A model generated the notes under the pieces. That model saw nothing but the letters and a program-made list of their open reading frames with translations, was not told where the DNA came from and did no database searches. DNA of 59,542 nucleotides from Oscillospiraceae bacterium. GTDB taxonomy: Bacteria; Bacillota; Clostridia; Oscillospirales; UBA929. Shown here one piece after another: positions 1 to 59,542 of this stretch. The stretch is taken from NCBI GenBank assembly GCA_031549735.1, contig JAVBPF010000048.1:1-59542 (forward strand), given 5' to 3'. Both the position numbers and the translations under genes were made by a program. Each line of letters begins with the position of its first letter. Within the stretch, counting starts at the first letter, position 1.

Positions 1-196
1 CCTCCTTTGCTATATAATTGCGTATCTGCGCCAAAAATCTGCAATTGACACTTGTTGTCGATATTTGCACATCAACGCAAATATATATTAGCACTGATGG
101 TGGCAGTCGCGTCGCCTAAAATGGTTATTGGGCGATGGTACTCTAAATGGCCAAAAAATACCCTTTTGCATTACGGCACATATGGCGTATTAAACT

Positions 197-245
197 AAAA
201 AAACAGGCCGTGCTTGTCCGAAATCTCGGTACAAAGCACGGCCTG
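197..245 (-). terminator. Rho-independent terminator-like hairpin with a U-tract on the minus strand
   Basis: CAGGCCGTGCTTGT (204-217) pairs with ACAAAGCACGGCCTG (231-245) with one bulge. A7 at 197-203 gives a T-run after the stem on the minus strand. Confidence 0.55.
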
Positions 246-438
246 AAATGTTGTTGTTAGCAGCCGGCTTGTCCCTCTAACCCTTGCGGCTGTAAGCGAG
301 GCGTTGCGGCGTGTCTGCGACGACCTGGATCAAAAGAACATCTACGCATTCAATCCGGCGTTTGATGTAAGAAAGAGATAGCATACCCGCTGTATGCGCT
401 GTCCGATCACGGATTCTCCGTTTCCCGGATGTGAGAAG

Positions 439-473
439 GCCGGCAAGCCGTTTGGCTTGCCGGCAAACTTTTT
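439..473. terminator. Perfect 11-bp GC-rich hairpin just 3' of the S8 peptidase stop; the T-run is on the plus-strand side only
   Basis: GCCGGCAAGCC (439-449), loop GTTT, GGCTTGCCGGC (454-464), then AAACTTTTT on the plus strand. No U-tract follows on the minus strand. Confidence 0.5.
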
Positions 474-533
474 CCCCAGAGCCCTGTTAATCGGGCAAAC
501 TTTCGCTTGCGATGGATTCCTCGATGGTCAGCC

Positions 534-2246
534 CTAGGTCCCCCAGATGAGCCCCATGGTACGCAGCAGATTGAGCCGCCCATAGCCCCACTGGTTGTTG
601 GGATACTCAATGCCGGCGTCCCGGTCGCAGCCCCGAATCAAAAAGGCGCGGACAAGGTAGGTGTTCATGGAGACTTCGTTGCGGTTCACAATGCCCCAAT
701 CGAGCATCAACGCGCAGGCACCCGCTGTGATGGCCGCGCTGGCGCTTGTGCCGCTGGCCGTGCCATATCCGGTTGGAAACATGCCGGAAACGTTGACGCC
801 CGGCGCCACGAAGGACGGCTCTATAGCGGGCATGCGGGATGGGCCCCACGAGGAAGGCGGATAGAGACTGCCGTTTTGTGCACTGAACGCGCCGGTGGTA
901 ATAATGCCCTGTGCGGTACCGGGCGCGGTGATGGTGTAGTTGGGAATAGGCGCAAGAAATTCAATGCCGGGGGCGACAAAACCAGTCATGGGAAGCCAGG
1001 CGTGAAATACGCCGTCCAGGACGATGTCGCCGTAGACCACAATGGTCCAGATGCCGGGAGACGGGTCGATCAGCCGGATGGAAATCATTTGGCTGCCTGT
1101 ATTCTCTACCGGGAAATAGTACCGTATCTGTACCAAGACGTTTTCGACTATGAGCCGTGACTCATAGAGTACGCCCGGGCGGGCCGGTTGGCGCGCCACC
1201 ACCGCTCCGCCGGGAGAAATGAGCGATACGGACAGGCGGTTGGATTGGGAGGTCCAGAGGTTGATCAGAACGGGATCGGAGTTCTCGTTCGTTTTGACTT
1301 CGATGGTCTGTGAGGCGCCCTCGGTGGGAATCTTGCCCATCGTGTGATGTCGCGCGTTGCTCTCGTTCCCGCAGGCGATCGTGATGCAGACCCCCTGTCG
1401 GTTACCCGCGCGCGTCAGATACTCTTCAAAAGCGGAAAAGCCGTCGTGCCCCCCCGAATTGCTGCCCAGACCGATACAGATGGAGACCGGACGACCCAAC
1501 GCAACCGCCTGCTCCAGAATATACTCCACCCCCAGCATAACGTCGGTGGACTCAAAGGCGTTTTGCTGGTCGGCCGGCACCAGATAGCGCTCTCGATAAA
1601 AAGGATTCGCTCCGCGGAGTTTCACCATAATAATGTCGGACCGCGGCGCGGCGCCGATGTAGTCGCCGGTGTCTACGCTGCCGGCGACCGAAGCCAAAAA
1701 GGTGCCGTGTCCGTCATTGTCCTGATGCGGCACCACCGAAAGCGGATCCTCCGAGCGCAATGCACGATCGATCTCTTCGTTGGTGTATTCCGCGCCGAAC
1801 CAGTAGCCTTCGGGGCGCTGTCCTTTCGCCGTTTGATCCCATATCCGGACAATTTTGCTCGAGCCGTCCTCATAGATAAAGGATTCCTTCGTGTAGTCGA
1901 TGCCCGTATCCACGAATCCGAGCAACACGCCCTGCCCGTCAAAGCCCAGATAAGGCAGGTTTTGAGCCTGAAGGATGCCCGCCGCCTCCAAATCCAGACG
2001 GCCAAGGGTGCCCAGAATCATGGGATACGTGCCAATGTTGGAGGCGCCGATGTCCTCAAGGATTCGATCAAAGTTTTCCACTTGTGTGTTCCAGACAGCA
2101 AAGGAGCCAAACAGCACCTTGGCCAAATGAACGTCATCGAAATCCTGGGGAAGCTGACTGATAAAGTCACTGGATGTGACAAAATCAATCACACTTGGGT
2201 CTCTTTCATTCGACTCCATAGAAGAATCTGGTGTCACGTTATCCAT
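534..2246 (-). CDS. S8 family (subtilisin-like) serine peptidase; size and motifs resemble clostridial Csp germination proteases
   Basis: 570-aa ORF. Catalytic motifs are FVDTGIDY (Asp), DNDGHGTF (His) and GTSASAAITAG (Ser). GGGAGGG RBS lies about 8 nt before ATG 2246. Confidence 0.85.
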   Translation of the reverse strand: MDNVTPDSSMESNERDPSVIDFVTSSDFISQLPQDFDDVHLAKVLFGSFAVWNTQVENFDRILEDIGASNIGTYPMILGTLGRLDLEAAGILQAQNLPYLGFDGQGVLLGFVDTGIDYTKESFIYEDGSSKIVRIWDQTAKGQRPEGYWFGAEYTNEEIDRALRSEDPLSVVPHQDNDGHGTFLASVAGSVDTGDYIGAAPRSDIIMVKLRGANPFYRERYLVPADQQNAFESTDVMLGVEYILEQAVALGRPVSICIGLGSNSGGHDGFSAFEEYLTRAGNRQGVCITIACGNESNARHHTMGKIPTEGASQTIEVKTNENSDPVLINLWTSQSNRLSVSLISPGGAVVARQPARPGVLYESRLIVENVLVQIRYYFPVENTGSQMISIRLIDPSPGIWTIVVYGDIVLDGVFHAWLPMTGFVAPGIEFLAPIPNYTITAPGTAQGIITTGAFSAQNGSLYPPSSWGPSRMPAIEPSFVAPGVNVSGMFPTGYGTASGTSASAAITAGACALMLDWGIVNRNEVSMNTYLVRAFLIRGCDRDAGIEYPNNQWGYGRLNLLRTMGLIWGT

Positions 2247-2289
2247 GGAATATCCCTCCCTTCGGAGCTAAGCTTCTCCTTGTGAGCCA

Positions 2290-2568
2290 TTAAGCCGAAA
2301 TGACCTCCAAACTGCCCCACGGCAGTAATGCCTTTTCCCAGCTTCCGCCCACATGAATATAGCGCTCCAGTGCCTTGGGAGACACGGCAAGCGGATACCC
2401 CCAGCGGCCCTCGTCGTCTTTCGTCCGGATGTAGAGGAGGGTGTGCATCAGGGGGCGCAAACGCGCCGGTGTCGGATCCTTGAAGGCGCATAGTTGGTCG
2501 GAGGTAAGCAGCGGCAGTCGTGGGGGAGGGTACGGCGAGAGGAAAAGCGCAATACCGGCGTTAATCAT
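2290..2568 (-). CDS. Hypothetical 92-aa protein, co-oriented with the S8 peptidase and 43 nt upstream of it
   Basis: ORF with a GGGAGGG RBS 4 nt before ATG 2568. No family recognised. Pro/Leu-rich N-terminus. Confidence 0.4.
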   Translation of the reverse strand: MINAGIALFLSPYPPPRLPLLTSDQLCAFKDPTPARLRPLMHTLLYIRTKDDEGRWGYPLAVSPKALERYIHVGGSWEKALLPWGSLEVISA

Positions 2569-2635
2569 TCATCCCTCCCAAAGCGTTATTCGCTCGTACT
2601 CATTGTATTCGACGCGGGAAAAAGATATGTATGCG

Positions 2636-2674
2636 CCAAAACACCCCGCCGTTTCCGTTGAAACGGCGGGGTGC
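2636..2674 (-). terminator. Rho-independent terminator of tsf
   Basis: CACCCCGCCGTTTC / GAAACGGCGGGGTG stem at about 2642-2673. On the minus strand it is followed by TTTTGG. It sits 22 nt after the tsf stop. Confidence 0.7.
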
Positions 2675-2695
2675 GGTTATCAGAGCGGAATCGCT

Positions 2696-3619
2696 CTATT
2701 GACCCTGCATTTTGGCCACTTCGGCCGCGAAATCGTCCTCGCGCTTGGCCATGCCCTCGCCCTTTTCAAAGCGAGTGAATTTTTTCAACTGAATGTCCGT
2801 ACCCAACGCCTTGGCAACGTTCTGAACATGGGCGGCCACGGTGAGCTTACCGTCCTTGACATAGGGCTGTTCCAGCAGACAGATCTCCTGGTAATACTTG
2901 TTCACACGGCCGGCCACCATTTTCTCGGCTACGTTCTGCGGCTTGCCTTCTTCCAAGGCCTGCGCCAGGAAAACCTTTTTCTCGTTTTCCAGAAGCTCTT
3001 GGTCGACATCGTCCTTGCTCAGGAAAAGAGGACGCATGGCGGCAATCTGCATGGCGATATCGCGGCCCAGCTCGGTGACCTCAGCGGCGGACTGCTTGTC
3101 GGCCGGGACGGTCATGTTGAGCAGGACACCGATCTTACCGCCCATGTGGATATAGGAGAAGTTGGCGGGGGCGTCGTAGTAGGCAAAACGCCGAATTTGG
3201 ATGTTTTCGCCGATGGTGAGCACTTTTTCGCGCAGCGCGTCGGCCACGGTCAATTTCTCATCAGCGACAAAGGGGCAGGCGAGAAGCGCCTCGACATCGG
3301 CGGGCTTGGCGGTAACGATGGTTTTGGCCACATCGCCCACAAAGGACTGGAACGCGTCGCTCTTGGCGGCGAAGTCGGTTTCGCTGTTGATTTCGACCAC
3401 GGCAGCCGCGCCGCAATTGTCGCAGACATACGCGGCGACCGCGCCGTCAGCGGCGATGCGCGAGGCTTTTTTAGCGGCGGCGGCCAGTCCCTTTTCACGC
3501 AGAAAAAGGGTGGCGGCCTCCATATCCCCGTTGGACTCGACGAGGGCTTTCTTACAATCCATCATGCCGGCTCCGGTGGCTTCACGCAGAGCGGCTACGT
3601 CTTTGGCGGTAAAGGCCAT
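2696..3619 (-). CDS. tsf: Translation elongation factor Ts
   Basis: 307 aa. N-terminus MAFTAKDVAALREATGAGMMDCKKALVESNGDMEAA is a typical EF-Ts UBA-like domain. Located directly downstream of rpsB. Confidence 0.97.
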   Translation of the reverse strand: MAFTAKDVAALREATGAGMMDCKKALVESNGDMEAATLFLREKGLAAAAKKASRIAADGAVAAYVCDNCGAAAVVEINSETDFAAKSDAFQSFVGDVAKTIVTAKPADVEALLACPFVADEKLTVADALREKVLTIGENIQIRRFAYYDAPANFSYIHMGGKIGVLLNMTVPADKQSAAEVTELGRDIAMQIAAMRPLFLSKDDVDQELLENEKKVFLAQALEEGKPQNVAEKMVAGRVNKYYQEICLLEQPYVKDGKLTVAAHVQNVAKALGTDIQLKKFTRFEKGEGMAKREDDFAAEVAKMQGQ

Positions 3620-3690
3620 AATGACTCTTCCTTTCTCAGATGAGGTTGATATCAGGTCCGCGGTTGGGCGGACGAAAAAACAAAATCAAA

Positions 3691-4476
3691 TCAGTCCTGC
3701 GCAGGAGCGGCCGGGGCAACAGGAGCGGCCGAAGAGGAGTACGCGACAGGCGCGGCGGGCGCAACAGGCGCTTCCTCGGCGGCAGAACCCTGCTCGCCCT
3801 GACGGCCCTCGGTGATGGCGTTGGCCATAATGCTCGAAATGAGTTTAATGGCGCGAATCGCATCGTCGTTGCCGGGGATGGGATAGTCAATTTCGTCGGG
3901 ATCGCAGTTGGTATCGACGATGGCGACGATGGGAATACCCAGTTTGTGAGCCTCGGCGATGGCATTGCGCTCTTTGCGCGGATCGATGATGAACAGCGCG
4001 CCGGGCAGACGGTGCATGTCCTTGACGCCGCCCAAATATTTCTCGAGCTTGAGAATTTCGCCGTGCAGACGAATAACTTCTTTCTTGGGGAGCATGTCGA
4101 AGGTGCCGTCCTCCTGCATCTTCTTCAGCTGATTGAGCCGGTCAATGCGGCGGCGCATGGTCTTGAAGTTGGTCAGCATGCCGCCCAGCCAGCGGGCGTT
4201 GACAAAGAACATGCCGACACGCTCGGCTTCGGCCTTCACGGCGTCCTGCGCCTGTTTCTTCGTGCCGACAAACAGCAGGGTTTCGCCCGAGAGCGAAAGG
4301 TCACGCACGAACATGTAGGCCTCTTCGAGCTTTTTCACCGTCTTTTGCAGGTCGATGATCTAGATGCCGTTGCGCTCGGTGAAGATGAAGGGCGCCATTT
4401 TGGGGTTCCAGCGACGGGTCTGATGTCCGAAGTGGACACCGGCTTCGAGCAGTTGCTTCATGGATACGACAGCCAT
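3691..4476 (-). pseudogene. rpsB: 30S ribosomal protein S2 frame interrupted by one in-frame TAG at 4360-4362; otherwise full length
   Basis: ATG 4476 (RBS AGGAGG) gives [38 protein letters not shown]. This is followed by TAG, then in the same frame [17 protein letters not shown]... to the stop at 3691. Both ORF-track pieces (4360..4743 and 3691..4338) are in one frame. Confidence 0.9.
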
Positions 4477-4783
4477 GGGAATGCCTCCTTTTTCTTGTAC
4501 CGCCACCCGCGTCATCCGCCGCGCCCACCGGAACAAGCGTTTTCCGCATTTCCCAAAGACGGGAAGGCGGAGCCTTGTTCGGGCAGAGGGGCGCCGACGT
4601 CGTGCGGGTGTGTGGATTTGCGCATACGCGCCAAGATAGTTTAGCACAATCGCGTTCATTTGGCAATCATAAGTTTGAGAAATATGGCGAGAATGGTAGG
4701 TATAGCGGCGTTGGCCGACGGCGTATTGCGGTGATCTATGCAAGCACCCCGGCAGATTCTGACGCGCTTCCCAAAGTGTGCTC

Positions 4784-4812
4784 TTTACGTGCGCTCATAA
4801 ATCGAGTATACT
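4784..4812 (+). promoter_or_regulatory. Candidate sigma-A type promoter TTTACG-17 nt-TATACT upstream of cheR
   Basis: TTTACG at 4784-4789 and TATACT at 4807-4812 with a 17-nt spacer. It lies about 285 nt upstream of cheR in the divergent rpsB/cheR intergenic region. Confidence 0.3.
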
Positions 4813-4920
4813 AGACATAATAATTCCTTCTGTTCCAAAATTTCGTGCACGCTAAGTTTTTTTGGCCCGCAATATCGGGTTATAAGGTAACCGCTGAACC
4901 AATACGCCACAACGTCACAC

Positions 4921-4996
4921 CGGCCTTTTTGCGCCTTCCCGGTGCGCAAAAATTCTCGCCGTGCTGCCGCGTCGATTGATTCATCGGTTGCCCAGG
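4921..4996 (+). repeat. C-family intergenic repeat, short (internally deleted) copy C1
   Basis: GGCCTTTTTGCGCCTTCCCGGTGCGCAAAAATTCTCGCCG...TTGATTCATCGGTTGCCCAGG aligns with 44447-44589 and 59267-59407. Confidence 0.6.
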
Positions 4997-5094
4997 AGGC
5001 GGTGGGACACGGCCTCCTGTCGGGTGTTCTCTTGTATTCCAAGAGCGGTCTCTTTGCTGAAGTCACGACGCTGCAGTCGCATGAAGGAGGAGCT

Positions 5095-5910
5095 ATGGTC
5101 AAAATTCAACAGGACGAATTCATGCGTTTGGTTGATTACATGAAGGAACAATACGGCATCGATCTGGAACGGAAGATTACCCTTGTTGAGGGGCGCATTG
5201 CCAGTGTGCTCGAGCAAAAGGGATATGCGCAGTTTTCCGATTATTTTGATGACATCCTGCAGGACAAGACGGGTGCTGAAGCCAAAGTCCTGATCACCAA
5301 GCTCACCACAAACTACACCTATTTTATGCGGGAGGAGCAGCACTACCGGTATCTGGAGACCATAATACTGCCCGAGCTTGTGCGTACTTTGCAGGACAAG
5401 GATCTGCGCATTTGGAGCGCCGGGTGTTCCTCGGGCGAGGAGCCCTTTACCACGGCCATGGTGCTGGACAATTATTTCGGCCTGAACAAGGGCGCGTGGG
5501 ATACGCAGATTCTGGCCACCGACATTTCTCCGCAGGTTCTGGCGCAGGCACAGGAGGCGGTGTATCCCGCCGACAGGCTCAAGGGACTGCCGGAGGGTTG
5601 GCGCGGTCGGTATTTTGAGGAGCTGCCGCGCGACCGCGTACTGGTGCGCGACAGCATTCGCCGGGAAGTGATTTTCCGGCCATTCAACCTGATGCAGAAA
5701 ACCATGCCGTTTCGCCGCAAGTTCCATGTGATTTTTTGCCGCAATGTGATGATTTATTTTGACAAGCCGACGCGTGACGCTTTGGTCAATCGTTTTTTTG
5801 ACGTTCTTGAACCGGGGGGACATCTGTTCATCGGGATGGCGGAATCCATCAGCAAGCCCGACTGCCGATACCAGTATGTTCAACCCTCCATCTATCGACG
5901 TCCCCTCTGA
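5095..5910 (+). CDS. cheR: Chemotaxis protein methyltransferase CheR
   Basis: MVKIQQDEFMRLVDYMKEQYGIDLE..., with the SAM-binding motif LRIWSAGCSSGEEPFT and FCRNVMIYFD. GAAGGAGG RBS precedes ATG 5095; the ORF-track start at 4942 lacks an RBS. Confidence 0.93.
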   Translation: MVKIQQDEFMRLVDYMKEQYGIDLERKITLVEGRIASVLEQKGYAQFSDYFDDILQDKTGAEAKVLITKLTTNYTYFMREEQHYRYLETIILPELVRTLQDKDLRIWSAGCSSGEEPFTTAMVLDNYFGLNKGAWDTQILATDISPQVLAQAQEAVYPADRLKGLPEGWRGRYFEELPRDRVLVRDSIRREVIFRPFNLMQKTMPFRRKFHVIFCRNVMIYFDKPTRDALVNRFFDVLEPGGHLFIGMAESISKPDCRYQYVQPSIYRRPL

Positions 5911-6081
5911 GGGAGAGTACCCCATGACGGATCAAGACATGGCGCGGGATGTGAATTTTGCGTACCGGCATGACGCCGAAAGAGCGTTGTGGTGCTGTGA
6001 CATTTGAATCAGCGGATGTTTGTGACTGAGGAAGAACGAAGCTGTTGAAGGAAGGTTTGCCGTATCGAATCGAAAATCCGC

Positions 6082-7113
6082 GTGCTTCTGGTGGATGATT
6101 CGACCTTTTTTCGGAAAACGCTGGCCGGGAGCCTGAATGGAGATCCGGCTTTTGAGGTTGTCGGCGAGGCCGGCGACCCTTATGAGGCGCGCCAGTTGAT
6201 CATGAAACTGCGGCCCGACGTCATGACACTCGACGTCGAAATGCCGAGGATGAACGGTGTGGATTTCCTGAAAATCCTGATGCCGCAATGGCCTTTGCCC
6301 ATCGTGATTGTCAGTTCGGCCCGCGCGTTGGCCTCGGAGTGCCGCCGCTTCGGGGCTTTTGACTTTGTGCCCAAACCAACCGATTATTCGGGCGGCACAC
6401 TCGATGACTTTTTGAGTCACGTTCGAAACAGTTTGTACCGGGCGGCCCGGGCGCGGCTGCCCGCGGAGGAGCGGCGGACGGCCGGGTTGCCGGAGATGTC
6501 GGCCGAACCGGCGACGGAGGGCGCTTTCAGGTTCTCAGGGATAGTGGCGCTGGGTGCGTCGACGGGGGGCACCAAGAGCACGACACAGATCCTCCGGGCG
6601 TTGCCGAAGGACTTCCCCGGTATGGTGATCGTACAGCATATGCCCAATGAGTTCACGCGGCTCTACGCAGAATCGGTCAACAGAGAGAGTGTGCTGGAGG
6701 TTCGCGAGGCCAGAAACGGGGATCGCGTCGAGTCCGGTCATGTGCTGATCGCACCGGGTGACGCGCATATGGAGCTAGTCCGCACGGCTGTCGGCGGTTA
6801 TGCGGTACAGATTACGCGCGGGGAAAAAGTCAACGGACACCGGCCCTCGGTTGATGTACTGTTCCGTTCCGTGGCGCGATGGGCCGGCGCCAACGCCGTC
6901 GGAATCATTTTGACCGGGATGGGCGCTGACGGTGCGCGCGGGCTGCTGGACATGCGGCGGCACGGCGCGTTTACCATCGGGCAGGACGAGAAAAGCTCGG
7001 TGGTATATGGCATGCCCAAAGAAGCCTATGAGATGGGTGCCGTAACGCGGCAATGGCCGCTCGATCAGATTGCGCCGGGGCTTTTGCGGTATGTTAGAGA
7101 GATGAAGTACTGA
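6082..7113 (+). CDS. cheB: Protein-glutamate methylesterase / response regulator CheB
   Basis: REC domain (LLVDDS..., MTLDVEMPRMNG) plus methylesterase domain (GASTGG, HMPNEFT, GMGADG). GTG 6082 is the first in-frame start, so the start is uncertain. Confidence 0.92.
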   Translation: MLLVDDSTFFRKTLAGSLNGDPAFEVVGEAGDPYEARQLIMKLRPDVMTLDVEMPRMNGVDFLKILMPQWPLPIVIVSSARALASECRRFGAFDFVPKPTDYSGGTLDDFLSHVRNSLYRAARARLPAEERRTAGLPEMSAEPATEGAFRFSGIVALGASTGGTKSTTQILRALPKDFPGMVIVQHMPNEFTRLYAESVNRESVLEVREARNGDRVESGHVLIAPGDAHMELVRTAVGGYAVQITRGEKVNGHRPSVDVLFRSVARWAGANAVGIILTGMGADGARGLLDMRRHGAFTIGQDEKSSVVYGMPKEAYEMGAVTRQWPLDQIAPGLLRYVREMKY

Positions 7114-7151
7114 CCGAACTTTTGAACCGGTTGGACTGAAGGGGAAACGGC

Positions 7152-7646
7152 ATGGAATTGGTCGTGGGGATCGGAGAATTTGAATCCTCCAATAACCCGG
7201 CGGACGTCATCAAGACGTTCGCCTTATCGACGTGTGTCGGCCTCATCTTTTACAGTGCGCAGAAGCACTGTATGGGGATGTCGCACATTCAGCTGCCCTT
7301 CCATCGGGACGTCACTTCGGATGCGTCGCCCAGCCGCTTTGCCGATACCGCCCCGGCCTTCATGCTCCAGGAAATGACCAACGCCTATGGTGTGACCAAG
7401 GGGGAATTGCTGATTTCCCTTTACGGGGGCATCGACCCGCGCGACGAAAAAGACTGCTTCCGCGTCGGCGAAAAGAATGTGTTTTTCGTCAAGCGTGCCA
7501 TCAAGCAGCTCGGGCTTTCCTACTGTGACGCCGACACGGGCGGCAGCGTCTCCCGGACTTTGGTTGCTTCGGTGGGTTCGGGTATTGTGGAAGTGGTCAA
7601 GCGCCCGATGAATCTGAATTTCAACACACCGATCGTGCAGGGGTAA
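7152..7646 (+). CDS. cheD: Chemoreceptor glutamine deamidase CheD
   Basis: 164 aa with LSTCVGL (catalytic Cys) and MSHIQLP (His), which are typical CheD motifs. Confidence 0.88.
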   Translation: MELVVGIGEFESSNNPADVIKTFALSTCVGLIFYSAQKHCMGMSHIQLPFHRDVTSDASPSRFADTAPAFMLQEMTNAYGVTKGELLISLYGGIDPRDEKDCFRVGEKNVFFVKRAIKQLGLSYCDADTGGSVSRTLVASVGSGIVEVVKRPMNLNFNTPIVQG

Positions 7647-7689
7647 AGGTGTATCAGTGGATATATTTTTGAAAGAACTTGAAGTTTCT

Positions 7690-8284
7690 TTTCGTCGCCT
7701 CCAGCGGGGGACGACGGAGGACGTGACTTTCTTCACGCCAAGAAAGTCACCAAAGAGGCGTCTGGGGACGCGAGGTTTGTTTTTCATGCGAACGGCCTTT
7801 CCGCAAACGCTGTCATCCGGGCTCTGCCGGTTGATGCACAGTCTCCGAAGCGGTTCGATCCAAGGTTTTTATTCCATGCCGCGCGTTTTTGAAATCGCAA
7901 TCCCTAATCCTTGACGGCTGACGCGGGGTGGTGTGAAACGCGAGATCGACCTGTCAATCATAAGGCAAGGCGGCCACATGGGGTCGCCTCACGGGGGATC
8001 GTGAAAACATTTCCGGTGTTGCTCCGTTACTCAACCCCATCAGGGGATCCAACGGGGCCGGGGTCCCTTGGTCGTGGGGAAGGAATTCCAAAGGGAAACC
8101 CGATCGAAGGGGTTCTCTTTGGCGATTCTTTGGTGACTTTCTCATCGCAGAGAAAGTCACTTCGCGCCCGTCAAGCCTCGAGCGCGCCGCGCGGGCAGTC
8201 GTACTGTTCGCTCCGCGTGTGTCTAAACAGCCAGCGCTGCGGTGCCGTCTCGGTTTAGCCGCCCGCTGCGCTCACTGTACTCCT
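7690..8284 (+). repeat. E-family composite intergenic element, copy E1 (~0.6 kb)
   Basis: Module-by-module similarity to 30860-31525. Shared strings include CGGAGGACGTGACTTTCTTC.CGCCAAGAAAGTCACCAAAGAGGCG, CCCTAATCCTTGA, GGCGGCCACATGGGG, AAACCCGATCGAA.GGGTT and GTCAAGCCTCGAGCGCGCCGCGCGGGCAGTCGTACTGTT.GCTCCG.GTG.GTCTAAACAG. Confidence 0.85.
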
Positions 8285-8580
8285 TGCCGACCTGTTCGGC
8301 TCTTCGATGTCAAGCCTCGCGACGGTCGGCGGTCGGTCGGATAAGCCGACGCTCCGCCGGAAATGCCGCCGGGTCTGCGGCCCGCCCTGTTTTCCGGGCG
8401 CCGCTCGGGCTTATCCTTCCTGCCGACCTGTTCGGCTCTTCGATGTCAAGCCTCGCGACGGTCGGCGGTCGGTCGGATAAGCCGACGCTCCGCCGGAACT
8501 GCCGCCGGGTCTGCGGCCCGCCCTGTTTTCCGGGCGCCGCTCGGGCTTATCCTTCCTGCCGACCTGTTCGGCTCTTCGAT
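8285..8580 (+). repeat. 136-bp tandem repeat, about 2.2 copies, extending the right end of E1
   Basis: Units start at 8285, 8421 and 8557 (TGCCGACCTGTTCGGCTCTTCGAT...). The two full units differ at one position that I can see (GGAAATGCC vs GGAACTGCC). Confidence 0.9.
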
Positions 8581-8741
8581 TTACCATGTTTTTAACCGTA
8601 TGTTATTCAGCGCCCTCCAAAAAATAACGATATTCCTGTGTGACGGCGTGTCCATGGATCCCTTGTTCCTCAGCGGGCGTTTTATACAAACCTCGACAGG
8701 TTTGGCACGGAAACATTGGCGTCGATTTTTCCCTCCAACAC

Positions 8742-8773
8742 TTGACTTTTTTCGAGGTTTTGTGTTATATAAT
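8742..8773 (+). promoter_or_regulatory. Sigma-A type promoter, likely the main promoter of the flagellar operon
   Basis: TTGACT (8742-8747), an 18-nt spacer, then TGtTATATAAT (extended -10; TATATA at 8766-8771). AT-rich context directly upstream of the SLT/flgB genes. Confidence 0.6.
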
Positions 8774-8826
8774 GTAGTTATCAGTTGAAATTATGTGAAC
8801 ATTTTTCGTCGTTCGGCAATCGCAGG

Positions 8827-9678
8827 ATGCGGCTGGTGGAAAGTGAGGCTTTTGCATTGTCCGACATGGCTGCCCAGTTGGTTCAGGCGCGCCTCAACGA
8901 GGTTCAGGCGCGCATATCGGTTCGGGTTGAGGAAATCTCAGCCTCCACCGGCATTTCTTTTTCTCAGATGTTTTCGCAGATAACGGCTGCCGACAGTACC
9001 AATGCAACGGCCGGCGGCGCTAAAAGCTCGGGCCTCGGCTCGGCCGTCATCGGGCTTTTGGGGTTGGGCTCGGATTCGGACAGTTCCGGCTCCTCGGCGG
9101 ATCTCGGCTCTCTCTCGTCGATGCTTGGGCTGAACACCACGTCGTCTACCGATCAGCTGCTGGCGCTGCTGGAAAAGCTGGGCAACGGAGTGACGGTGGG
9201 TAGTGCGGAGAAACCCGGTTTGGTCGGCGGCACACGCGCCGAGTATGAGGAAATTGTCAAAACGGTGGCCGCCCGATACGGCCTTTCACCCGTTCTGCTG
9301 GATGCGGTGGTGCAGGCTGAGTCCGACTACGACGCGGCCTGTGTCTCCACGGCCGGCGCCGTGGGTCTTATGCAGCTCATGCCCAATACGGCAGCCGGGC
9401 TGGGTGTTAAGGATTCCTACGACCCTGAGGAGAATGTCGACGGCGGCGCACGGTATCTGCTGGCGCAGATCATCCGATATAACGGCGACGTCAAAACAGC
9501 GCTGGCCGCCTACAACTGTGGCCCTTATGGACTGTCCAAGCGCGGTGTCGACAATGTGCACGATCCCGACCAGTTCGCCAAGCTTCCCAAGGAGACACAG
9601 ATGTATCTTACCAATATTGAGCGCATACTGACCCAGGCGGGGTATCCCAATCTGCTGAATGAGAACTTTTACGCGTGA
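8827..9678 (+). CDS. Lytic transglycosylase (SLT domain) protein with a Ser/Gly-rich N-terminal region and no signal peptide
   Basis: C-terminal AESDYDAACVSTAGAVGLMQLMPNTAAGLGV...GARYL...AAYNCGP is an SLT catalytic-Glu motif. The start is uncertain (TTG 8785, ATG 8827, ATG 8866). Confidence 0.82.
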   Translation: MRLVESEAFALSDMAAQLVQARLNEVQARISVRVEEISASTGISFSQMFSQITAADSTNATAGGAKSSGLGSAVIGLLGLGSDSDSSGSSADLGSLSSMLGLNTTSSTDQLLALLEKLGNGVTVGSAEKPGLVGGTRAEYEEIVKTVAARYGLSPVLLDAVVQAESDYDAACVSTAGAVGLMQLMPNTAAGLGVKDSYDPEENVDGGARYLLAQIIRYNGDVKTALAAYNCGPYGLSKRGVDNVHDPDQFAKLPKETQMYLTNIERILTQAGYPNLLNENFYA

Positions 9679-9729
9679 ATGCGGTTCTTTTTCGGCACAG
9701 GGTGAGGTTCTCACAGGAGGTGGCTTCGA

Positions 9730-10143
9730 TTGTTCGAAAAAATGTTCAGACCGGTTAACCTGTTGGAACGCGGGCTGGACGCTTCGGCGCTTCGGCAGCA
9801 GACCATCGCGCAGAACATGGCCAACGCCGACACGCCGGGCTACAAGAGCAAAAATGTCAACTTTGAAGATGCCTTCCGCTCGGCGCTGAAAGACAACAGC
9901 GGATTTCAGGCCAAAACGACCCGGGACAGGCATATCAAGTTCGGCGCGGCCAACGATCCGCTTGACGTCTATCCGGAGGTCGTGACCAACGCCAACTATA
10001 CCATGCGTATGGACGAGAACAACGTCGACCCCGATCAGGAAATGGTCGCGCTGGCCAAAAACACGTTGCAGTATGATCTGCTCATCACCAAGATGAACGG
10101 CGAGCTGGCCCGGCTCAGAATGGCCATCCGCGAGGGCCAGTAA
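9730..10143 (+). CDS. flgB: Flagellar basal-body rod protein FlgB
   Basis: LRQQTIAQNMANADTPGYKSKNVNFEDAF is the rod-protein N-terminal motif. AGGAGG RBS lies 11 nt before TTG 9730. Confidence 0.93.
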   Translation: MFEKMFRPVNLLERGLDASALRQQTIAQNMANADTPGYKSKNVNFEDAFRSALKDNSGFQAKTTRDRHIKFGAANDPLDVYPEVVTNANYTMRMDENNVDPDQEMVALAKNTLQYDLLITKMNGELARLRMAIREGQ

Positions 10144-10151
10144 AAGAAAAG

Positions 10152-10322
10152 AGGGGGATCCCATCGCTACCTATCGAAGCGGGGCTTCGATAGGTCACCG
10201 CGCCCCCTTTTGAGGGCTACCCGTCGAAACAGGTTTCGACAGGTTCCCGCATTATGGTTCCGCGCCCGTTGCGCGGGGTAAGGGATTTTTCCCGAAGTGA
10301 ATTCGGGAAAAATGATGAGAGC
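10152..10322 (+). repeat. D-family intergenic repeat, copy D1 (between flgB and flgC)
   Basis: Aligns with 38161-38332. Shared strings are GAGGGGG, TCGAAGCGGGGCTTCGA, TCGAAAC.GGTTTCGA, CCGCGC.CGTTGCGCGGG and TTTTTCCCG...TTCGGGAAAAATGA. Confidence 0.8.
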
Positions 10323-10359
10323 CGGCGGGGACGCGACTCGGCACAAAGGAGGCTAATGC

Positions 10360-10803
10360 ATGAACTTTTTCCGTTCGATGGACATCAGCGCGTCGGCGTT
10401 GACGGCGCAGCGCTACCGCATGGACATCATCGGCGAGAACGTGGCCAACGCCACCACCACCCGCACCGAGGCGGGCGGTCCCTACCGCCGGAAGTATGTC
10501 GTCATGCAGGAACGCTCCCTGCCCTATCTGTTCAAGAATGTTTTGCAGGAGTCCCAGGAGCGGATCGGTGGGGGAGGCGTGCGCATTACGGCCACACGCG
10601 AGGACACCAGCCCCTTCAAGCTGGTCTATGACCCGCAGCATCCCGACGCCGACGCCGAGGGGTATGTCAGCATGCCCAACGTCGACCTGGAGCAGGAAAT
10701 GGTCGACATGATCTCGGCTTCGCGCTCCTACGAGGCCAACATCACGGTGCTCAACAACTACAAGTCGATGGCCAACCGGGCGCTGCAGATCGGCAGAGGA
10801 TAA
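10360..10803 (+). CDS. flgC: Flagellar basal-body rod protein FlgC
   Basis: MNFFRSMDISASALTAQRYRMDIIGENVANATTTRT...SMPNVDLEQEMVDMISASRSYEANI. AAAGGAGG RBS present. Confidence 0.95.
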   Translation: MNFFRSMDISASALTAQRYRMDIIGENVANATTTRTEAGGPYRRKYVVMQERSLPYLFKNVLQESQERIGGGGVRITATREDTSPFKLVYDPQHPDADAEGYVSMPNVDLEQEMVDMISASRSYEANITVLNNYKSMANRALQIGRG

Positions 10804-10806
10804 TAA

Positions 10807-11006
10807 AACATTCGCGGGGCAATGTTTTGCAGGACGAAAAATCCTTTTTCGTCCTGAGGATTCTCGACCTGCGGGTCTCGCAGAGAAAAACTTTCGGGAA
10901 GTGAATCCCCGAAATTTTTGATTTCATTTCTTTTGCGAAAATCGGCAGAGCAAGAACCTGCCTGCTACGGCAGCCAGGCTCCGCGCGATTTTGGCAAAAG
11001 GATGCG
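10807..11006 (+). repeat. A-family mosaic intergenic element, copy A1 (between flgC and fliE)
   Basis: Modules are two element-specific hairpins, TTCTCGACCTGCGGGTCTCGCAGAGAAA, a hairpin with loop GAAGTGAAT, and CTTTTGCGAAAATCGGCAGAGCAAGAACCTGCC...CAGCCAGGCTCCGCGCGATTTTGGCAAAAGGA. Confidence 0.85.
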
Positions 11007-11048
11007 GGCTGCTGAAGCGGTTTCACGCGAATATGCGGAGGTGCTTTT

Positions 11049-11348
11049 ATGGAATTGAATCGGGTGTTGCCCAGCATTCCCCAAACATTGTCCACTTCGT
11101 CGGTCGGTCAGATCGGCAAAAATCAGGGCGCGGATTTCGCCGAGTTTCTGAAAGAGGCGTTTGCCAATGTCGTCACGACCGACGCGTCCGACAAAGTAAC
11201 CAGCCTTGAGGCGCTGTCGGCCACCGGCGGCGATTTGCACAACGCGGTTCTCGCGACCCAGAAGGCAGAGCTCACCCTCAATTTGGCGCTGCAAATCCGC
11301 AGCAAAATGATTGAAGCCTATCAGGAAGTCATGCGCATGCAACTATAA
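11049..11348 (+). CDS. fliE: Flagellar hook-basal body complex protein FliE
   Basis: 99 aa. FAEFLKEAFANV...DLHNAVLATQKAELTLNLALQIRSKMIEAYQEVMRMQL is a typical FliE C-terminus. Confidence 0.92.
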   Translation: MELNRVLPSIPQTLSTSSVGQIGKNQGADFAEFLKEAFANVVTTDASDKVTSLEALSATGGDLHNAVLATQKAELTLNLALQIRSKMIEAYQEVMRMQL

Positions 11349-11349
11349 G

Positions 11350-11575
11350 ACTTTTGAAGGGCTGTGGCCCTCCAAAAGTAGTGATTGGGCGAACGTTTCT
11401 GCGGCGAAATGAATTCGGGGAAAATGATATGGTTCGCCTGCGAAACGCAAGGAATGCGGGGGCAGGGACCGGTGAGCCGGGTTTTCCGTTGCGGCGGCCA
11501 GGCTCCGCGCGCTTTTCGAAATAGGACGGGGACAGCGCAGGGAATGCGAGGGTTTGGAAACGGGAGGGGCAGGCG
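11350..11575 (+). repeat. Composite B-family module plus a 3' partial A-family core (copy B1; between fliE and fliF)
   Basis: A post-stop hairpin (ACTTTTGAAGGGC/GCCCTCCAAAAGT) is followed by TTCTGCGGCGAAATGAATTCGGGG...TTCGCCTGCGAAACGCAAGGAATGCGGGGG and then CGGCGGCCAGGCTCCGCGCGCTTTTCGAAATAGGACGGGG. Confidence 0.75.
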
Positions 11576-11609
11576 TGCCCTACGTCGCATTGTTCGGGAG
11601 GGCTGAGGG

Positions 11610-13220
11610 TTGAAGGAACTGATCAACCGGATCAGGACACAATTGACGGAACTATGGAACCGCACGGAACGGAAGGATCGTGTGCGGTTCTTTACGCTTG
11701 TCGGTGTGGCCCTGGTGGTCATTATTGTCGCCGTTTCGCTGCTGACGCGGACGCAATACGCCGTGCTGTATCACAACCTTGACCCGGCCGAGGCCGGTGA
11801 GATTCTGGCGACGCTGGAGGGGATGGGCGTCAAGACGCAGATCCAGGGCACCGACACCATTCTGGTGCCGCAGGATGAAGTCAACACGCTCTATATGCAA
11901 ATGGCCAGCAGCGGTGTGGGCAAAAAGGGGCTGACCCATGAAAACTTTGCCCTGGGCAGTGGGTTCGGTACCACCGACTACGAAAAGCGCATGTATGAGC
12001 TGTTCGACAAGGAGGACAACCTCGCCGCCACCTTGATGACCAATCCCGGCGTGTCCTACGCCGTCGTGCAGATCGCGCGGCCCGACGCCAACGCCACCTA
12101 TTTGAAAAACGCCACGCCGGTCACCGCGTCGGTCATGCTGACGCTGGACGGCCCGCTGTCGCAGGAAAACATCTCGGCCATCGAGGCGCTGGTTGCGGCC
12201 AGTGTGTCCGAGCTCACGTCCGAACACGTGTTCATCACTGACCAAAACTTCAACCGGCTCAACCGCCGGGAGGGGCTTGATCTGTCCAGTGTCTCGAACA
12301 ACCGGCAGATGACCGAAGCGGTGCGGGACGACATTGTCTCCAACGTCATGGCTTTGCTTGTGCCCATTTACGGCACCGACAATGTGCGTGTATCGGGCAA
12401 TGTGATGCTCGACTTTGACGAGCACAGCACCGAATCGGTGGTGTTCGCGCCGGTCGTAGACGACGAGGGCATCGCCATCAGCGTTCAGGAAATTGTAGAA
12501 AAGGCCACCGGCACGCCGGTGTCCTCGGGTGTTCCCGGCACCGACACCAACGGCGCGGGAACCGACACGACCATCTATCCCGAGGTCAACTATTCGACCA
12601 TGAGCAACTACAGCAAGGTGACCAAGGAAGTCAACTACGAGGTCAACCAGACCATCGACAAAATTCAGCACGAGCAGGGGAAAATTCAGGATCTGTCCAT
12701 CTCGGTGGCCATCAACGTGGACAATTTGAGCTCCGAGAACAACGCGTCCGACGCGGTCAAGAATCTGGTGGCCTGCGCGGTCGGCCTGGACAAGACCGAA
12801 TATGACCGCATCGCCGTGGAGTTCCGAAAGTTCGACGGGGTGGCGGTGCAAAACGAGCTGATGAACAAATACCAGGATCAGCGCCGCCAGAATGAACTGT
12901 TCGATTTGATTAAGAATGTGCTGCTGTACGCCGTCATCGTCATTTGCGTTTTGCTCATCCTTCGCAGAATCAGTAAATTCTTCGCCAAAAAGCCGTCGGA
13001 TGAGGCGAAGTTGGCTTTGGACAAGTTGGACGATGCCAACCTCGAGGCCGACGAATATGCCCGACTGGTGCAGATGGCGACCGCGCCTGAGGGCGCGGAG
13101 ATCACAATCACCAAGTCCACAGCGCGCCAGCGCGTTGAGGAATTCGCCGACAAAGACCCCGAGTCGGTGGCCAATCTGGTGCGCAACTGGCTCAATGAGG
13201 ACAACAAGCGGAAAAGATAG
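11610..13220 (+). CDS. fliF: Flagellar M-ring protein FliF
   Basis: 536 aa with an N-terminal TM segment, YscJ/FliF-type periplasmic region, second TM segment (LLYAVIVICVLLIL) and a charged C-terminus. GGGAGGG RBS precedes TTG 11610. Confidence 0.93.
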   Translation: MKELINRIRTQLTELWNRTERKDRVRFFTLVGVALVVIIVAVSLLTRTQYAVLYHNLDPAEAGEILATLEGMGVKTQIQGTDTILVPQDEVNTLYMQMASSGVGKKGLTHENFALGSGFGTTDYEKRMYELFDKEDNLAATLMTNPGVSYAVVQIARPDANATYLKNATPVTASVMLTLDGPLSQENISAIEALVAASVSELTSEHVFITDQNFNRLNRREGLDLSSVSNNRQMTEAVRDDIVSNVMALLVPIYGTDNVRVSGNVMLDFDEHSTESVVFAPVVDDEGIAISVQEIVEKATGTPVSSGVPGTDTNGAGTDTTIYPEVNYSTMSNYSKVTKEVNYEVNQTIDKIQHEQGKIQDLSISVAINVDNLSSENNASDAVKNLVACAVGLDKTEYDRIAVEFRKFDGVAVQNELMNKYQDQRRQNELFDLIKNVLLYAVIVICVLLILRRISKFFAKKPSDEAKLALDKLDDANLEADEYARLVQMATAPEGAEITITKSTARQRVEEFADKDPESVANLVRNWLNEDNKRKR

Positions 13221-13262
13221 TGATGTGCTGAATGATACCTGGCGGCATCATTCAGCACATCA
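13221..13262 (+). other. Perfect 16-bp inverted repeat (10-nt loop) between fliF and fliG
   Basis: TGATGTGCTGAATGAT (13221-13236) and ATCATTCAGCACATCA (13247-13262). No following T-run. It starts 1 nt after the fliF stop. Confidence 0.8.
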
Positions 13263-13292
13263 GACAAAACAGTAAGGGAGGGTGACCGTGTT

Positions 13293-14303
13293 ATGCCGAC
13301 GACAAGAGAATTGACCGGGAAGGAAAAAGCGGCCATCCTTCTCATTGCACTCGGCCGGGATTATTCGGCCAAGATTTTTAAGTTTCTGCGCGACGATGAA
13401 ATCGAGCAGATTACGCTGGACATCACCAATGTGCGCCGCGTCGACTCGGATACCAAGGAATCTGTGCTGGCCGAATTCTATGATTCCTGTTTGGCGCAAA
13501 ACTATATTTCGGAGGGCGGCATCGACTATGCCCGCGAGGTGCTGGAGGAGGCCATCGGCCCCGAGCGCGCGCTGGAGCTCATCAGCCGTCTTACCTCCTC
13601 GCTGCAGGTTCGGCCCTTCGATTTCGTGCGCCGCGCCGACCCCAAGCAATTGTATAATTTCGTGCAGAACGAGCATCCGCAGACCATCGCGCTCATCATG
13701 GCGTACTTAGATCCGGTCATGTCGGCGGGCGTTTTGTCCAAGCTGCCGCTGGACAAGCAGGTCGAGGTCATCAGCTGCATCGCCACCATGGACCGCACCT
13801 CGCCCGAGTATGTACACGAAATCGAGCGCATTCTCGACCGTAAGCTGTCCTCCCTCGGCACCGACGATTTTACTGTGGTCGGAGGGATTCAGTCGTCGGT
13901 CGATATTTTGAACGCCGTCGACCGCGGCACCGAGCGCCGTGTGCTGGAAACACTCGATGAGAGGAATGTCGAGCTCTCCGACGAAATCCGCCGTAAAATG
14001 TTTGTCTTTGAGGACATTGTCAAGCTGGACAAGCGCGCCATTCAGCGCATCCTCAAGGAGGTCGAAAACGCCGACCTCACCATCGCGCTCAAAAACACCA
14101 GCCCCGACGTCAGCAAAATCATTTTCGAGAATATGTCCAAGCGCTTGCAGGACATGATCAAGGAAGACATGGAATACATGGGCCCGGTACGCGTACGCGA
14201 CGTGGAGGACGCCCAGCAGAAGATCGTCAACGTTATCCGCAAACTGCAGGATGCCGGTGAGATCATCGTCATGCGCGGATCGGAGGATGAGGTCATTGCC
14301 TAG
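13293..14303 (+). CDS. fliG: Flagellar motor switch protein FliG
   Basis: 336 aa with LTGKEKAAILLIALG and the C-terminal torque-helix region MSKRLQDMIKEDMEYMGPVRVRDVEDAQQKIV. Confidence 0.96.
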   Translation: MPTTRELTGKEKAAILLIALGRDYSAKIFKFLRDDEIEQITLDITNVRRVDSDTKESVLAEFYDSCLAQNYISEGGIDYAREVLEEAIGPERALELISRLTSSLQVRPFDFVRRADPKQLYNFVQNEHPQTIALIMAYLDPVMSAGVLSKLPLDKQVEVISCIATMDRTSPEYVHEIERILDRKLSSLGTDDFTVVGGIQSSVDILNAVDRGTERRVLETLDERNVELSDEIRRKMFVFEDIVKLDKRAIQRILKEVENADLTIALKNTSPDVSKIIFENMSKRLQDMIKEDMEYMGPVRVRDVEDAQQKIVNVIRKLQDAGEIIVMRGSEDEVIA

Positions 14304-15027
14304 GGTCATCAAGGCCGAGCAGACCCGCTTCTCCGGCGGCCCGGCGAGACCCGGTCCCGAGGCGGCGCTCCCGGATTCGTCCTTGCCCCTGCCCGCTTCT
14401 ACCGAGGCCGATGTCCGTCAGGCCTATGAGGAGCTCATCAACGTGGCGCAGGAAGAGGTTTCCCTGATGTTGCAGGACGCCCGTGAAGAGGCGACCGAGA
14501 TTTACCGTCAGGCCGAACAGCAGGTGGAGCAAATGCGCGCCTCGGTGCACGAGGAAGTGCGGCGCGAGGTGCTGGAAAACGCGGCGCAGGAGGTCGGGGA
14601 AATCTTAAACCACGCGCAGGCCGATGCCGACCGGTTGCTGCTCGAAGCCAACGAGGAACGCCGGAAGGCGCTGGAGTCGATGGAGCGGCAAATCCTCAAG
14701 CTGGCGCTGGACGTGGCTGAAAAAATTCTGGGCATCGAGCTGGAGCAGAACAACGCGGCCTTTTTGTCGATGCTGAAGGAGGCGCTCGGGCAGATCAAGG
14801 CCGAGCGTGAGGTGACGCTCCGGGTCAACCCGAGCGAATACGTTCGTTTCTTCAAGTCACGCGACGTTACCCTGCACACCGGTCAGGGCACCATACAGGC
14901 CACCGTCATCAACGATTCCAACGTGGGCTTCGGCGGGGTGCTGATCGAGACCGACAGCGGTACGGTCGATGCCAGCGCGCAGGCGCAGCTGGGGCAGATC
15001 GCGCAGCAGTTTGGGATAGAGAGATAG
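14296..15027 (+). CDS. fliH: Flagellar assembly protein FliH
   Basis: Glu/Ala/Arg-rich coiled region followed by LKLALDVAEKILGIELEQN...TLRVNPSEY...GGVLIETDSGTVDAS. TTG 14296 is 9 nt after GGAGG; ATG 14287 is an alternative start. Confidence 0.85.
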   Translation: MPRVIKAEQTRFSGGPARPGPEAALPDSSLPLPASTEADVRQAYEELINVAQEEVSLMLQDAREEATEIYRQAEQQVEQMRASVHEEVRREVLENAAQEVGEILNHAQADADRLLLEANEERRKALESMERQILKLALDVAEKILGIELEQNNAAFLSMLKEALGQIKAEREVTLRVNPSEYVRFFKSRDVTLHTGQGTIQATVINDSNVGFGGVLIETDSGTVDASAQAQLGQIAQQFGIER

Positions 15028-15029
15028 TT

Positions 15030-15207
15030 TGTCGAAAAACCCTGTTTTTCGACAAGAGGGTTCTCGCCCTGCGGGGCTCGCAAAGAAAACCTTTGGTGAA
15101 GTGAATCCCCCAAAGGTTTGATCCTCATTGCTTTTGCCAAAATCGGCGGAGCAAGAACCTGGCCGAGAGGCGGCCAGGCTCCACACGAGTATGGCACAAG
15201 GACGGGG
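15030..15207 (+). repeat. A-family mosaic intergenic element, copy A2 (between fliH and fliI)
   Basis: GTCGAAAAACCCTGTTTTTCGAC hairpin, GGGTTCTCGCCCTGCGGGGCTCGCAAAGAAA, AAACCTTTGG-TGAAGTGAATCCC-CCAAAGGTTT, then CTTTTGCCAAAATCGGCGGAGCAAGAACCTGGCCGAGAGGCGGCCAGGCTCC. Confidence 0.88.
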
Positions 15208-15358
15208 GCCACGTGGCTTCTTTGACAGTGGGAGAATGAATTGTTATACAGCAATGACCAGTGTGTGAGGACGGGTTTCCATGCCCGTCAGTCTTCAAGA
15301 TGAACGCGGCGGGCCGGCATGGAAGCCGGCCCCTACTTGTATATGGGAGGGATGTTCC

Positions 15359-16687
15359 ATGTTTGATTTTGAAAAATACACCTCCATCATTCAGAATATG
15401 GATCCGCTCATCTACTCGGGCAAGGTCGAAATGATCACCGGGCTTACCGTTGAGTCGCGCGGACCGGCCGTCAAAATCGGCGAGATGTGCCTGATTTATA
15501 CACTGAAGGGCGACGCGCACCTGAACGCCGAAGTGGTCGGCTTCCGTGAGAACTTTGTGCTGCTGATGCCCTACGGCGATCTGGCCGGTGTCGGGCCGGG
15601 CTCGCGAGTGGTGTCGACCAACCAGATCCTGCGCGTGCCGGTCGGCATGAACTATATGGGGCGTGTGCTGGACGGCATGGGCAACCCTATTGACAACGGG
15701 CCGCCGCTGCTGGCCGATGAGTACTACCCGGTCGAAAACCATCCGCCCAACCCGCTGTCCCGCCCGCGTATTCAGGAAATCCTGCCGCTTGGGGTGCGCG
15801 CCATCGACGGCCTGCTCACCTGCGGACGCGGCCAGCGTATCGGCATTTTTGCCGGGTCGGGCGTCGGTAAATCCACCCTGCTCGGCATGATCGCGCGCAA
15901 CGCCCGGTCGGATGTCAACGTCATTACACTGATCGGTGAGCGCGGACGTGAGGTCAACGACTTCCTGCAGAAAGACCTCAAGGAGGAGGGCCTCAAGCGT
16001 TCGGTCATCGTGGTGGCCAGCAGCGACCAGCCCGCGCTGGTGCGCTCCAAGTCGGCCATGGTGGGCACCAGCATCGCCGAGTATTTCCGTGACAAGGGCC
16101 TAAACGTGCTGCTGATGATGGACAGCCTGACCCGATATGCCATGGCGCAGCGTGAGATCGGCATGGCGGTCGGCGAACCGCCGGTTTCGCGCGGGTATAC
16201 GCCGTCGGTCTACACGGTCATGCCCAAGCTGCTGGAGCGCACAGGCAATTCGGAGAAGGGGTCCATCACGGCGCTGTATACCGTGCTGGTCGAGGGCGAC
16301 GATCTGAACGAGCCGATCACCGACACCGCGCGCGGTATTTTGGACGGTCACATTGTGCTCTCGCGGGCTCTGGCCAACCGCAACCACTATCCGGCCATCG
16401 ACGTGCTGGCCAGCATTTCGCGTTTGATGAGCGACATCGCCGCGCCCGAGCACAAGCAGGCGGCCAACCGGTTCAAGGCACTGATGGCCGTGTACAAGGA
16501 CGCCGAGGATCTCATCAACATCGGCGCTTACAAGGCCGGATCCAATCCCGAAATTGACGAGGCCATCGCGCTTCACAAGGGCATCGAGGCCATCCTCAAC
16601 CAGCGTGTCGACGAGCCCTGTACCTTCGAGGAGACGGTGCGGCGCATTATTGAGCTGGTGCGGCCGGCGGAGAGCGCGTCGTCCTGA
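15359..16687 (+). CDS. fliI: Flagellum-specific ATP synthase FliI
   Basis: Walker A motif GSGVGKSTL and Walker B motif LLMMDSLTR with F1/T3SS-ATPase architecture. GGGAGGG RBS precedes ATG 15359. Confidence 0.96.
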   Translation: MFDFEKYTSIIQNMDPLIYSGKVEMITGLTVESRGPAVKIGEMCLIYTLKGDAHLNAEVVGFRENFVLLMPYGDLAGVGPGSRVVSTNQILRVPVGMNYMGRVLDGMGNPIDNGPPLLADEYYPVENHPPNPLSRPRIQEILPLGVRAIDGLLTCGRGQRIGIFAGSGVGKSTLLGMIARNARSDVNVITLIGERGREVNDFLQKDLKEEGLKRSVIVVASSDQPALVRSKSAMVGTSIAEYFRDKGLNVLLMMDSLTRYAMAQREIGMAVGEPPVSRGYTPSVYTVMPKLLERTGNSEKGSITALYTVLVEGDDLNEPITDTARGILDGHIVLSRALANRNHYPAIDVLASISRLMSDIAAPEHKQAANRFKALMAVYKDAEDLINIGAYKAGSNPEIDEAIALHKGIEAILNQRVDEPCTFEETVRRIIELVRPAESASS

Positions 16688-16731
16688 GGCGGCCGGACGG
16701 AGAGCGTGTCCTCCTGATGTGGCCGGCGGGG
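16661..16731 (+). repeat. Imperfect ~29-bp tandem duplication (about 2.5 copies) of the fliI 3' end, including its stop codon
   Basis: CGGCCGGCGGAGAGCGCGTCGTCCTGA (16661-16687), CGGCCGGACGGAGAGCGTGTCCTCCTGA (16690-16717) and GGCCGGCGGGG (16721-16731). Confidence 0.75.
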
Positions 16732-16784
16732 CGGAAAGAAATTGGAATCGTTTGTTCGAAGAGGCAATCAAGGGGGCGGCAGAG

Positions 16785-17237
16785 GTGGATTATCCGGGCA
16801 TTTTCAGAGGAAAAATTGAGGATGTACCGGTGCTGAGAAATGAGCTGGTAAGTCTCTGGCAGACCAAGAGCAAGAGGCAGATCTCGGCCTATGGCATACG
16901 GCTTGCGGAATGGATGCAAAGCGAATATTTCGCGGACGACGGCGCATGGTGTGAAGCGGTTATCGCGGTCAATCTCGAATGGCAGGAGGGCCAAGCGCCC
17001 TTTCAAAAGGGAAGGAATTTGGCGGGCGAGATCAACGCGCTGGCCAAAAGTCAACCCAGACAGAGAGACCTTGCCCTGAGAACGCTGGCGCAGATCGCCT
17101 GCATCCCCCATACCGAGCGCCACGGGATGTGGGCGTCCGACTATATGGTCAAGGTTGTGAATGAGACACATCCCTGTGATTTGGAGCGGGTCAAAGAGGT
17201 GCGTCAGCGGCAAATTGATTTGATTAGGGATTGTTAG
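16785..17237 (+). CDS. Hypothetical ~150-aa all-alpha-looking protein inserted between fliI and fliJ
   Basis: Open frame to 17237. AAGGGGG RBS lies 9 nt before GTG 16785; alternative starts are GTG 16719 and TTG 16752. It is not a known flagellar family. There is a loose resemblance to Imm5-type immunity proteins (W...C.E..., ...AL..LAQIA...H...H...ASDYMVK), from memory only. Confidence 0.5.
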   Translation: MDYPGIFRGKIEDVPVLRNELVSLWQTKSKRQISAYGIRLAEWMQSEYFADDGAWCEAVIAVNLEWQEGQAPFQKGRNLAGEINALAKSQPRQRDLALRTLAQIACIPHTERHGMWASDYMVKVVNETHPCDLERVKEVRQRQIDLIRDC

Positions 17238-17355
17238 ATTGACGCTGAATGAATCGACGCGGCAACACGGCGCGAATTTTTGCGCCTTTCAAGTTTTGGC
17301 AATGCAACTGGGGCACAAAGAGTTTGTATTGAATGAGGAAAAGGGGGAGCGATCG

Positions 17356-17814
17356 TTGAAAAAATTCCAATTCTCAATGGCCTCCCTGCTGACTGTGAAG
17401 GAATCGCTGGAAAAGCAGCTCAAGGGAGAGATCGCCGAGGCCGAAGCGCGCATCCGCCAATTTGAAGCGCAGAAGCATGCCGTGGAGGTGCGTCTGGAGG
17501 AGGCGCGGGCGCAGCATCTGGAAAAAATCCGGCAGGGGTGTGACGCGCGCGAGCTTACGCGCAACCAGATCGGATTCAACGCCCTCTATGAAAAGATTAC
17601 GGCCTGCGAGGAGAAAATACAGGTGGCCACTGTGGAGCGCAACCGCATTCAGGTGGCGCTGGTCGAGGCCATGACCGAACGAAAAATGCTGGAGAAGCTC
17701 AGAGAGAAGCAGTGGGATCTTTACCGCGAAGAGCAGAAGAAGGAAGAGGCGGCCAACATCGATGACTTTTTGTCCAGCCGCATCACGCGCGACCGGAACC
17801 GGCTGCCCGACTGA
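17356..17814 (+). CDS. fliJ: Flagellar export chaperone FliJ
   Basis: (M)KKFQFSMASLLTVKESLEKQLKGEIAEAE... coiled coil with MLEKLREKQWDLYREEQKKEE. AAGGGGGA RBS lies 8 nt before TTG 17356. Confidence 0.85.
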   Translation: MKKFQFSMASLLTVKESLEKQLKGEIAEAEARIRQFEAQKHAVEVRLEEARAQHLEKIRQGCDARELTRNQIGFNALYEKITACEEKIQVATVERNRIQVALVEAMTERKMLEKLREKQWDLYREEQKKEEAANIDDFLSSRITRDRNRLPD

Positions 17815-17883
17815 GCTTTTGCCGCCGTAAATAAAAGAATTTGCCGATAAACGCACCGCCATTCGGTGCCGGGGGGTATTCCG

Positions 17884-18630
17884 ATGTCCGAGGAAAAGAG
17901 AGACTTTATTGAGGAAGAAACCGTCGATTTGACCCAATCCAAAAAAACGAAAGCGCCCAAACCCAAAGCGCCGCCCAAGCCGAAGGCCCCGCCCAAACCG
18001 GCGGCGTCCAAATCGAAGGCGTCCAAAGCGGGCAAGGCGTCTAAACGGGACAAAGGAAAGAAACAAAAACAGAAAAAAGAAAAAACAGGAAAACGTGGCG
18101 GCGTCGGCAAGGGCGCCTTTGTCATGTTCGTTTTTATGCTGCTGCTGATTGTCGGGGCGGCGGGCGCCGTGTATTTTGACGTGGGCGGCACCAAGCTGAT
18201 GGTGGCCGACCTGCTCGACCTCAATCGCGCCGTTGAGGACGCCCGGGAACAGCATTTGATGGAGCTTGAGAAAAAATTGGATGAAAAATCCAATCAAAAC
18301 GCGGCCGAGCTGGATGAAATCGACCGACGCGAGAAGGATGTAACCGAACGGGAACAGGCTGTTGCGATTCTGGAGCAAGCGCTGGAAGATAATAGCGCGG
18401 ATAATGGAGAAATAAAAGCTCAACCCGGTGCAGAGAATACCGATATAGCGAGTGTGGTCAAGACATTGGAGCTCATGAGTGCCGATTCGGCGGCTAAAGT
18501 TATCGCCAAAATGTCCGATAGAAATTATGTGCTCAGGTTGTTCTCTTCTATGAAGAACGACACGCGCTCAGCCATATTGGAGGAAATGGACGCCTCGCTG
18601 GCCGCCTCCATTTTGACGGATCTCGGGTGA
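17884..18630 (+). CDS. YlxF/MotE-like flagellar protein (MgtE_N-type C-terminal domain) with a Lys/Pro-rich N-terminal tail and one TM helix
   Basis: KAPKPKAPPKPKAPPKP tail, TM segment FVMFVFMLLLIVGAAGAVYF, coiled coil, then LMSADSAAKVIAKMSDRNYVLRLFSSMKNDTRSAILEEMDASLAASIL. It occupies the same position as B. subtilis ylxF. Confidence 0.75.
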   Translation: MSEEKRDFIEEETVDLTQSKKTKAPKPKAPPKPKAPPKPAASKSKASKAGKASKRDKGKKQKQKKEKTGKRGGVGKGAFVMFVFMLLLIVGAAGAVYFDVGGTKLMVADLLDLNRAVEDAREQHLMELEKKLDEKSNQNAAELDEIDRREKDVTEREQAVAILEQALEDNSADNGEIKAQPGAENTDIASVVKTLELMSADSAAKVIAKMSDRNYVLRLFSSMKNDTRSAILEEMDASLAASILTDLG

Positions 18631-18737
18631 TGGGAATTTCGCGGCCAAGTCGACGTGGTCACGGTTCCACAGACTACCCCGGCTGAGAGAGCGCAACGCC
18701 GAGGCAAGGATGCTCTTCCTTTGAAAGGAGGAACACA

Positions 18738-20117
18738 ATGACCGATCTCTCAGTGCTTTCTGTTCTGTTGAACGGAACCCAGACGACCTCGCAGCGAGAC
18801 ACCTCCGCCGCCAAGAACGGCCGAACCCAATTTGGCGACGCGCTCCTTCGGTTTGCCGAAAAAAACGCGGCGCAAAACAAGAAAAAGAAGGATCTGCCGC
18901 CGGCCGAGCTGGCCGCGATGATGCAGACCCCCACCCCCAACAACCAGTCCGTCGCACCCAACAAGGATGAAAGCGAGAACCTCTCGGTTCTCAATGACAA
19001 GGATGTCGCCGATGCTCAGGCCCCGACCCAAACGCCGCTCGAACAACTAAGCCAAATTTTGGACGATCTGGCGGCCGAAGCCGGGTACGAGAATCTTGAT
19101 GATATGCTGCAAAATCCCCGCGCCTCCGACGAGGAGGGCGTCGATGAACTTTCATTGCTGACCGAACTGATCGCCCGTTTAAGCCTCGATTCTCCGCAGG
19201 ACATCATCGCCGCGGCCCGCGCGGTTCTCGGCGTAGATGAGACGCAGGCCGGCCAGATGGCCGAAATCAACGATTCCGATCCGGAGACCGAAGCGATGAT
19301 CCAGGCGCTCAAGCGGTTGCTGGAGAATGAAACCGGCAGTCAGCAGGAGACCGAAGTCCGCTCGGCTCTTTGGCGTCTTTCCCATTTGGAAGAGGATTCG
19401 CCTCCCGAGGTTGAAATGACGACCGAAAACGACGTTGTCGCCACGCTTGCCCTGGACGACGTCTCGGGAGAACTGGACACCCAGCTATTAAACGGCGAGT
19501 CAGAGACAGCCGCCGAGGGGATGCCGGAGGATTCGGACGGTGACCGTGTACGTACCAGCAGTGCTGATGCGCCGGTCGATCACTCGTTTGCCGCGCATCT
19601 CAACCGGGAAGCGCCGGTCGTGACCGAAGCGCCGCCTCCTGCCGAATCGGTTCAGCCCCACGCCGTCAACCAGCAGATTGTGCAGGCCGTCAAGCTGGGG
19701 CAGGAGCAGGGTGTCACGTCGATGAAGCTGCTGCTCAATCCGGAATTTTTGGGGCCGATCAGTATTGTGCTTTCGATGAGCTCGGAAGGGCTCAAGGCGC
19801 ACATCACCGCCGAAAACGGACAGGCGCACAGCCTGCTGGCCAGCCAAATCCAAGAGCTGACCGACCGGATGAAAAACGCCGGAATCGATATGCAGTCCAT
19901 TGAAGTCACACAGTCCGAGATCAACTGGGACTATTCGCGCGGCGGACAGGAACAGCGCAACGGCGAGCCGCAGACGCCGTATCAGGCACCGGTGCGCCGG
20001 GCGCTGCAGATGGCGGCGCTGAACACCGTCCTGACGCCACAGACACAAGTCTACGAAATGGCCGCCGTATCCGCTTCAGCCGATTTGCTGGACGGCGGTG
20101 TGGAATACTTCGCATAG
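18738..20117 (+). CDS. fliK: Flagellar hook-length control protein FliK
   Basis: Acidic, disordered N-terminal two-thirds. C-terminal Flg_hook domain LLLNPEFLGPISIVLSMSSEGLKAHITAENGQAHSLLASQIQELTDRMKNAGI. Confidence 0.88.
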   Translation: MTDLSVLSVLLNGTQTTSQRDTSAAKNGRTQFGDALLRFAEKNAAQNKKKKDLPPAELAAMMQTPTPNNQSVAPNKDESENLSVLNDKDVADAQAPTQTPLEQLSQILDDLAAEAGYENLDDMLQNPRASDEEGVDELSLLTELIARLSLDSPQDIIAAARAVLGVDETQAGQMAEINDSDPETEAMIQALKRLLENETGSQQETEVRSALWRLSHLEEDSPPEVEMTTENDVVATLALDDVSGELDTQLLNGESETAAEGMPEDSDGDRVRTSSADAPVDHSFAAHLNREAPVVTEAPPPAESVQPHAVNQQIVQAVKLGQEQGVTSMKLLLNPEFLGPISIVLSMSSEGLKAHITAENGQAHSLLASQIQELTDRMKNAGIDMQSIEVTQSEINWDYSRGGQEQRNGEPQTPYQAPVRRALQMAALNTVLTPQTQVYEMAAVSASADLLDGGVEYFA

Positions 20118-20139
20118 GCCAAAAAGAAGGGAGCCCTCT

Positions 20140-20838
20140 ATGCCTGAATCCACCATTTTGCCGGTCTTTGACCGCACACAATACAAATACACCGAACAGG
20201 TGAAGACTGCCAATCAGGAGCTGGGCAAGGATCAATTCCTGCAAATCCTGATTACGCAGCTGCAAAACCAGGATCCCACGGCCCCGATGGAGGATACGGC
20301 CATGATCGCGCAGATGGCGCAGTTTTCGTCGCTTGAGTCTATGAACAACCTGTCCAACAACTTCTCGCTCTCTCAGGCCTACGGCATGATTGGACAGGGC
20401 ATCATCGGCACGGTGCGCAACGCGGAGACCGGTGTGATCAGTTCCGTGGCCGGTACGGTCGATTCGGCCGGGATGCTCAACGGCCAGCCCTATGTGATGG
20501 TCGGAAACGAGACGGTATATGTGTCCAACATCACGCAGGTGTTTGACAACAAGATCATCTCGGGCAACGCCGAAGCCATCTCGGCCGGTACCAACATGGT
20601 GGGCAAATACGTCCAGGCCGACGTGGTCATTGACGAAAAGAAAGTCACCGTTGAGGGTCTGGTTGAAAAGCTGATTGTTCGGGACGGCGGCGTCTATGTC
20701 AAGGTGGGCGACCACGAGCTGGGCCTGTTCCAGATCACGGCGGTTTCCAACAAGCCCTTCCCCCCGGCCGAGACCAAGCCCGCCGACCCAAATGCGGATG
20801 AGGTGGCTCCGACGACGGACGCCGGCGCGGAGATCTGA
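20140..20838 (+). CDS. flgD: Flagellar hook capping/assembly protein FlgD
   Basis: ELGKDQFLQILITQLQNQDPTAPMEDTAMIAQMAQFSSLE is the canonical FlgD motif. An RBS precedes ATG 20140. Confidence 0.93.
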   Translation: MPESTILPVFDRTQYKYTEQVKTANQELGKDQFLQILITQLQNQDPTAPMEDTAMIAQMAQFSSLESMNNLSNNFSLSQAYGMIGQGIIGTVRNAETGVISSVAGTVDSAGMLNGQPYVMVGNETVYVSNITQVFDNKIISGNAEAISAGTNMVGKYVQADVVIDEKKVTVEGLVEKLIVRDGGVYVKVGDHELGLFQITAVSNKPFPPAETKPADPNADEVAPTTDAGAEI

Positions 20839-20956
20839 CCCGCCGACACCGAAATCTCCGAAGAAACCGTGCTGCAGTTGTTGAAAATTCGTGCACTCAC
20901 ATAATCCGACCGCACAGCGGGTTTGGCCGCGGTGCCTATCATAAGGAGGACAATTT

Positions 20957-21853
20957 ATGCTGAGATCCATGTTCGCCGGCGTGTCCGGGCTGCGTTCCCA
21001 TCAGGTCAAAATGGACGTCATCGGCAACAACATTGCCAACGTCAACACATACGGATATAAGGCCAGCCGCGTCACGTTCCAGGAAATGTACAACCAGACG
21101 CTGCGCTCGTCCTCTTCGCCCTCGGCCGCGCTGGGCGGCACCAATCCGCTGCAGGTCGGTCTGGGCGCGACTACTTCCTCTATCGACGTCGTCCATGAGG
21201 CAGGCGGCACGGCCACCACCGATCGTTCGCTCGACTTCGCCATTGCGGGCGAGGGATTCTTCGCCGTCAAGCAGAATGACAACATCTACTACACGCGCGC
21301 GGGCAACTTCTACCTCGACGACAACGGGTTTATGGTCACGTCCACGGGTATGTACCTCCAGGGCACCATGCTGGGCGATGAGAGCGCTTTCCCGACCGGA
21401 TTCAGCGGAACCATGAAGTTTGTCACCGCAGCGGACATGGCGGCGCTGTCCACCTTGAACGCCGGGGATCACATGGGCCGTATCATGATTCCCGACGGTA
21501 TGTTTGTCAGCTATTCCATCGACAAAAATGGTTTGATCTCGGGCATCACCGAAAACGACGATCTGGTGCCCGTTGCTCAGATGGCGGTTGGTACCTTCAC
21601 CAACGCACCGGGTCTGAGCCGTGTCGGCAACAACCTGTACGAGAAGTCCAACAACTCAGGCGAGCCCATCCTGCACAAGCCGGGCGAAGGCGGTTCGGGC
21701 ACCCTGGTGCCGGGCTCGCTGGAAATGTCCAACGTCGACCTGTCCAAGGAATTCACCGATATGATCATCACGCAGCGCGGCTTCCAGGCCAATTCCCGCG
21801 TCATCACAGTCTCGGATACCCTGCTGGAGGAGCTTATCAATCTGAAACGCTAG
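20957..21853 (+). CDS. flgE: Flagellar hook protein FlgE (short form)
   Basis: MLRSMFAGVSGLRSHQVKMDVIGNNIANVNTYGYK...LEMSNVDLSKEFTDMIITQRGFQANSRVITVSDTLLEELINLKR. Confidence 0.9.
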   Translation: MLRSMFAGVSGLRSHQVKMDVIGNNIANVNTYGYKASRVTFQEMYNQTLRSSSSPSAALGGTNPLQVGLGATTSSIDVVHEAGGTATTDRSLDFAIAGEGFFAVKQNDNIYYTRAGNFYLDDNGFMVTSTGMYLQGTMLGDESAFPTGFSGTMKFVTAADMAALSTLNAGDHMGRIMIPDGMFVSYSIDKNGLISGITENDDLVPVAQMAVGTFTNAPGLSRVGNNLYEKSNNSGEPILHKPGEGGSGTLVPGSLEMSNVDLSKEFTDMIITQRGFQANSRVITVSDTLLEELINLKR

Positions 21854-22082
21854 GCCTTGAGTGAATCGTTCGCCCGAGCCTGACCGTCATTCGGAAGCCC
21901 ACCGGAGAACCTCCGGTGGGCTGGGACGTTGACAGATTCCACGTCCCGGACGATTTGGCGGACGAACACGCCAAATCTGTCACTGCGGTGGGTGATTGAA
22001 TGCGAAAGCGGGGGCTGCCGCCCCTCCTTTCACACGTTCCCTCCGCTTGCGCCCCAGACACGCTCGTTTGCTTGCAGCCCGA

Positions 22083-22116
22083 CCCACCGGAGAGAACTCC
22101 GGTGGGCTTCCGTTTT
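22083..22116 (+). terminator. Rho-independent terminator after flgE
   Basis: CCCACCGGAG-AGAA-CTCCGGTGGG followed by CTTCCGTTTT. A near-identical hairpin without a T-run lies at 21898-21920. Confidence 0.65.
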
Positions 22117-22224
22117 AAACAAGCAATTCGAATGATTCTTATGTGAACTTTTGCCCATTGTGACGGATTTTGGCCATGGCGCCGCGCCCTCTTTGTCGCA
22201 AAGGAATGAAAAATAAATAATCCT

Positions 22225-22253
22225 TTACAACTTATAGGGAAATTGGGTATAAT
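22225..22253 (+). promoter_or_regulatory. Sigma-A type promoter TTACAA-17 nt-TATAAT upstream of flbD-motAB
   Basis: TTACAA at 22225-22230 and TATAAT at 22248-22253 in the only AT-rich stretch of the 580-nt flgE/flbD spacer. Confidence 0.55.
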
Positions 22254-22436
22254 AGCTCCATAAAACAGGCGGGATTTCGACCAATTTTGGGGAGATGCGA
22301 AAGAAAACAGGCGGCACGGGGCGCATGTTGGCTCTGATATTTTTCCCGCCGCAACCATCTCTTTTGTGGGTCTTGATTATCGCTATTTTTTATGACTACT
22401 GTTTTCTTTGATAAAGACCGAGGGGGAGGGGCACGC

Positions 22437-22655
22437 ATGATCAAGGTTTCCCGTCTCAACGAGAAAGAGTTCTATGTCAATCCACATCTCATTGAATTCA
22501 TTGAGGAGACGCCCGACACGGTCGTCACACTGACCACCGGCAAGAAAATCGTTGTGGCCGAATCGGCGCAGGAGATTGTGCGGCGCGTGATCAACTATCG
22601 GCTGGCTTTGTTTACCAAGCTGCCGACCGTTGTGTCCCGGGACACGTCGAACTGA
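22437..22655 (+). CDS. flbD: Flagellar protein FlbD
   Basis: MIKVSRLNEKEFYVNPHLIEFIEETPDTVVTLTTGKKIVVAESAQEIV is a typical FlbD sequence. GAGGGGGAGGGG RBS present. Confidence 0.9.
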   Translation: MIKVSRLNEKEFYVNPHLIEFIEETPDTVVTLTTGKKIVVAESAQEIVRRVINYRLALFTKLPTVVSRDTSN

Positions 22656-22710
22656 TTCATAACGGACGAGAGCCGCATGCGACGGCGAATGTCACTCTGG
22701 GGGGATTGTT

Positions 22711-23514
22711 TTGGAGCTAACCACCATTATCGGCCTTGTATCCGGCATGGCGATGCTGATCATCGGCATCTTCTGGGGGGGCGGCGTTATCAGCTCCTTC
22801 ATCGACCCGTCCTCGGTCATGATCACCATCGGCGGCTCAATCGCCGCTCTTTTTGTGGCCTATCCGATGCGGGACATCGCCACCTTGACCAAGGTCATGG
22901 GGGTTGTGTTCAAAAAAGGCCGCCAAACCGATCCCAAGGGCGCGATCTCGGTGATCATCGAAATGGCCAATCTGGCACGCAAGGAGGGCTTGCTGGCGCT
23001 GGAAGAAACGGCCCGACAGCTGGACGATCCCTATTTGCAGAAGGGCGTTATGCTGATTGTCGACGGCACGGATCCCGAGCTGGTCAAGGGGATCATGGAG
23101 GCGGAAATCGCCACCATCAGCGATCGACACATGAAAGGTGTCGGATTGCTTGAAAATATGGGCGCCTATGGACCGGCGTTCGGTATGCTGGGTACGCTGA
23201 TCGGTCTCATCAATATGTTGAAAAATCTGGACGACCCCTCGGCACTGGGTCCAGGTATGGCCACGGCACTGGTTACCACTTTCTACGGCAGTTTGATGGC
23301 GAACTTGATCTTTATTCCGATGGCCAATAAGGCCAAGGTGCGAAGCGCTGATGAGATTTTTATTATGGAAATGATGTTGGAGGGAATGCTCTCGATTCAA
23401 GCGGGCGAGAATCCCCGCATCATTGAGGAAAAGCTCTATTCCTTCCTGCCGCGTTCGGCCAAGGATGAGGCGGCCGCGGAGACCAACGCGCAGGACGGAG
23501 AACCGGCTGAATAA
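22711..23514 (+). CDS. motA: Flagellar motor stator protein MotA
   Basis: 267 aa with four TM segments and AYGPAFGMLGTLIGLINML...MATALVTTFYGSLMANLIFIPMA. Confidence 0.93.
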   Translation: MELTTIIGLVSGMAMLIIGIFWGGGVISSFIDPSSVMITIGGSIAALFVAYPMRDIATLTKVMGVVFKKGRQTDPKGAISVIIEMANLARKEGLLALEETARQLDDPYLQKGVMLIVDGTDPELVKGIMEAEIATISDRHMKGVGLLENMGAYGPAFGMLGTLIGLINMLKNLDDPSALGPGMATALVTTFYGSLMANLIFIPMANKAKVRSADEIFIMEMMLEGMLSIQAGENPRIIEEKLYSFLPRSAKDEAAAETNAQDGEPAE

Positions 23515-23544
23515 ACGCCGCATCGGGAAATGGAGGTGTAACCC

Positions 23545-24357
23545 GTGGCCAAGAAAAAAGAGCCGGCACCGGCGCCGGGTTCGCCGGCCTGGATGACCAC
23601 TTATGGCGATATGGTGACACTGCTGCTCACCTTTTTCGTTTTGCTTTTCTCTTTTTCCAGCATCGACGCGGCCAAGTGGCAGGGGCTGGTCTCGGCCTTC
23701 ACCGGTTCGACCGGCATCTGGGACGGCCAGGATCTGCCCAGCAATATTGATGACATTTGGGGAGAGCCGCACGGCAGCGCCGAGGAAACCGAGGAGGAGG
23801 AGCTGGGGAACCTCGGGGAGATTGTTGACGAGCCGGACGAATGGGAAACGGTCATTCATGACATCATCCAGTATGTGCAGGGGGCCGGTCTGGCCGGCAA
23901 CGCGACCGTGGAGTCCAATGAGTTTGAGATTGTTGTGCGCGTGCCGGGCGATATTCTGTTTGATTCGGCCAAGGCCGATATCAAGGAGGAGGCCAAACCG
24001 TTCATTTTAGGCTTTTTTGAGGAGCGGGTATGGCCCTACATCGATGAGTTTTCCACCATCCGCATCGAGGGACACACCGACAACATCCCCATCCGAAACG
24101 GCGTTTTTTCCGACAACGTGCAGCTTTCGCAGCGTCGAAGCTGGGCCGTGTGGGATTTCATCGTCAACACCTATCCCGCAGCGCACCCCGACTATCCGAA
24201 ACTCGATCCGACCATGGTCGACTGCAACGGACGCGGGGAATACCACCCCATCGACACCAACGACACAGAGGCCGGTCGCGCGCACAACCGACGCGTCGAC
24301 TTTGTGCTGGTACGCAAGCTGGATACAACCGATCCTCAAAAATCATCTGGAGGCTGA
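23545..24357 (+). CDS. motB: Flagellar motor stator protein MotB (OmpA-like C-terminal domain)
   Basis: WMTTYGDMVTLLLTFFVLLFSFS carries the plug/TM segment with the conserved Asp. The C-terminal IEGHTDNIPI...LSQRRSWAVWDF...NRRVDFVL is an OmpA-type motif. Confidence 0.93.
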   Translation: MAKKKEPAPAPGSPAWMTTYGDMVTLLLTFFVLLFSFSSIDAAKWQGLVSAFTGSTGIWDGQDLPSNIDDIWGEPHGSAEETEEEELGNLGEIVDEPDEWETVIHDIIQYVQGAGLAGNATVESNEFEIVVRVPGDILFDSAKADIKEEAKPFILGFFEERVWPYIDEFSTIRIEGHTDNIPIRNGVFSDNVQLSQRRSWAVWDFIVNTYPAAHPDYPKLDPTMVDCNGRGEYHPIDTNDTEAGRAHNRRVDFVLVRKLDTTDPQKSSGG

Positions 24358-24361
24358 TGTT

Positions 24362-24766
24362 TTGAAAGCGGGAACGACCAAAATTCTATCGCTCTTTCTA
24401 TTGACTCTTTTGGCGGGCAGCCTGTTAACCGCTTGCGGCGGAGGAGGTTCGGACGCGGATCAACCGCCCAAAACCGTGATGGTTGATATGGGAGAATTTA
24501 CCACAAACGTCCTCGACAGTAAAAAACTATTGAGTTGTGGCATTAAAATTGATATAACTGATGAAAAGATGGCGCCTGACTTCGCCGACAGAGATTATGT
24601 GGCCAAGGACGCCATTGTCCGTATTTTGCGTGAGCTTACCGAGGCCGACCTGACCAAGGAAGGCATTCAGGACGAGCTGTCCGGGCAGATTCTGGAGGCG
24701 TTGAACTCGGCGTATGAAACCGAGTGCGTCTACCGCGTGTATTTCGTCCGGTTCGTCTATCAATAA
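24362..24766 (+). CDS. fliL: FliL-like flagellar basal-body-associated protein with a predicted lipoprotein signal peptide
   Basis: (M)KAGTTKILSLFLLTLLAGSLLTAC|GGGG has the lipobox L-T-A-C. The body MGEFTTNVLDSKKLLSCGIKIDI...VYFVRFVYQ is FliL-like. GGAGG lies 9 nt before TTG 24362. Confidence 0.8.
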   Translation: MKAGTTKILSLFLLTLLAGSLLTACGGGGSDADQPPKTVMVDMGEFTTNVLDSKKLLSCGIKIDITDEKMAPDFADRDYVAKDAIVRILRELTEADLTKEGIQDELSGQILEALNSAYETECVYRVYFVRFVYQ

Positions 24767-24811
24767 CAGGACTCGGCTGTTGATCTCCTCCCGGAAGTGT
24801 GGTGAGCCGGT

Positions 24812-25810
24812 TTGCCGGATGTACTCTCTCAACATGAAATAGACGCTTTGCTCAATGCGCTCAACACCGGGGAGGTCAGCGCGGAGGAAATGAGCGCTCC
24901 CGAGCCGACCCAGCGGGTACGCACCTATGACTTCCGTACGGCCAACCGTTTCTCCAAGGAACAGATCCGTACGCTCTCCATCATCTACGATACCTTCGCC
25001 CATCTGCTGTCCAACTATCTGGCCGGCACGCTGCGAGCCATCTGCAACGTAGAGGTCATCGGGATTGAGGAGCTCAAGTATTTTGAGTTCATCAACGCGT
25101 TGCCCGACCCGGTCGTTTTGACTCTTTTGAGTATGCCGCCGCTGGTCGGGCCGACCTTGCTGGAGGTTTCCCCAGACGTCTCGGTTTCCATTGTCAGCCG
25201 CCTTTTGGGCGGATCGGGCAGTACGGCCGGGGATAAGCGGAGTTTCACCGAAATCGAGCTGGTGCTCATCGAGCGTATCGTCCGGCAGTTCGGACGACTG
25301 CTCGACGAAGCCTGGGAAAAGGTCATCGAAGTCCATACGGTTTACGAGCGGATGGAGACCAGCGCGCAGTTCGCGCAGATTGTCTCGACCGGAGAGACGG
25401 TGGCCATTGTTTCGCTCAACGTGACCATCGGGGAGTATTCCGGACTGATTAACTTTTGCCTTCCCCATCTGGCCATCGAATCGATCAGCAAGCAGCTCAA
25501 CACCAAGATGCTTTTTCAGGGCAATTCCGAGCATGTACTGCAGGCCTCGGCTTCGGCCGACATCCGAAGCCGCATTCGGAACACCCGGCTGCCCATCACG
25601 GCCATGTTCAACGAGACCGGAGCGCAGGTGCGGGACGTTATCGCGCTTCAGCAGGGCGACGTCATTCAGCTTGACCACAAGGTCGGCGAGCCGCTCGTGC
25701 TGAAAGTCGGACACCTGGACAAATTCCGGGGCGCGCTGGGGGTTCGGGATCGCCGGTACGCCGTTAAAATCTCCAAAGTGATCCGGGAGGAGGAAGAAGC
25801 CTATGAGTAA
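24812..25810 (+). CDS. fliM: Flagellar motor switch protein FliM
   Basis: N-terminal [10 protein letters not shown] CheY-P binding motif, middle CheC-like domain and C-terminal SpoA domain. Confidence 0.95.
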
Positions 25811-27146
25811 CGGACTTTCGCAGGCGGAAATCGATGCGCTGCTGCGCGGAGAAACGCCGCCTGAAACCGATTCCCCTTCCGAAACGGCTGAGAACACAGC
25901 CGAACAGCCGCCCGAAACGTCAAAAGAAGATGCGGGCGCGCAGGCCGAGGTGTCCCAACCCGTGACCGATGCGGCCGAACCTGCCCCGAAAGGCGCGGGC
26001 AAGGGCAAAAAGTCGGAAGAATCGAAAAAAACGGACAAAGAACCCGCCCTGCCGGTCGGTGAAAACACGATGACCCCGGCCGAAGTGGACGCGATGGGCG
26101 AGATTGGCAATATCAGCATGGGTACGGCCGCCACCACCCTGTTTACCATGCTCAACCGACGTGTTGAGATTACGACGCCGCGTGTGTCGGTCGTCACCAT
26201 CGAGCAGATCGCCAGAGAGTATCCGATGCCGTTTGTCGGCGTTCAGGTCAGCTACACGCAGGGGCTTGAGGGTACCAACCTGCTCTTCCTGCAGGAGAAG
26301 GACGTTAAGATCATCACCGATTTGCTCATGGGAGGCGACGGCACCAACACCGAGGGCGACCTGACCGATATGCATCTGTCGGCCATCTGCGAGGTCATGA
26401 ACCAAATGGTGGGATCCTCGTCCACATCGCTGGCGCAACTGATGGGCATGGCCATCGACATCTCGCCGCCCACGGCTTTCCGCATCGATATGGCGGGGAA
26501 CATTCAGGATTCTCCGGTCGCCAACATTGAAAGCCCGGTTGTCTGCACCAGTTTCGATATGGTGGTCGAAGGACTCATCAATTCGGAAATCATGCAGATT
26601 ATGCCGCAGGATTTCGCGCACAGAATGGTAGAAAGACTGCTCAGTCAGCCGTTGCCTGACGCGGCCAAGCCCGAGCCGGCACCGGCTCCCGCGCCCGCCA
26701 AAGCGAAACCGGAGGCGGAGACCAAGGCCGCGCCTGCGGCCAAGCCGGCCGCCAAGACGCCAGCCAAACCGGCCGCGCCGGCTCATCCGGCGTCCAACCC
26801 CGATTCCCCGGTAGCCGACCAACTGGTGGATGTCCGGCCGGCGCAATTCGGCCAATTTGAGGATGAAACGCCGGAACTCACACAGCAGGACGAGAACCTC
26901 GATCTGTTGATGGACGTGCCGCTCAGTATCGCCGTTGAGCTGGGCCGCAGCAAGAAGTATATCCGCGAAATTCTGGATTTCAACGTCGGCTCCATCATCG
27001 TGCTGGATAAGATGGCCGGGGAGCTGGTTGATGTGATGGTCAATGGCAAGCTGATCGCCCGGGGCGAAGTGGTGGTCATCGAGGACAACTACGGCGTCCG
27101 CATCACAGAAATTCTTTCGCCGGGCAAGGTTTGGACAACGCTATAA
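25803..27146 (+). CDS. fliY: Flagellar motor switch phosphatase FliY (CheC-like plus FliN domains)
   Basis: N-terminal [10 protein letters not shown]. CheC-type motifs [18 protein letters not shown] and [14 protein letters not shown]-terminal FliN/SpoA sequence [36 protein letters not shown]...[14 protein letters not shown]. Confidence 0.93.
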
Positions 27147-27193
27147 ATGCCTTGCGCGAATACCTCGCAAACTAGGCTGGGAGGAATAACAAT

Positions 27194-27556
27194 ATGGCCA
27201 ATTCAATCCTGGTGGTCGACGACGCCGCCTTCATGCGCATGATGATCAAGGACGTGCTCACCAAAAATGGATTCGACGTGGCAGGCGAGGCCGAAAACGG
27301 CGCGCAAGCCGTTGAAAAATTCAAGGAGCTTTCGCCCGACCTGGTCATTATGGACATCACCATGCCCGAGATGACCGGCATTGAGGCGCTCAAGGCCATC
27401 AGGGCTGTGGACGCCAACGCGCGCGTCATCATGTGCTCCGCCATGGGTCAGCAGGCCATGGTCATTGAGGCGATTCAGGCGGGGGCCAAGGACTTCATTG
27501 TGAAGCCCTTCCAGCCCGACCGTGTTTGTGAAGCCGTACGGAAGGTGCTGGGATAA
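27194..27556 (+). CDS. cheY: Chemotaxis response regulator CheY
   Basis: 120 aa with LVVDDAAFMR, DLVIMDITMPEMTG and KDFIVKPF. Confidence 0.95.
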   Translation: MANSILVVDDAAFMRMMIKDVLTKNGFDVAGEAENGAQAVEKFKELSPDLVIMDITMPEMTGIEALKAIRAVDANARVIMCSAMGQQAMVIEAIQAGAKDFIVKPFQPDRVCEAVRKVLG

Positions 27557-28600
27557 GTGACATCCGCAACCCTGTGGCTGACCGAAACAATCAAAACGCC
27601 CTCGGCTGCGTCCGGTGGATGGACGGTACTGCTGGGCTTTTTGGGCTTTGCTCTTATTTTGGCGCTCAGCTATCTGGCGCTGCGCTGGCTGAACAAGCGA
27701 AACGCTTTGGGTGCGCGCAGCCGGTATATGGCCGTGCTTGACCGCATGGCGGTGTCGCGAGACTGCACGCTGCTCATTGTACGCATTCTTGACGAAATCT
27801 ACGCCGTCGGCGTGACTAAGGACGGCGTTGAACAGATTTGTCGCGTAGACCCGGAGGTATTTGAAGCCTATCCGCCGCCGCCGCGCGGCTTTTTCCGCAG
27901 TAGGGCCGAAGTCCGGTCGGACACAACGGCCGCGCAGACCGAGCCGGTCGCCGCGCCCCGGGCCGAGACCGTGACGCCCTCCGCCGAGCAGAGTCCGCCC
28001 GCCGAACCGTCCCGGGGGAAGGACACGTTCCTGCGAAGGTTTGTCCACAATCTCGGCGTCAACAGCGGCGTCTTGCCCAAGGATACGCCGCCGCGCCGCC
28101 CGCCCGCCAAGCCACAGACCGAGACGTCCACGTCCTTTTCGGAGGTTCTCCGACAGACGCAGGAGCACCCGCGGCCGAAGCCGGACAGCGTGTCGCCGTC
28201 ACAGGAGGATCATGACGTGATGGGGCGCGCCACGCCCGCGCGACAAGGACCGGTGGGAACAAACGAGCCGAATGATGTGCCCCGCGCGACGCGCCGGGAT
28301 TACGATTCACTGTTTGAGGGTATCCGCAGTTACAGCGAGGCCGGTGTTATGCCCTCCAAGGAGCCTCGGCCGCGGCCCGCGCCGCAGGAAACTCAGGCGT
28401 CTTCCGTGCCGAAGGCGGTTGCCAAACCGCCATCCGCGCCGCCCTCCTCCGAAGAAAACGCGTCCGTTTCCGAGCAAGCGCCGCCTCCGACCGTGTCGAA
28501 ACCGGCGTCGTCTCCGGACGATCCGTTGGACAACTTGCGTGATCGCATGAGCCGGCGTTCGGCCAACATCAAAAAGAAATGGGATGAAGATAAGTCGTAA
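27557..28600 (+). CDS. fliO: FliO/FliZ-family flagellar biosynthesis protein with a ~240-aa Pro/Ser/Ala-rich C-terminal extension
   Basis: TM segment WTVLLGFLGFALILALSYLAL followed by YMAVLDRMAVSRDCTLLIVRILDEIYAVGVTKDGVEQI, which is the FliO core. GTG 27557 abuts the cheY stop. Confidence 0.8.
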   Translation: MTSATLWLTETIKTPSAASGGWTVLLGFLGFALILALSYLALRWLNKRNALGARSRYMAVLDRMAVSRDCTLLIVRILDEIYAVGVTKDGVEQICRVDPEVFEAYPPPPRGFFRSRAEVRSDTTAAQTEPVAAPRAETVTPSAEQSPPAEPSRGKDTFLRRFVHNLGVNSGVLPKDTPPRRPPAKPQTETSTSFSEVLRQTQEHPRPKPDSVSPSQEDHDVMGRATPARQGPVGTNEPNDVPRATRRDYDSLFEGIRSYSEAGVMPSKEPRPRPAPQETQASSVPKAVAKPPSAPPSSEENASVSEQAPPPTVSKPASSPDDPLDNLRDRMSRRSANIKKKWDEDKS

Positions 28601-28719
28601 ATTCTCCTTTTGTCCGGATTTTTGGGAGGAAGCCGGACATTCGGGGCAGACTAGGTAACCGACTGGTTTTGATCAGCGGTTACCTTATAGATCAACTAGA
28701 GGGTTAGAGGAATTATGGG

Positions 28720-29595
28720 ATGAATTGTGTTGGGCTGAACCGCTGCCATAAGAAAGGGGCGGGCAGGCATGTCAGAGACCGGCTTCGCAGGTCTTTGAAG
28801 CTTGTCCTCCTTTTGTCATGCCTGTTGCCCTGTTTGCTTTTGATGACGTCGACCGCTTCGGCCACCGGAACACAGCCGAACGACGGCGGTATCGATTACG
28901 CGGCGACCGACGCCGACACCTTCCCGCTCAATCTGTTGGGCTCCGACATGACGGTGGAGGGTTCCACCACAACGCTTGAAATCATCCTGCTGTTGACCGT
29001 GCTCACGCTGGCGCCGTCCATTCTCATCATGGTGACGGCGTTCACGCGTATTGTCATCGTGCTGTCGTTCACACGAAACGCCATGGGGACACAGCAGATG
29101 CCGCCCAACCAGGTCATGGTCGGGCTGGCGCTGTTTCTCACGCTGTTTGTCATGTGGCCGGTGTTTACCGAGATCAAGTCCGAGGCCTGGGATCCGTATG
29201 CCGCCGAGGAGATTACGGCCGACGAGGCGCTGGATCGGGCGGTGCAGCCGCTGCGGACGTTTATGTTCAAGCAGATCAACACGCACAGCAACCAGAGTGA
29301 TTTGCGCACATTCATCGATATCGCCGGCATCGACCCGCCCGAGACCGACGACGATATCCCCACGCACGTGCTCATTCCGGCCTTCATCACCAGCGAAATC
29401 AAAACGGCCTTTCAAATCGGATTCATGATCTTTATTCCCTTCATTGTCATTGACATGATCGTCGCCTCGGCGCTGATGTCGATGGGTATGATGATGCTTC
29501 CCCCGGTCATGATTTCCCTGCCGTTTAAGATCATGCTATTCGTTTTGGTCGACGGCTGGAATCTGACGATACAGAGCCTTATACAAACCTTTTGA
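28720..29595 (+). CDS. fliP: Flagellar export gate protein FliP
   Basis: Signal/TM segment followed by [44 protein letters not shown]...[35 protein letters not shown]. Confidence 0.95.
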
Positions 29596-29725
29596 AGCGC
29601 GAGCGCTTCAAAAGGTGATGATTGTATAGACGTTTCTGCGGCGATGCGTATTCGCCTGCGAAACGCAAGGAATGCGAGAGTTGGATGGGGAAACGAGCGA
29701 AGTGAATCCGCTCATATTTCGATGG
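29587..29725 (+). repeat. B-family module, copy B2 (between fliP and fliQ); its first hairpin overlaps the fliP stop codon
   Basis: ACCTTTTGAAGCG/CGCTTCAAAAGGT hairpin, TTCTGCGGCGATGCGTATTCGCCTGCGAAACGCAAGGAATGCGAGAGTTGGATGG, then GAGCG-AAGTGAATC-CGCTC. Confidence 0.75.
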
Positions 29726-29766
29726 ACTTGGCGGGCGCGAGACAAAAAGCGGGGGAGGGGATGGCG

Positions 29767-30036
29767 ATGGGACAGGCCGAGGTTACCACCATTATGCAGG
29801 ACGCGCTGACCACCATCCTGCTGGTTTCCCTGCCGCTGCTGGGCATTGGCCTGGTTGTGGGTTTGATTATCTCCATTCTGCAGGCCACCACACAAATTAA
29901 CGAGCAGACCATCGTGTTCGTCTCCAAAATCCTCAGCGTGTTCGGCGCCCTTATCCTGTTCGGTTCGTGGATGCTGACGCAGCTGACCGAGTTCACCTAC
30001 CGCGTGTACGACTTTATCATCACCAGCTTCCGATAG
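29767..30036 (+). CDS. fliQ: Flagellar export gate protein FliQ
   Basis: 89 aa: MGQAEVTTIMQDALTTILLVSLPLLGIGLVVGLIISILQATTQINEQT. ATG 29761 is an alternative start. Confidence 0.92.
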   Translation: MGQAEVTTIMQDALTTILLVSLPLLGIGLVVGLIISILQATTQINEQTIVFVSKILSVFGALILFGSWMLTQLTEFTYRVYDFIITSFR

Positions 30037-30075
30037 CGGAATCGGTTTTCCAATCGACTGACAGGGGGGCGGGAC

Positions 30076-30858
30076 ATGGAACAGATCACGGCCGTGCTGC
30101 TTCTCTGGGTGGCGCAGTTCGCGCTGATTCTGATCCGGCTCGCGGCGCTGTTCACCATCTCCCCGATTTTCGGACGCGCCAATCTGCCCAACACGGCGAA
30201 AATTATGTTTTCGGTTATCCTGTCCATCCTCGTGATCAATTTGGTGCCGCCGGGGGATGTCCTCAACGGGGTTTCACTGCCCGGATTTGTTTTCATGTGT
30301 TTGAGCGAGCTGGTCGTCGGGCTTTCGCTGGGATTCCTCACCACGGTGTTTTTCTCGGTTGTTTTTACCGCCGGTCAAATCATCGACACGCAGATCGGGT
30401 TCGGCATGGTGCAGGTCTATGATGTGCAGTCCAATGTGCAAATCCCGATTTCCGGCAGCCTGCTCAACATGGTGTTGCTCATCAGCGCGATGGTGTCGGG
30501 CGGGCATTTGCGGCTCATTCAGATCCTGACCAGGACGTTTGAAACCATCCCGGTGGGACAGGCGCACATTACCGCCGAGACGGGGCTTTTGGTGCTGGAC
30601 GCCTTCACCAAAAGCTTTGTGCTGGCCATTCAGGTGGCTATGCCGATCATCGCGTCGGGGCTGTTGGCCGAGATTGCGCTGGGTGTTGTGGTGCGAACCG
30701 CGCCGCAAATGAACATCTTTGTCATCGGCATCCCCATCAAGACCATCATTGGTTTGATTATGCTTATTCTGGTCGTCCCGACCTTCACTGTTTTTACCTC
30801 GGCTATTTTTGACAGCATGTACAACTCGATTGACGCGCTGTTTTTGAGTATGGCGTAG
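30076..30858 (+). CDS. fliR: Flagellar export gate protein FliR
   Basis: 260 aa, polytopic, with ALILIRLAALFTISPIFG and GFGMVQVYD. Confidence 0.93.
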   Translation: MEQITAVLLLWVAQFALILIRLAALFTISPIFGRANLPNTAKIMFSVILSILVINLVPPGDVLNGVSLPGFVFMCLSELVVGLSLGFLTTVFFSVVFTAGQIIDTQIGFGMVQVYDVQSNVQIPISGSLLNMVLLISAMVSGGHLRLIQILTRTFETIPVGQAHITAETGLLVLDAFTKSFVLAIQVAMPIIASGLLAEIALGVVVRTAPQMNIFVIGIPIKTIIGLIMLILVVPTFTVFTSAIFDSMYNSIDALFLSMA

Positions 30859-30859
30859 G

Positions 30860-31525
30860 GGTTTGTTTGTCCTCACAGGGACGAACGGAGGTATCTCTCC
30901 TGCGGGAGGCAGCGGAGGACGTGACTTTCTTCCCGCCAAGAAAGTCACCAAAGAGGCGTTTTGGGGAACGAAACCAGCTTTTAGCGAAAATTGCTTCTCC
31001 GCACACGCTTTTATCCGGGCTTTGCCGGTTGTCTCACGGCCACCGAAACGGTGAGGTCAAAGCTTCGGTTGGGATCAATTCTCTTGTCAGTTGTACTCCC
31101 TAATCCTTGATGGCGTGTACTACTGGATTGCGACGACCGGGGATTGTGGCGCGAGGGCGGCCACATGGGGCCGCCCCTACGGAGACGATTTTCGGTTTTC
31201 CGTTGCCCCCGCTTCTCACTCCTTGGGGATCCAATGGGGCCGAAGCCCCTTGGTCGGTTGAGGAAAGGAGTCCAGAGGAAAACCCGATCGAAAGGGTTTG
31301 TCTCTGGCGGTTCTTTGGTTCCTTTCTGTCCGTACAGAAAGGAACTCGTCCGGGGACGAAACAACCCCAGTCTCGGCTCTTCGATGTCAAGCCTCGAGCG
31401 CGCCGCGCGGGCAGTCGTACTGTTTGCTCCGTGTGCGTCTAAACAGTCAGCGTTGCGGCGTTGCCTTGGTTTAGCCGCCCACTGCGCTCACTGTACTCCT
31501 TGCGCGTCGACGAGGCTCTTCGATT
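30860..31525 (+). repeat. E-family composite intergenic element, copy E2 (between fliR and flhB)
   Basis: Collinear with 7690-8284 and contains the same ordered modules. The hairpin at 31338-31365 differs from its E1 counterpart (8133-8160) by three compensatory base-pair changes. Confidence 0.85.
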
Positions 31526-31538
31526 GGTGGTGAGCGCT

Positions 31539-32624
31539 ATGCCCGGCGATTCGGGAGATAAAACCGAAAAGGCAACCCCAAAAAAGCGGGAGGACGCCCG
31601 AAAAAAGGGGCAGGTACTGAAAAGCCAGGAGGTCAACACCGCGGTGACCATGGTGGCCATGTTCGCGGCCATCTCCATGTTCGCCGCTTCCATTCTCCGC
31701 GGGGTCATCGAGCTGCTGACCTCCTATCTGGGCAGCGGGTTCGAGCTCGAACTCACCATGACCGGCGTACAGCAGATGATGAGCCACGCCATCGGCAGTT
31801 TGTTTTCCAATATGCTGCCGATGATGTTGGTGGCGGTGGTCGTTGGGGTTCTGGTCAACATTGTGCAGGTCGGCTTCCTGTTCACGGCCGCCTCTATCAA
31901 GCCGAAATTCAGCAAGATCAATCCGATGCAGGGATTCAAGCGTATTTTCTCGATGCGCTCCGTTGTGGAGATGCTCAAGGCCGTCCTGAAAATCGCCGTG
32001 GTTGGATTTGTGGTATACTCCGAATACATGAACAACTTCCCGCAGTTTCCCAACCTGATGGGTTACTCGGTGGCGACAGGCGGTCAGGCCGTCTTCGACA
32101 TGTGTATGTCGGTGGGCTTCAAAGCCTCGATTGTACTCATCATCATTGGTGTGGCCGACTTCATGTATCAGTGGTTCGACTATGAGAAAAATTTGCGTAT
32201 GACCAAACAGGAAATCAAAGACGAATACAAGATGATTGAGGGCGATCCCAAAGTCAAGGGCAAAATCAAGGAAAAACAGCGGGAAATCGCCATGAAACGC
32301 ATGATGGCCGACGTGCCCGACGCCGACGTGGTCATCACCAACCCCACGCACTACGCCGTGGCGCTGCGCTACGACGAGCAAAAGTCGCCGTCGCCGATGG
32401 TGGTGGCCAAGGGACAGGATCTGGTCGCCCAACGCATCAAGGATCGGGCGCGCGAGGCGGGCGTGGAGATCGTCGAGAACAAGCCGGTCGCACAGGCGCT
32501 GTATTTGACCGTGGACATCGGTCAAAGCATCCCCGAGGACATGTTCCAGGCTGTGGCCGAGATTTTGGCCTTTGTTTACAACAAGAGAAGCGACGAACGC
32601 CGGCCGATCAACTATACGACGTAG
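31539..32624 (+). CDS. flhB: Flagellar export switch protein FlhB
   Basis: MPGDSGDKTEKATPKKREDARKKGQVLKSQEV. NPTH autocleavage motif present (VVITNPTHYAVAL). Confidence 0.95.
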   Translation: MPGDSGDKTEKATPKKREDARKKGQVLKSQEVNTAVTMVAMFAAISMFAASILRGVIELLTSYLGSGFELELTMTGVQQMMSHAIGSLFSNMLPMMLVAVVVGVLVNIVQVGFLFTAASIKPKFSKINPMQGFKRIFSMRSVVEMLKAVLKIAVVGFVVYSEYMNNFPQFPNLMGYSVATGGQAVFDMCMSVGFKASIVLIIIGVADFMYQWFDYEKNLRMTKQEIKDEYKMIEGDPKVKGKIKEKQREIAMKRMMADVPDADVVITNPTHYAVALRYDEQKSPSPMVVAKGQDLVAQRIKDRAREAGVEIVENKPVAQALYLTVDIGQSIPEDMFQAVAEILAFVYNKRSDERRPINYTT

Positions 32625-32680
32625 CGCGCGGCGCGTGATCCCGGACAGGGCGCCGGAGGAAAGAGAAAGGTGATGGGGTT

Positions 32681-34735
32681 TTGGATCAGCCGAGAGCTTC
32701 GCGGATGCAATTTGGCGACATCGCGGTGGCTGTAATGGTCATCCTGGTTGTGCTGCTCATTGTCATTCCGCTCGCCCCCACCATGATCGATATCCTCATC
32801 ACGCTCAACCTCGCCATTTCGGTCACCATTTTGCTGCTCGCCATCAACGCCAAAGAGACGCTGGACTTTTCCACCTTCCCGTCGTTGCTGCTCATCACCA
32901 CCATTTTCCGCATTTCCATAAACATTTCGACAACGCGGCAGATTTTGGGCAACCACGGCGACGCGGGCGAGCTGATCCGCACCTTCGGCTCCTTTGTCGC
33001 CGGAGGCAATCTCGTTGTCGGTGTCATCATCTTTTTGATCATCTTTTTGGTGCAGTTTATGGTCATTACCAAGGGTGCCGAGCGCGTGGCCGAGGTGGCG
33101 GCGCGCTTCACCCTGGACGCCATGCCGGGCAAGCAGATGGCCATTGACGCCGACCTTTCCTCGGGCGTCATCGACGAGACGACCGCCCGGAAGCGGCGTA
33201 TCAACGTACAACGCGAGGCCGACTTCTACGGCTCCATGGACGGCGCGTCCAAGTTTGTCAAGGGCGACGCCATCATGGGCATTATCATCACCGTCATCAA
33301 CATCGTCGGCGGCCTGCTGATCGAAACGATGAGCGGCGGCTCCACCGACGACGCGCTGACCGTCTATACGGTGGCCACCATCGGCGACGGTCTGGCCGGG
33401 CAGATCCCGGCGCTGCTCATTTCCACGGCCACCGGGATCACGGTGACCAAGGCCAACTCGGACAACTCGATGGGCACCGACATCACCCGCCAACTGACCC
33501 AGCAGCCGTTGATCCTGATGATGGCCGCCGCCGTCATCGCCGTTATGAGCCTCATCCCCGGCATGCCCAAGCTTTTCATGTGGGTCGTGGCCGGCGGGTT
33601 CTTCGCGCTGGGTATGGTGCTGCGCAACGCGCAAAACAAGCCCGAGGTCATCGAGGAGGAGGCGGTGGTCGAACAGGCCGCCGAAGAGACGCGCAAACCG
33701 GAAAATGTGGTGTCTCTGCTCTCGGTCGATCCCATCGAGCTGGAGTTCGGCTACGGCATCATTCCGCTGGCCGACGCCAGTCAGGGCGGCGATCTGCTCG
33801 ACCGCGTCGTGATGATCCGGCGGCAGTGCGCCATGGAGCTGGGCATGATTGTGCCGGTCATTCGGCTGCGCGACAACATTCAGTTCGCAGCCAGTGAGTA
33901 TATGATTAAAATCAAGGGCAACGAGGTGGCGCGCGGCGAAATCATGCTCGATCACTTCCTGGCCATGAATCCGGGCGACGCGGCCGAAGACATCGGCGGC
34001 ATCGACACGGTGGAGCCGGCCTTCGGACTGTCGGCCAAATGGGTTCGGGAAAATGACCGTGAACGCGCCGAGCTGCTCGGGTATACCATTGTCGACCCGC
34101 CCTCGGTCATCGCCACACATCTCACCGAGGTCGTGCGCAAGCACGCCCATGAGCTGCTCGGACGGCAGCAGGTGCAGGTGCTCATCGACAACCTGCGCCA
34201 GAGCCAGCCCTCGCTGGTCGACGAGGTGGTGCCCAAGCTGTTCAGTCTGGGCGAAGTGCAGAAGGTATTGGCGGCACTTTTGCAGGAGGGGATTTCCATC
34301 CGGGATATGGGCTCCATCGTCGAGACGATGGGCGACTACGGCAACATCACGCGCGACCCGGAAATGCTGACCGAATACGTGCGCCAGTCACTCAAACGCG
34401 CCATATCCAATCGGTTCGCGCCCAACGGTCAGATCCATGTGTTGACGTTGGATCCCGGCCTGGAGCATACCATCCTCAACAATGTGCGTCAGACCGAGCA
34501 CGGCTCGTATGTGTCGATGGAATCGGACACCATACAGAAAATGTTCGACAGTCTGCGCGCCGGTGTCGAGCGCATGGCCAGCCTGGGGCTGCCGCCCATT
34601 GTGCTGACCGCGCCGGTCGTGCGGTATCACTTCAAAAAGATGGTCGACGGACTGGCGCCCGATCTGGTGGTGCTGTCCTACAATGAGTTGGAACAGGCCG
34701 TTGATATTCAGGCCGATGGGGTGGTGAGCGTTTGA
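32681..34735 (+). CDS. flhA: Flagellar export gate protein FlhA
   Basis: 684-aa ORF with FHIPEP motifs (RFTLDAMPGKQMAIDADL, GASKFVKGDAI) and a cytoplasmic C-terminal domain. The start is TTG 32681 or ATG 32705. Confidence 0.95.
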   Translation: MDQPRASRMQFGDIAVAVMVILVVLLIVIPLAPTMIDILITLNLAISVTILLLAINAKETLDFSTFPSLLLITTIFRISINISTTRQILGNHGDAGELIRTFGSFVAGGNLVVGVIIFLIIFLVQFMVITKGAERVAEVAARFTLDAMPGKQMAIDADLSSGVIDETTARKRRINVQREADFYGSMDGASKFVKGDAIMGIIITVINIVGGLLIETMSGGSTDDALTVYTVATIGDGLAGQIPALLISTATGITVTKANSDNSMGTDITRQLTQQPLILMMAAAVIAVMSLIPGMPKLFMWVVAGGFFALGMVLRNAQNKPEVIEEEAVVEQAAEETRKPENVVSLLSVDPIELEFGYGIIPLADASQGGDLLDRVVMIRRQCAMELGMIVPVIRLRDNIQFAASEYMIKIKGNEVARGEIMLDHFLAMNPGDAAEDIGGIDTVEPAFGLSAKWVRENDRERAELLGYTIVDPPSVIATHLTEVVRKHAHELLGRQQVQVLIDNLRQSQPSLVDEVVPKLFSLGEVQKVLAALLQEGISIRDMGSIVETMGDYGNITRDPEMLTEYVRQSLKRAISNRFAPNGQIHVLTLDPGLEHTILNNVRQTEHGSYVSMESDTIQKMFDSLRAGVERMASLGLPPIVLTAPVVRYHFKKMVDGLAPDLVVLSYNELEQAVDIQADGVVSV

Positions 34736-36252
34736 ACGTCAAGCGATATATAGCCGAGGACGTGCCTAGGGCCATGGAGAAAATCCGCGAAGAGCTGGGC
34801 CGCGACGCCTTCATTCTCAATACGCGCCACATTCGCCGCCCCGGCGTCAGAGGGCTTTTGCAGAAGAAGCTGGTCGAGGTGGTGGCGGCCTATGAGCCGC
34901 CGGATACGTCAGCCGGTTCGGTGAGCCTGCCGGAGGACGCTTTGGCGGCCGTATCTGCCGTTGCGGCGCAAAGAGCCGTGGCCGCGGAGCCAACGCCGGA
35001 GCGCCGCGCGCCTGTTTCGCGCCCGTTTGAGACTGCCCCGCGTCCGCCCGCATCCACGCTGCCGCGCCGCGCGAGCGAAGCCGCCGCGCCGGTGAGCGCC
35101 GTGGCGACCCTGACGTCCACGCCGACGGCCGCGCCGCTTTCCGCGACGGCGCAGCCGTCCAGAATACCGACCTCGTTCAATACGTTTGCCGCCGGCGCTT
35201 ACGGGCCGATGCGCAGTGAACCGCCCAAAGCGAACTTCGGCGCCGCGCCGACAGCCACCATGACCGAGAGCAGAGGCTCCGACCTGCCGTCGGTCAAAAC
35301 GGCGCCCTCTCCGGGGCTTCCGGTCGCATCGGCGGTGTCGGCACCTCCGGAAACGCCGGCCGATTCGGGACGGATGGAGGCGCTGGAAAACAAGCTGGAC
35401 ACGCTGTCCTCGGCGGTCAACGCGCTGGTCAGCAAAATGAATATGGGCGCCAAAGGGACACCCAACGGGTATACGCCCGAGGTCGAGGCACTGGTGTTGT
35501 CATTGCTGGAAAATGAGGTGCACGAGGAGTTCGCGCACAAAATCGGCAAAGAGGTCATGGACATCGTGCTGCGCAAGAACGAGAACGCTCAGGATGTTAT
35601 GGAATCCATCCTCAAGCAGTATCTCGGGGAGATCACACCGATCAAGCTCAAACGTTTCAAGCGCACGGTCGTCATCTTCCTCGGGCCGACCGGCGTGGGC
35701 AAGACCACCTCGCTTGCCAAACTGGCCGCCATATTCGCGCTGAATCACCACGCCAAGGTGGGCATCATCACGTCCGACACCTACCGCATCGCGGCGGTCG
35801 ACCAGCTGAAAACCTACGCCGAGATTCTCGAGGTGCCGCTGACAGTCATCTATTCCCCAGAGGATGTGGCCGAGGCGCTGAAGGATCACATCGAACGGGA
35901 CATCGTGTTCATCGACACGGCCGGCAAAAGTCCGCTCGACCCGACGCTGGAGCCGGAAATCCTTACATTGCTCAAAGGCTCGGAGGCCGACGAGGTGCAT
36001 CTGGTGCTGTCCTCGACCACCAGCTTCACCGGTTGTCTCAACATTTTGAACACCTATTCATTCCTGCGGGACTACAAGCTGCTGTTCACCAAAATGGACG
36101 AGACGCCGACCTGGGGCATGCTGCTCAATTTGAAGTTTTTGACCGACCGGAGTCTCTCCTATATGGCCTTCGGTCAAACCGTGCCCGACGACATTGAGGT
36201 GTTCAATGTCCAAAAGGTGATACGCCGTCTGATGGGAAGAGAGAGCGAATGA
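34732..36252 (+). CDS. flhF: Flagellar biosynthesis GTPase FlhF with a long Ala/Pro/Ser-rich B-domain
   Basis: (M)NVKRYIAEDVPRAMEKIREELGRDAFIL, SRP-type G domain (FLGPTGVGKTTSLAKLAA, DTAG, TKMDET). Confidence 0.93.
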   Translation: MNVKRYIAEDVPRAMEKIREELGRDAFILNTRHIRRPGVRGLLQKKLVEVVAAYEPPDTSAGSVSLPEDALAAVSAVAAQRAVAAEPTPERRAPVSRPFETAPRPPASTLPRRASEAAAPVSAVATLTSTPTAAPLSATAQPSRIPTSFNTFAAGAYGPMRSEPPKANFGAAPTATMTESRGSDLPSVKTAPSPGLPVASAVSAPPETPADSGRMEALENKLDTLSSAVNALVSKMNMGAKGTPNGYTPEVEALVLSLLENEVHEEFAHKIGKEVMDIVLRKNENAQDVMESILKQYLGEITPIKLKRFKRTVVIFLGPTGVGKTTSLAKLAAIFALNHHAKVGIITSDTYRIAAVDQLKTYAEILEVPLTVIYSPEDVAEALKDHIERDIVFIDTAGKSPLDPTLEPEILTLLKGSEADEVHLVLSSTTSFTGCLNILNTYSFLRDYKLLFTKMDETPTWGMLLNLKFLTDRSLSYMAFGQTVPDDIEVFNVQKVIRRLMGRESE

Positions 36253-37208
36253 ACGACCAGGCGGGCGCTTTGCGCCGGATTGTCTCCAATATCAAACAAC
36301 AACGGACCCGCACGCCCGGGCAGGGCGCCCGGGTCATTTCGGTCACGTCGGGCAAGGGCGGCGTCGGTAAAACGAACTTCACCGTCAACCTGGCGCTGGC
36401 GCTGTCCAAAAAGGGCTTGCGTGTTCTGATCGTCGACGCCGACTTCGGGCTTTCCAACGTCGACGTCATTTTGGGGCTCAACCCCGAATATGACCTGTCC
36501 CATGTGGTGCGGCACCAGAAGGATGTCCGGGGCATCATCTGCGACGGCCCATACGGCATCCGGTTTATTTCGGGCGGGTCGGGCGTGCAGGATCTCATCC
36601 GGCTCAGTGAGACGCAGCTCACGCGCATCATGGACAATTTACTGCAGCTGGAGGACATTGCCGACGTCATCCTGTTCGACACCGGCGCCGGCATCACCGG
36701 TCACATTCTCAAGATGATTCGCGCCTCACAGGAGGTCGTGGTGGTGACCACGCCCGAGCCGACCGCCATCATGGACGCCTACGCGCTGATCAAGACCATC
36801 TCGACCGGCATCACGGACCAGCGGGTGCGTCTTGTGGTCAACCGCGCCGACAGCGACGAGGAGGGTCGCTCCACACTCTCCAAGATCGTGGCGGTGGTTA
36901 AGCTCTATCTGCAACTTGACGTCGAGGAGCTGGGGTATATCCCCAACGATACGGCGGTGGCCAAGGCGGTGCGCAGCCAGCGGCCGTTTGTGCTGAGCTT
37001 TCCCAAAAGCGACGCGGCACGCAGTATGGAAGACATCGCGTGGCGGGTGCTGGATTTGGAGCCGGAGGAGAAGGCCGGACTCAAGGACTTCTTGTTGCGG
37101 CTGGTAGGACGCGGGGGGCGGGGGAATGCACCGGCGGCGGCCGAGCTGCCGCTGATCGCGCCCGCGAACGAAGAGACGGCGGAGGCCGAAAACACGGCGC
37201 GTGTGTAG
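36249..37208 (+). CDS. flhG: MinD/ParA-family ATPase FlhG (YlxH)
   Basis: Deviant Walker A motif TSGKGGVGKTNFTVNLALAL, followed by LIVDADFGLSNVD. The start overlaps the flhF stop (ATGA). Confidence 0.92.
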   Translation: MNDQAGALRRIVSNIKQQRTRTPGQGARVISVTSGKGGVGKTNFTVNLALALSKKGLRVLIVDADFGLSNVDVILGLNPEYDLSHVVRHQKDVRGIICDGPYGIRFISGGSGVQDLIRLSETQLTRIMDNLLQLEDIADVILFDTGAGITGHILKMIRASQEVVVVTTPEPTAIMDAYALIKTISTGITDQRVRLVVNRADSDEEGRSTLSKIVAVVKLYLQLDVEELGYIPNDTAVAKAVRSQRPFVLSFPKSDAARSMEDIAWRVLDLEPEEKAGLKDFLLRLVGRGGRGNAPAAAELPLIAPANEETAEAENTARV

Positions 37209-37228
37209 CGCCACAGGAAAAGAGGACA

Positions 37229-38155
37229 ATGGATATGAGAACGATGAAGTTGGGAACGTCCGATTTACAGGTGCCGGTGATCGCCGTAGGGTGTATGCGT
37301 ATTACACGTCTCACCCGTCAGGACGCCGAACGTTTTGTGAAAACATCGCTCGAATTGGGCGCCAACTTTTACGATCATGCCGACATTTACGGCGCGGGAC
37401 GCAGTGAGGAGATCTTCGCCGACGCGGTGGGTATGAGCGCCACGGTGCGCGACCAGCTTATTTTGCAGTCCAAGTGCGGTATTGTGCTGGGCAAGCGGTA
37501 TGATTTTTCGAAGGAACACATTCTGTCCTCGGTGGACGGCAGTCTCAAACGGCTGAAGACCGATTATCTCGACGTGCTGCTGCTGCACCGGCCTGACGCG
37601 CTGATGGAGCCCGAAGAGATAGCCGAGGCGTTTGACGTGCTGACCGCGCAGGGCAAGGTGCGCCATTTCGGGGTGTCCAACTTCAACCCAATGCAGATCA
37701 TGCTGCTACGGAAGTTCGTTCGGCAGCCCATCCTTTGCAACCAGCTCCAGTTCGCGGTTCGGCACGCCGGGATGGTCTCGGCGGGCATCCATGTCAATAC
37801 GACGGAGCAGGAAGCGACCGACCGGGACGGAAGCATTTTGGACTATTGCCGTGTGCATGACATCACCATACAGCCCTGGTCGCCGTTCCAGGACGGTACG
37901 GGCAAGGGCGTATTTCTGGACAACCCGTATTTCCCGGTGCTGAATGCCAAGACCAATGAGATTGCCGCCCGGTACGGCGTATCCAATACCACCATCGCGA
38001 TGGCCTGGCTGCTGCGGCACCCGGCCAACATGCAGCCGGTCACCGGAACGATGAATGTTGATCGTCTGGCCGAATGCGCACAGGCCGTGGATCTTCGCCT
38101 GACACGCGCCGAATGGTATGAGATCTATCTGGCGGCCGGTTATACGCTGCCCTAG
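37229..38155 (+). CDS. Aldo/keto reductase (YdhF-like oxidoreductase)
   Basis: LELGANFYDHADIYGAGRSEEIFADAVG, DYLDVLLLHRPD, GKVRHFGVSNFNPMQI and the C-terminal LAAGYTLP resemble E. coli YdhF (from memory). Confidence 0.88.
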   Translation: MDMRTMKLGTSDLQVPVIAVGCMRITRLTRQDAERFVKTSLELGANFYDHADIYGAGRSEEIFADAVGMSATVRDQLILQSKCGIVLGKRYDFSKEHILSSVDGSLKRLKTDYLDVLLLHRPDALMEPEEIAEAFDVLTAQGKVRHFGVSNFNPMQIMLLRKFVRQPILCNQLQFAVRHAGMVSAGIHVNTTEQEATDRDGSILDYCRVHDITIQPWSPFQDGTGKGVFLDNPYFPVLNAKTNEIAARYGVSNTTIAMAWLLRHPANMQPVTGTMNVDRLAECAQAVDLRLTRAEWYEIYLAAGYTLP

Positions 38156-38160
38156 GTCAA

Positions 38161-38332
38161 CGAGGGGGCTGCCATGCTGCCGGTCGAAGCGGGGCTTCGA
38201 TCGGTTGACACGTCCCTTTTTGGAGAGCACCCCCTCGAAACCGGTTTCGAGGGGTTCCCTCTCCGGTTTCCGCGCTCGTTGCGCGGGATATGACGTTTTT
38301 CCCGCAGCGATTCGGGAAAAATGACTCTGAGG
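38161..38332 (+). repeat. D-family intergenic repeat, copy D2 (between the aldo/keto reductase and the PilZ gene)
   Basis: Collinear with 10152-10322. Stems differ by compensatory changes, e.g. CTCGAAAC.GGTTTCGAG here versus GTCGAAAC.GGTTTCGAC in D1. Confidence 0.8.
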
Positions 38333-38425
38333 CAAATGAGACGCCGGGGATGAGACGATTTGGGGTCAGGGTGAGTATGCATATCCGCAAGGCATTGGCG
38401 CATCTCGACTCGGGAGGACTGAACC

Positions 38426-39151
38426 ATGAATTATGAATTGACTTTGGGCGAACGCATCGACGTGCTGATGGGAGACCAACGCTATCCGAGCGATGTGCAG
38501 GGGTTCTCGCAGGACGGCGAGCTCATCCTATCCGCCCCTACTTACAAGAGCATGACGGTACCGTTGGTCAAGGGCGAGCTTCTGCATCTGGTCTATTACC
38601 GGGAGGCCGGGATGTTTTCCTTTATGGCCGAGCTCATTTCGCGCTTCCGGGAGGGTGAGATGGATCTCATCAAGCTGAAGCTCAAGTCGCCCATCAGCAA
38701 GTATCAGCGCCGGGATTTTGTGCGGCTGGATCTGCTTATTCCGGTTTCCATCCGCCTGCTGGCCAGCCGGGACAACGTGGAACGGCGGTCACTGGACGAA
38801 GCGCTTCGTTTGTTGTATGATCAAAGGTATGTGGGGATCCCCCGGCCGGCTCTGCAAGGGGAACATGTGGCCAAGTGCCTGACGTTGGATCTTTCGGGCG
38901 GGGGGGCGCGTTTTTCCGGCAGTGAGCTTTTTGAAGAGGGCGCTCTGCTTGAGTGTACGCTGCACCTTTCCGAGACGCTGGTCATCACGGTCGACGCGCA
39001 GGTCGTGCGAGTGATAGAGGAGAAGGGCGATTTCCGCCCCTATCGAACCGCCGTGCGATTCGTCAACATCGAGGAGCGCCTGCGCCGCAAGATCATCAAA
39101 TTTATTTTCGACCGGCAGACCCGCGCGCGGCGGGAAGAGCTGGATCAGTGA
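38426..39151 (+). CDS. PilZ-domain c-di-GMP receptor (YcgR/flagellar-brake-like)
   Basis: An N-terminal YcgR-like beta domain is followed by the PilZ motifs QRRDFVR (RxxxR) and DLSGGGARF (D/NxSxxG). Confidence 0.85.
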   Translation: MNYELTLGERIDVLMGDQRYPSDVQGFSQDGELILSAPTYKSMTVPLVKGELLHLVYYREAGMFSFMAELISRFREGEMDLIKLKLKSPISKYQRRDFVRLDLLIPVSIRLLASRDNVERRSLDEALRLLYDQRYVGIPRPALQGEHVAKCLTLDLSGGGARFSGSELFEEGALLECTLHLSETLVITVDAQVVRVIEEKGDFRPYRTAVRFVNIEERLRRKIIKFIFDRQTRARREELDQ

Positions 39152-39247
39152 CCGTCCGGCGTCAAACCCCGGCCGACGGCGTGTATTCTTTCCCAGAACC
39201 CAACGCAATGAACCGCGCTTTCAGGCGTAGAATCGGAGGCGAGACAT

Positions 39248-40003
39248 TTGGATGATTTGAACCGCGCAACCATCTTATGGGACGCATTTTTTGCGTCGCG
39301 CAATATGGAGTCACGCAACGAGCTGGTTATGCTGTATCTGCCGTTGGTCAAGAGTATTGTCCGACGGCTGGTGCCCACCTATCGGAAGCATGTGGATTTC
39401 GACGATCTGATGAGCTGCGGCGTATTGGGGCTCATGGACGCCATCGATAAATACGATAAAACGAAAGAGGTCAAGTTTGAGACCTACGCGTCCCTGCGCG
39501 TCAAAGGCGAGATCATCGATCAGATCCGCAAGCAGGATTGGGCGCCCATCAGCCTGCGCCAGAAAATCAAGCGTGTCGAGGAAGGGTTTGCTACGCTTGA
39601 GAACAAAATGGGGCGCGCCGTCAGCGAGCAAGAGGTGGCCGATCATCTCAAAATGGACGTGGGCAGCGTGCAAAAGACGCTCGAGGACGCGCACAGCTTC
39701 CATGTTATCGCGTTGGACGAGCTGCTGATGAACCATGTGTCGGGCAGCGGCGACGATTCGTTTGCCAGCGGAGAGATGACGCCCGAGCAAAAGGTTGAGG
39801 CGCAGGAGATGAAGCGGCTGTTGGTCGAGTTCATCGAGCAGCTGCCCGAGAAGGAACGCCTGGTCATCTCGCTCTATTACTTCGAGGAGCTGACCCTGAA
39901 GGAAATCGGCCTGACACTCGGCGTGTCCGAGTCACGGGTGTCGCAGATTCATTCCAAGGTGATCCTGTCGCTCAAGCGCAAGATGCAGGAGGCGATTGCC
40001 TAA
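39248..40003 (+). CDS. fliA: Flagellar sigma factor FliA/SigD (sigma-28)
   Basis: Region 2 sequence DDLMSCGVLGLMDAIDKYD...FETYASLRVKGEIIDQIRKQDW and region 4 sequence LTLKEIGLTLGVSESRVSQIHSKV. GGAGG lies 8 nt before TTG 39248. Confidence 0.93.
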   Translation: MDDLNRATILWDAFFASRNMESRNELVMLYLPLVKSIVRRLVPTYRKHVDFDDLMSCGVLGLMDAIDKYDKTKEVKFETYASLRVKGEIIDQIRKQDWAPISLRQKIKRVEEGFATLENKMGRAVSEQEVADHLKMDVGSVQKTLEDAHSFHVIALDELLMNHVSGSGDDSFASGEMTPEQKVEAQEMKRLLVEFIEQLPEKERLVISLYYFEELTLKEIGLTLGVSESRVSQIHSKVILSLKRKMQEAIA

Positions 40004-40188
40004 AGGATTGAAAACGGGGTTTTCAATCCTTTAAGGGGTTCTCGGCCTGCGGACCTTACAGTGAAAATCATTGGTGAAGTGAATTCCCCAATGATTTGAC
40101 TCTCATTGCTTTTGCCAAAATCGGTGGAGCAGGAACCTGCCCGCTGCGGCGGTCAGGCTCCACGCGCTTGATGGCAAAAGGACGGGGA
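40004..40188 (+). repeat. A-family mosaic intergenic element, copy A3 (immediately after the fliA stop)
   Basis: GGATTGAAAACGGGGTTTTCAATCC hairpin, GGGGTTCTCGGCCTGCGGACC, AAATCATTGG-TGAAGTGAATTCC-CCAATGATTT, then CTTTTGCCAAAATCGGTGGAGCAGGAACCTGCCCGCTGCGGCGGTCAGGCTCC...GGCAAAAGGACGGGG. Confidence 0.88.
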
Positions 40189-40227
40189 CGAGACGTTTTT
40201 CAATGACTCATCGTGGAGGTGGGTATT

Positions 40228-40584
40228 GTGGCGATTCGCGGCATTGATATGCAGATCATGGCGACCAAGGCGCAGGAGCTTTCGGCCGACCGCGCGCGCG
40301 CCGACAAACAGCATGAAGTGCTCGGTCAGCAGGCCGCCCTGCGCGGACGGGAGCAGGTCGAGCGCGATCAGCAGCGCACGGGCAAAACGACCAAGGTGGA
40401 GGACGCCAAAATACGCGCCGAGATCGAGGGACATTCGGGCGACGGTGCGTACGCGTCCGAGCGCGGCGAGCAGGACGAGTCCGAAGCCCGCCAGCCCGCG
40501 CCGGGACAGGGACTGCTTGATTTGCCCGTGGAGCGCGGCGAGAGAACGCGCCAGAAAAACTATACGTTCGATCTGACCGTCTGA
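40228..40584 (+). CDS. Hypothetical highly charged ~118-aa protein downstream of fliA
   Basis: GGAGGTGGG RBS precedes GTG 40228. The Glu/Arg/Gln/Asp-rich sequence ends in NYTFDLTV. An overlapping alternative frame (40226..40576) is Arg/Pro/Ala-rich and looks like a GC artefact. Confidence 0.45.
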   Translation: MAIRGIDMQIMATKAQELSADRARADKQHEVLGQQAALRGREQVERDQQRTGKTTKVEDAKIRAEIEGHSGDGAYASERGEQDESEARQPAPGQGLLDLPVERGERTRQKNYTFDLTV

Positions 40585-40697
40585 CCGGCCCATACATAAC
40601 CGACGCTGCCGACGGAGTCCGCCTCCGCCTTCTCTTCACGCGAAGCGGCGCATCTTGGTCGGTTTGCGGCCTTTTTTATTGTGGAGGGGGAAAGGGC

Positions 40698-41294
40698 ATG
40701 TGGCCATACATGATCGGCCTGACGCTGGTGCAGCTTCTGGCGTTTATCCTCTTTGCGCGCGTCATCTCCAAAAAGACAAACGCGCGGCAAAAGAGTACCA
40801 GCATCCAGGTGCGCGAGGCCAAGCTCATTGAAATATACGACCGGCTGGAGGGCTTGATGGATTCCTTTGAGGATTACATCGGAGAGGTGCGCGCCGACAT
40901 TGACGACAAACGCGCCGAGGTGAACGATTTGGCTCGGCAGGTGGGGGTGCTCTACGCCCGGATGGACGAGGCGTCGCGCACCCGAACCCGCGCTATGGAA
41001 CCGACGGTCGGGGGCAACCCCGAAGTATCCGACGCCGCCAAAGCCATTCACGCGCCACAGCCGACGCCTCCGGCTTTGTCCAAACCCGAAGAGGCGCCGC
41101 CGCCCGCCGCGAAACCCGAGCGGGCGCCGCCGTCCCGACTGTCTAAACGCGACCGCGCGGCACTGGATCGGTTCGCCACCAAGCCGCAGAAGATACGCTT
41201 TTTGATGAGTTTGGGCATGTCACTGGAGGAAGTGGCGCGGGAGATGGACATCGGAAAAGGTGAGGTGCGGTTGATCGCCGACCTGGAAAAGTAG
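40698..41294 (+). CDS. Hypothetical single-pass membrane protein with a coiled coil, a Pro-rich linker and a C-terminal HTH-like motif
   Basis: GGAGGGGGAAAGGG RBS. N-terminal TM segment MWPYMIGLTLVQLLAFILFARVI. C-terminal FLMSLGMSLEEVAREMDIGKGEVRLIADLEK. Confidence 0.7.
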   Translation: MWPYMIGLTLVQLLAFILFARVISKKTNARQKSTSIQVREAKLIEIYDRLEGLMDSFEDYIGEVRADIDDKRAEVNDLARQVGVLYARMDEASRTRTRAMEPTVGGNPEVSDAAKAIHAPQPTPPALSKPEEAPPPAAKPERAPPSRLSKRDRAALDRFATKPQKIRFLMSLGMSLEEVAREMDIGKGEVRLIADLEK

Positions 41295-41397
41295 CACTAT
41301 ACAAGGATTGCATACCCGCCGGGTGTGCAGTCCTTGTTGCCTGTGAAGGAGAAATGAAAAGAATTTATGAATTCATTGCAAATTTCTCAAAACCCCA

Positions 41398-41427
41398 TTG
41401 AAAAAGTCTCGACAAATGGGATATAAT
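41398..41427 (+). promoter_or_regulatory. Sigma-A type promoter TTGAAA-18 nt-TATAAT upstream of mreB
   Basis: TTGAAA at 41398-41403 and TATAAT at 41422-41427. Confidence 0.55.
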
Positions 41428-41544
41428 ATGTAGGTGTCGCTATTTGTGGAAAGCTTTTCCATGAAGAGCGCGCCGGCGGGCGTTCCGGCGCCCGCTTTTA
41501 GGATTGGTTCAATGATTTGTAATGATAGAGGGAGTGTGTTGCTG

Positions 41545-42567
41545 ATGGGCCGCGATATTGGATTGGATTTGGGTACAGCCTCCATTTTGGTGTATATCCG
41601 GGGCAAGGGTATTGTTTTACAGGAGCCTTCGGTGGTGGCGCTGGACAAGAATACGGGCAAGTTGCTCAAGGTGGGCACCGACGCCCAGAAGATGCTCGGA
41701 CGTACGCCCGGACACATTGTGGCCATGCGGCCGCTGCGTGAGGGCGTTATTTCCGACTACGACATGACCGAGCGCATGATTAAGGAATTTCTGCGGAAGG
41801 TGTCCGGTTTCCACACCATGAAGCCCCGCATTGTCATCTGTGTGCCCAGCGGCATCACCGAAGTCGAAGAGCGCGCGGTCATCGACGCCGGCTTGCAGGC
41901 CGGCGCGCGGCGCGTCTATCTCATTGAAGAACCGGTGGCTGCGGCCATCGGCGCCGGACTCGACATCACCAAGCCCTGCGGCAACATGGTGGTCGACATC
42001 GGCGGCGGCACCACCGACGTGGCCGTCATTTCGCTGTCGGGTATCGTCGAGTCCTCCTCCATAAAAATGGCGGGCGACGAGTTCGACGAAGCCATCGTCA
42101 AGTATATCCGCCGCAAGCACAATGTGCTGATCGGCGAGCGTACGGCCGAGGAATTGAAAATCAACATCGGCAGCGTATATCCGCGCCCGGATGAAATCGA
42201 CGTGGAGATCAAGGGGCGCTGTCTGATGACCGGTCTGCCCCGCATCTTTACCGTGACCTCCAGTGAGATGATTGAGGCGTTCGAGGAGGTTTCCACACGA
42301 ATTGTGGAGACAATTCATGCGGTGCTGGAGCGCACCCCGCCCGAACTGGTCGCCGACATTTCGACCAACGGCATTGTCATGACCGGCGGCGGCAGCATGG
42401 TCTGGGGCTTTGATCAGCTGATTGAGTCCAAAACCGGGATCGCCACCCGCGTGGCCGACGATCCCATTTCCTGTGTGGTCTACGGCACCGGCAAATCGCT
42501 CGACTGGATCAACGAGATGCAGGACGGCACCATCAACCTGTCGAGACGGAAGCAAATGCAGTCATAG
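41545..42567 (+). CDS. mreB: Rod-shape-determining actin homologue MreB/Mbl
   Basis: MGRDIGLDLGTASILVYIRGKGIVLQEPSVVALD...MRPLREGVISDYDMTE...VVDIGGGTTDVAVISL. AGAGGGAG RBS present. Confidence 0.95.
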   Translation: MGRDIGLDLGTASILVYIRGKGIVLQEPSVVALDKNTGKLLKVGTDAQKMLGRTPGHIVAMRPLREGVISDYDMTERMIKEFLRKVSGFHTMKPRIVICVPSGITEVEERAVIDAGLQAGARRVYLIEEPVAAAIGAGLDITKPCGNMVVDIGGGTTDVAVISLSGIVESSSIKMAGDEFDEAIVKYIRRKHNVLIGERTAEELKINIGSVYPRPDEIDVEIKGRCLMTGLPRIFTVTSSEMIEAFEEVSTRIVETIHAVLERTPPELVADISTNGIVMTGGGSMVWGFDQLIESKTGIATRVADDPISCVVYGTGKSLDWINEMQDGTINLSRRKQMQS

Positions 42568-42577
42568 GGAACAACAC

Positions 42578-42797
42578 AAAGGCGTCAATCGAAAAAACGA
42601 TTGACGCCTTTGCTTTCGCTTGTTGAAAAACCTCGTTTTCCAACAAAGGGGCTCTCGTCCTGAGGGACTCGCATAGAAATGCTTTTGGAAAGTGAATTTC
42701 CGAAAGCATTGATTCTCATAACTTTTGCGAAAATCGATGGAGCAAGAACCTGTCCGCGCGGCGGCCAGGCTCCATGCAATTTTGGCAAAAGGACGGG
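42578..42797 (+). repeat. A-family mosaic intergenic element, copy A4; its first hairpin probably also serves as the mreB terminator
   Basis: AAAGGCGTCAATCG-AAAAAA-CGATTGACGCCTTT (42578-42611), GGGGCTCTCGTCCTGAGGGACTCGCATAGAAA, AATGCTTT..AAAGTGAAT..AAAGCATT, then CTTTTGCGAAAATCGATGGAGCAAGAACCTGTCCGCGCGGCGGCCAGGCTCCAT...TTTTGGCAAAAGGACGGG. Confidence 0.85.
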
Positions 42798-42863
42798 AAA
42801 CACGGCGAAGGGAATACGTGTTGGAGCGACCCGTCGATGATTCAGTGGTGAGTGTTTCCCGGA

Positions 42864-43853
42864 CTAATCAAGCCAAGGGGCTTTCTGCCCGTTGATGGAA
42901 ATGGATTGGATGTCATGCACGTCCAACATCCGGCCGAAATAGCCGCCGACATGCAGGGGGGCGCTCTCGTCGGATGTGTACCATGCATGCATGTATGAGG
43001 TCTCACTTGTCCCCAAACCATCTATGGTATACGTCCTGCCGTTTCGCATCTCAATGGTCACGGTGTCATACATGTGCGTGTATAGCTCTCGCGGACTGTT
43101 TGCCCGCATGTGCAGGCCGCCGAAGGAGGAAACGCTGATGTCAAAAAAAGTGTCCTCATCAACTGTTATCGGCCCGGCGTGTCTGGTTTCCGCTTCCTGA
43201 ACGGGAAAGGTGAGCGTCCAAGGCATACTGCCATTGTGGTATTCCTGCAAGCCTATATAGCCATAGCCATCTTGACTGTCGGGGTCGGGGAACGACAATA
43301 AGTACTGAACTTCCATGGTTAGCAGATCATCCAGCAGCTCCGCGCCGCCAAATCTTAAGCAGTACAGTGTGCATTCGAAGGGGGTTTGTTCCGCCATGAC
43401 GTAATTACGATAACCTTCCGGATGGGCAATTGTGAAATCTGGCCAGACTTCTTCCTTCAGGCGACCCTTCACATCGGTGATTTTCATTTTCAGTATCACG
43501 TTGTATTCGTCGGCCATTGCCGCCAGAATTTCGACGGTGACGCCGTCATATTCCGCCGACACGGGCGGATCCAGCGGTTCAAGATATGGCTCCGCGCCTT
43601 CCTGGTAAAACGCAAGGAGGTTGTCGAACAGGCCGGTGGTGAACGCCAGCACCGGAACCGACGTCACTAGCAACGTAAGGCATACGGCGACTGCCACGAC
43701 CCAGCGGGGGCGGACGCGGGGCCTGCGGTTCTGAGCGGAGGGGTTGTGACCCTCATGCTCTACGTATGTAACCATGGCGTCACGCATTTCGGGGGTTACG
43801 GTCTTGGAGGAGAGCTGCGTGTCAATGGCTGTTTTCAATTGGTTGTAATGCAT
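42864..43853 (-). CDS. Putative anti-sigma factor / DUF4179-like single-pass membrane protein
   Basis: 329 aa with one TM segment (WVVAVAVCLTLLVTSVPVLAF) about 50 aa from the N-terminus. Translationally coupled to the upstream ECF sigma gene. AAAGGAG RBS lies 6 nt before ATG 43853. Confidence 0.7.
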   Translation of the reverse strand: MHYNQLKTAIDTQLSSKTVTPEMRDAMVTYVEHEGHNPSAQNRRPRVRPRWVVAVAVCLTLLVTSVPVLAFTTGLFDNLLAFYQEGAEPYLEPLDPPVSAEYDGVTVEILAAMADEYNVILKMKITDVKGRLKEEVWPDFTIAHPEGYRNYVMAEQTPFECTLYCLRFGGAELLDDLLTMEVQYLLSFPDPDSQDGYGYIGLQEYHNGSMPWTLTFPVQEAETRHAGPITVDEDTFFDISVSSFGGLHMRANSPRELYTHMYDTVTIEMRNGRTYTIDGLGTSETSYMHAWYTSDESAPLHVGGYFGRMLDVHDIQSISINGQKAPWLD

Positions 43854-44367
43854 GGTGGACTCCTTTCTCGTTCAGCGCTTTTTTCAGCTCGGCCCGCGCG
43901 CGGTTGAGACGAACGCGCACCGCGCCCTGTGAGAGATTCAGCGCGGCAGCGGTCTCTTTCACCGACGCGTCCTGATAGTAAAACAGAATGACCACGTCCA
44001 TCAATTTGGGCGGCAGCCGCATCACAAACTGAAGCAGCTGCGTGTTTTCATCCGGCTCGGCGTCGCCTGTGGTCGGGAGCGCGGCCTCGTCCATCGTCGC
44101 GGACAAATCGGTGTGTCTCCGCCAGGCGGACTTCAGCATGTCCTTGCAGGTGTTGATCAGGATGCTTGTGAGCCACGTCTTTTCGGAGGATTGCCCCCGG
44201 AAGCGCTGGTGTGTCCGGTAGGCCTTGAGAAAGGTCTCCTGCACGGCGTCCTCGGCCAAATGGTCATCCTTCAGATAGAGGAACGCGATGCGCAGCAGCG
44301 CCGTGCCATAGGCGCCGACCAGACGCTCGATATCCGGCCGGGATTCCGGTTGAGATGCGGTGTTCAT
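43822..44367 (-). CDS. ECF-type RNA polymerase sigma-70 family factor
   Basis: Region 2 sequence DDHLAEDAVQETFLKAYR and region 4 sequence VVILFYYQDASVKETAAALNLSQGAVRVRLNRARAELKK. The start is ATG 44367; GTG 44379 overlaps the RBS. Confidence 0.88.
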   Translation of the reverse strand: MNTASQPESRPDIERLVGAYGTALLRIAFLYLKDDHLAEDAVQETFLKAYRTHQRFRGQSSEKTWLTSILINTCKDMLKSAWRRHTDLSATMDEAALPTTGDAEPDENTQLLQFVMRLPPKLMDVVILFYYQDASVKETAAALNLSQGAVRVRLNRARAELKKALNEKGVHHALQPIENSH

Positions 44368-44446
44368 GCCTGAATCCACCTCCCTTCACTTATGGGACGA
44401 GACAGCGGGGAAAAAGGTTACTTAGGTAACACTGATCTAATCCCTC

Positions 44447-44589
44447 TCAGCATCATGACGGCCTTTTTTCACCCTGATTGCGTTGCAAAAACTTGAAAGG
44501 CACAAAGCATTCCTTCGTTTTTGCGTCTTGCCAGTGCGCTAAGATTCTCGCCGAATCACCATGTCTTAATTGATCAGCGGTCACCCAGG
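44447..44589 (+). repeat. C-family intergenic repeat, full copy C2
   Basis: CAGCATCATGACGGCCTTTTTT...GCGTTGCAAAAACTTGAAAGGCACAAAGCATTCCTTCGTTTTTGCGTCTTGCCAGTGCGCTAAGATTCTCGCCG...TTAATTGATCAGCGGTCACCCAGG aligns along its length with 59267-59407. Confidence 0.8.
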
Positions 44590-44593
44590 TAGC

Positions 44594-44632
44594 AACAACG
44601 GCGTCAATCGTTTTTCGATTGACGCCGTTGTT
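44594..44632. other. 17-bp hairpin sharing its 11-nt arms with the hairpin at 42578-42611
   Basis: AACAACGGCGTCAATCG-TTTTT-CGATTGACGCCGTTGTT. It lies 77 nt 3' of murC on the minus strand and may be its terminator, although the U-tract is poor. Confidence 0.7.
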
Positions 44633-44708
44633 TGTCGAAGAAATAAGAATGAAGTTTCACGGTCAAAACCCCATTCGGGGTTTGCGCGTTTTTCCGGAAC
44701 AGATCACG

Positions 44709-46103
44709 CTACCGTGCCGCGACGGTCTGCTCTTTTTCGGCCCGTACCAGCAGGTCGGACAGCTTGCCGATGTCGCCGGCGCCCATGACCAGAATGAGGT
44801 CGCCTGGTTGGGTGGTTTGCGCCAAATGCTCAGCAATGTCGTCCATCGTCGGGCAGAACACCCCACCGGGCAGCGCGTCGGCCAGCGTACGGCCGGTCAC
44901 TCCGTATACATTTTTTTCGCGCGCGGCGTAAATTTCTGATACAATGACCTCGTCGGAGCCGCCCAAAACGCGCACAAAGTCGTTGAACAGCGCTTTGGTG
45001 CGTGAATAGGTGTGCGGCTGGAAGACAGTGACAACGCGTTTGGCGCCGATCTGGCGGGCGGCGTGTAAGGTCGCCTCAATTTCGGAGGGGTGGTGGGCAT
45101 AGTCCTCCACCACGCGCGCGCCGTGGAATGTGCCCTTGTCCTCGAAGCGCCGCTTGGCACCAGTAAAGCCGCCCAGACCGCGCGAAACCGCGTCGCCCGG
45201 CAGATCCAATACGTACGCGGCGGCGGCGGCGGCCAGCGCGTTGGAAACGTTGTGCCGTCCGGGCATCCGCAAATCTACATGGCACCAGTGTTTTCCGCGA
45301 ACCGTTACGTCGAACGAGGCGCATCCGCCCGGTTCGGTCAGATTCACCGCACGGACATCGGCCGACTCGGCCAGTCCGAAGGTGAGGATTTGGCGGGGCA
45401 GACCGGCCAACGCGTCCATGGTGTTTTTGTCGTCGGCATTGAGCAGCAGCGTTCCGGTTTCGGGCGGCGTTTTCAGCGCGAACTGCCGGAAGGCGTCGAG
45501 GATATCGTCCAGGTCGCGAAAGCAGTCGAGATGATCGGCCTCGATGTTGAGCACGACGGCCAGCGTCGGAGAGAAGTTCAAAAAACTGCGGCAATACTCG
45601 CATGCCTCCATGATGATGAGCTCGCCGTTGCCGACACGGTGTCCGCCGCCGATCAGCGGCAGCGCGCCGCCGATCATGACGGTCGGATCCTGCTTTGCCG
45701 CCAGCGATACATGGGTCATCATCGATGTGGTCGTTGTCTTGCCGTGCGTCCCGGCAATGCACAGCGCCTGTGTGTGTTCGCGCATCAAAACACCCCAGGC
45801 CTCCGCGCGTTCATAGACGGGCAGTCCCTGCCGGCGCGCCTCCACCACCTCGGCGTTGTCGTCCTTGGCGGCGGCGGTGCGGATGATGGCGTCGACGTCG
45901 CGGACATTTTGCGCGCTGTGTCCGAGCGTGACCGGAATGCCGAGCTCTTCCAGACGATCAGTGACCGGGCCGGATGTGATGTCCGAGCCGGAGACGGACA
46001 GACCGCGGTGGTGTAAAACCTCAGCCAGAGCGCACATCGACACGCCGCCGATGCCGATCAAAAACACTTTCATCCCCGGATGGGGCGCAAACGCACTTGG
46101 CAT
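44709..46103 (-). CDS. murC: UDP-N-acetylmuramate--L-alanine ligase MurC
   Basis: GIGGVSMCALAEVL, IAGTHGKTTTTSM and a Mur ligase C-terminal domain. GAGGAGG RBS precedes ATG 46103. Confidence 0.95.
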   Translation of the reverse strand: MPSAFAPHPGMKVFLIGIGGVSMCALAEVLHHRGLSVSGSDITSGPVTDRLEELGIPVTLGHSAQNVRDVDAIIRTAAAKDDNAEVVEARRQGLPVYERAEAWGVLMREHTQALCIAGTHGKTTTTSMMTHVSLAAKQDPTVMIGGALPLIGGGHRVGNGELIIMEACEYCRSFLNFSPTLAVVLNIEADHLDCFRDLDDILDAFRQFALKTPPETGTLLLNADDKNTMDALAGLPRQILTFGLAESADVRAVNLTEPGGCASFDVTVRGKHWCHVDLRMPGRHNVSNALAAAAAAYVLDLPGDAVSRGLGGFTGAKRRFEDKGTFHGARVVEDYAHHPSEIEATLHAARQIGAKRVVTVFQPHTYSRTKALFNDFVRVLGGSDEVIVSEIYAAREKNVYGVTGRTLADALPGGVFCPTMDDIAEHLAQTTQPGDLILVMGAGDIGKLSDLLVRAEKEQTVAAR

Positions 46104-46332
46104 AAAAGGCCTCCTCGTTTTAGATGTCAGGAGTCAGGAGTCAGGGGCAGAGAACAGATCGTCGGGAAAAGTCCTTTCGACAGCCTGAGGAGTCAGATCG
46201 CAGTCTCTCTACTATATAATATATTAAGCGAAAAATAAAGGGATATACAAAAAAGAGAAAAATTTCCGAGTTCCCCGTGAATCAGCGCTTGCCCAAGGTT
46301 GTCTTGACGAAGGAGAAAAGGGGAGAGCATTT

Positions 46333-47598
46333 GTGGTTTCCGTGCCTGCGCCTGTGATGTCGGTGCTCGATGTCTTGCGGCGGAACAGTTATGCAGCCTA
46401 TCTGGTTGGCGGCTGTGTGCGCGACGGTCTGATGGAGCGCGTCCCGACTGACTGGGACGTGGCCACGTCGGCGCGCCCCGAGGCGGTGTGCAACTTGTTT
46501 GCCCGCACCTTTCCGCTGGGACAGCGGTTCGGCACGGTGGCCGTTCTGATCGAGGGCACCGCCGTCGAGGTGACCACCTTCCGGCGGGACGGGACGTACC
46601 ATGACGCGCGCCGACCCGATCGCGTCGATTTTGTGGACGAGCTTACCGAGGATTTGGCGCGCCGCGACTTCACCGTCAACGCCATGGCCTGGAACGCCGA
46701 AGAGGGATTGGTCGATCCGTTTGGCGGACAGGATGATCTGCGGCTGGGTGTCCTCCGCTGCGTGGGGGAGGCCGAGCGGCGTTTCTCGGAGGACGCGCTG
46801 CGCATGCTGCGGGCCTATCGTTTTGCGGCGCAGCTTGGGTTTTCCGTCGCGCCCGAAACCGAGGAGGCCATCCGGGTTTGCGCGCCGCTGTGCCGGCAGC
46901 TGTCGGTCGAGCGGGTGCGCGACGAGTGGCAGAAGATGATGCTCTGTCAGGGGTTCTCCGAAATGAACCGGGCTGTTTCGGCCGGGCTGTTGGACAGATT
47001 TTTCTCAGCGACCGCGCCGGATTTTGCGCCGCTGGCCGTGGTGACGGTTGCGGTGACCGCGCCGGACAGCAAGGATGACCCAACCCTGCCCGCAATGTGG
47101 GCGTGTGTGGCGGCGCTGATGGAGCGGCAGGGACAACCGGCAGCGGCGTTCCTGCCGCGCTGGAAGTTACCGAAGCGCACACAACAGGCGGCCTGTGCCG
47201 GGGCAAGACTAGCGCTGGAGATGAGAACGTGTGATCCCGCCGACATCACGCCGACCGATTGGCGTCGAATGTGCGCACAGCATGGCATCGCGGCGGGGCT
47301 GTGCGCGGCCGGTGCGCTGGATGTTTTGCGGGCGGAGGAGAAGAGCGCGTCGCCCGTGTACGCCTTGGCCGCGCTGTGTGCGGTACTGGAACCCCGGCCC
47401 TGTCTGACGGTCGGCGCGCTTAAGTTGGACGGACGTGCCCTGATGGACATGGGATTTTCCGGTTCATCGATCGGACAGGTACAGCGATGGCTGCTTCAAC
47501 AGGTGCTTGATCGTCCGCAGGACAACAATGAGGGCGTTTTGCGCCGCTTGGCGTGGGAAATGCGGGCGAAAAATCAGGAATCCGGCGTTGTGCATTGA
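46333..47598 (+). CDS. cca: CCA-adding tRNA nucleotidyltransferase (poly(A) polymerase family)
   Basis: AYLVGGCVRDGLMERVPTDWDVATSARPE...FGTVAVL...EVTTFRRDGTY.DARRPD...RRDFTVNAMA. Confidence 0.88.
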   Translation: MVSVPAPVMSVLDVLRRNSYAAYLVGGCVRDGLMERVPTDWDVATSARPEAVCNLFARTFPLGQRFGTVAVLIEGTAVEVTTFRRDGTYHDARRPDRVDFVDELTEDLARRDFTVNAMAWNAEEGLVDPFGGQDDLRLGVLRCVGEAERRFSEDALRMLRAYRFAAQLGFSVAPETEEAIRVCAPLCRQLSVERVRDEWQKMMLCQGFSEMNRAVSAGLLDRFFSATAPDFAPLAVVTVAVTAPDSKDDPTLPAMWACVAALMERQGQPAAAFLPRWKLPKRTQQAACAGARLALEMRTCDPADITPTDWRRMCAQHGIAAGLCAAGALDVLRAEEKSASPVYALAALCAVLEPRPCLTVGALKLDGRALMDMGFSGSSIGQVQRWLLQQVLDRPQDNNEGVLRRLAWEMRAKNQESGVVH

Positions 47599-47642
47599 GC
47601 GCGTGTCTGGTACAATATTATGAACAAAAAAACAGGAGGGCT

Positions 47643-48899
47643 ATGATTATGGCCGTGATTGCCCCATTTCGCGCGCTGCGGTATGACACCAAGACTTCCG
47701 GGTCGCTCCGTGAGCTGACCTGCCCACCCTATGATATCATCTCTCCCAAGGCGCAGGCCGAACTGGAGAGCGTCAACCCGAGAAACGTCATCCGGTTGGA
47801 GCGCCCGCTGGGAGAGAACTGCTATCAGAAAGCGGGCGAGACCCTGCGCGCCTGGCTGGACGAGGGCGTTCTTAAGCCGGACGATCAACCGGCCTATTAC
47901 CTCTATCGGCTGGATTTCGAGACCGACGGCAAGCCTGATTCCATCTATGGCTTTTTTGCACGGGTGCGTGTGGAGGATTTCGAGACCGGTGTGATTCGGC
48001 CGCACGAGGAGACGCTGTCCAAGGACAAATCTGACCGCTTGAATCTGATGCGTGAGACGTTGTGCAATATCAGCCCCATCTATGGGCTTTACAGAGATGA
48101 CACCAGAAACGCCGCGACACTCATGGAGCGCGTGATGCAGACACCGCCGCTCGAGAGCTTTACCGATGCCGACGGTGTGACGCACAGCCTGTGGATGCTC
48201 GACGGCACGGACGACACCGAGGTGCTGACGCGCGCGCTTACCGATCAGAGTATCCTCATCGCCGACGGGCACCACCGGTATGAGACGGCGCTGGCCTTCC
48301 GTGACGAAAAAAATCCAGAGCGTCTGGTCGACCATCCGGCCAACTTCTGCCTGATGTTTTTGGCCGAGCTTTCCCATCCGGGGCTGGTGGTCTGGCCGAC
48401 ACACCGTCTGCTGCGAGATCTGCCCGCGTTCGAGCTTGCCTCGGTGCTTGCCTCGCTTGAAACACAGTTTAAGGTTGAGGCGCTGCCGTCCGACGCGGCG
48501 CGCCGGAATGTACCGGCCGGTTCGGTGGTGTTGTACGCCGACCAAATGGCTTATCGGCTGACGCCGCTGGATGCTAAAACCATCGAAAGGGCGCTGCCCG
48601 ACCGAAGCGCGGCCTATCGCGCGTTGGATGTCGCCATGCTGCACAGCCTGATTTTGGAGCCCTTCTTCGGCATTGACAAGAAAAACATGGCCGACCAGAA
48701 AAATTTGATTTACACGCGAGACCTGAATGAAGCCATACAGGGCGTCGATGCGGGCGATTTCCAGTGCGCCTTTTTGCTGGCGTCCACGCCGGTGTCCAGC
48801 GTGGGCGATGTGTCGGCGTCGGGCGAGCGTATGCCGCAGAAATCCACGTATTTCTACCCCAAGCTGACCACCGGATTGGTCATCAACCGGTTGGTGTAG
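47643..48899 (+). CDS. DUF1015 family protein
   Basis: IAPFRALRYD...LTCPPYDIIS...IRPHEETLSKDKSDRLNLMRET..NISPIYGLY...IADGHHRYETAL...MPQKSTYFYPKL are DUF1015 hallmark strings. Confidence 0.85.
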   Translation: MIMAVIAPFRALRYDTKTSGSLRELTCPPYDIISPKAQAELESVNPRNVIRLERPLGENCYQKAGETLRAWLDEGVLKPDDQPAYYLYRLDFETDGKPDSIYGFFARVRVEDFETGVIRPHEETLSKDKSDRLNLMRETLCNISPIYGLYRDDTRNAATLMERVMQTPPLESFTDADGVTHSLWMLDGTDDTEVLTRALTDQSILIADGHHRYETALAFRDEKNPERLVDHPANFCLMFLAELSHPGLVVWPTHRLLRDLPAFELASVLASLETQFKVEALPSDAARRNVPAGSVVLYADQMAYRLTPLDAKTIERALPDRSAAYRALDVAMLHSLILEPFFGIDKKNMADQKNLIYTRDLNEAIQGVDAGDFQCAFLLASTPVSSVGDVSASGERMPQKSTYFYPKLTTGLVINRLV

Positions 48900-48903
48900 C
48901 GCG

Positions 48904-50139
48904 ATGGAATGGTTGCTGACGGGAGGCCGGGTCGTCGATCCGGCCTCGGGGTTGGACGCGATCGCCGATGTACATATTCGTGCGGGCAAAATTGCCGGTA
49001 TCCGTGTTGTGCCACGGGGAGAGCCGACTCATGTACCGCAGGGGACGGAAGAGTTTCAGGTCATGGATGTTTCGGGGCTGGTTGTCGCGCCTGGACTTGT
49101 TGACCTACATGTCCATCTCCGCGAGCCGGGACAGACCCATAAGGAGGACATCGCGTCGGGCACACGCGCGGCGGCGCGCGGCGGTGTGACCACGGTGCTG
49201 GCCATGCCCAACACCGTGCCTGTCATCGACACGCCCGAACGGGTGCGTGGAGTGTTGGCGAGCGCCGACCAAACGGCGGCGGTGCGGGTATGCCAGGTCG
49301 GGGCGGTAACCAAGGGACAACGGGGCGAGAGGCTGACCGACTTCGCGGCGCTGAAGGAAGCGGGCGTCACGGCGCTGTCCGACGACGGGCATCCGGTCGC
49401 ATCCGACGCGCTGATGGAAGAAGCCATGAGACAGGCACAGGAACAAGGCCTGCTACTCATCGACCATTGTGAACCCGAGACGGCGCAGGTCAAACGGGAC
49501 ATTGAGCTTGCGCGCCAAACCGGCTGCCCGATCCATCTGGCGCATTTGAGCCGGGTGGCGTCGCTGTCGGCGGTTCGCGCGGCCAAGCGGGAGGGATTGC
49601 CCGTCACGGCCGAGACCTGTCCGCATTATTTTTTCTTCACCGAGCGTGCGACCGAGCGTATGGGCGCCAAGGCCAAGATGAACCCGCCGCTGGGCGCCGA
49701 ACTCGACCGCCGGGCCGTCATCGAGGCGGTGTGCGACGGCACGCTGGACATCATCACGACCGATCACGCGCCGCACCACGAGTCGGAAAAGACACTGCCC
49801 TTCGCACAGGCGCCCAACGGCATCGTGGGATTGGAGACGCTACTGTCCGCCGGGCTCACCGCGTTTGTTCACACCGGTTTGCTGACGCTGCCGCAGTTGC
49901 TGGCGCGCATGACCGTCCGACCGGCCGAGATTTTGGGCGCGTCGTGCGGTCGACTGGAGGAGGGCGCTCCCGCCGACCTGATTGTTTTTGATCCGGACGG
50001 GGTGGCGCCGGTGCGTGTTGAGGACTTCGCCTCCAAGGGACGCTATACGCCTTTCGAGGGCATGGCATTGCGGGGCATGGTAAAAACTGTATTCGTTTCA
50101 GGGAAAGAGGTTGTGTCGCAGGGGCGGCTTGTGGTATAA
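48904..50139 (+). CDS. pyrC: Dihydroorotase
   Basis: VAPGLVDLHVHLREPGQTHKEDIASGTRAAARGGVTTV...TDHAPH are metal-binding motifs. Confidence 0.93.
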   Translation: MEWLLTGGRVVDPASGLDAIADVHIRAGKIAGIRVVPRGEPTHVPQGTEEFQVMDVSGLVVAPGLVDLHVHLREPGQTHKEDIASGTRAAARGGVTTVLAMPNTVPVIDTPERVRGVLASADQTAAVRVCQVGAVTKGQRGERLTDFAALKEAGVTALSDDGHPVASDALMEEAMRQAQEQGLLLIDHCEPETAQVKRDIELARQTGCPIHLAHLSRVASLSAVRAAKREGLPVTAETCPHYFFFTERATERMGAKAKMNPPLGAELDRRAVIEAVCDGTLDIITTDHAPHHESEKTLPFAQAPNGIVGLETLLSAGLTAFVHTGLLTLPQLLARMTVRPAEILGASCGRLEEGAPADLIVFDPDGVAPVRVEDFASKGRYTPFEGMALRGMVKTVFVSGKEVVSQGRLVV

Positions 50140-50240
50140 TACCTTGATATTTTCGGGACGGGTTGCCGGGCCGTCGGGACGGCTTGCCAACCGTTTGCCC
50201 GGTGAACCATTCTGATTGCGCTGGCGGGGGAGGGAACGCT

Positions 50241-51161
50241 TTGGGAATTGACCATCTGATCGAACGCATTCGCGAGAAGAAAACGCCCATCGCCGTGGGG
50301 CTTGACCCCAGACTGGACATGGTGCCGTCCTTCTTGCTGGACAATGCGGTCGCCCAAAAGGGCGAGACGTTGGAGGCGGCGGCCGACGCCGTGTACGCGT
50401 TCAATTACGGCATTTTGGAGGCCACGCACGATCTCGTGCCCTGCGTCAAGCTCCAGTCGGCCTGCTATGAGGCGCTGGGGTATCACGGCGTTCGGGTATT
50501 CGAGGAGACCTGTAAGCTGGCCCGTGAGCATGGTCTGTATGTCATCGCCGACGCCAAACGCGGCGACATCGGCTCGACCTCCGAACTGTACAGCGCGGCT
50601 TTTCTGGGGCGCGTCAAGGTAGGTCAAAGCGAATTCGCGCCGGTCGACGCAGACGCGCTCACCGTCAACCCCTATCTGGGCTCCGACAATGTAAAACCGT
50701 TTCTGGCCGACTGCGAGGCCTATGACAAAGCTATCTTTGTGCTGGTGCGCACGTCCAACAAGTCGTCGCGCGAACTGCAGCTGCTGATGACCCCCGACCG
50801 TCCGCTGTTTCATGCCGTGGCCGAGCTGTGCCGCCTCTGGGGCAAGCCGCTGATCGGTTCATACGGCTATTCGTCGGTGGGGTTTGTGGTGGGCGCCACC
50901 CATCCGCGTGAAATGGCCGAGCTTCGCGCGCTTTGGCCGGAGGCCTTTTTCTTGGTCCCCGGGTATGGCGCGCAGGGCGCCGACGCCCGCGACTGTTCTC
51001 ATGCCTTTGACGAGCTGGGCCGCGGCGCGATCATCAATTCGTCGCGCGCCATTTTGCACGCCTGGGGCAAGGCGAATGAGCCCGACCGCTTCAAGGAGGC
51101 CGCCCGCGCCGAGGTGCTCAACATGCGCGAGGCGCTGAGCCGCCACATCAATTGTCTCTAG
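50241..51161 (+). CDS. pyrF: Orotidine 5'-phosphate decarboxylase (long, type 2)
   Basis: IAVGLDPRLDMVP...VIADAKRGDIGSTSE...LTVNPYLGSD. GGAGGG lies 6 nt before TTG 50241; the ORF-track start at 50163 has no RBS. Confidence 0.88.
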   Translation: MGIDHLIERIREKKTPIAVGLDPRLDMVPSFLLDNAVAQKGETLEAAADAVYAFNYGILEATHDLVPCVKLQSACYEALGYHGVRVFEETCKLAREHGLYVIADAKRGDIGSTSELYSAAFLGRVKVGQSEFAPVDADALTVNPYLGSDNVKPFLADCEAYDKAIFVLVRTSNKSSRELQLLMTPDRPLFHAVAELCRLWGKPLIGSYGYSSVGFVVGATHPREMAELRALWPEAFFLVPGYGAQGADARDCSHAFDELGRGAIINSSRAILHAWGKANEPDRFKEAARAEVLNMREALSRHINCL

Positions 51162-51216
51162 AATTGCCATCGTGAGCCGCTCTCACGAAGTTCGAGATAG
51201 AATGGAGTCACAGCCT

Positions 51217-52290
51217 ATGTCCAAAGCCATATTACTGTTACAGGACGGCACCCGCTTCGAGGGAGAGGCCTTCGGTGTTCCCGGCGTTTCGGTGGGACAG
51301 CTCCGTCCCTTTACCGGCATGGCCGATTATCTGGGGCTGCTGACCGACCCGGCTTCCAGCGGGCGCATCTACTGCATGACCTATCCGTCCATCGGCAACT
51401 ACGGCGTCAACACCGAGGACTGCGAGTCGGGAAAGGTGTACGCCCGCGGACTCATTGTCCGGGATATCTGTCCGACGCCGTCCAATTGGCGCTCGGTTGA
51501 GACGGTGGACTATTTTCTGAAACGCAATCTGGTATCGGCCATTTCGGGCATCGATACGCGCGCCCTTACGCGTCATCTGCGCCGGAGCGGCCCGCAAAAC
51601 GCGGCCATTTGCACCACACCCGGCTTCACCGGTTGGCAGGCGCTGTCCTTCCAGATCGCGCAGTATGAGCCGGAGTGCGCCTATCCGGCGGCGGTGAGCG
51701 AGCCGACCACCGTGCGGATGGTCAAGGATCCGGTGTTCAAGGTCGCGCTCTGCGATTTTGGCTCATCGCGCAAGCTGTCGCTGCTTCTGGCCCGCCTGGG
51801 TCTTGAGATTACCCTGCTGCCTCCCGACGACTGCTTTGCCCGTGTCGCCGCGGGCGATTATCACGGCCTCGTGCTGCCTGACGGGCCCGGTGAGCCGGGC
51901 GACCAGGCGTTTCTGGACGGGCTGCACGGTGTTATGGCGTCCGGTCTGCCTGTTTTGGGGCTGGGGCTTGGTTTTCGTTGCCTGCTGGCCGCCGAGGGTT
52001 TTCAGGAGGAAGTCCTGCCCTTTGGGCACTGGGGCGCCAATCAGCCGGTGTTCGATCACCGCTCGGGGCGCACCGCCATCACGCGGCAGATGCATGACCG
52101 GGCGATGCAGCCGGAGAAGACCGACAAGTCGCGCTGCGACATCATCATGACCAACGGCAACGACCATACGGTCGAGGGCCTGGCGTGGAAGAACGCGCCG
52201 GTGCTGGGCGCCTATTATCAGCCCGCGTCGCTTTCCGCCGCGGCGGGCGGACATCTGCTCAACGAGTTCTGTTCGCGGATGAAGCGCTGA
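51217..52290 (+). CDS. carA: Carbamoyl-phosphate synthase small subunit homologue with a degenerate glutaminase active site
   Basis: The N-terminal CPSase_sm_chain region (MSKAILLLQDGTRFEGEAFG...TYPSIGNYGVN...GLIVRD...ISGIDTRALTRHLR) is conserved. The GATase motifs G-x-C-x-G-H-Q and H-P-E are replaced by GLGLGFR and YQPA. Confidence 0.85.
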   Translation: MSKAILLLQDGTRFEGEAFGVPGVSVGQLRPFTGMADYLGLLTDPASSGRIYCMTYPSIGNYGVNTEDCESGKVYARGLIVRDICPTPSNWRSVETVDYFLKRNLVSAISGIDTRALTRHLRRSGPQNAAICTTPGFTGWQALSFQIAQYEPECAYPAAVSEPTTVRMVKDPVFKVALCDFGSSRKLSLLLARLGLEITLLPPDDCFARVAAGDYHGLVLPDGPGEPGDQAFLDGLHGVMASGLPVLGLGLGFRCLLAAEGFQEEVLPFGHWGANQPVFDHRSGRTAITRQMHDRAMQPEKTDKSRCDIIMTNGNDHTVEGLAWKNAPVLGAYYQPASLSAAAGGHLLNEFCSRMKR

Positions 52291-52402
52291 GAAAACGGTG
52301 CGCGGCGGGTTGTCCGGAGGCGGCCGCGCTTTTGTGGGAAACTGAATCGCGGCGTCGCTTTGGCGCCGCGCCGACTTATACGGAGAGAAGGGTTAGGATA
52401 TC

Positions 52403-55579
<3,177 letters not shown>

Positions 55580-55583
55580 TTCA

Positions 55584-55825
55584 TGTAACGAAATGTTTTT
55601 TCGTTACGTGAGGGGGGATCTCGATCTGCGGATCTCGCAAAGAAATTCGATTGGGAAGTGAATCCCCAATCGAATGGATCACCATTCTTTTGCAAAAATC
55701 GGAAGAGCAAGAACCCAACCGCTGCGGCGGTCGGGCTCCGCGCGTTTTTTGCAAAAGGACGGGAGACGCGGCGAAGTAAATTCGTCTGCACAACGCAAGG
55801 AATGCGTGGGGTTGGATGCGTCGCC
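55584..55825 (+). repeat. A-family element copy A5 fused to a B-family fragment (B3), after carB
   Basis: GTAACGAAATGTTTTTTCGTTAC hairpin, GGGGATCTCGATCTGCGGATCTCGCAAAGAAA, ATTCGATTGGG-AAGTGAAT-CCCCAATCGAAT and CTTTTGCAAAAATCGGAAGAGCAAGAACCCAACCGCTGCGGCGGTCGGGCTCC...TTTTTTGCAAAAGGACGGG. This is followed by ...CGTCTGCACAACGCAAGGAATGCGTGGGGTTGGATG. Confidence 0.85.
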
Positions 55826-55913
55826 GAGTTGGAGATGTGGCCGCATTGGCAATCGCGCCAACACAGAGAGTGAACAATGTTTCTCAATGACAGCATTGAG
55901 GGAGGCTTAGCAC

Positions 55914-57500
55914 ATGATTTGTCGAAACTGCGGACGGTCGATACCGGATGTGGCGTTGTACTGCGTACATTGCCATGCGCCGGTGGAGATCGGCGACGAA
56001 ACGCGAAAGCTTAACGGGCCTGGCGCTGAGCCGCGTGACCATGTATCCGTTGGCCCCGACTATTTTGACCCCAATTTCGCGCCGGAGGACGGAAGCCGTC
56101 CGGACGACGGCTTCGCCGAGACGCAGAGCGACCTGTACGGCAGCGGTGCCCAACCGGGCCGATATGGGGACTTCAATAACTACGACCCGAATTATGGCTA
56201 TGACAACCAGGCGTCGGGCGGCTACGGCGGGTACCCTGAGGGCGGCGAATCGCCCAAGGAGCGGGTCGGGCCGTCCAAGAAAACCGTCTGGCTGGCCTCC
56301 GGCGGCGCGGCGCTGGCCGTCGGTTTGTTGATTCTGCTGTTTGTTCTGCTCCAGCCAAAGGGAAACACGGTCGTTCCTTCGCCCGATCCGGATGAGCTGT
56401 TGAACTCTGCGCCGCCCTCGGGTGAGGACGATGGGTTTGTTACACCGCCAGAGGTGTCGCTTGTGCCGGACGTATCCGCTTCGCCGGAAGTCATGGAGAC
56501 ACCGCCCGTTTCCCCCTCCGACGGCGGTGCTGTCACCCGTGAGCCGATTTCGCCCTCACCCATCAGTGTCTACCCTCTCAGTACAGCCAATGAAATGATG
56601 ATGTGCGCCCCGCTGCTTGGCGAGTCTTTTGATGTTGGAGTACCGCCGGCCAAAGCGCTTCTGTCGGATTTCCTTCAGCGTGCCATTGCCGGGATTCAGC
56701 CCACCAAACGCTTTGCGGCCAACGATGGCGGTTATTTCATCCCTGCCGCCGAAATGGAGACGATTCTCCGGGAGTCTTTGGGGCTTTCCGGCTTGTCGAC
56801 CAGCGCCTATACCAACGGAACCACCCTCTACGCCAAAGACGACGGTGTCATTTGGAAACCTTCCGGAACAGCGGGACAAAGCTATGATTTTTTCCAAAAA
56901 ACCGCGCTTTCGAGCGGCGGACAGCAAGTGTTTTACAATGTGTTCACCGAACGTTCCGGTTATTCTGAGTTATTGGCGCAATATGTGGCGGAGACGCAGA
57001 CCAACGCCAATGCCCAGTATTTTGCCTCCCGGCTTATATCGCTGATGGAAATCGGTGACTTCCCCCGGGTGATTGCGGCCGATGCCAGCTCCGCGCTTGC
57101 TGACCGGGACGGGTATAGTTACCTGCCCGACACGCTGATCGACGGACGAGCTTTTACCGGTTGGAGCAGTGACTCCGGCGACGGTGGGGGCGGACAGTCG
57201 TTGACCCTTACGTTGGAGACATCAGCCTCGATCAGCGGGATGTCGATTCTTAATGGCGACGGCAAAGACGGGGCTTCTTACATAAGAAGCGGCCGTGCGA
57301 AAGAGATCCGTGTGGATTTTGGCGGGGGGAAAACCAAGACGTTTACCTTAGCCGATGCGGGCTATTCCGCCGCCGGATTATGGCAGGCGCTGCGTTTTGG
57401 GGAGAGCATCAGCACCGACACCATTACCATAACGATTTTGTCGACCTATGCCGGGGACACCTATCCTGAAGTGGTGTTGTCCGAGCTCTATGTATTTTGA
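55914..57500 (+). CDS. Zinc-ribbon membrane protein with an extracytoplasmic C-terminal galactose-binding/discoidin-like domain
   Basis: MICRNCGRSIPDVALYCVHCHAP (CxxC...CxxC), a disordered Gly/Tyr/Asp region, TM segment VWLASGGAALAVGLLILLFVLL, and C-terminal DTLIDGRAFTGWSS...SISGMSILNGDGKD...EIRVDFGGG...VVLSELYVF. Confidence 0.75.
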   Translation: MICRNCGRSIPDVALYCVHCHAPVEIGDETRKLNGPGAEPRDHVSVGPDYFDPNFAPEDGSRPDDGFAETQSDLYGSGAQPGRYGDFNNYDPNYGYDNQASGGYGGYPEGGESPKERVGPSKKTVWLASGGAALAVGLLILLFVLLQPKGNTVVPSPDPDELLNSAPPSGEDDGFVTPPEVSLVPDVSASPEVMETPPVSPSDGGAVTREPISPSPISVYPLSTANEMMMCAPLLGESFDVGVPPAKALLSDFLQRAIAGIQPTKRFAANDGGYFIPAAEMETILRESLGLSGLSTSAYTNGTTLYAKDDGVIWKPSGTAGQSYDFFQKTALSSGGQQVFYNVFTERSGYSELLAQYVAETQTNANAQYFASRLISLMEIGDFPRVIAADASSALADRDGYSYLPDTLIDGRAFTGWSSDSGDGGGGQSLTLTLETSASISGMSILNGDGKDGASYIRSGRAKEIRVDFGGGKTKTFTLADAGYSAAGLWQALRFGESISTDTITITILSTYAGDTYPEVVLSELYVF

Positions 57501-57539
57501 GTAGACGCTGAATCATCGTCTACCCGAACAGGTGAGATT

Positions 57540-58298
57540 ATGACCGCGACCGTTTTATCCTGTACCGCGCTGGCCCCTTCCATCTTCGATCTCTGGCTGC
57601 AGCTCAACTGGCCGTCGCGCCCGCCGCGTGCCGGCCAGTTTGCGCATCTTCGCTGTGGCGAGGAGCATACGCTGCGACGCCCCATCAGCCTCTGTGACGT
57701 TGAAGGCGACCGCGTACGGCTCGTCTTTGAAGTCAAGGGCGGAGGGACGCGCTATCTGGCGGAGCGCAGACCGGGCGACACGATTGATTTGCTCTATCCG
57801 CTCGGACGGGGCTTCACCGCCAAACCCGAAGCGCTTCCCACGCTGTTGGTGGGCGGCGGACTGGGCATCCCTCCCTTGCTGCTGGCTGCGCGGCGGTGCG
57901 AGGGGAAGGCCGAGGCCATTCTGGGCTATCGGTCGGCTGAGCGCAGTTTTTTGACCGAAGACTTCGCCCGGGCCACAAAGCGCCTTACCCTGTGCAGTGA
58001 TGACGGCAGTCTGGGCGAGCGCGGCTTTGTCGACGCGCCGCTCAAGAGGCGTTTGAGCGAGGCGTCTTTTGGCCGCGTGTTGTGCTGCGGGCCGCGCCCG
58101 ATGCTCAACGCGGCAGCCCGTGTCTGTGCGGAATTTGGCGTCGTGTGCGAGGTGTCGATGGAGGAGCGTATGGCCTGCGGGCTGGGCGCGTGCCTCGGCT
58201 GTGCCATCGCGCTGCGTGACGGTGAGGGTCAGAGGTTTGCGCACGTTTGTAAGGACGGGCCGGTTTTTGACGCGTCGGAGGTGATCTGGGACATATGA
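57540..58298 (+). CDS. pyrK: Dihydroorotate dehydrogenase electron-transfer subunit PyrK
   Basis: RRPISLCD (FAD-binding), [13 protein letters not shown] and the 2Fe-2S motif [13 protein letters not shown]...CKDGPVF. Confidence 0.92.
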
Positions 58299-59248
58299 CG
58301 AAAGGTAATAATGTGTCGGGAAACGCCGGAAAATATGTTGATTTGTCGGTAAATATGGCCGGAATGAGCATGAAAAACCCGGTCGCCGTGGCCTCCGGCA
58401 CCTTCGGATTTGGCCGGGAGTATAGTTTGCGGTTCGATTTGAACCGTTTGGGGGCTATCTGTGTAAAGGGAATCACCTTGTCGCCCAGGCAGGGCAATCC
58501 GCCTCCGCGCATCGCCGAAACGCCGATGGGGATGCTCAACAGCGTCGGGCTGCAAAATCCCGGTGTTCACGCGTTCGTGCGAGATGAGCTGCCTTTTCTG
58601 CGCGGCTTCGACGTAAAAGTGATTGCCAACCTGTCGGGCAACACGGTGGAGGAGTATGCGCAGCTGGCGGCGCTGCTTTCGGAGGCGGGTGTGGATATGC
58701 TCGAGGTCAACATCTCCTGCCCCAATGTAAAGGAAGGCGGCCTTACCTTCGGGGTCGATCCCGATATGGCGGCGGCGGTTACCGCAGCGGTCAAACGCGA
58801 GGCCGGTATGACGCCAGTCATGGTCAAGCTGACGCCCAACACGTCGCAGATGGCCGAAATCGCCCGGCGTGTTGAAGCGGCGGGCGCCGACGCGCTTTCG
58901 CTGATCAACACGCTGACCGGCATGTGGATCGATGTGGAGACAAGACGCCCGATCCTGTACAACAACATCGGCGGACTGTCCGGTCCGGCGGTATTGCCGG
59001 TCGCCGTGCGGTGCGTCTATGAGGTGCGCCGCGCCGTGAAGCTGCCGATTCTGGGCATGGGCGGCGTACGCAGCACGTCCGACGCCGTGCAGCTGATGCT
59101 GGCGGGCGCCGACGCCGTGGCTGTGGGTACCGCGCTCTTTTTGGAGCCGGAGGCGCCGATTCAGGTCATTGACGGACTTGAGGCGTATTGTGTACAGCAT
59201 GGCCTGGAAAACGTCTCCGCGCTGACCGGCGGTCTTTTGCCTTGGTAA
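58295..59248 (+). CDS. pyrD: Dihydroorotate dehydrogenase (class 1B) catalytic subunit PyrD
   Basis: [18 protein letters not shown]...GLQNPGV...[13 protein letters not shown]...VKLTPN...LSLINT...GGLSGPA. The start overlaps the pyrK stop. Confidence 0.95.
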
Positions 59249-59266
59249 CCCCTGATCAAATGCCCC

Positions 59267-59407
59267 ACAGCATCGCGGTGGCCTTTTTGCCCCCCGGCGG
59301 CGTTGCAAGAATTTAAAAGGCACAAAGCATTCCTTCGGTTTTGCGCCTTGCCAGTGTGGAAAAATTCTCGCCGCGCTACATTGTTGATTTAATCAGTGCT
59401 TACGGCA
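59267..59407 (+). repeat. C-family intergenic repeat, full copy C3
   Basis: CAGCATCGCGGTGGCCTTTTTG...GCGTTGCAAGAATTTAAAAGGCACAAAGCATTCCTTCGGTTTTGCGCCTTGCCAGTGTGGAAAAATTCTCGCCG...TTGATTTAATCAGTGCTTACGG. Confidence 0.8.
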
Positions 59408-59454
59408 GTGTAAAGTAAAGATGAAAGATTAGCGCCATCAGCCGAAGGTTTCTT

Positions 59455-59541
59455 TCACGCGACGAGCGGAAACTCCCGTTTTTGAGATTTGCTGAGCTTG
59501 AGCCCGGCGACCTGTGCCGGTGAGAGCCCATCCAAGGCCGA
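59455..59541 (-). CDS. Possible 3' end of a truncated-by-window transposase/integrase-like gene
   Basis: The minus-strand frame reads ...SALDGLSPAQVAGLKLSKSQKREFPLVA* (stop at 59455-59457). The S-A-L-x-G-L-S-P-A-Q string resembles the C-terminal end of DDE/rve-type transposases. Only 28 codons are visible. Confidence 0.25.
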   Translation of the reverse strand, partial: SALDGLSPAQVAGLKLSKSQKREFPLVA

Positions 59542-59542
59542 A

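Follow-up and report, generated by a model that had tools for sequence, protein, structure and literature searches.

The window, by which we mean the whole stretch of 59,542 nucleotides analysed here, contains che genes, a Firmicutes-type flagellar operon, the gene of a sigD-type sigma factor, an mreB-like gene, an ECF sigma/anti-sigma pair and a pyrimidine-biosynthesis cluster. Its FliI places the organism among termite-gut-type Oscillospiraceae MAGs, with the best match being 85% identical. FliH and FlgC retrieved no match, FliE retrieved just a Logan contig of 1.7 kb whose start lies inside A1, and the organism is represented among the reads of SRR23967709. Distributed over these genes are five copies (i.e., A1-A5) of an element of 195-215 nt, giving a density of 5 copies in 59.5 kb. 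The core pattern CTTTTGCNAAAATCGNNNGAGCARGAACC matched at 10930, 15131, 40109, 42722 and 55687, always on the + strand, with 0 matches expected by chance; the first-pass annotation had likewise placed five co-oriented copies of ~200 nt at these sites. A covariance model made from the five copies (R1) scored them with 158-166 bits, while the rest of the window reached at most 30 bits. Approximately 150 nt can be aligned among the copies at a mean column identity of 69%, and the open reading frames inside them are spurious antisense ones only.

Four spacers of the flagellar operon carry full or partial copies. Copy A1 (10830..11025, + strand, core at 10858-11010) fills the flgC-fliE spacer and precedes fliE. 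It starts with a left-terminal hairpin at 10830-10856 (CAGGACGAAAAA-TCC-TTTTTCGTCCTG), and its right end is decayed and the corresponding coordinate approximate. Directly 3' of the flgC stop, and overlapping its tandem second TAA, lies an extra hairpin (10805..10828, + strand; AAAACATT-N8-AATGTTTT). This hairpin, which has no second copy downstream of A1 and for which no direct repeat flanking A1 was detected, may represent what is left of a target hairpin (see below). Copy A2 (15029..15229, + strand, core at 15058-15210) resides in the fliH-fliI spacer, with the left end TGTCGAAAAA inside a hairpin at 15029-15055 and a degenerate right end TTCTTTGACAG at ~15218-15228. The start of the adjoining fliI is probably ~78 nt 3' of the longest-ORF start, as judged from the database entry for the FliI of this window, which has 442 aa compared to 468 aa for the ORF. 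A partial copy in the fliE-fliF spacer (11470..11545, + strand) contains the 3' part of the core only (CGGCGGCCAGGCTCCGCGCGCTTTTCGAAATAGGACGGG) and is fused to a module of another repeat family. Within it, 11486-11530 matches the 3' part of the other copies at 69-84% identity, which bears out the partial core suggested earlier for this spacer. The flgB-flgC spacer holds a 5'-half-like remnant (10256..10332, + strand) with covariance-model scores of 19.2 and 25.2 bits and a hairpin at 10285-10313 (ATTTTTCCC-GAAGTGAAT-TCGGGAAAAAT) that has the same loop as the full copies.

The other three copies are found elsewhere. Copy A3 (40001..40206, + strand, core at 40037-40190) lies 3' of the gene for the fliA/sigD-type sigma factor and upstream of a 123-aa ORF of unassigned function. 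Its left hairpin (40001-40033) overlaps the stop codon, and the sequence of its 3' arm recurs at the right end of the copy (GTTTTTCAAT, 40195-40204). Copy A4 (42619..42825, + strand, core at 42650-42801) is positioned 3' of the mreB-like gene and opposite the convergent anti-sigma gene, and thus has no co-directional downstream gene; its left hairpin spans 42619-42648 and is preceded by the terminator-like hairpin of the mreB-like gene at 42577-42612. Copy A5 (55583..55789, + strand, core at 55616-55767, left hairpin at 55583-55609) follows carB within the pyrimidine-biosynthesis cluster and is itself followed by the gene of a Zn-ribbon / F5_F8-type C-domain protein. One module of a second repeat family lies directly 3' of A5, and an isolated hairpin with the family loop (29690..29715, + strand; GAGCG-AAGTGAATC-CGCTC) is found inside a copy of that second family.

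Given that copies also lie 3' of the sigma-factor, mreB-like and carB genes, the element is not tied to flagellar genes. Moreover, the neighbouring genes are unrelated to each other and orthologous spacers lack the element (see below), which sets it apart from a cis-regulatory leader or riboswitch. A link of the window copies to CsrA, PyrR or flagellar regulation was considered and rejected, as the distribution of the family is independent of gene identity. Neither a sigma-70-type promoter nor a canonical terminator was found inside the window copies, which suggests that A1 and A2 are co-transcribed with the genes of the flagellar operon. The GC skew is positive over the entire window, so that the directions of transcription and replication are inseparable within it.

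We then inspected the fold of the element. The first-pass annotation had proposed a four-part architecture, every part of which is present in the window copies and agrees with RNAalifold. A hairpin follows the upstream stop codon in all five copies, accompanied by the block GGGTTCTCG.CCTGCGG..CTCGCA, by a hairpin with the loop GAAGTGAAT, whose stems are unrelated in sequence yet complementary, and by a long stem, CTTTTGC.AAAATCG/CGATTTTGGCAAAAG, that encloses GGAGC...GCTCC. RNAalifold resolves these elements into a 4-bp hairpin with the loop UGCG/UGAG (P2), a hairpin of 10-12 bp with unrelated stems and the loop AAGUGAAU (P3), and the long stem CUUUUGCNAAAAUCG/CGAUUUUGGCAAAAG around GGAGC/GCUCC together with a 6-nt bulge (AAGAAC) and an apical stem. 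Among the five copies, double changes occur at 13 of the 50 predicted pairs. The two compensatory pair changes that had been reported between A5 and A2 are correct, and a further, third position in this stem forms an A.C mismatch. The fold z-scores of the window copies against shuffled sequences range from -2.5 to -5.3, and the minus strand folds as well as the plus strand. Pairing of the P3 loop with the linker 3' of it into a pseudoknot was examined by eye and dropped, as the complementarity is inconsistent and the arrangement sterically unlikely.

Rfam 15, including Termite-flg, HEARO, IS605-orfB, c-di-GMP riboswitches and self-cleaving ribozymes, gave nothing at the window elements, either at gathering score or at E<=10, in keeping with the earlier remark that the repeat was not recognised as any named repeat or Rfam family. 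Ten cross-genus loci were likewise without an Rfam match at E<=1.

Relatives of the element exist in Sporobacter, Papillibacter, (Pseudo)flavonifractor-like and termite-gut Oscillospiraceae MAGs. The search employed a pattern from the 5' half of the element first, and then a pattern from the 3' half of its matches. The 5'-half pattern GNNCTGCGGNNC-N20-GAAGTGAATYCC yielded 13 matches in genomes, 10 of which fall in Oscillospiraceae-type MAGs (Sporobacter, Papillibacter, Flavonifractor/Pseudoflavonifractor and others of this type). The 3'-half pattern returned 64 stretches, of which ~40 fall in the Sporobacter chromosome OY776214.1 (4.6 Mb), with a second Sporobacter MAG contributing about a dozen and a Papillibacter MAG several. 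A further model (R2) confirmed 59 copies, at least 40 of them in the one 4.6-Mb Sporobacter chromosome. R1 additionally detected one diverged relative 3' of rplL in a third MAG (L283), which shares its layout and P3 loop with the window copies and in which the proposed closing helix is fully covaried. Cross-genome copies adjoin unrelated housekeeping genes and one tRNA gene; some are antisense or divergent to their neighbours, and inverted pairs occur. No transposase or reverse transcriptase was seen next to the cross-genome copies examined, and no orthologous copies were seen among the handful of cross-genome contexts inspected. In viral contigs, a loose pattern gave only chance-level matches and a specific one gave none, and no plasmid or phage was matched by a canonical copy in BLAST.

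An alignment of 16 sequences from several genera, ungapped over 83 columns, substantiates the pairing of P2 and P3: 93% of positions are paired compared to 64% in shuffles, double changes affect 13 of 16 pairs, and none of 500 shuffles matched the observed values. Within Sporobacter, P3 occurs in compensated subfamilies (AAUGC/GCAUU, AACGC/GCGUU and AAUAC/GUAUU) that are common to independent young insertions, and so does P2 as GCGC/GCGC, GCAC/GUGC and GGCC/GGCC. These variants coexist with G.U and A.C intermediates, and P3 of the Sporobacter copies keeps a conserved internal mismatch. Since the compensated variants are common to independent young insertions, selection would have acted on proliferating lineages of the element and not locus by locus. 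Covariation alone cannot prove a function for the host. The first-pass annotation was thus right to see a real, structured and unnamed repeat with genuine structure-preserving variation.

The Sporobacter copies, which are 213±2 nt long and ~90% identical to one another, allowed us to define the ends of the element. This degree of identity indicates recent activity. Their consensus carries 16-nt terminal inverted repeats, 5'-CAGACTGTCGAAAAAG ... CTTTTTCGACAAGCTG-3'; it starts with CAGAC-TGTCGAAAAAG and ends with CTTTTTCGACAAG-CTG, so that the termini read CAG...CTG. A terminator-like hairpin arises at the left end, where the repeat is paired with a copy of the right-end sequence that lies inside the element. 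Terminal inverted repeats had been reported as lacking, which holds for the decayed window copies and fails for the family as a whole.

Direct repeats flank 22 of the 23 full Sporobacter copies. They are specific to each copy, measure 19-37 nt (median 25.5) and are identical between left and right in 15 of 22 cases. All 22 of them are hairpins with stems of at least 6 bp, unrelated to each other in sequence. An A-tract often stands before the flanking repeat, and a T-rich tail follows the right copy only, as exemplified by L313, caaaagcccggcagcggagaatttcgctgccgggct|CAGAC...element...CGACAAA|caaaagcccggcagcggagaatttcgctgccgggct|ttcttttat. The hairpin nature of the repeats and the T-rich tail on the right copy identify the target as an intrinsic terminator, of which the whole hairpin is duplicated, and the element is positioned between the stem of the terminator and its T-tract. 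The 22 duplicated hairpins, mostly with a T-rich tail, show that targets are chosen by structure and not by sequence. In the first 16 copies the flanking repeats were individually non-significant; they became evident once the Sporobacter boundaries were exact.

To connect both groups, an HMM was derived from 23 Sporobacter copies only. It matched all five window copies on the + strand with E-values from 7e-15 to 5e-7 and nothing else significantly. A2 aligns from the first HMM position, i.e., the left inverted repeat (E 7e-15), A1 is matched at 10844-10934 (E 6e-10), and A4 (E 1e-13), A5 (E 1e-7) and A3 (E 5e-7) are matched as well. The post-stop hairpin of A2, TGTCGAAAAA-CCCTG-TTTTTCGACA, equals the family left-terminal hairpin minus the apical GC stem; for A1 and A4, the alignment begins with the 3' arm of this family hairpin. 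Hence the hairpin after the stop codon is part of the element, namely its left-terminal hairpin. Its earlier description as copy-specific is accurate for the partly variable remainder and does not apply to the inner part YGAAAA/TTTTCR, which is conserved and homologous to the family hairpin. In their right half, the window copies have a lineage-specific sequence (GAGCAAGAACCUG...) in place of the canonical GACCAGACAACUCGCC hairpin and the small UCGCACGGCGA hairpin. Two patterns for the exact window-type core gave no match in genome contigs; a relaxed version gave 79 matches in metagenome contigs, of which R1 confirmed none, and these were discarded as chance. The 3' domain of the window type thus appears unique to the genome of the window.

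How did the element enter this operon? R1 found no match at 80 FliI loci of relatives, and the element is consequently not ancestral to the operon. Two relatives with 84-85% FliI identity (L281 and L282) have the same gene order as the window, with 24-63 nt in the spacers of flgB-flgC-fliE-fliF-fliG and 8-89 nt between fliH and fliI, and neither the hairpin nor the element was found in these flagellar spacers. Therefore, hairpin and core were gained together in the lineage of the window, a comparison that covers the copies of the flagellar operon. The window copies keep the left inverted repeat, as recognized by the Sporobacter-only HMM. Their right inverted repeat is degenerate, being plausible in A2 and A3 and unclear in A1, A4 and A5, and no flanking duplication was detected at any of them. 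We read the window copies as old, diverged insertions, judging from their sequences. Within an operon, transcription would stop at a second hairpin that carries a T-tract, and the loss of such a hairpin would be expected there. That the window copies themselves were mobile is deduced from homology and from the empty sites of relatives that are fairly distant (84-85% FliI identity), a point against a MITE account.

The first-pass annotation had argued from strict co-orientation with the upstream genes, and this argument does not extend to the family, in which antisense, divergent and inverted-pair copies occur. The Sporobacter chromosome contains 22 copies on the + and 18 on the - strand, and their orientation agrees with the sign of the local GC skew, used as a proxy for replication direction, in 20 of 40 cases. 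Among 45 copies with both neighbours typed, 22 lie in convergent, 19 in co-directional and 4 in divergent spacers, these counts being approximate as neighbouring genes were called as long ORFs only. Copies in co-directional spacers are sense in 16 cases and antisense in 3 (binomial, two-sided p ~0.004), and the 5' domain usually starts 60-100 nt past the stop codon. What is left of the proposed co-orientation is this sense bias of 16:3; it is significant and keeps a constraint at the transcript level plausible.

Taken together, the five window copies are probably old members of an ORF-less, MITE-like family of ~200-215 bp in Oscillospiraceae that targets terminator hairpins. The family is apparently undescribed so far, as neither Rfam nor a recent review of MITEs (PMC10969869) lists such an element. 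It shares with MITEs a size well under 1 kb, the lack of coding capacity, the multicopy state, terminal inverted repeats, target-site duplication in the family and empty orthologous sites. Clear target-site duplications with polymorphic presence among strains had been named beforehand as an outcome that would indicate a plain MITE; at the level of the family, such duplications flank the young copies and the orthologous sites of the closest relatives are empty, so that by this measure the element is a MITE. A plain MITE would not ordinarily have stems that covary across genera around conserved loops and junctions. Along with the UNCG-type loops and the G.U intermediates, the sense bias suggests a role at the level of the RNA, which a MITE account does not settle.

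No transposase was found in the window, and neither a transposase nor an autonomous parent was found in ~0.45 Mb of Sporobacter-clade tiles (Sporobacter, Papillibacter, related MAG). Solitary or widely spaced matches to the inverted repeats were inspected as well: in L341, ~950 nt of unrelated DNA have been inserted into a copy, while the copy in L353 has an internal deletion of ~55 nt. Mobilisation would most plausibly occur in trans by a DDE-type transposase. Such an enzyme might join the 3' ends of the element to the feet of an extruded hairpin or cruciform. As the feet are adjacent in a cruciform, the length of the duplication would equal the length of the hairpin. By our reasoning, a stagger of 19-37 bp that tracks the stem length is hard to achieve on linear duplex DNA. 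The earlier suggestion of a structure-specific enzyme is probably correct, whereas its assignment to the HUH/RAYT or IS200/IS605 type finds no support in view of the CAG...CTG inverted repeats, the duplications and the lack of a relation between orientation and the local GC-skew sign.

Insertion in this manner would take the T-tract off the first hairpin copy and leave it with the second. Devoid of a T-tract, the first hairpin would be read through, and the element would form the 3' end of the mRNA that starts upstream or, in the window, an intra-operon spacer. The internal hairpins may have been kept through selection on proliferating lineages, either for transposition competence or for a harmless, stable read-through RNA. 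In the lineage of the window, copies entered the short spacers of the flagellar operon, and others lie 3' of the sigma-factor, mreB-like and carB genes; the window copies retain the left hairpin and P2/P3 and have lost the duplications and most of the right repeat.

The alternative that survives best is a structured RNA that functions for the host, i.e., a domesticated MITE acting as a 3'-UTR or intra-operon cis element or as a processed sRNA. Through its AAGUGAAU loop, such an RNA would contact a conserved protein or RNA partner and thereby modulate the stability, processing or termination of the mRNA, with the transposon-like spread being a mere route of distribution. Such a role would account for the conservation of loops and junctions across genera while the stems covary, for the UNCG-type tetraloops that close P2 and the apical stem on the + strand, and for the coexistence of G.U and compensated states. 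It would also agree with the location of copies directly 3' of stop codons in a sense bias of 16:3, and with window copies that remain well paired at 69% identity (z -2.5 to -5.3). However, the element is tied to no gene class, the orthologous sites in relatives are without it, and no orthologous copy turned up in the handful of cross-genome contexts examined. The 3' half has been swapped between lineages and the minus strand folds equally well. Moreover, compensated variants common to young independent insertions speak for selection on element lineages and not on single loci, and the sense bias could stem from polar recognition of terminators. We therefore regard this reading as doubtful. A related proposal is that the P2-P3 module with its AAGUGAAU loop is a functional RNA or ssDNA fold needed by the element, where it might recruit the transposase or help to find terminator hairpins, or else a domesticated 3'-UTR RNA that binds a host protein; we put this forward tentatively and consider it unlikely. 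An RNA function in general, be it of the host or of the element, is an outcome that we would not expect but keep in mind.

A second alternative holds that the fold is an unselected by-product at the DNA level, in which palindromes are kept perfect by intrastrand template switching, i.e., correction of quasi-palindromes. Template-switch correction of quasi-palindromes is an established mutational mechanism, many of the stems are perfect palindromes, and both strands fold equally well. Yet the 4-bp P2 and the long-range stems, whose arms lie 40-70 nt apart, covary too, a conserved internal mismatch persists in P3 of Sporobacter, and the cross-genus conservation of loops and unpaired junctions would be left unexplained, which makes this mechanism very improbable as the source of the pattern.

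Finally, a derivative of single-strand (HUH) transposition, such as an IS200/IS605-type palindrome-associated element (PATE) or a REP/RAYT repeat that might carry the guide-RNA scaffold of a TnpB-like nuclease, fits the hairpins at or near the left end, the RNA-like, structured interior and the location of all window copies on the G-rich, probably leading strand, but is hardly credible in the face of 16-nt terminal inverted repeats and target duplications that HUH-type elements lack, an orientation unrelated to the local GC-skew sign (20/40), flanks made of copy-specific hairpins with no conserved short target motif 5' of the left end, the lack of a tnpA, tnpB or RAYT gene beside any copy examined, and the lack of a match to HEARO and the IS605-orfB-type families of Rfam.

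If the terminator-targeting, MITE-like reading is correct, it bears on several fields. For annotation, it would turn the large and structured spacers of this operon into relics of transposons, as opposed to riboswitches or leaders specific to the flagellum. Transposon biology gains dozens of natural cases in which an entire terminator hairpin of variable length has been duplicated. A duplication that is as long as the hairpin would constitute direct sequence evidence that an extruded hairpin or cruciform is attacked at its feet, an outcome that was previously a model for hairpin-targeting insertion sequences, of which those studied delete the hairpin instead. The geometry of insertion would place the element in the 3' end of the host transcript and rebuild the terminator behind it, a neat route to harmlessness. 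For RNA evolution, the family offers a tractable case to ask why a mobile element keeps covarying internal hairpins. Should the proposal for P2-P3 hold true as well, the element would represent a structure-guided, terminator-homing transposon with hairpin-length duplication, a mode that has so far only been drawn.

Several known systems share individual traits with the element. The Termite-flg RNA motif is found in termite-gut metagenomes upstream of flagellar genes and thus shares a habitat-related lineage and a flagellar neighbourhood with three window copies. In contrast to Termite-flg, the present element has no Rfam match at E<=10 and also lies 3' of the mreB-like gene, of carB and, elsewhere, of housekeeping genes. 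Class C group II introns insert just 3' of intrinsic-terminator hairpins. They are ribozymes of at least 600 nt that produce no target duplication, whereas our element measures ~200 nt, shows no intron domains, lacks a match to the introns of Rfam and is flanked by duplications. BOX, RUP and SPRITE of S. pneumoniae, Correia/NEMIS, ERIC and bcr1 of the Bacillus cereus group resemble the element in being small, ORF-less, multicopy and intergenic, and these MITEs and mosaic repeats are likewise often co-transcribed, fold into stable RNA, and form clusters and combinations with modules of other repeats. Like the present element, SPRITE has a hairpin of the terminator type (PMC10969869, PMC3049150). 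The target duplications of these repeats are short and of fixed length (e.g., TA or TTTAT), whereas those described here are set by the hairpin and reach 19-37 nt. Furthermore, none of BOX, RUP, SPRITE, Correia, ERIC or bcr1 has been reported with cross-genus covariation around conserved loops, and Rfam gives no match for the element. REP/BIME sequences (RAYT) are also palindromic, mosaic and enriched at the 3' ends of genes and in convergent spacers, with a proposed mRNA-stabilising role (PMC2817692); their units are 20-40 nt long, mobilised by HUH enzymes and without inverted repeats or target duplications, while the present element spans 200 nt and has both.

The closest parallel in the choice of targets comes from IS1272 and TnSha1 (IS1182 family) of staphylococci, which target terminator-type hairpins by structure, without a sequence consensus and in either orientation (PMC4923244, PMC5678879). 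The Sporobacter copies show the same behaviour in that all 22 targets are hairpins, mostly with a T-rich tail, and a derivation from an IS1182-type element is offered as a hypothesis only. IS1272 and TnSha1 are autonomous elements of 1.9 kb that delete or replace the hairpin and do not duplicate it (PMC5678879, PMC4923244), whereas members of the present family lack an ORF, measure ~213 bp and leave the hairpin duplicated. A cruciform-attack model for IS1272 had been drawn but not observed (Fig. 13, pathway b in PMC5678879), and this pathway predicts exactly the duplication of the whole hairpin that is seen in the Sporobacter copies.

The A1 copy of the A family, a MITE-like element of about 200 nt without an ORF, occupies the spacer between flgC and fliE. 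Apart from the window, the organism is represented in public data by a single contig of 1734 nt from Logan accession SRR23967709 (L160). Its 5' end falls within A1, at the conserved CTTTTGC; a break of the assembly at a multi-copy repeat would be expected to give such a start. On the minus strand of window positions 10892-10914, the internal hairpin P3, with its conserved loop and variable stems, is followed by GTTTTTCTCT and scores as intrinsic-terminator-like. The A-family element could block antisense transcription.

The A4 copy follows an mreB-like gene. Together with an ECF sigma/anti-sigma gene pair, it lies between two near-identical, mutually inverted hairpins with an 11-bp stem (GGCGTCAATCG...CGATTGACGCC; 42577-42612 and 44594-44632), the second of which is followed by TGTCGAAGAAA, similar to the A-family left end.

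Two further repeat families are present in the window, both exclusively in plus orientation. The first is found at 11349-11470, 29587-29680 and 55768-55830, and also at 42800-42835; at two positions, 11470 and 55768, it is fused to pieces of the A family. It begins with a hairpin after the stop codon (arms ACTTTTGAAG.../...CTTCAAAAGT), continues 3' of it with GTTTCTGCGGCGA...TTCGCCTGCGAAAC and ends in a small hairpin, CGCA-AGGAA-UGCG, whose GGA loop resembles CsrA/RsmA binding sites. The other family, of ~150 nt, has copies 5' of cheR, 5' of the ECF sigma gene on the opposite strand and 3' of pyrD (4886-4983, 44421-44575 and 59241-59395), which share 61-79% identity and the layout GGTAACC.CTGA...GGCCTTTTTGC...TTTTGCG.CTTGCCAGTG...AAGATTCTCGCCG; it had no match in Rfam.

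Duplications were also observed in the che/flagellar region. Window positions 8280-8580 hold ~2.2 tandem copies of a 136-nt unit (93-98% identity), and ~600 nt around this unit (7699-8287) are duplicated ~23 kb away at 30897-31524 with 75-91% identity. Both lie in this region close to small ORFs without a Pfam match. In other relatives, the fliH-fliI spacer, which holds copy A2 in the window, contains different, unrelated hairpin-rich inserts (L003 5800-5990; L001 5900-5990), and the spacer seems to take up insertions repeatedly in this clade.

Further observations concern A-family copies in other genomes. In one on the minus strand (L341 5827-7017), P3 is split by ~950 nt of inserted low-GC DNA, which is flanked by the 5-nt repeat TAATG and carries a 167-aa ORF without a Pfam match; the duplicated terminator hairpin bordering this copy is intact. 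In a mini-copy of ~55 nt (L353 400-460), an internal deletion has spared just the left hairpin and right end, and a solitary terminator of the GTCAAAAAAGCCGC...GCGGCTTTTTTGAC type, as in the A-family left hairpin, is located at L292 3787-3818. Finally, in a Sporobacter MAG, two copies inverted relative to each other (L289 234-316, minus; 3709-3791, plus) bracket a three-gene ABC-transporter operon, an arrangement that resembles a composite transposon.
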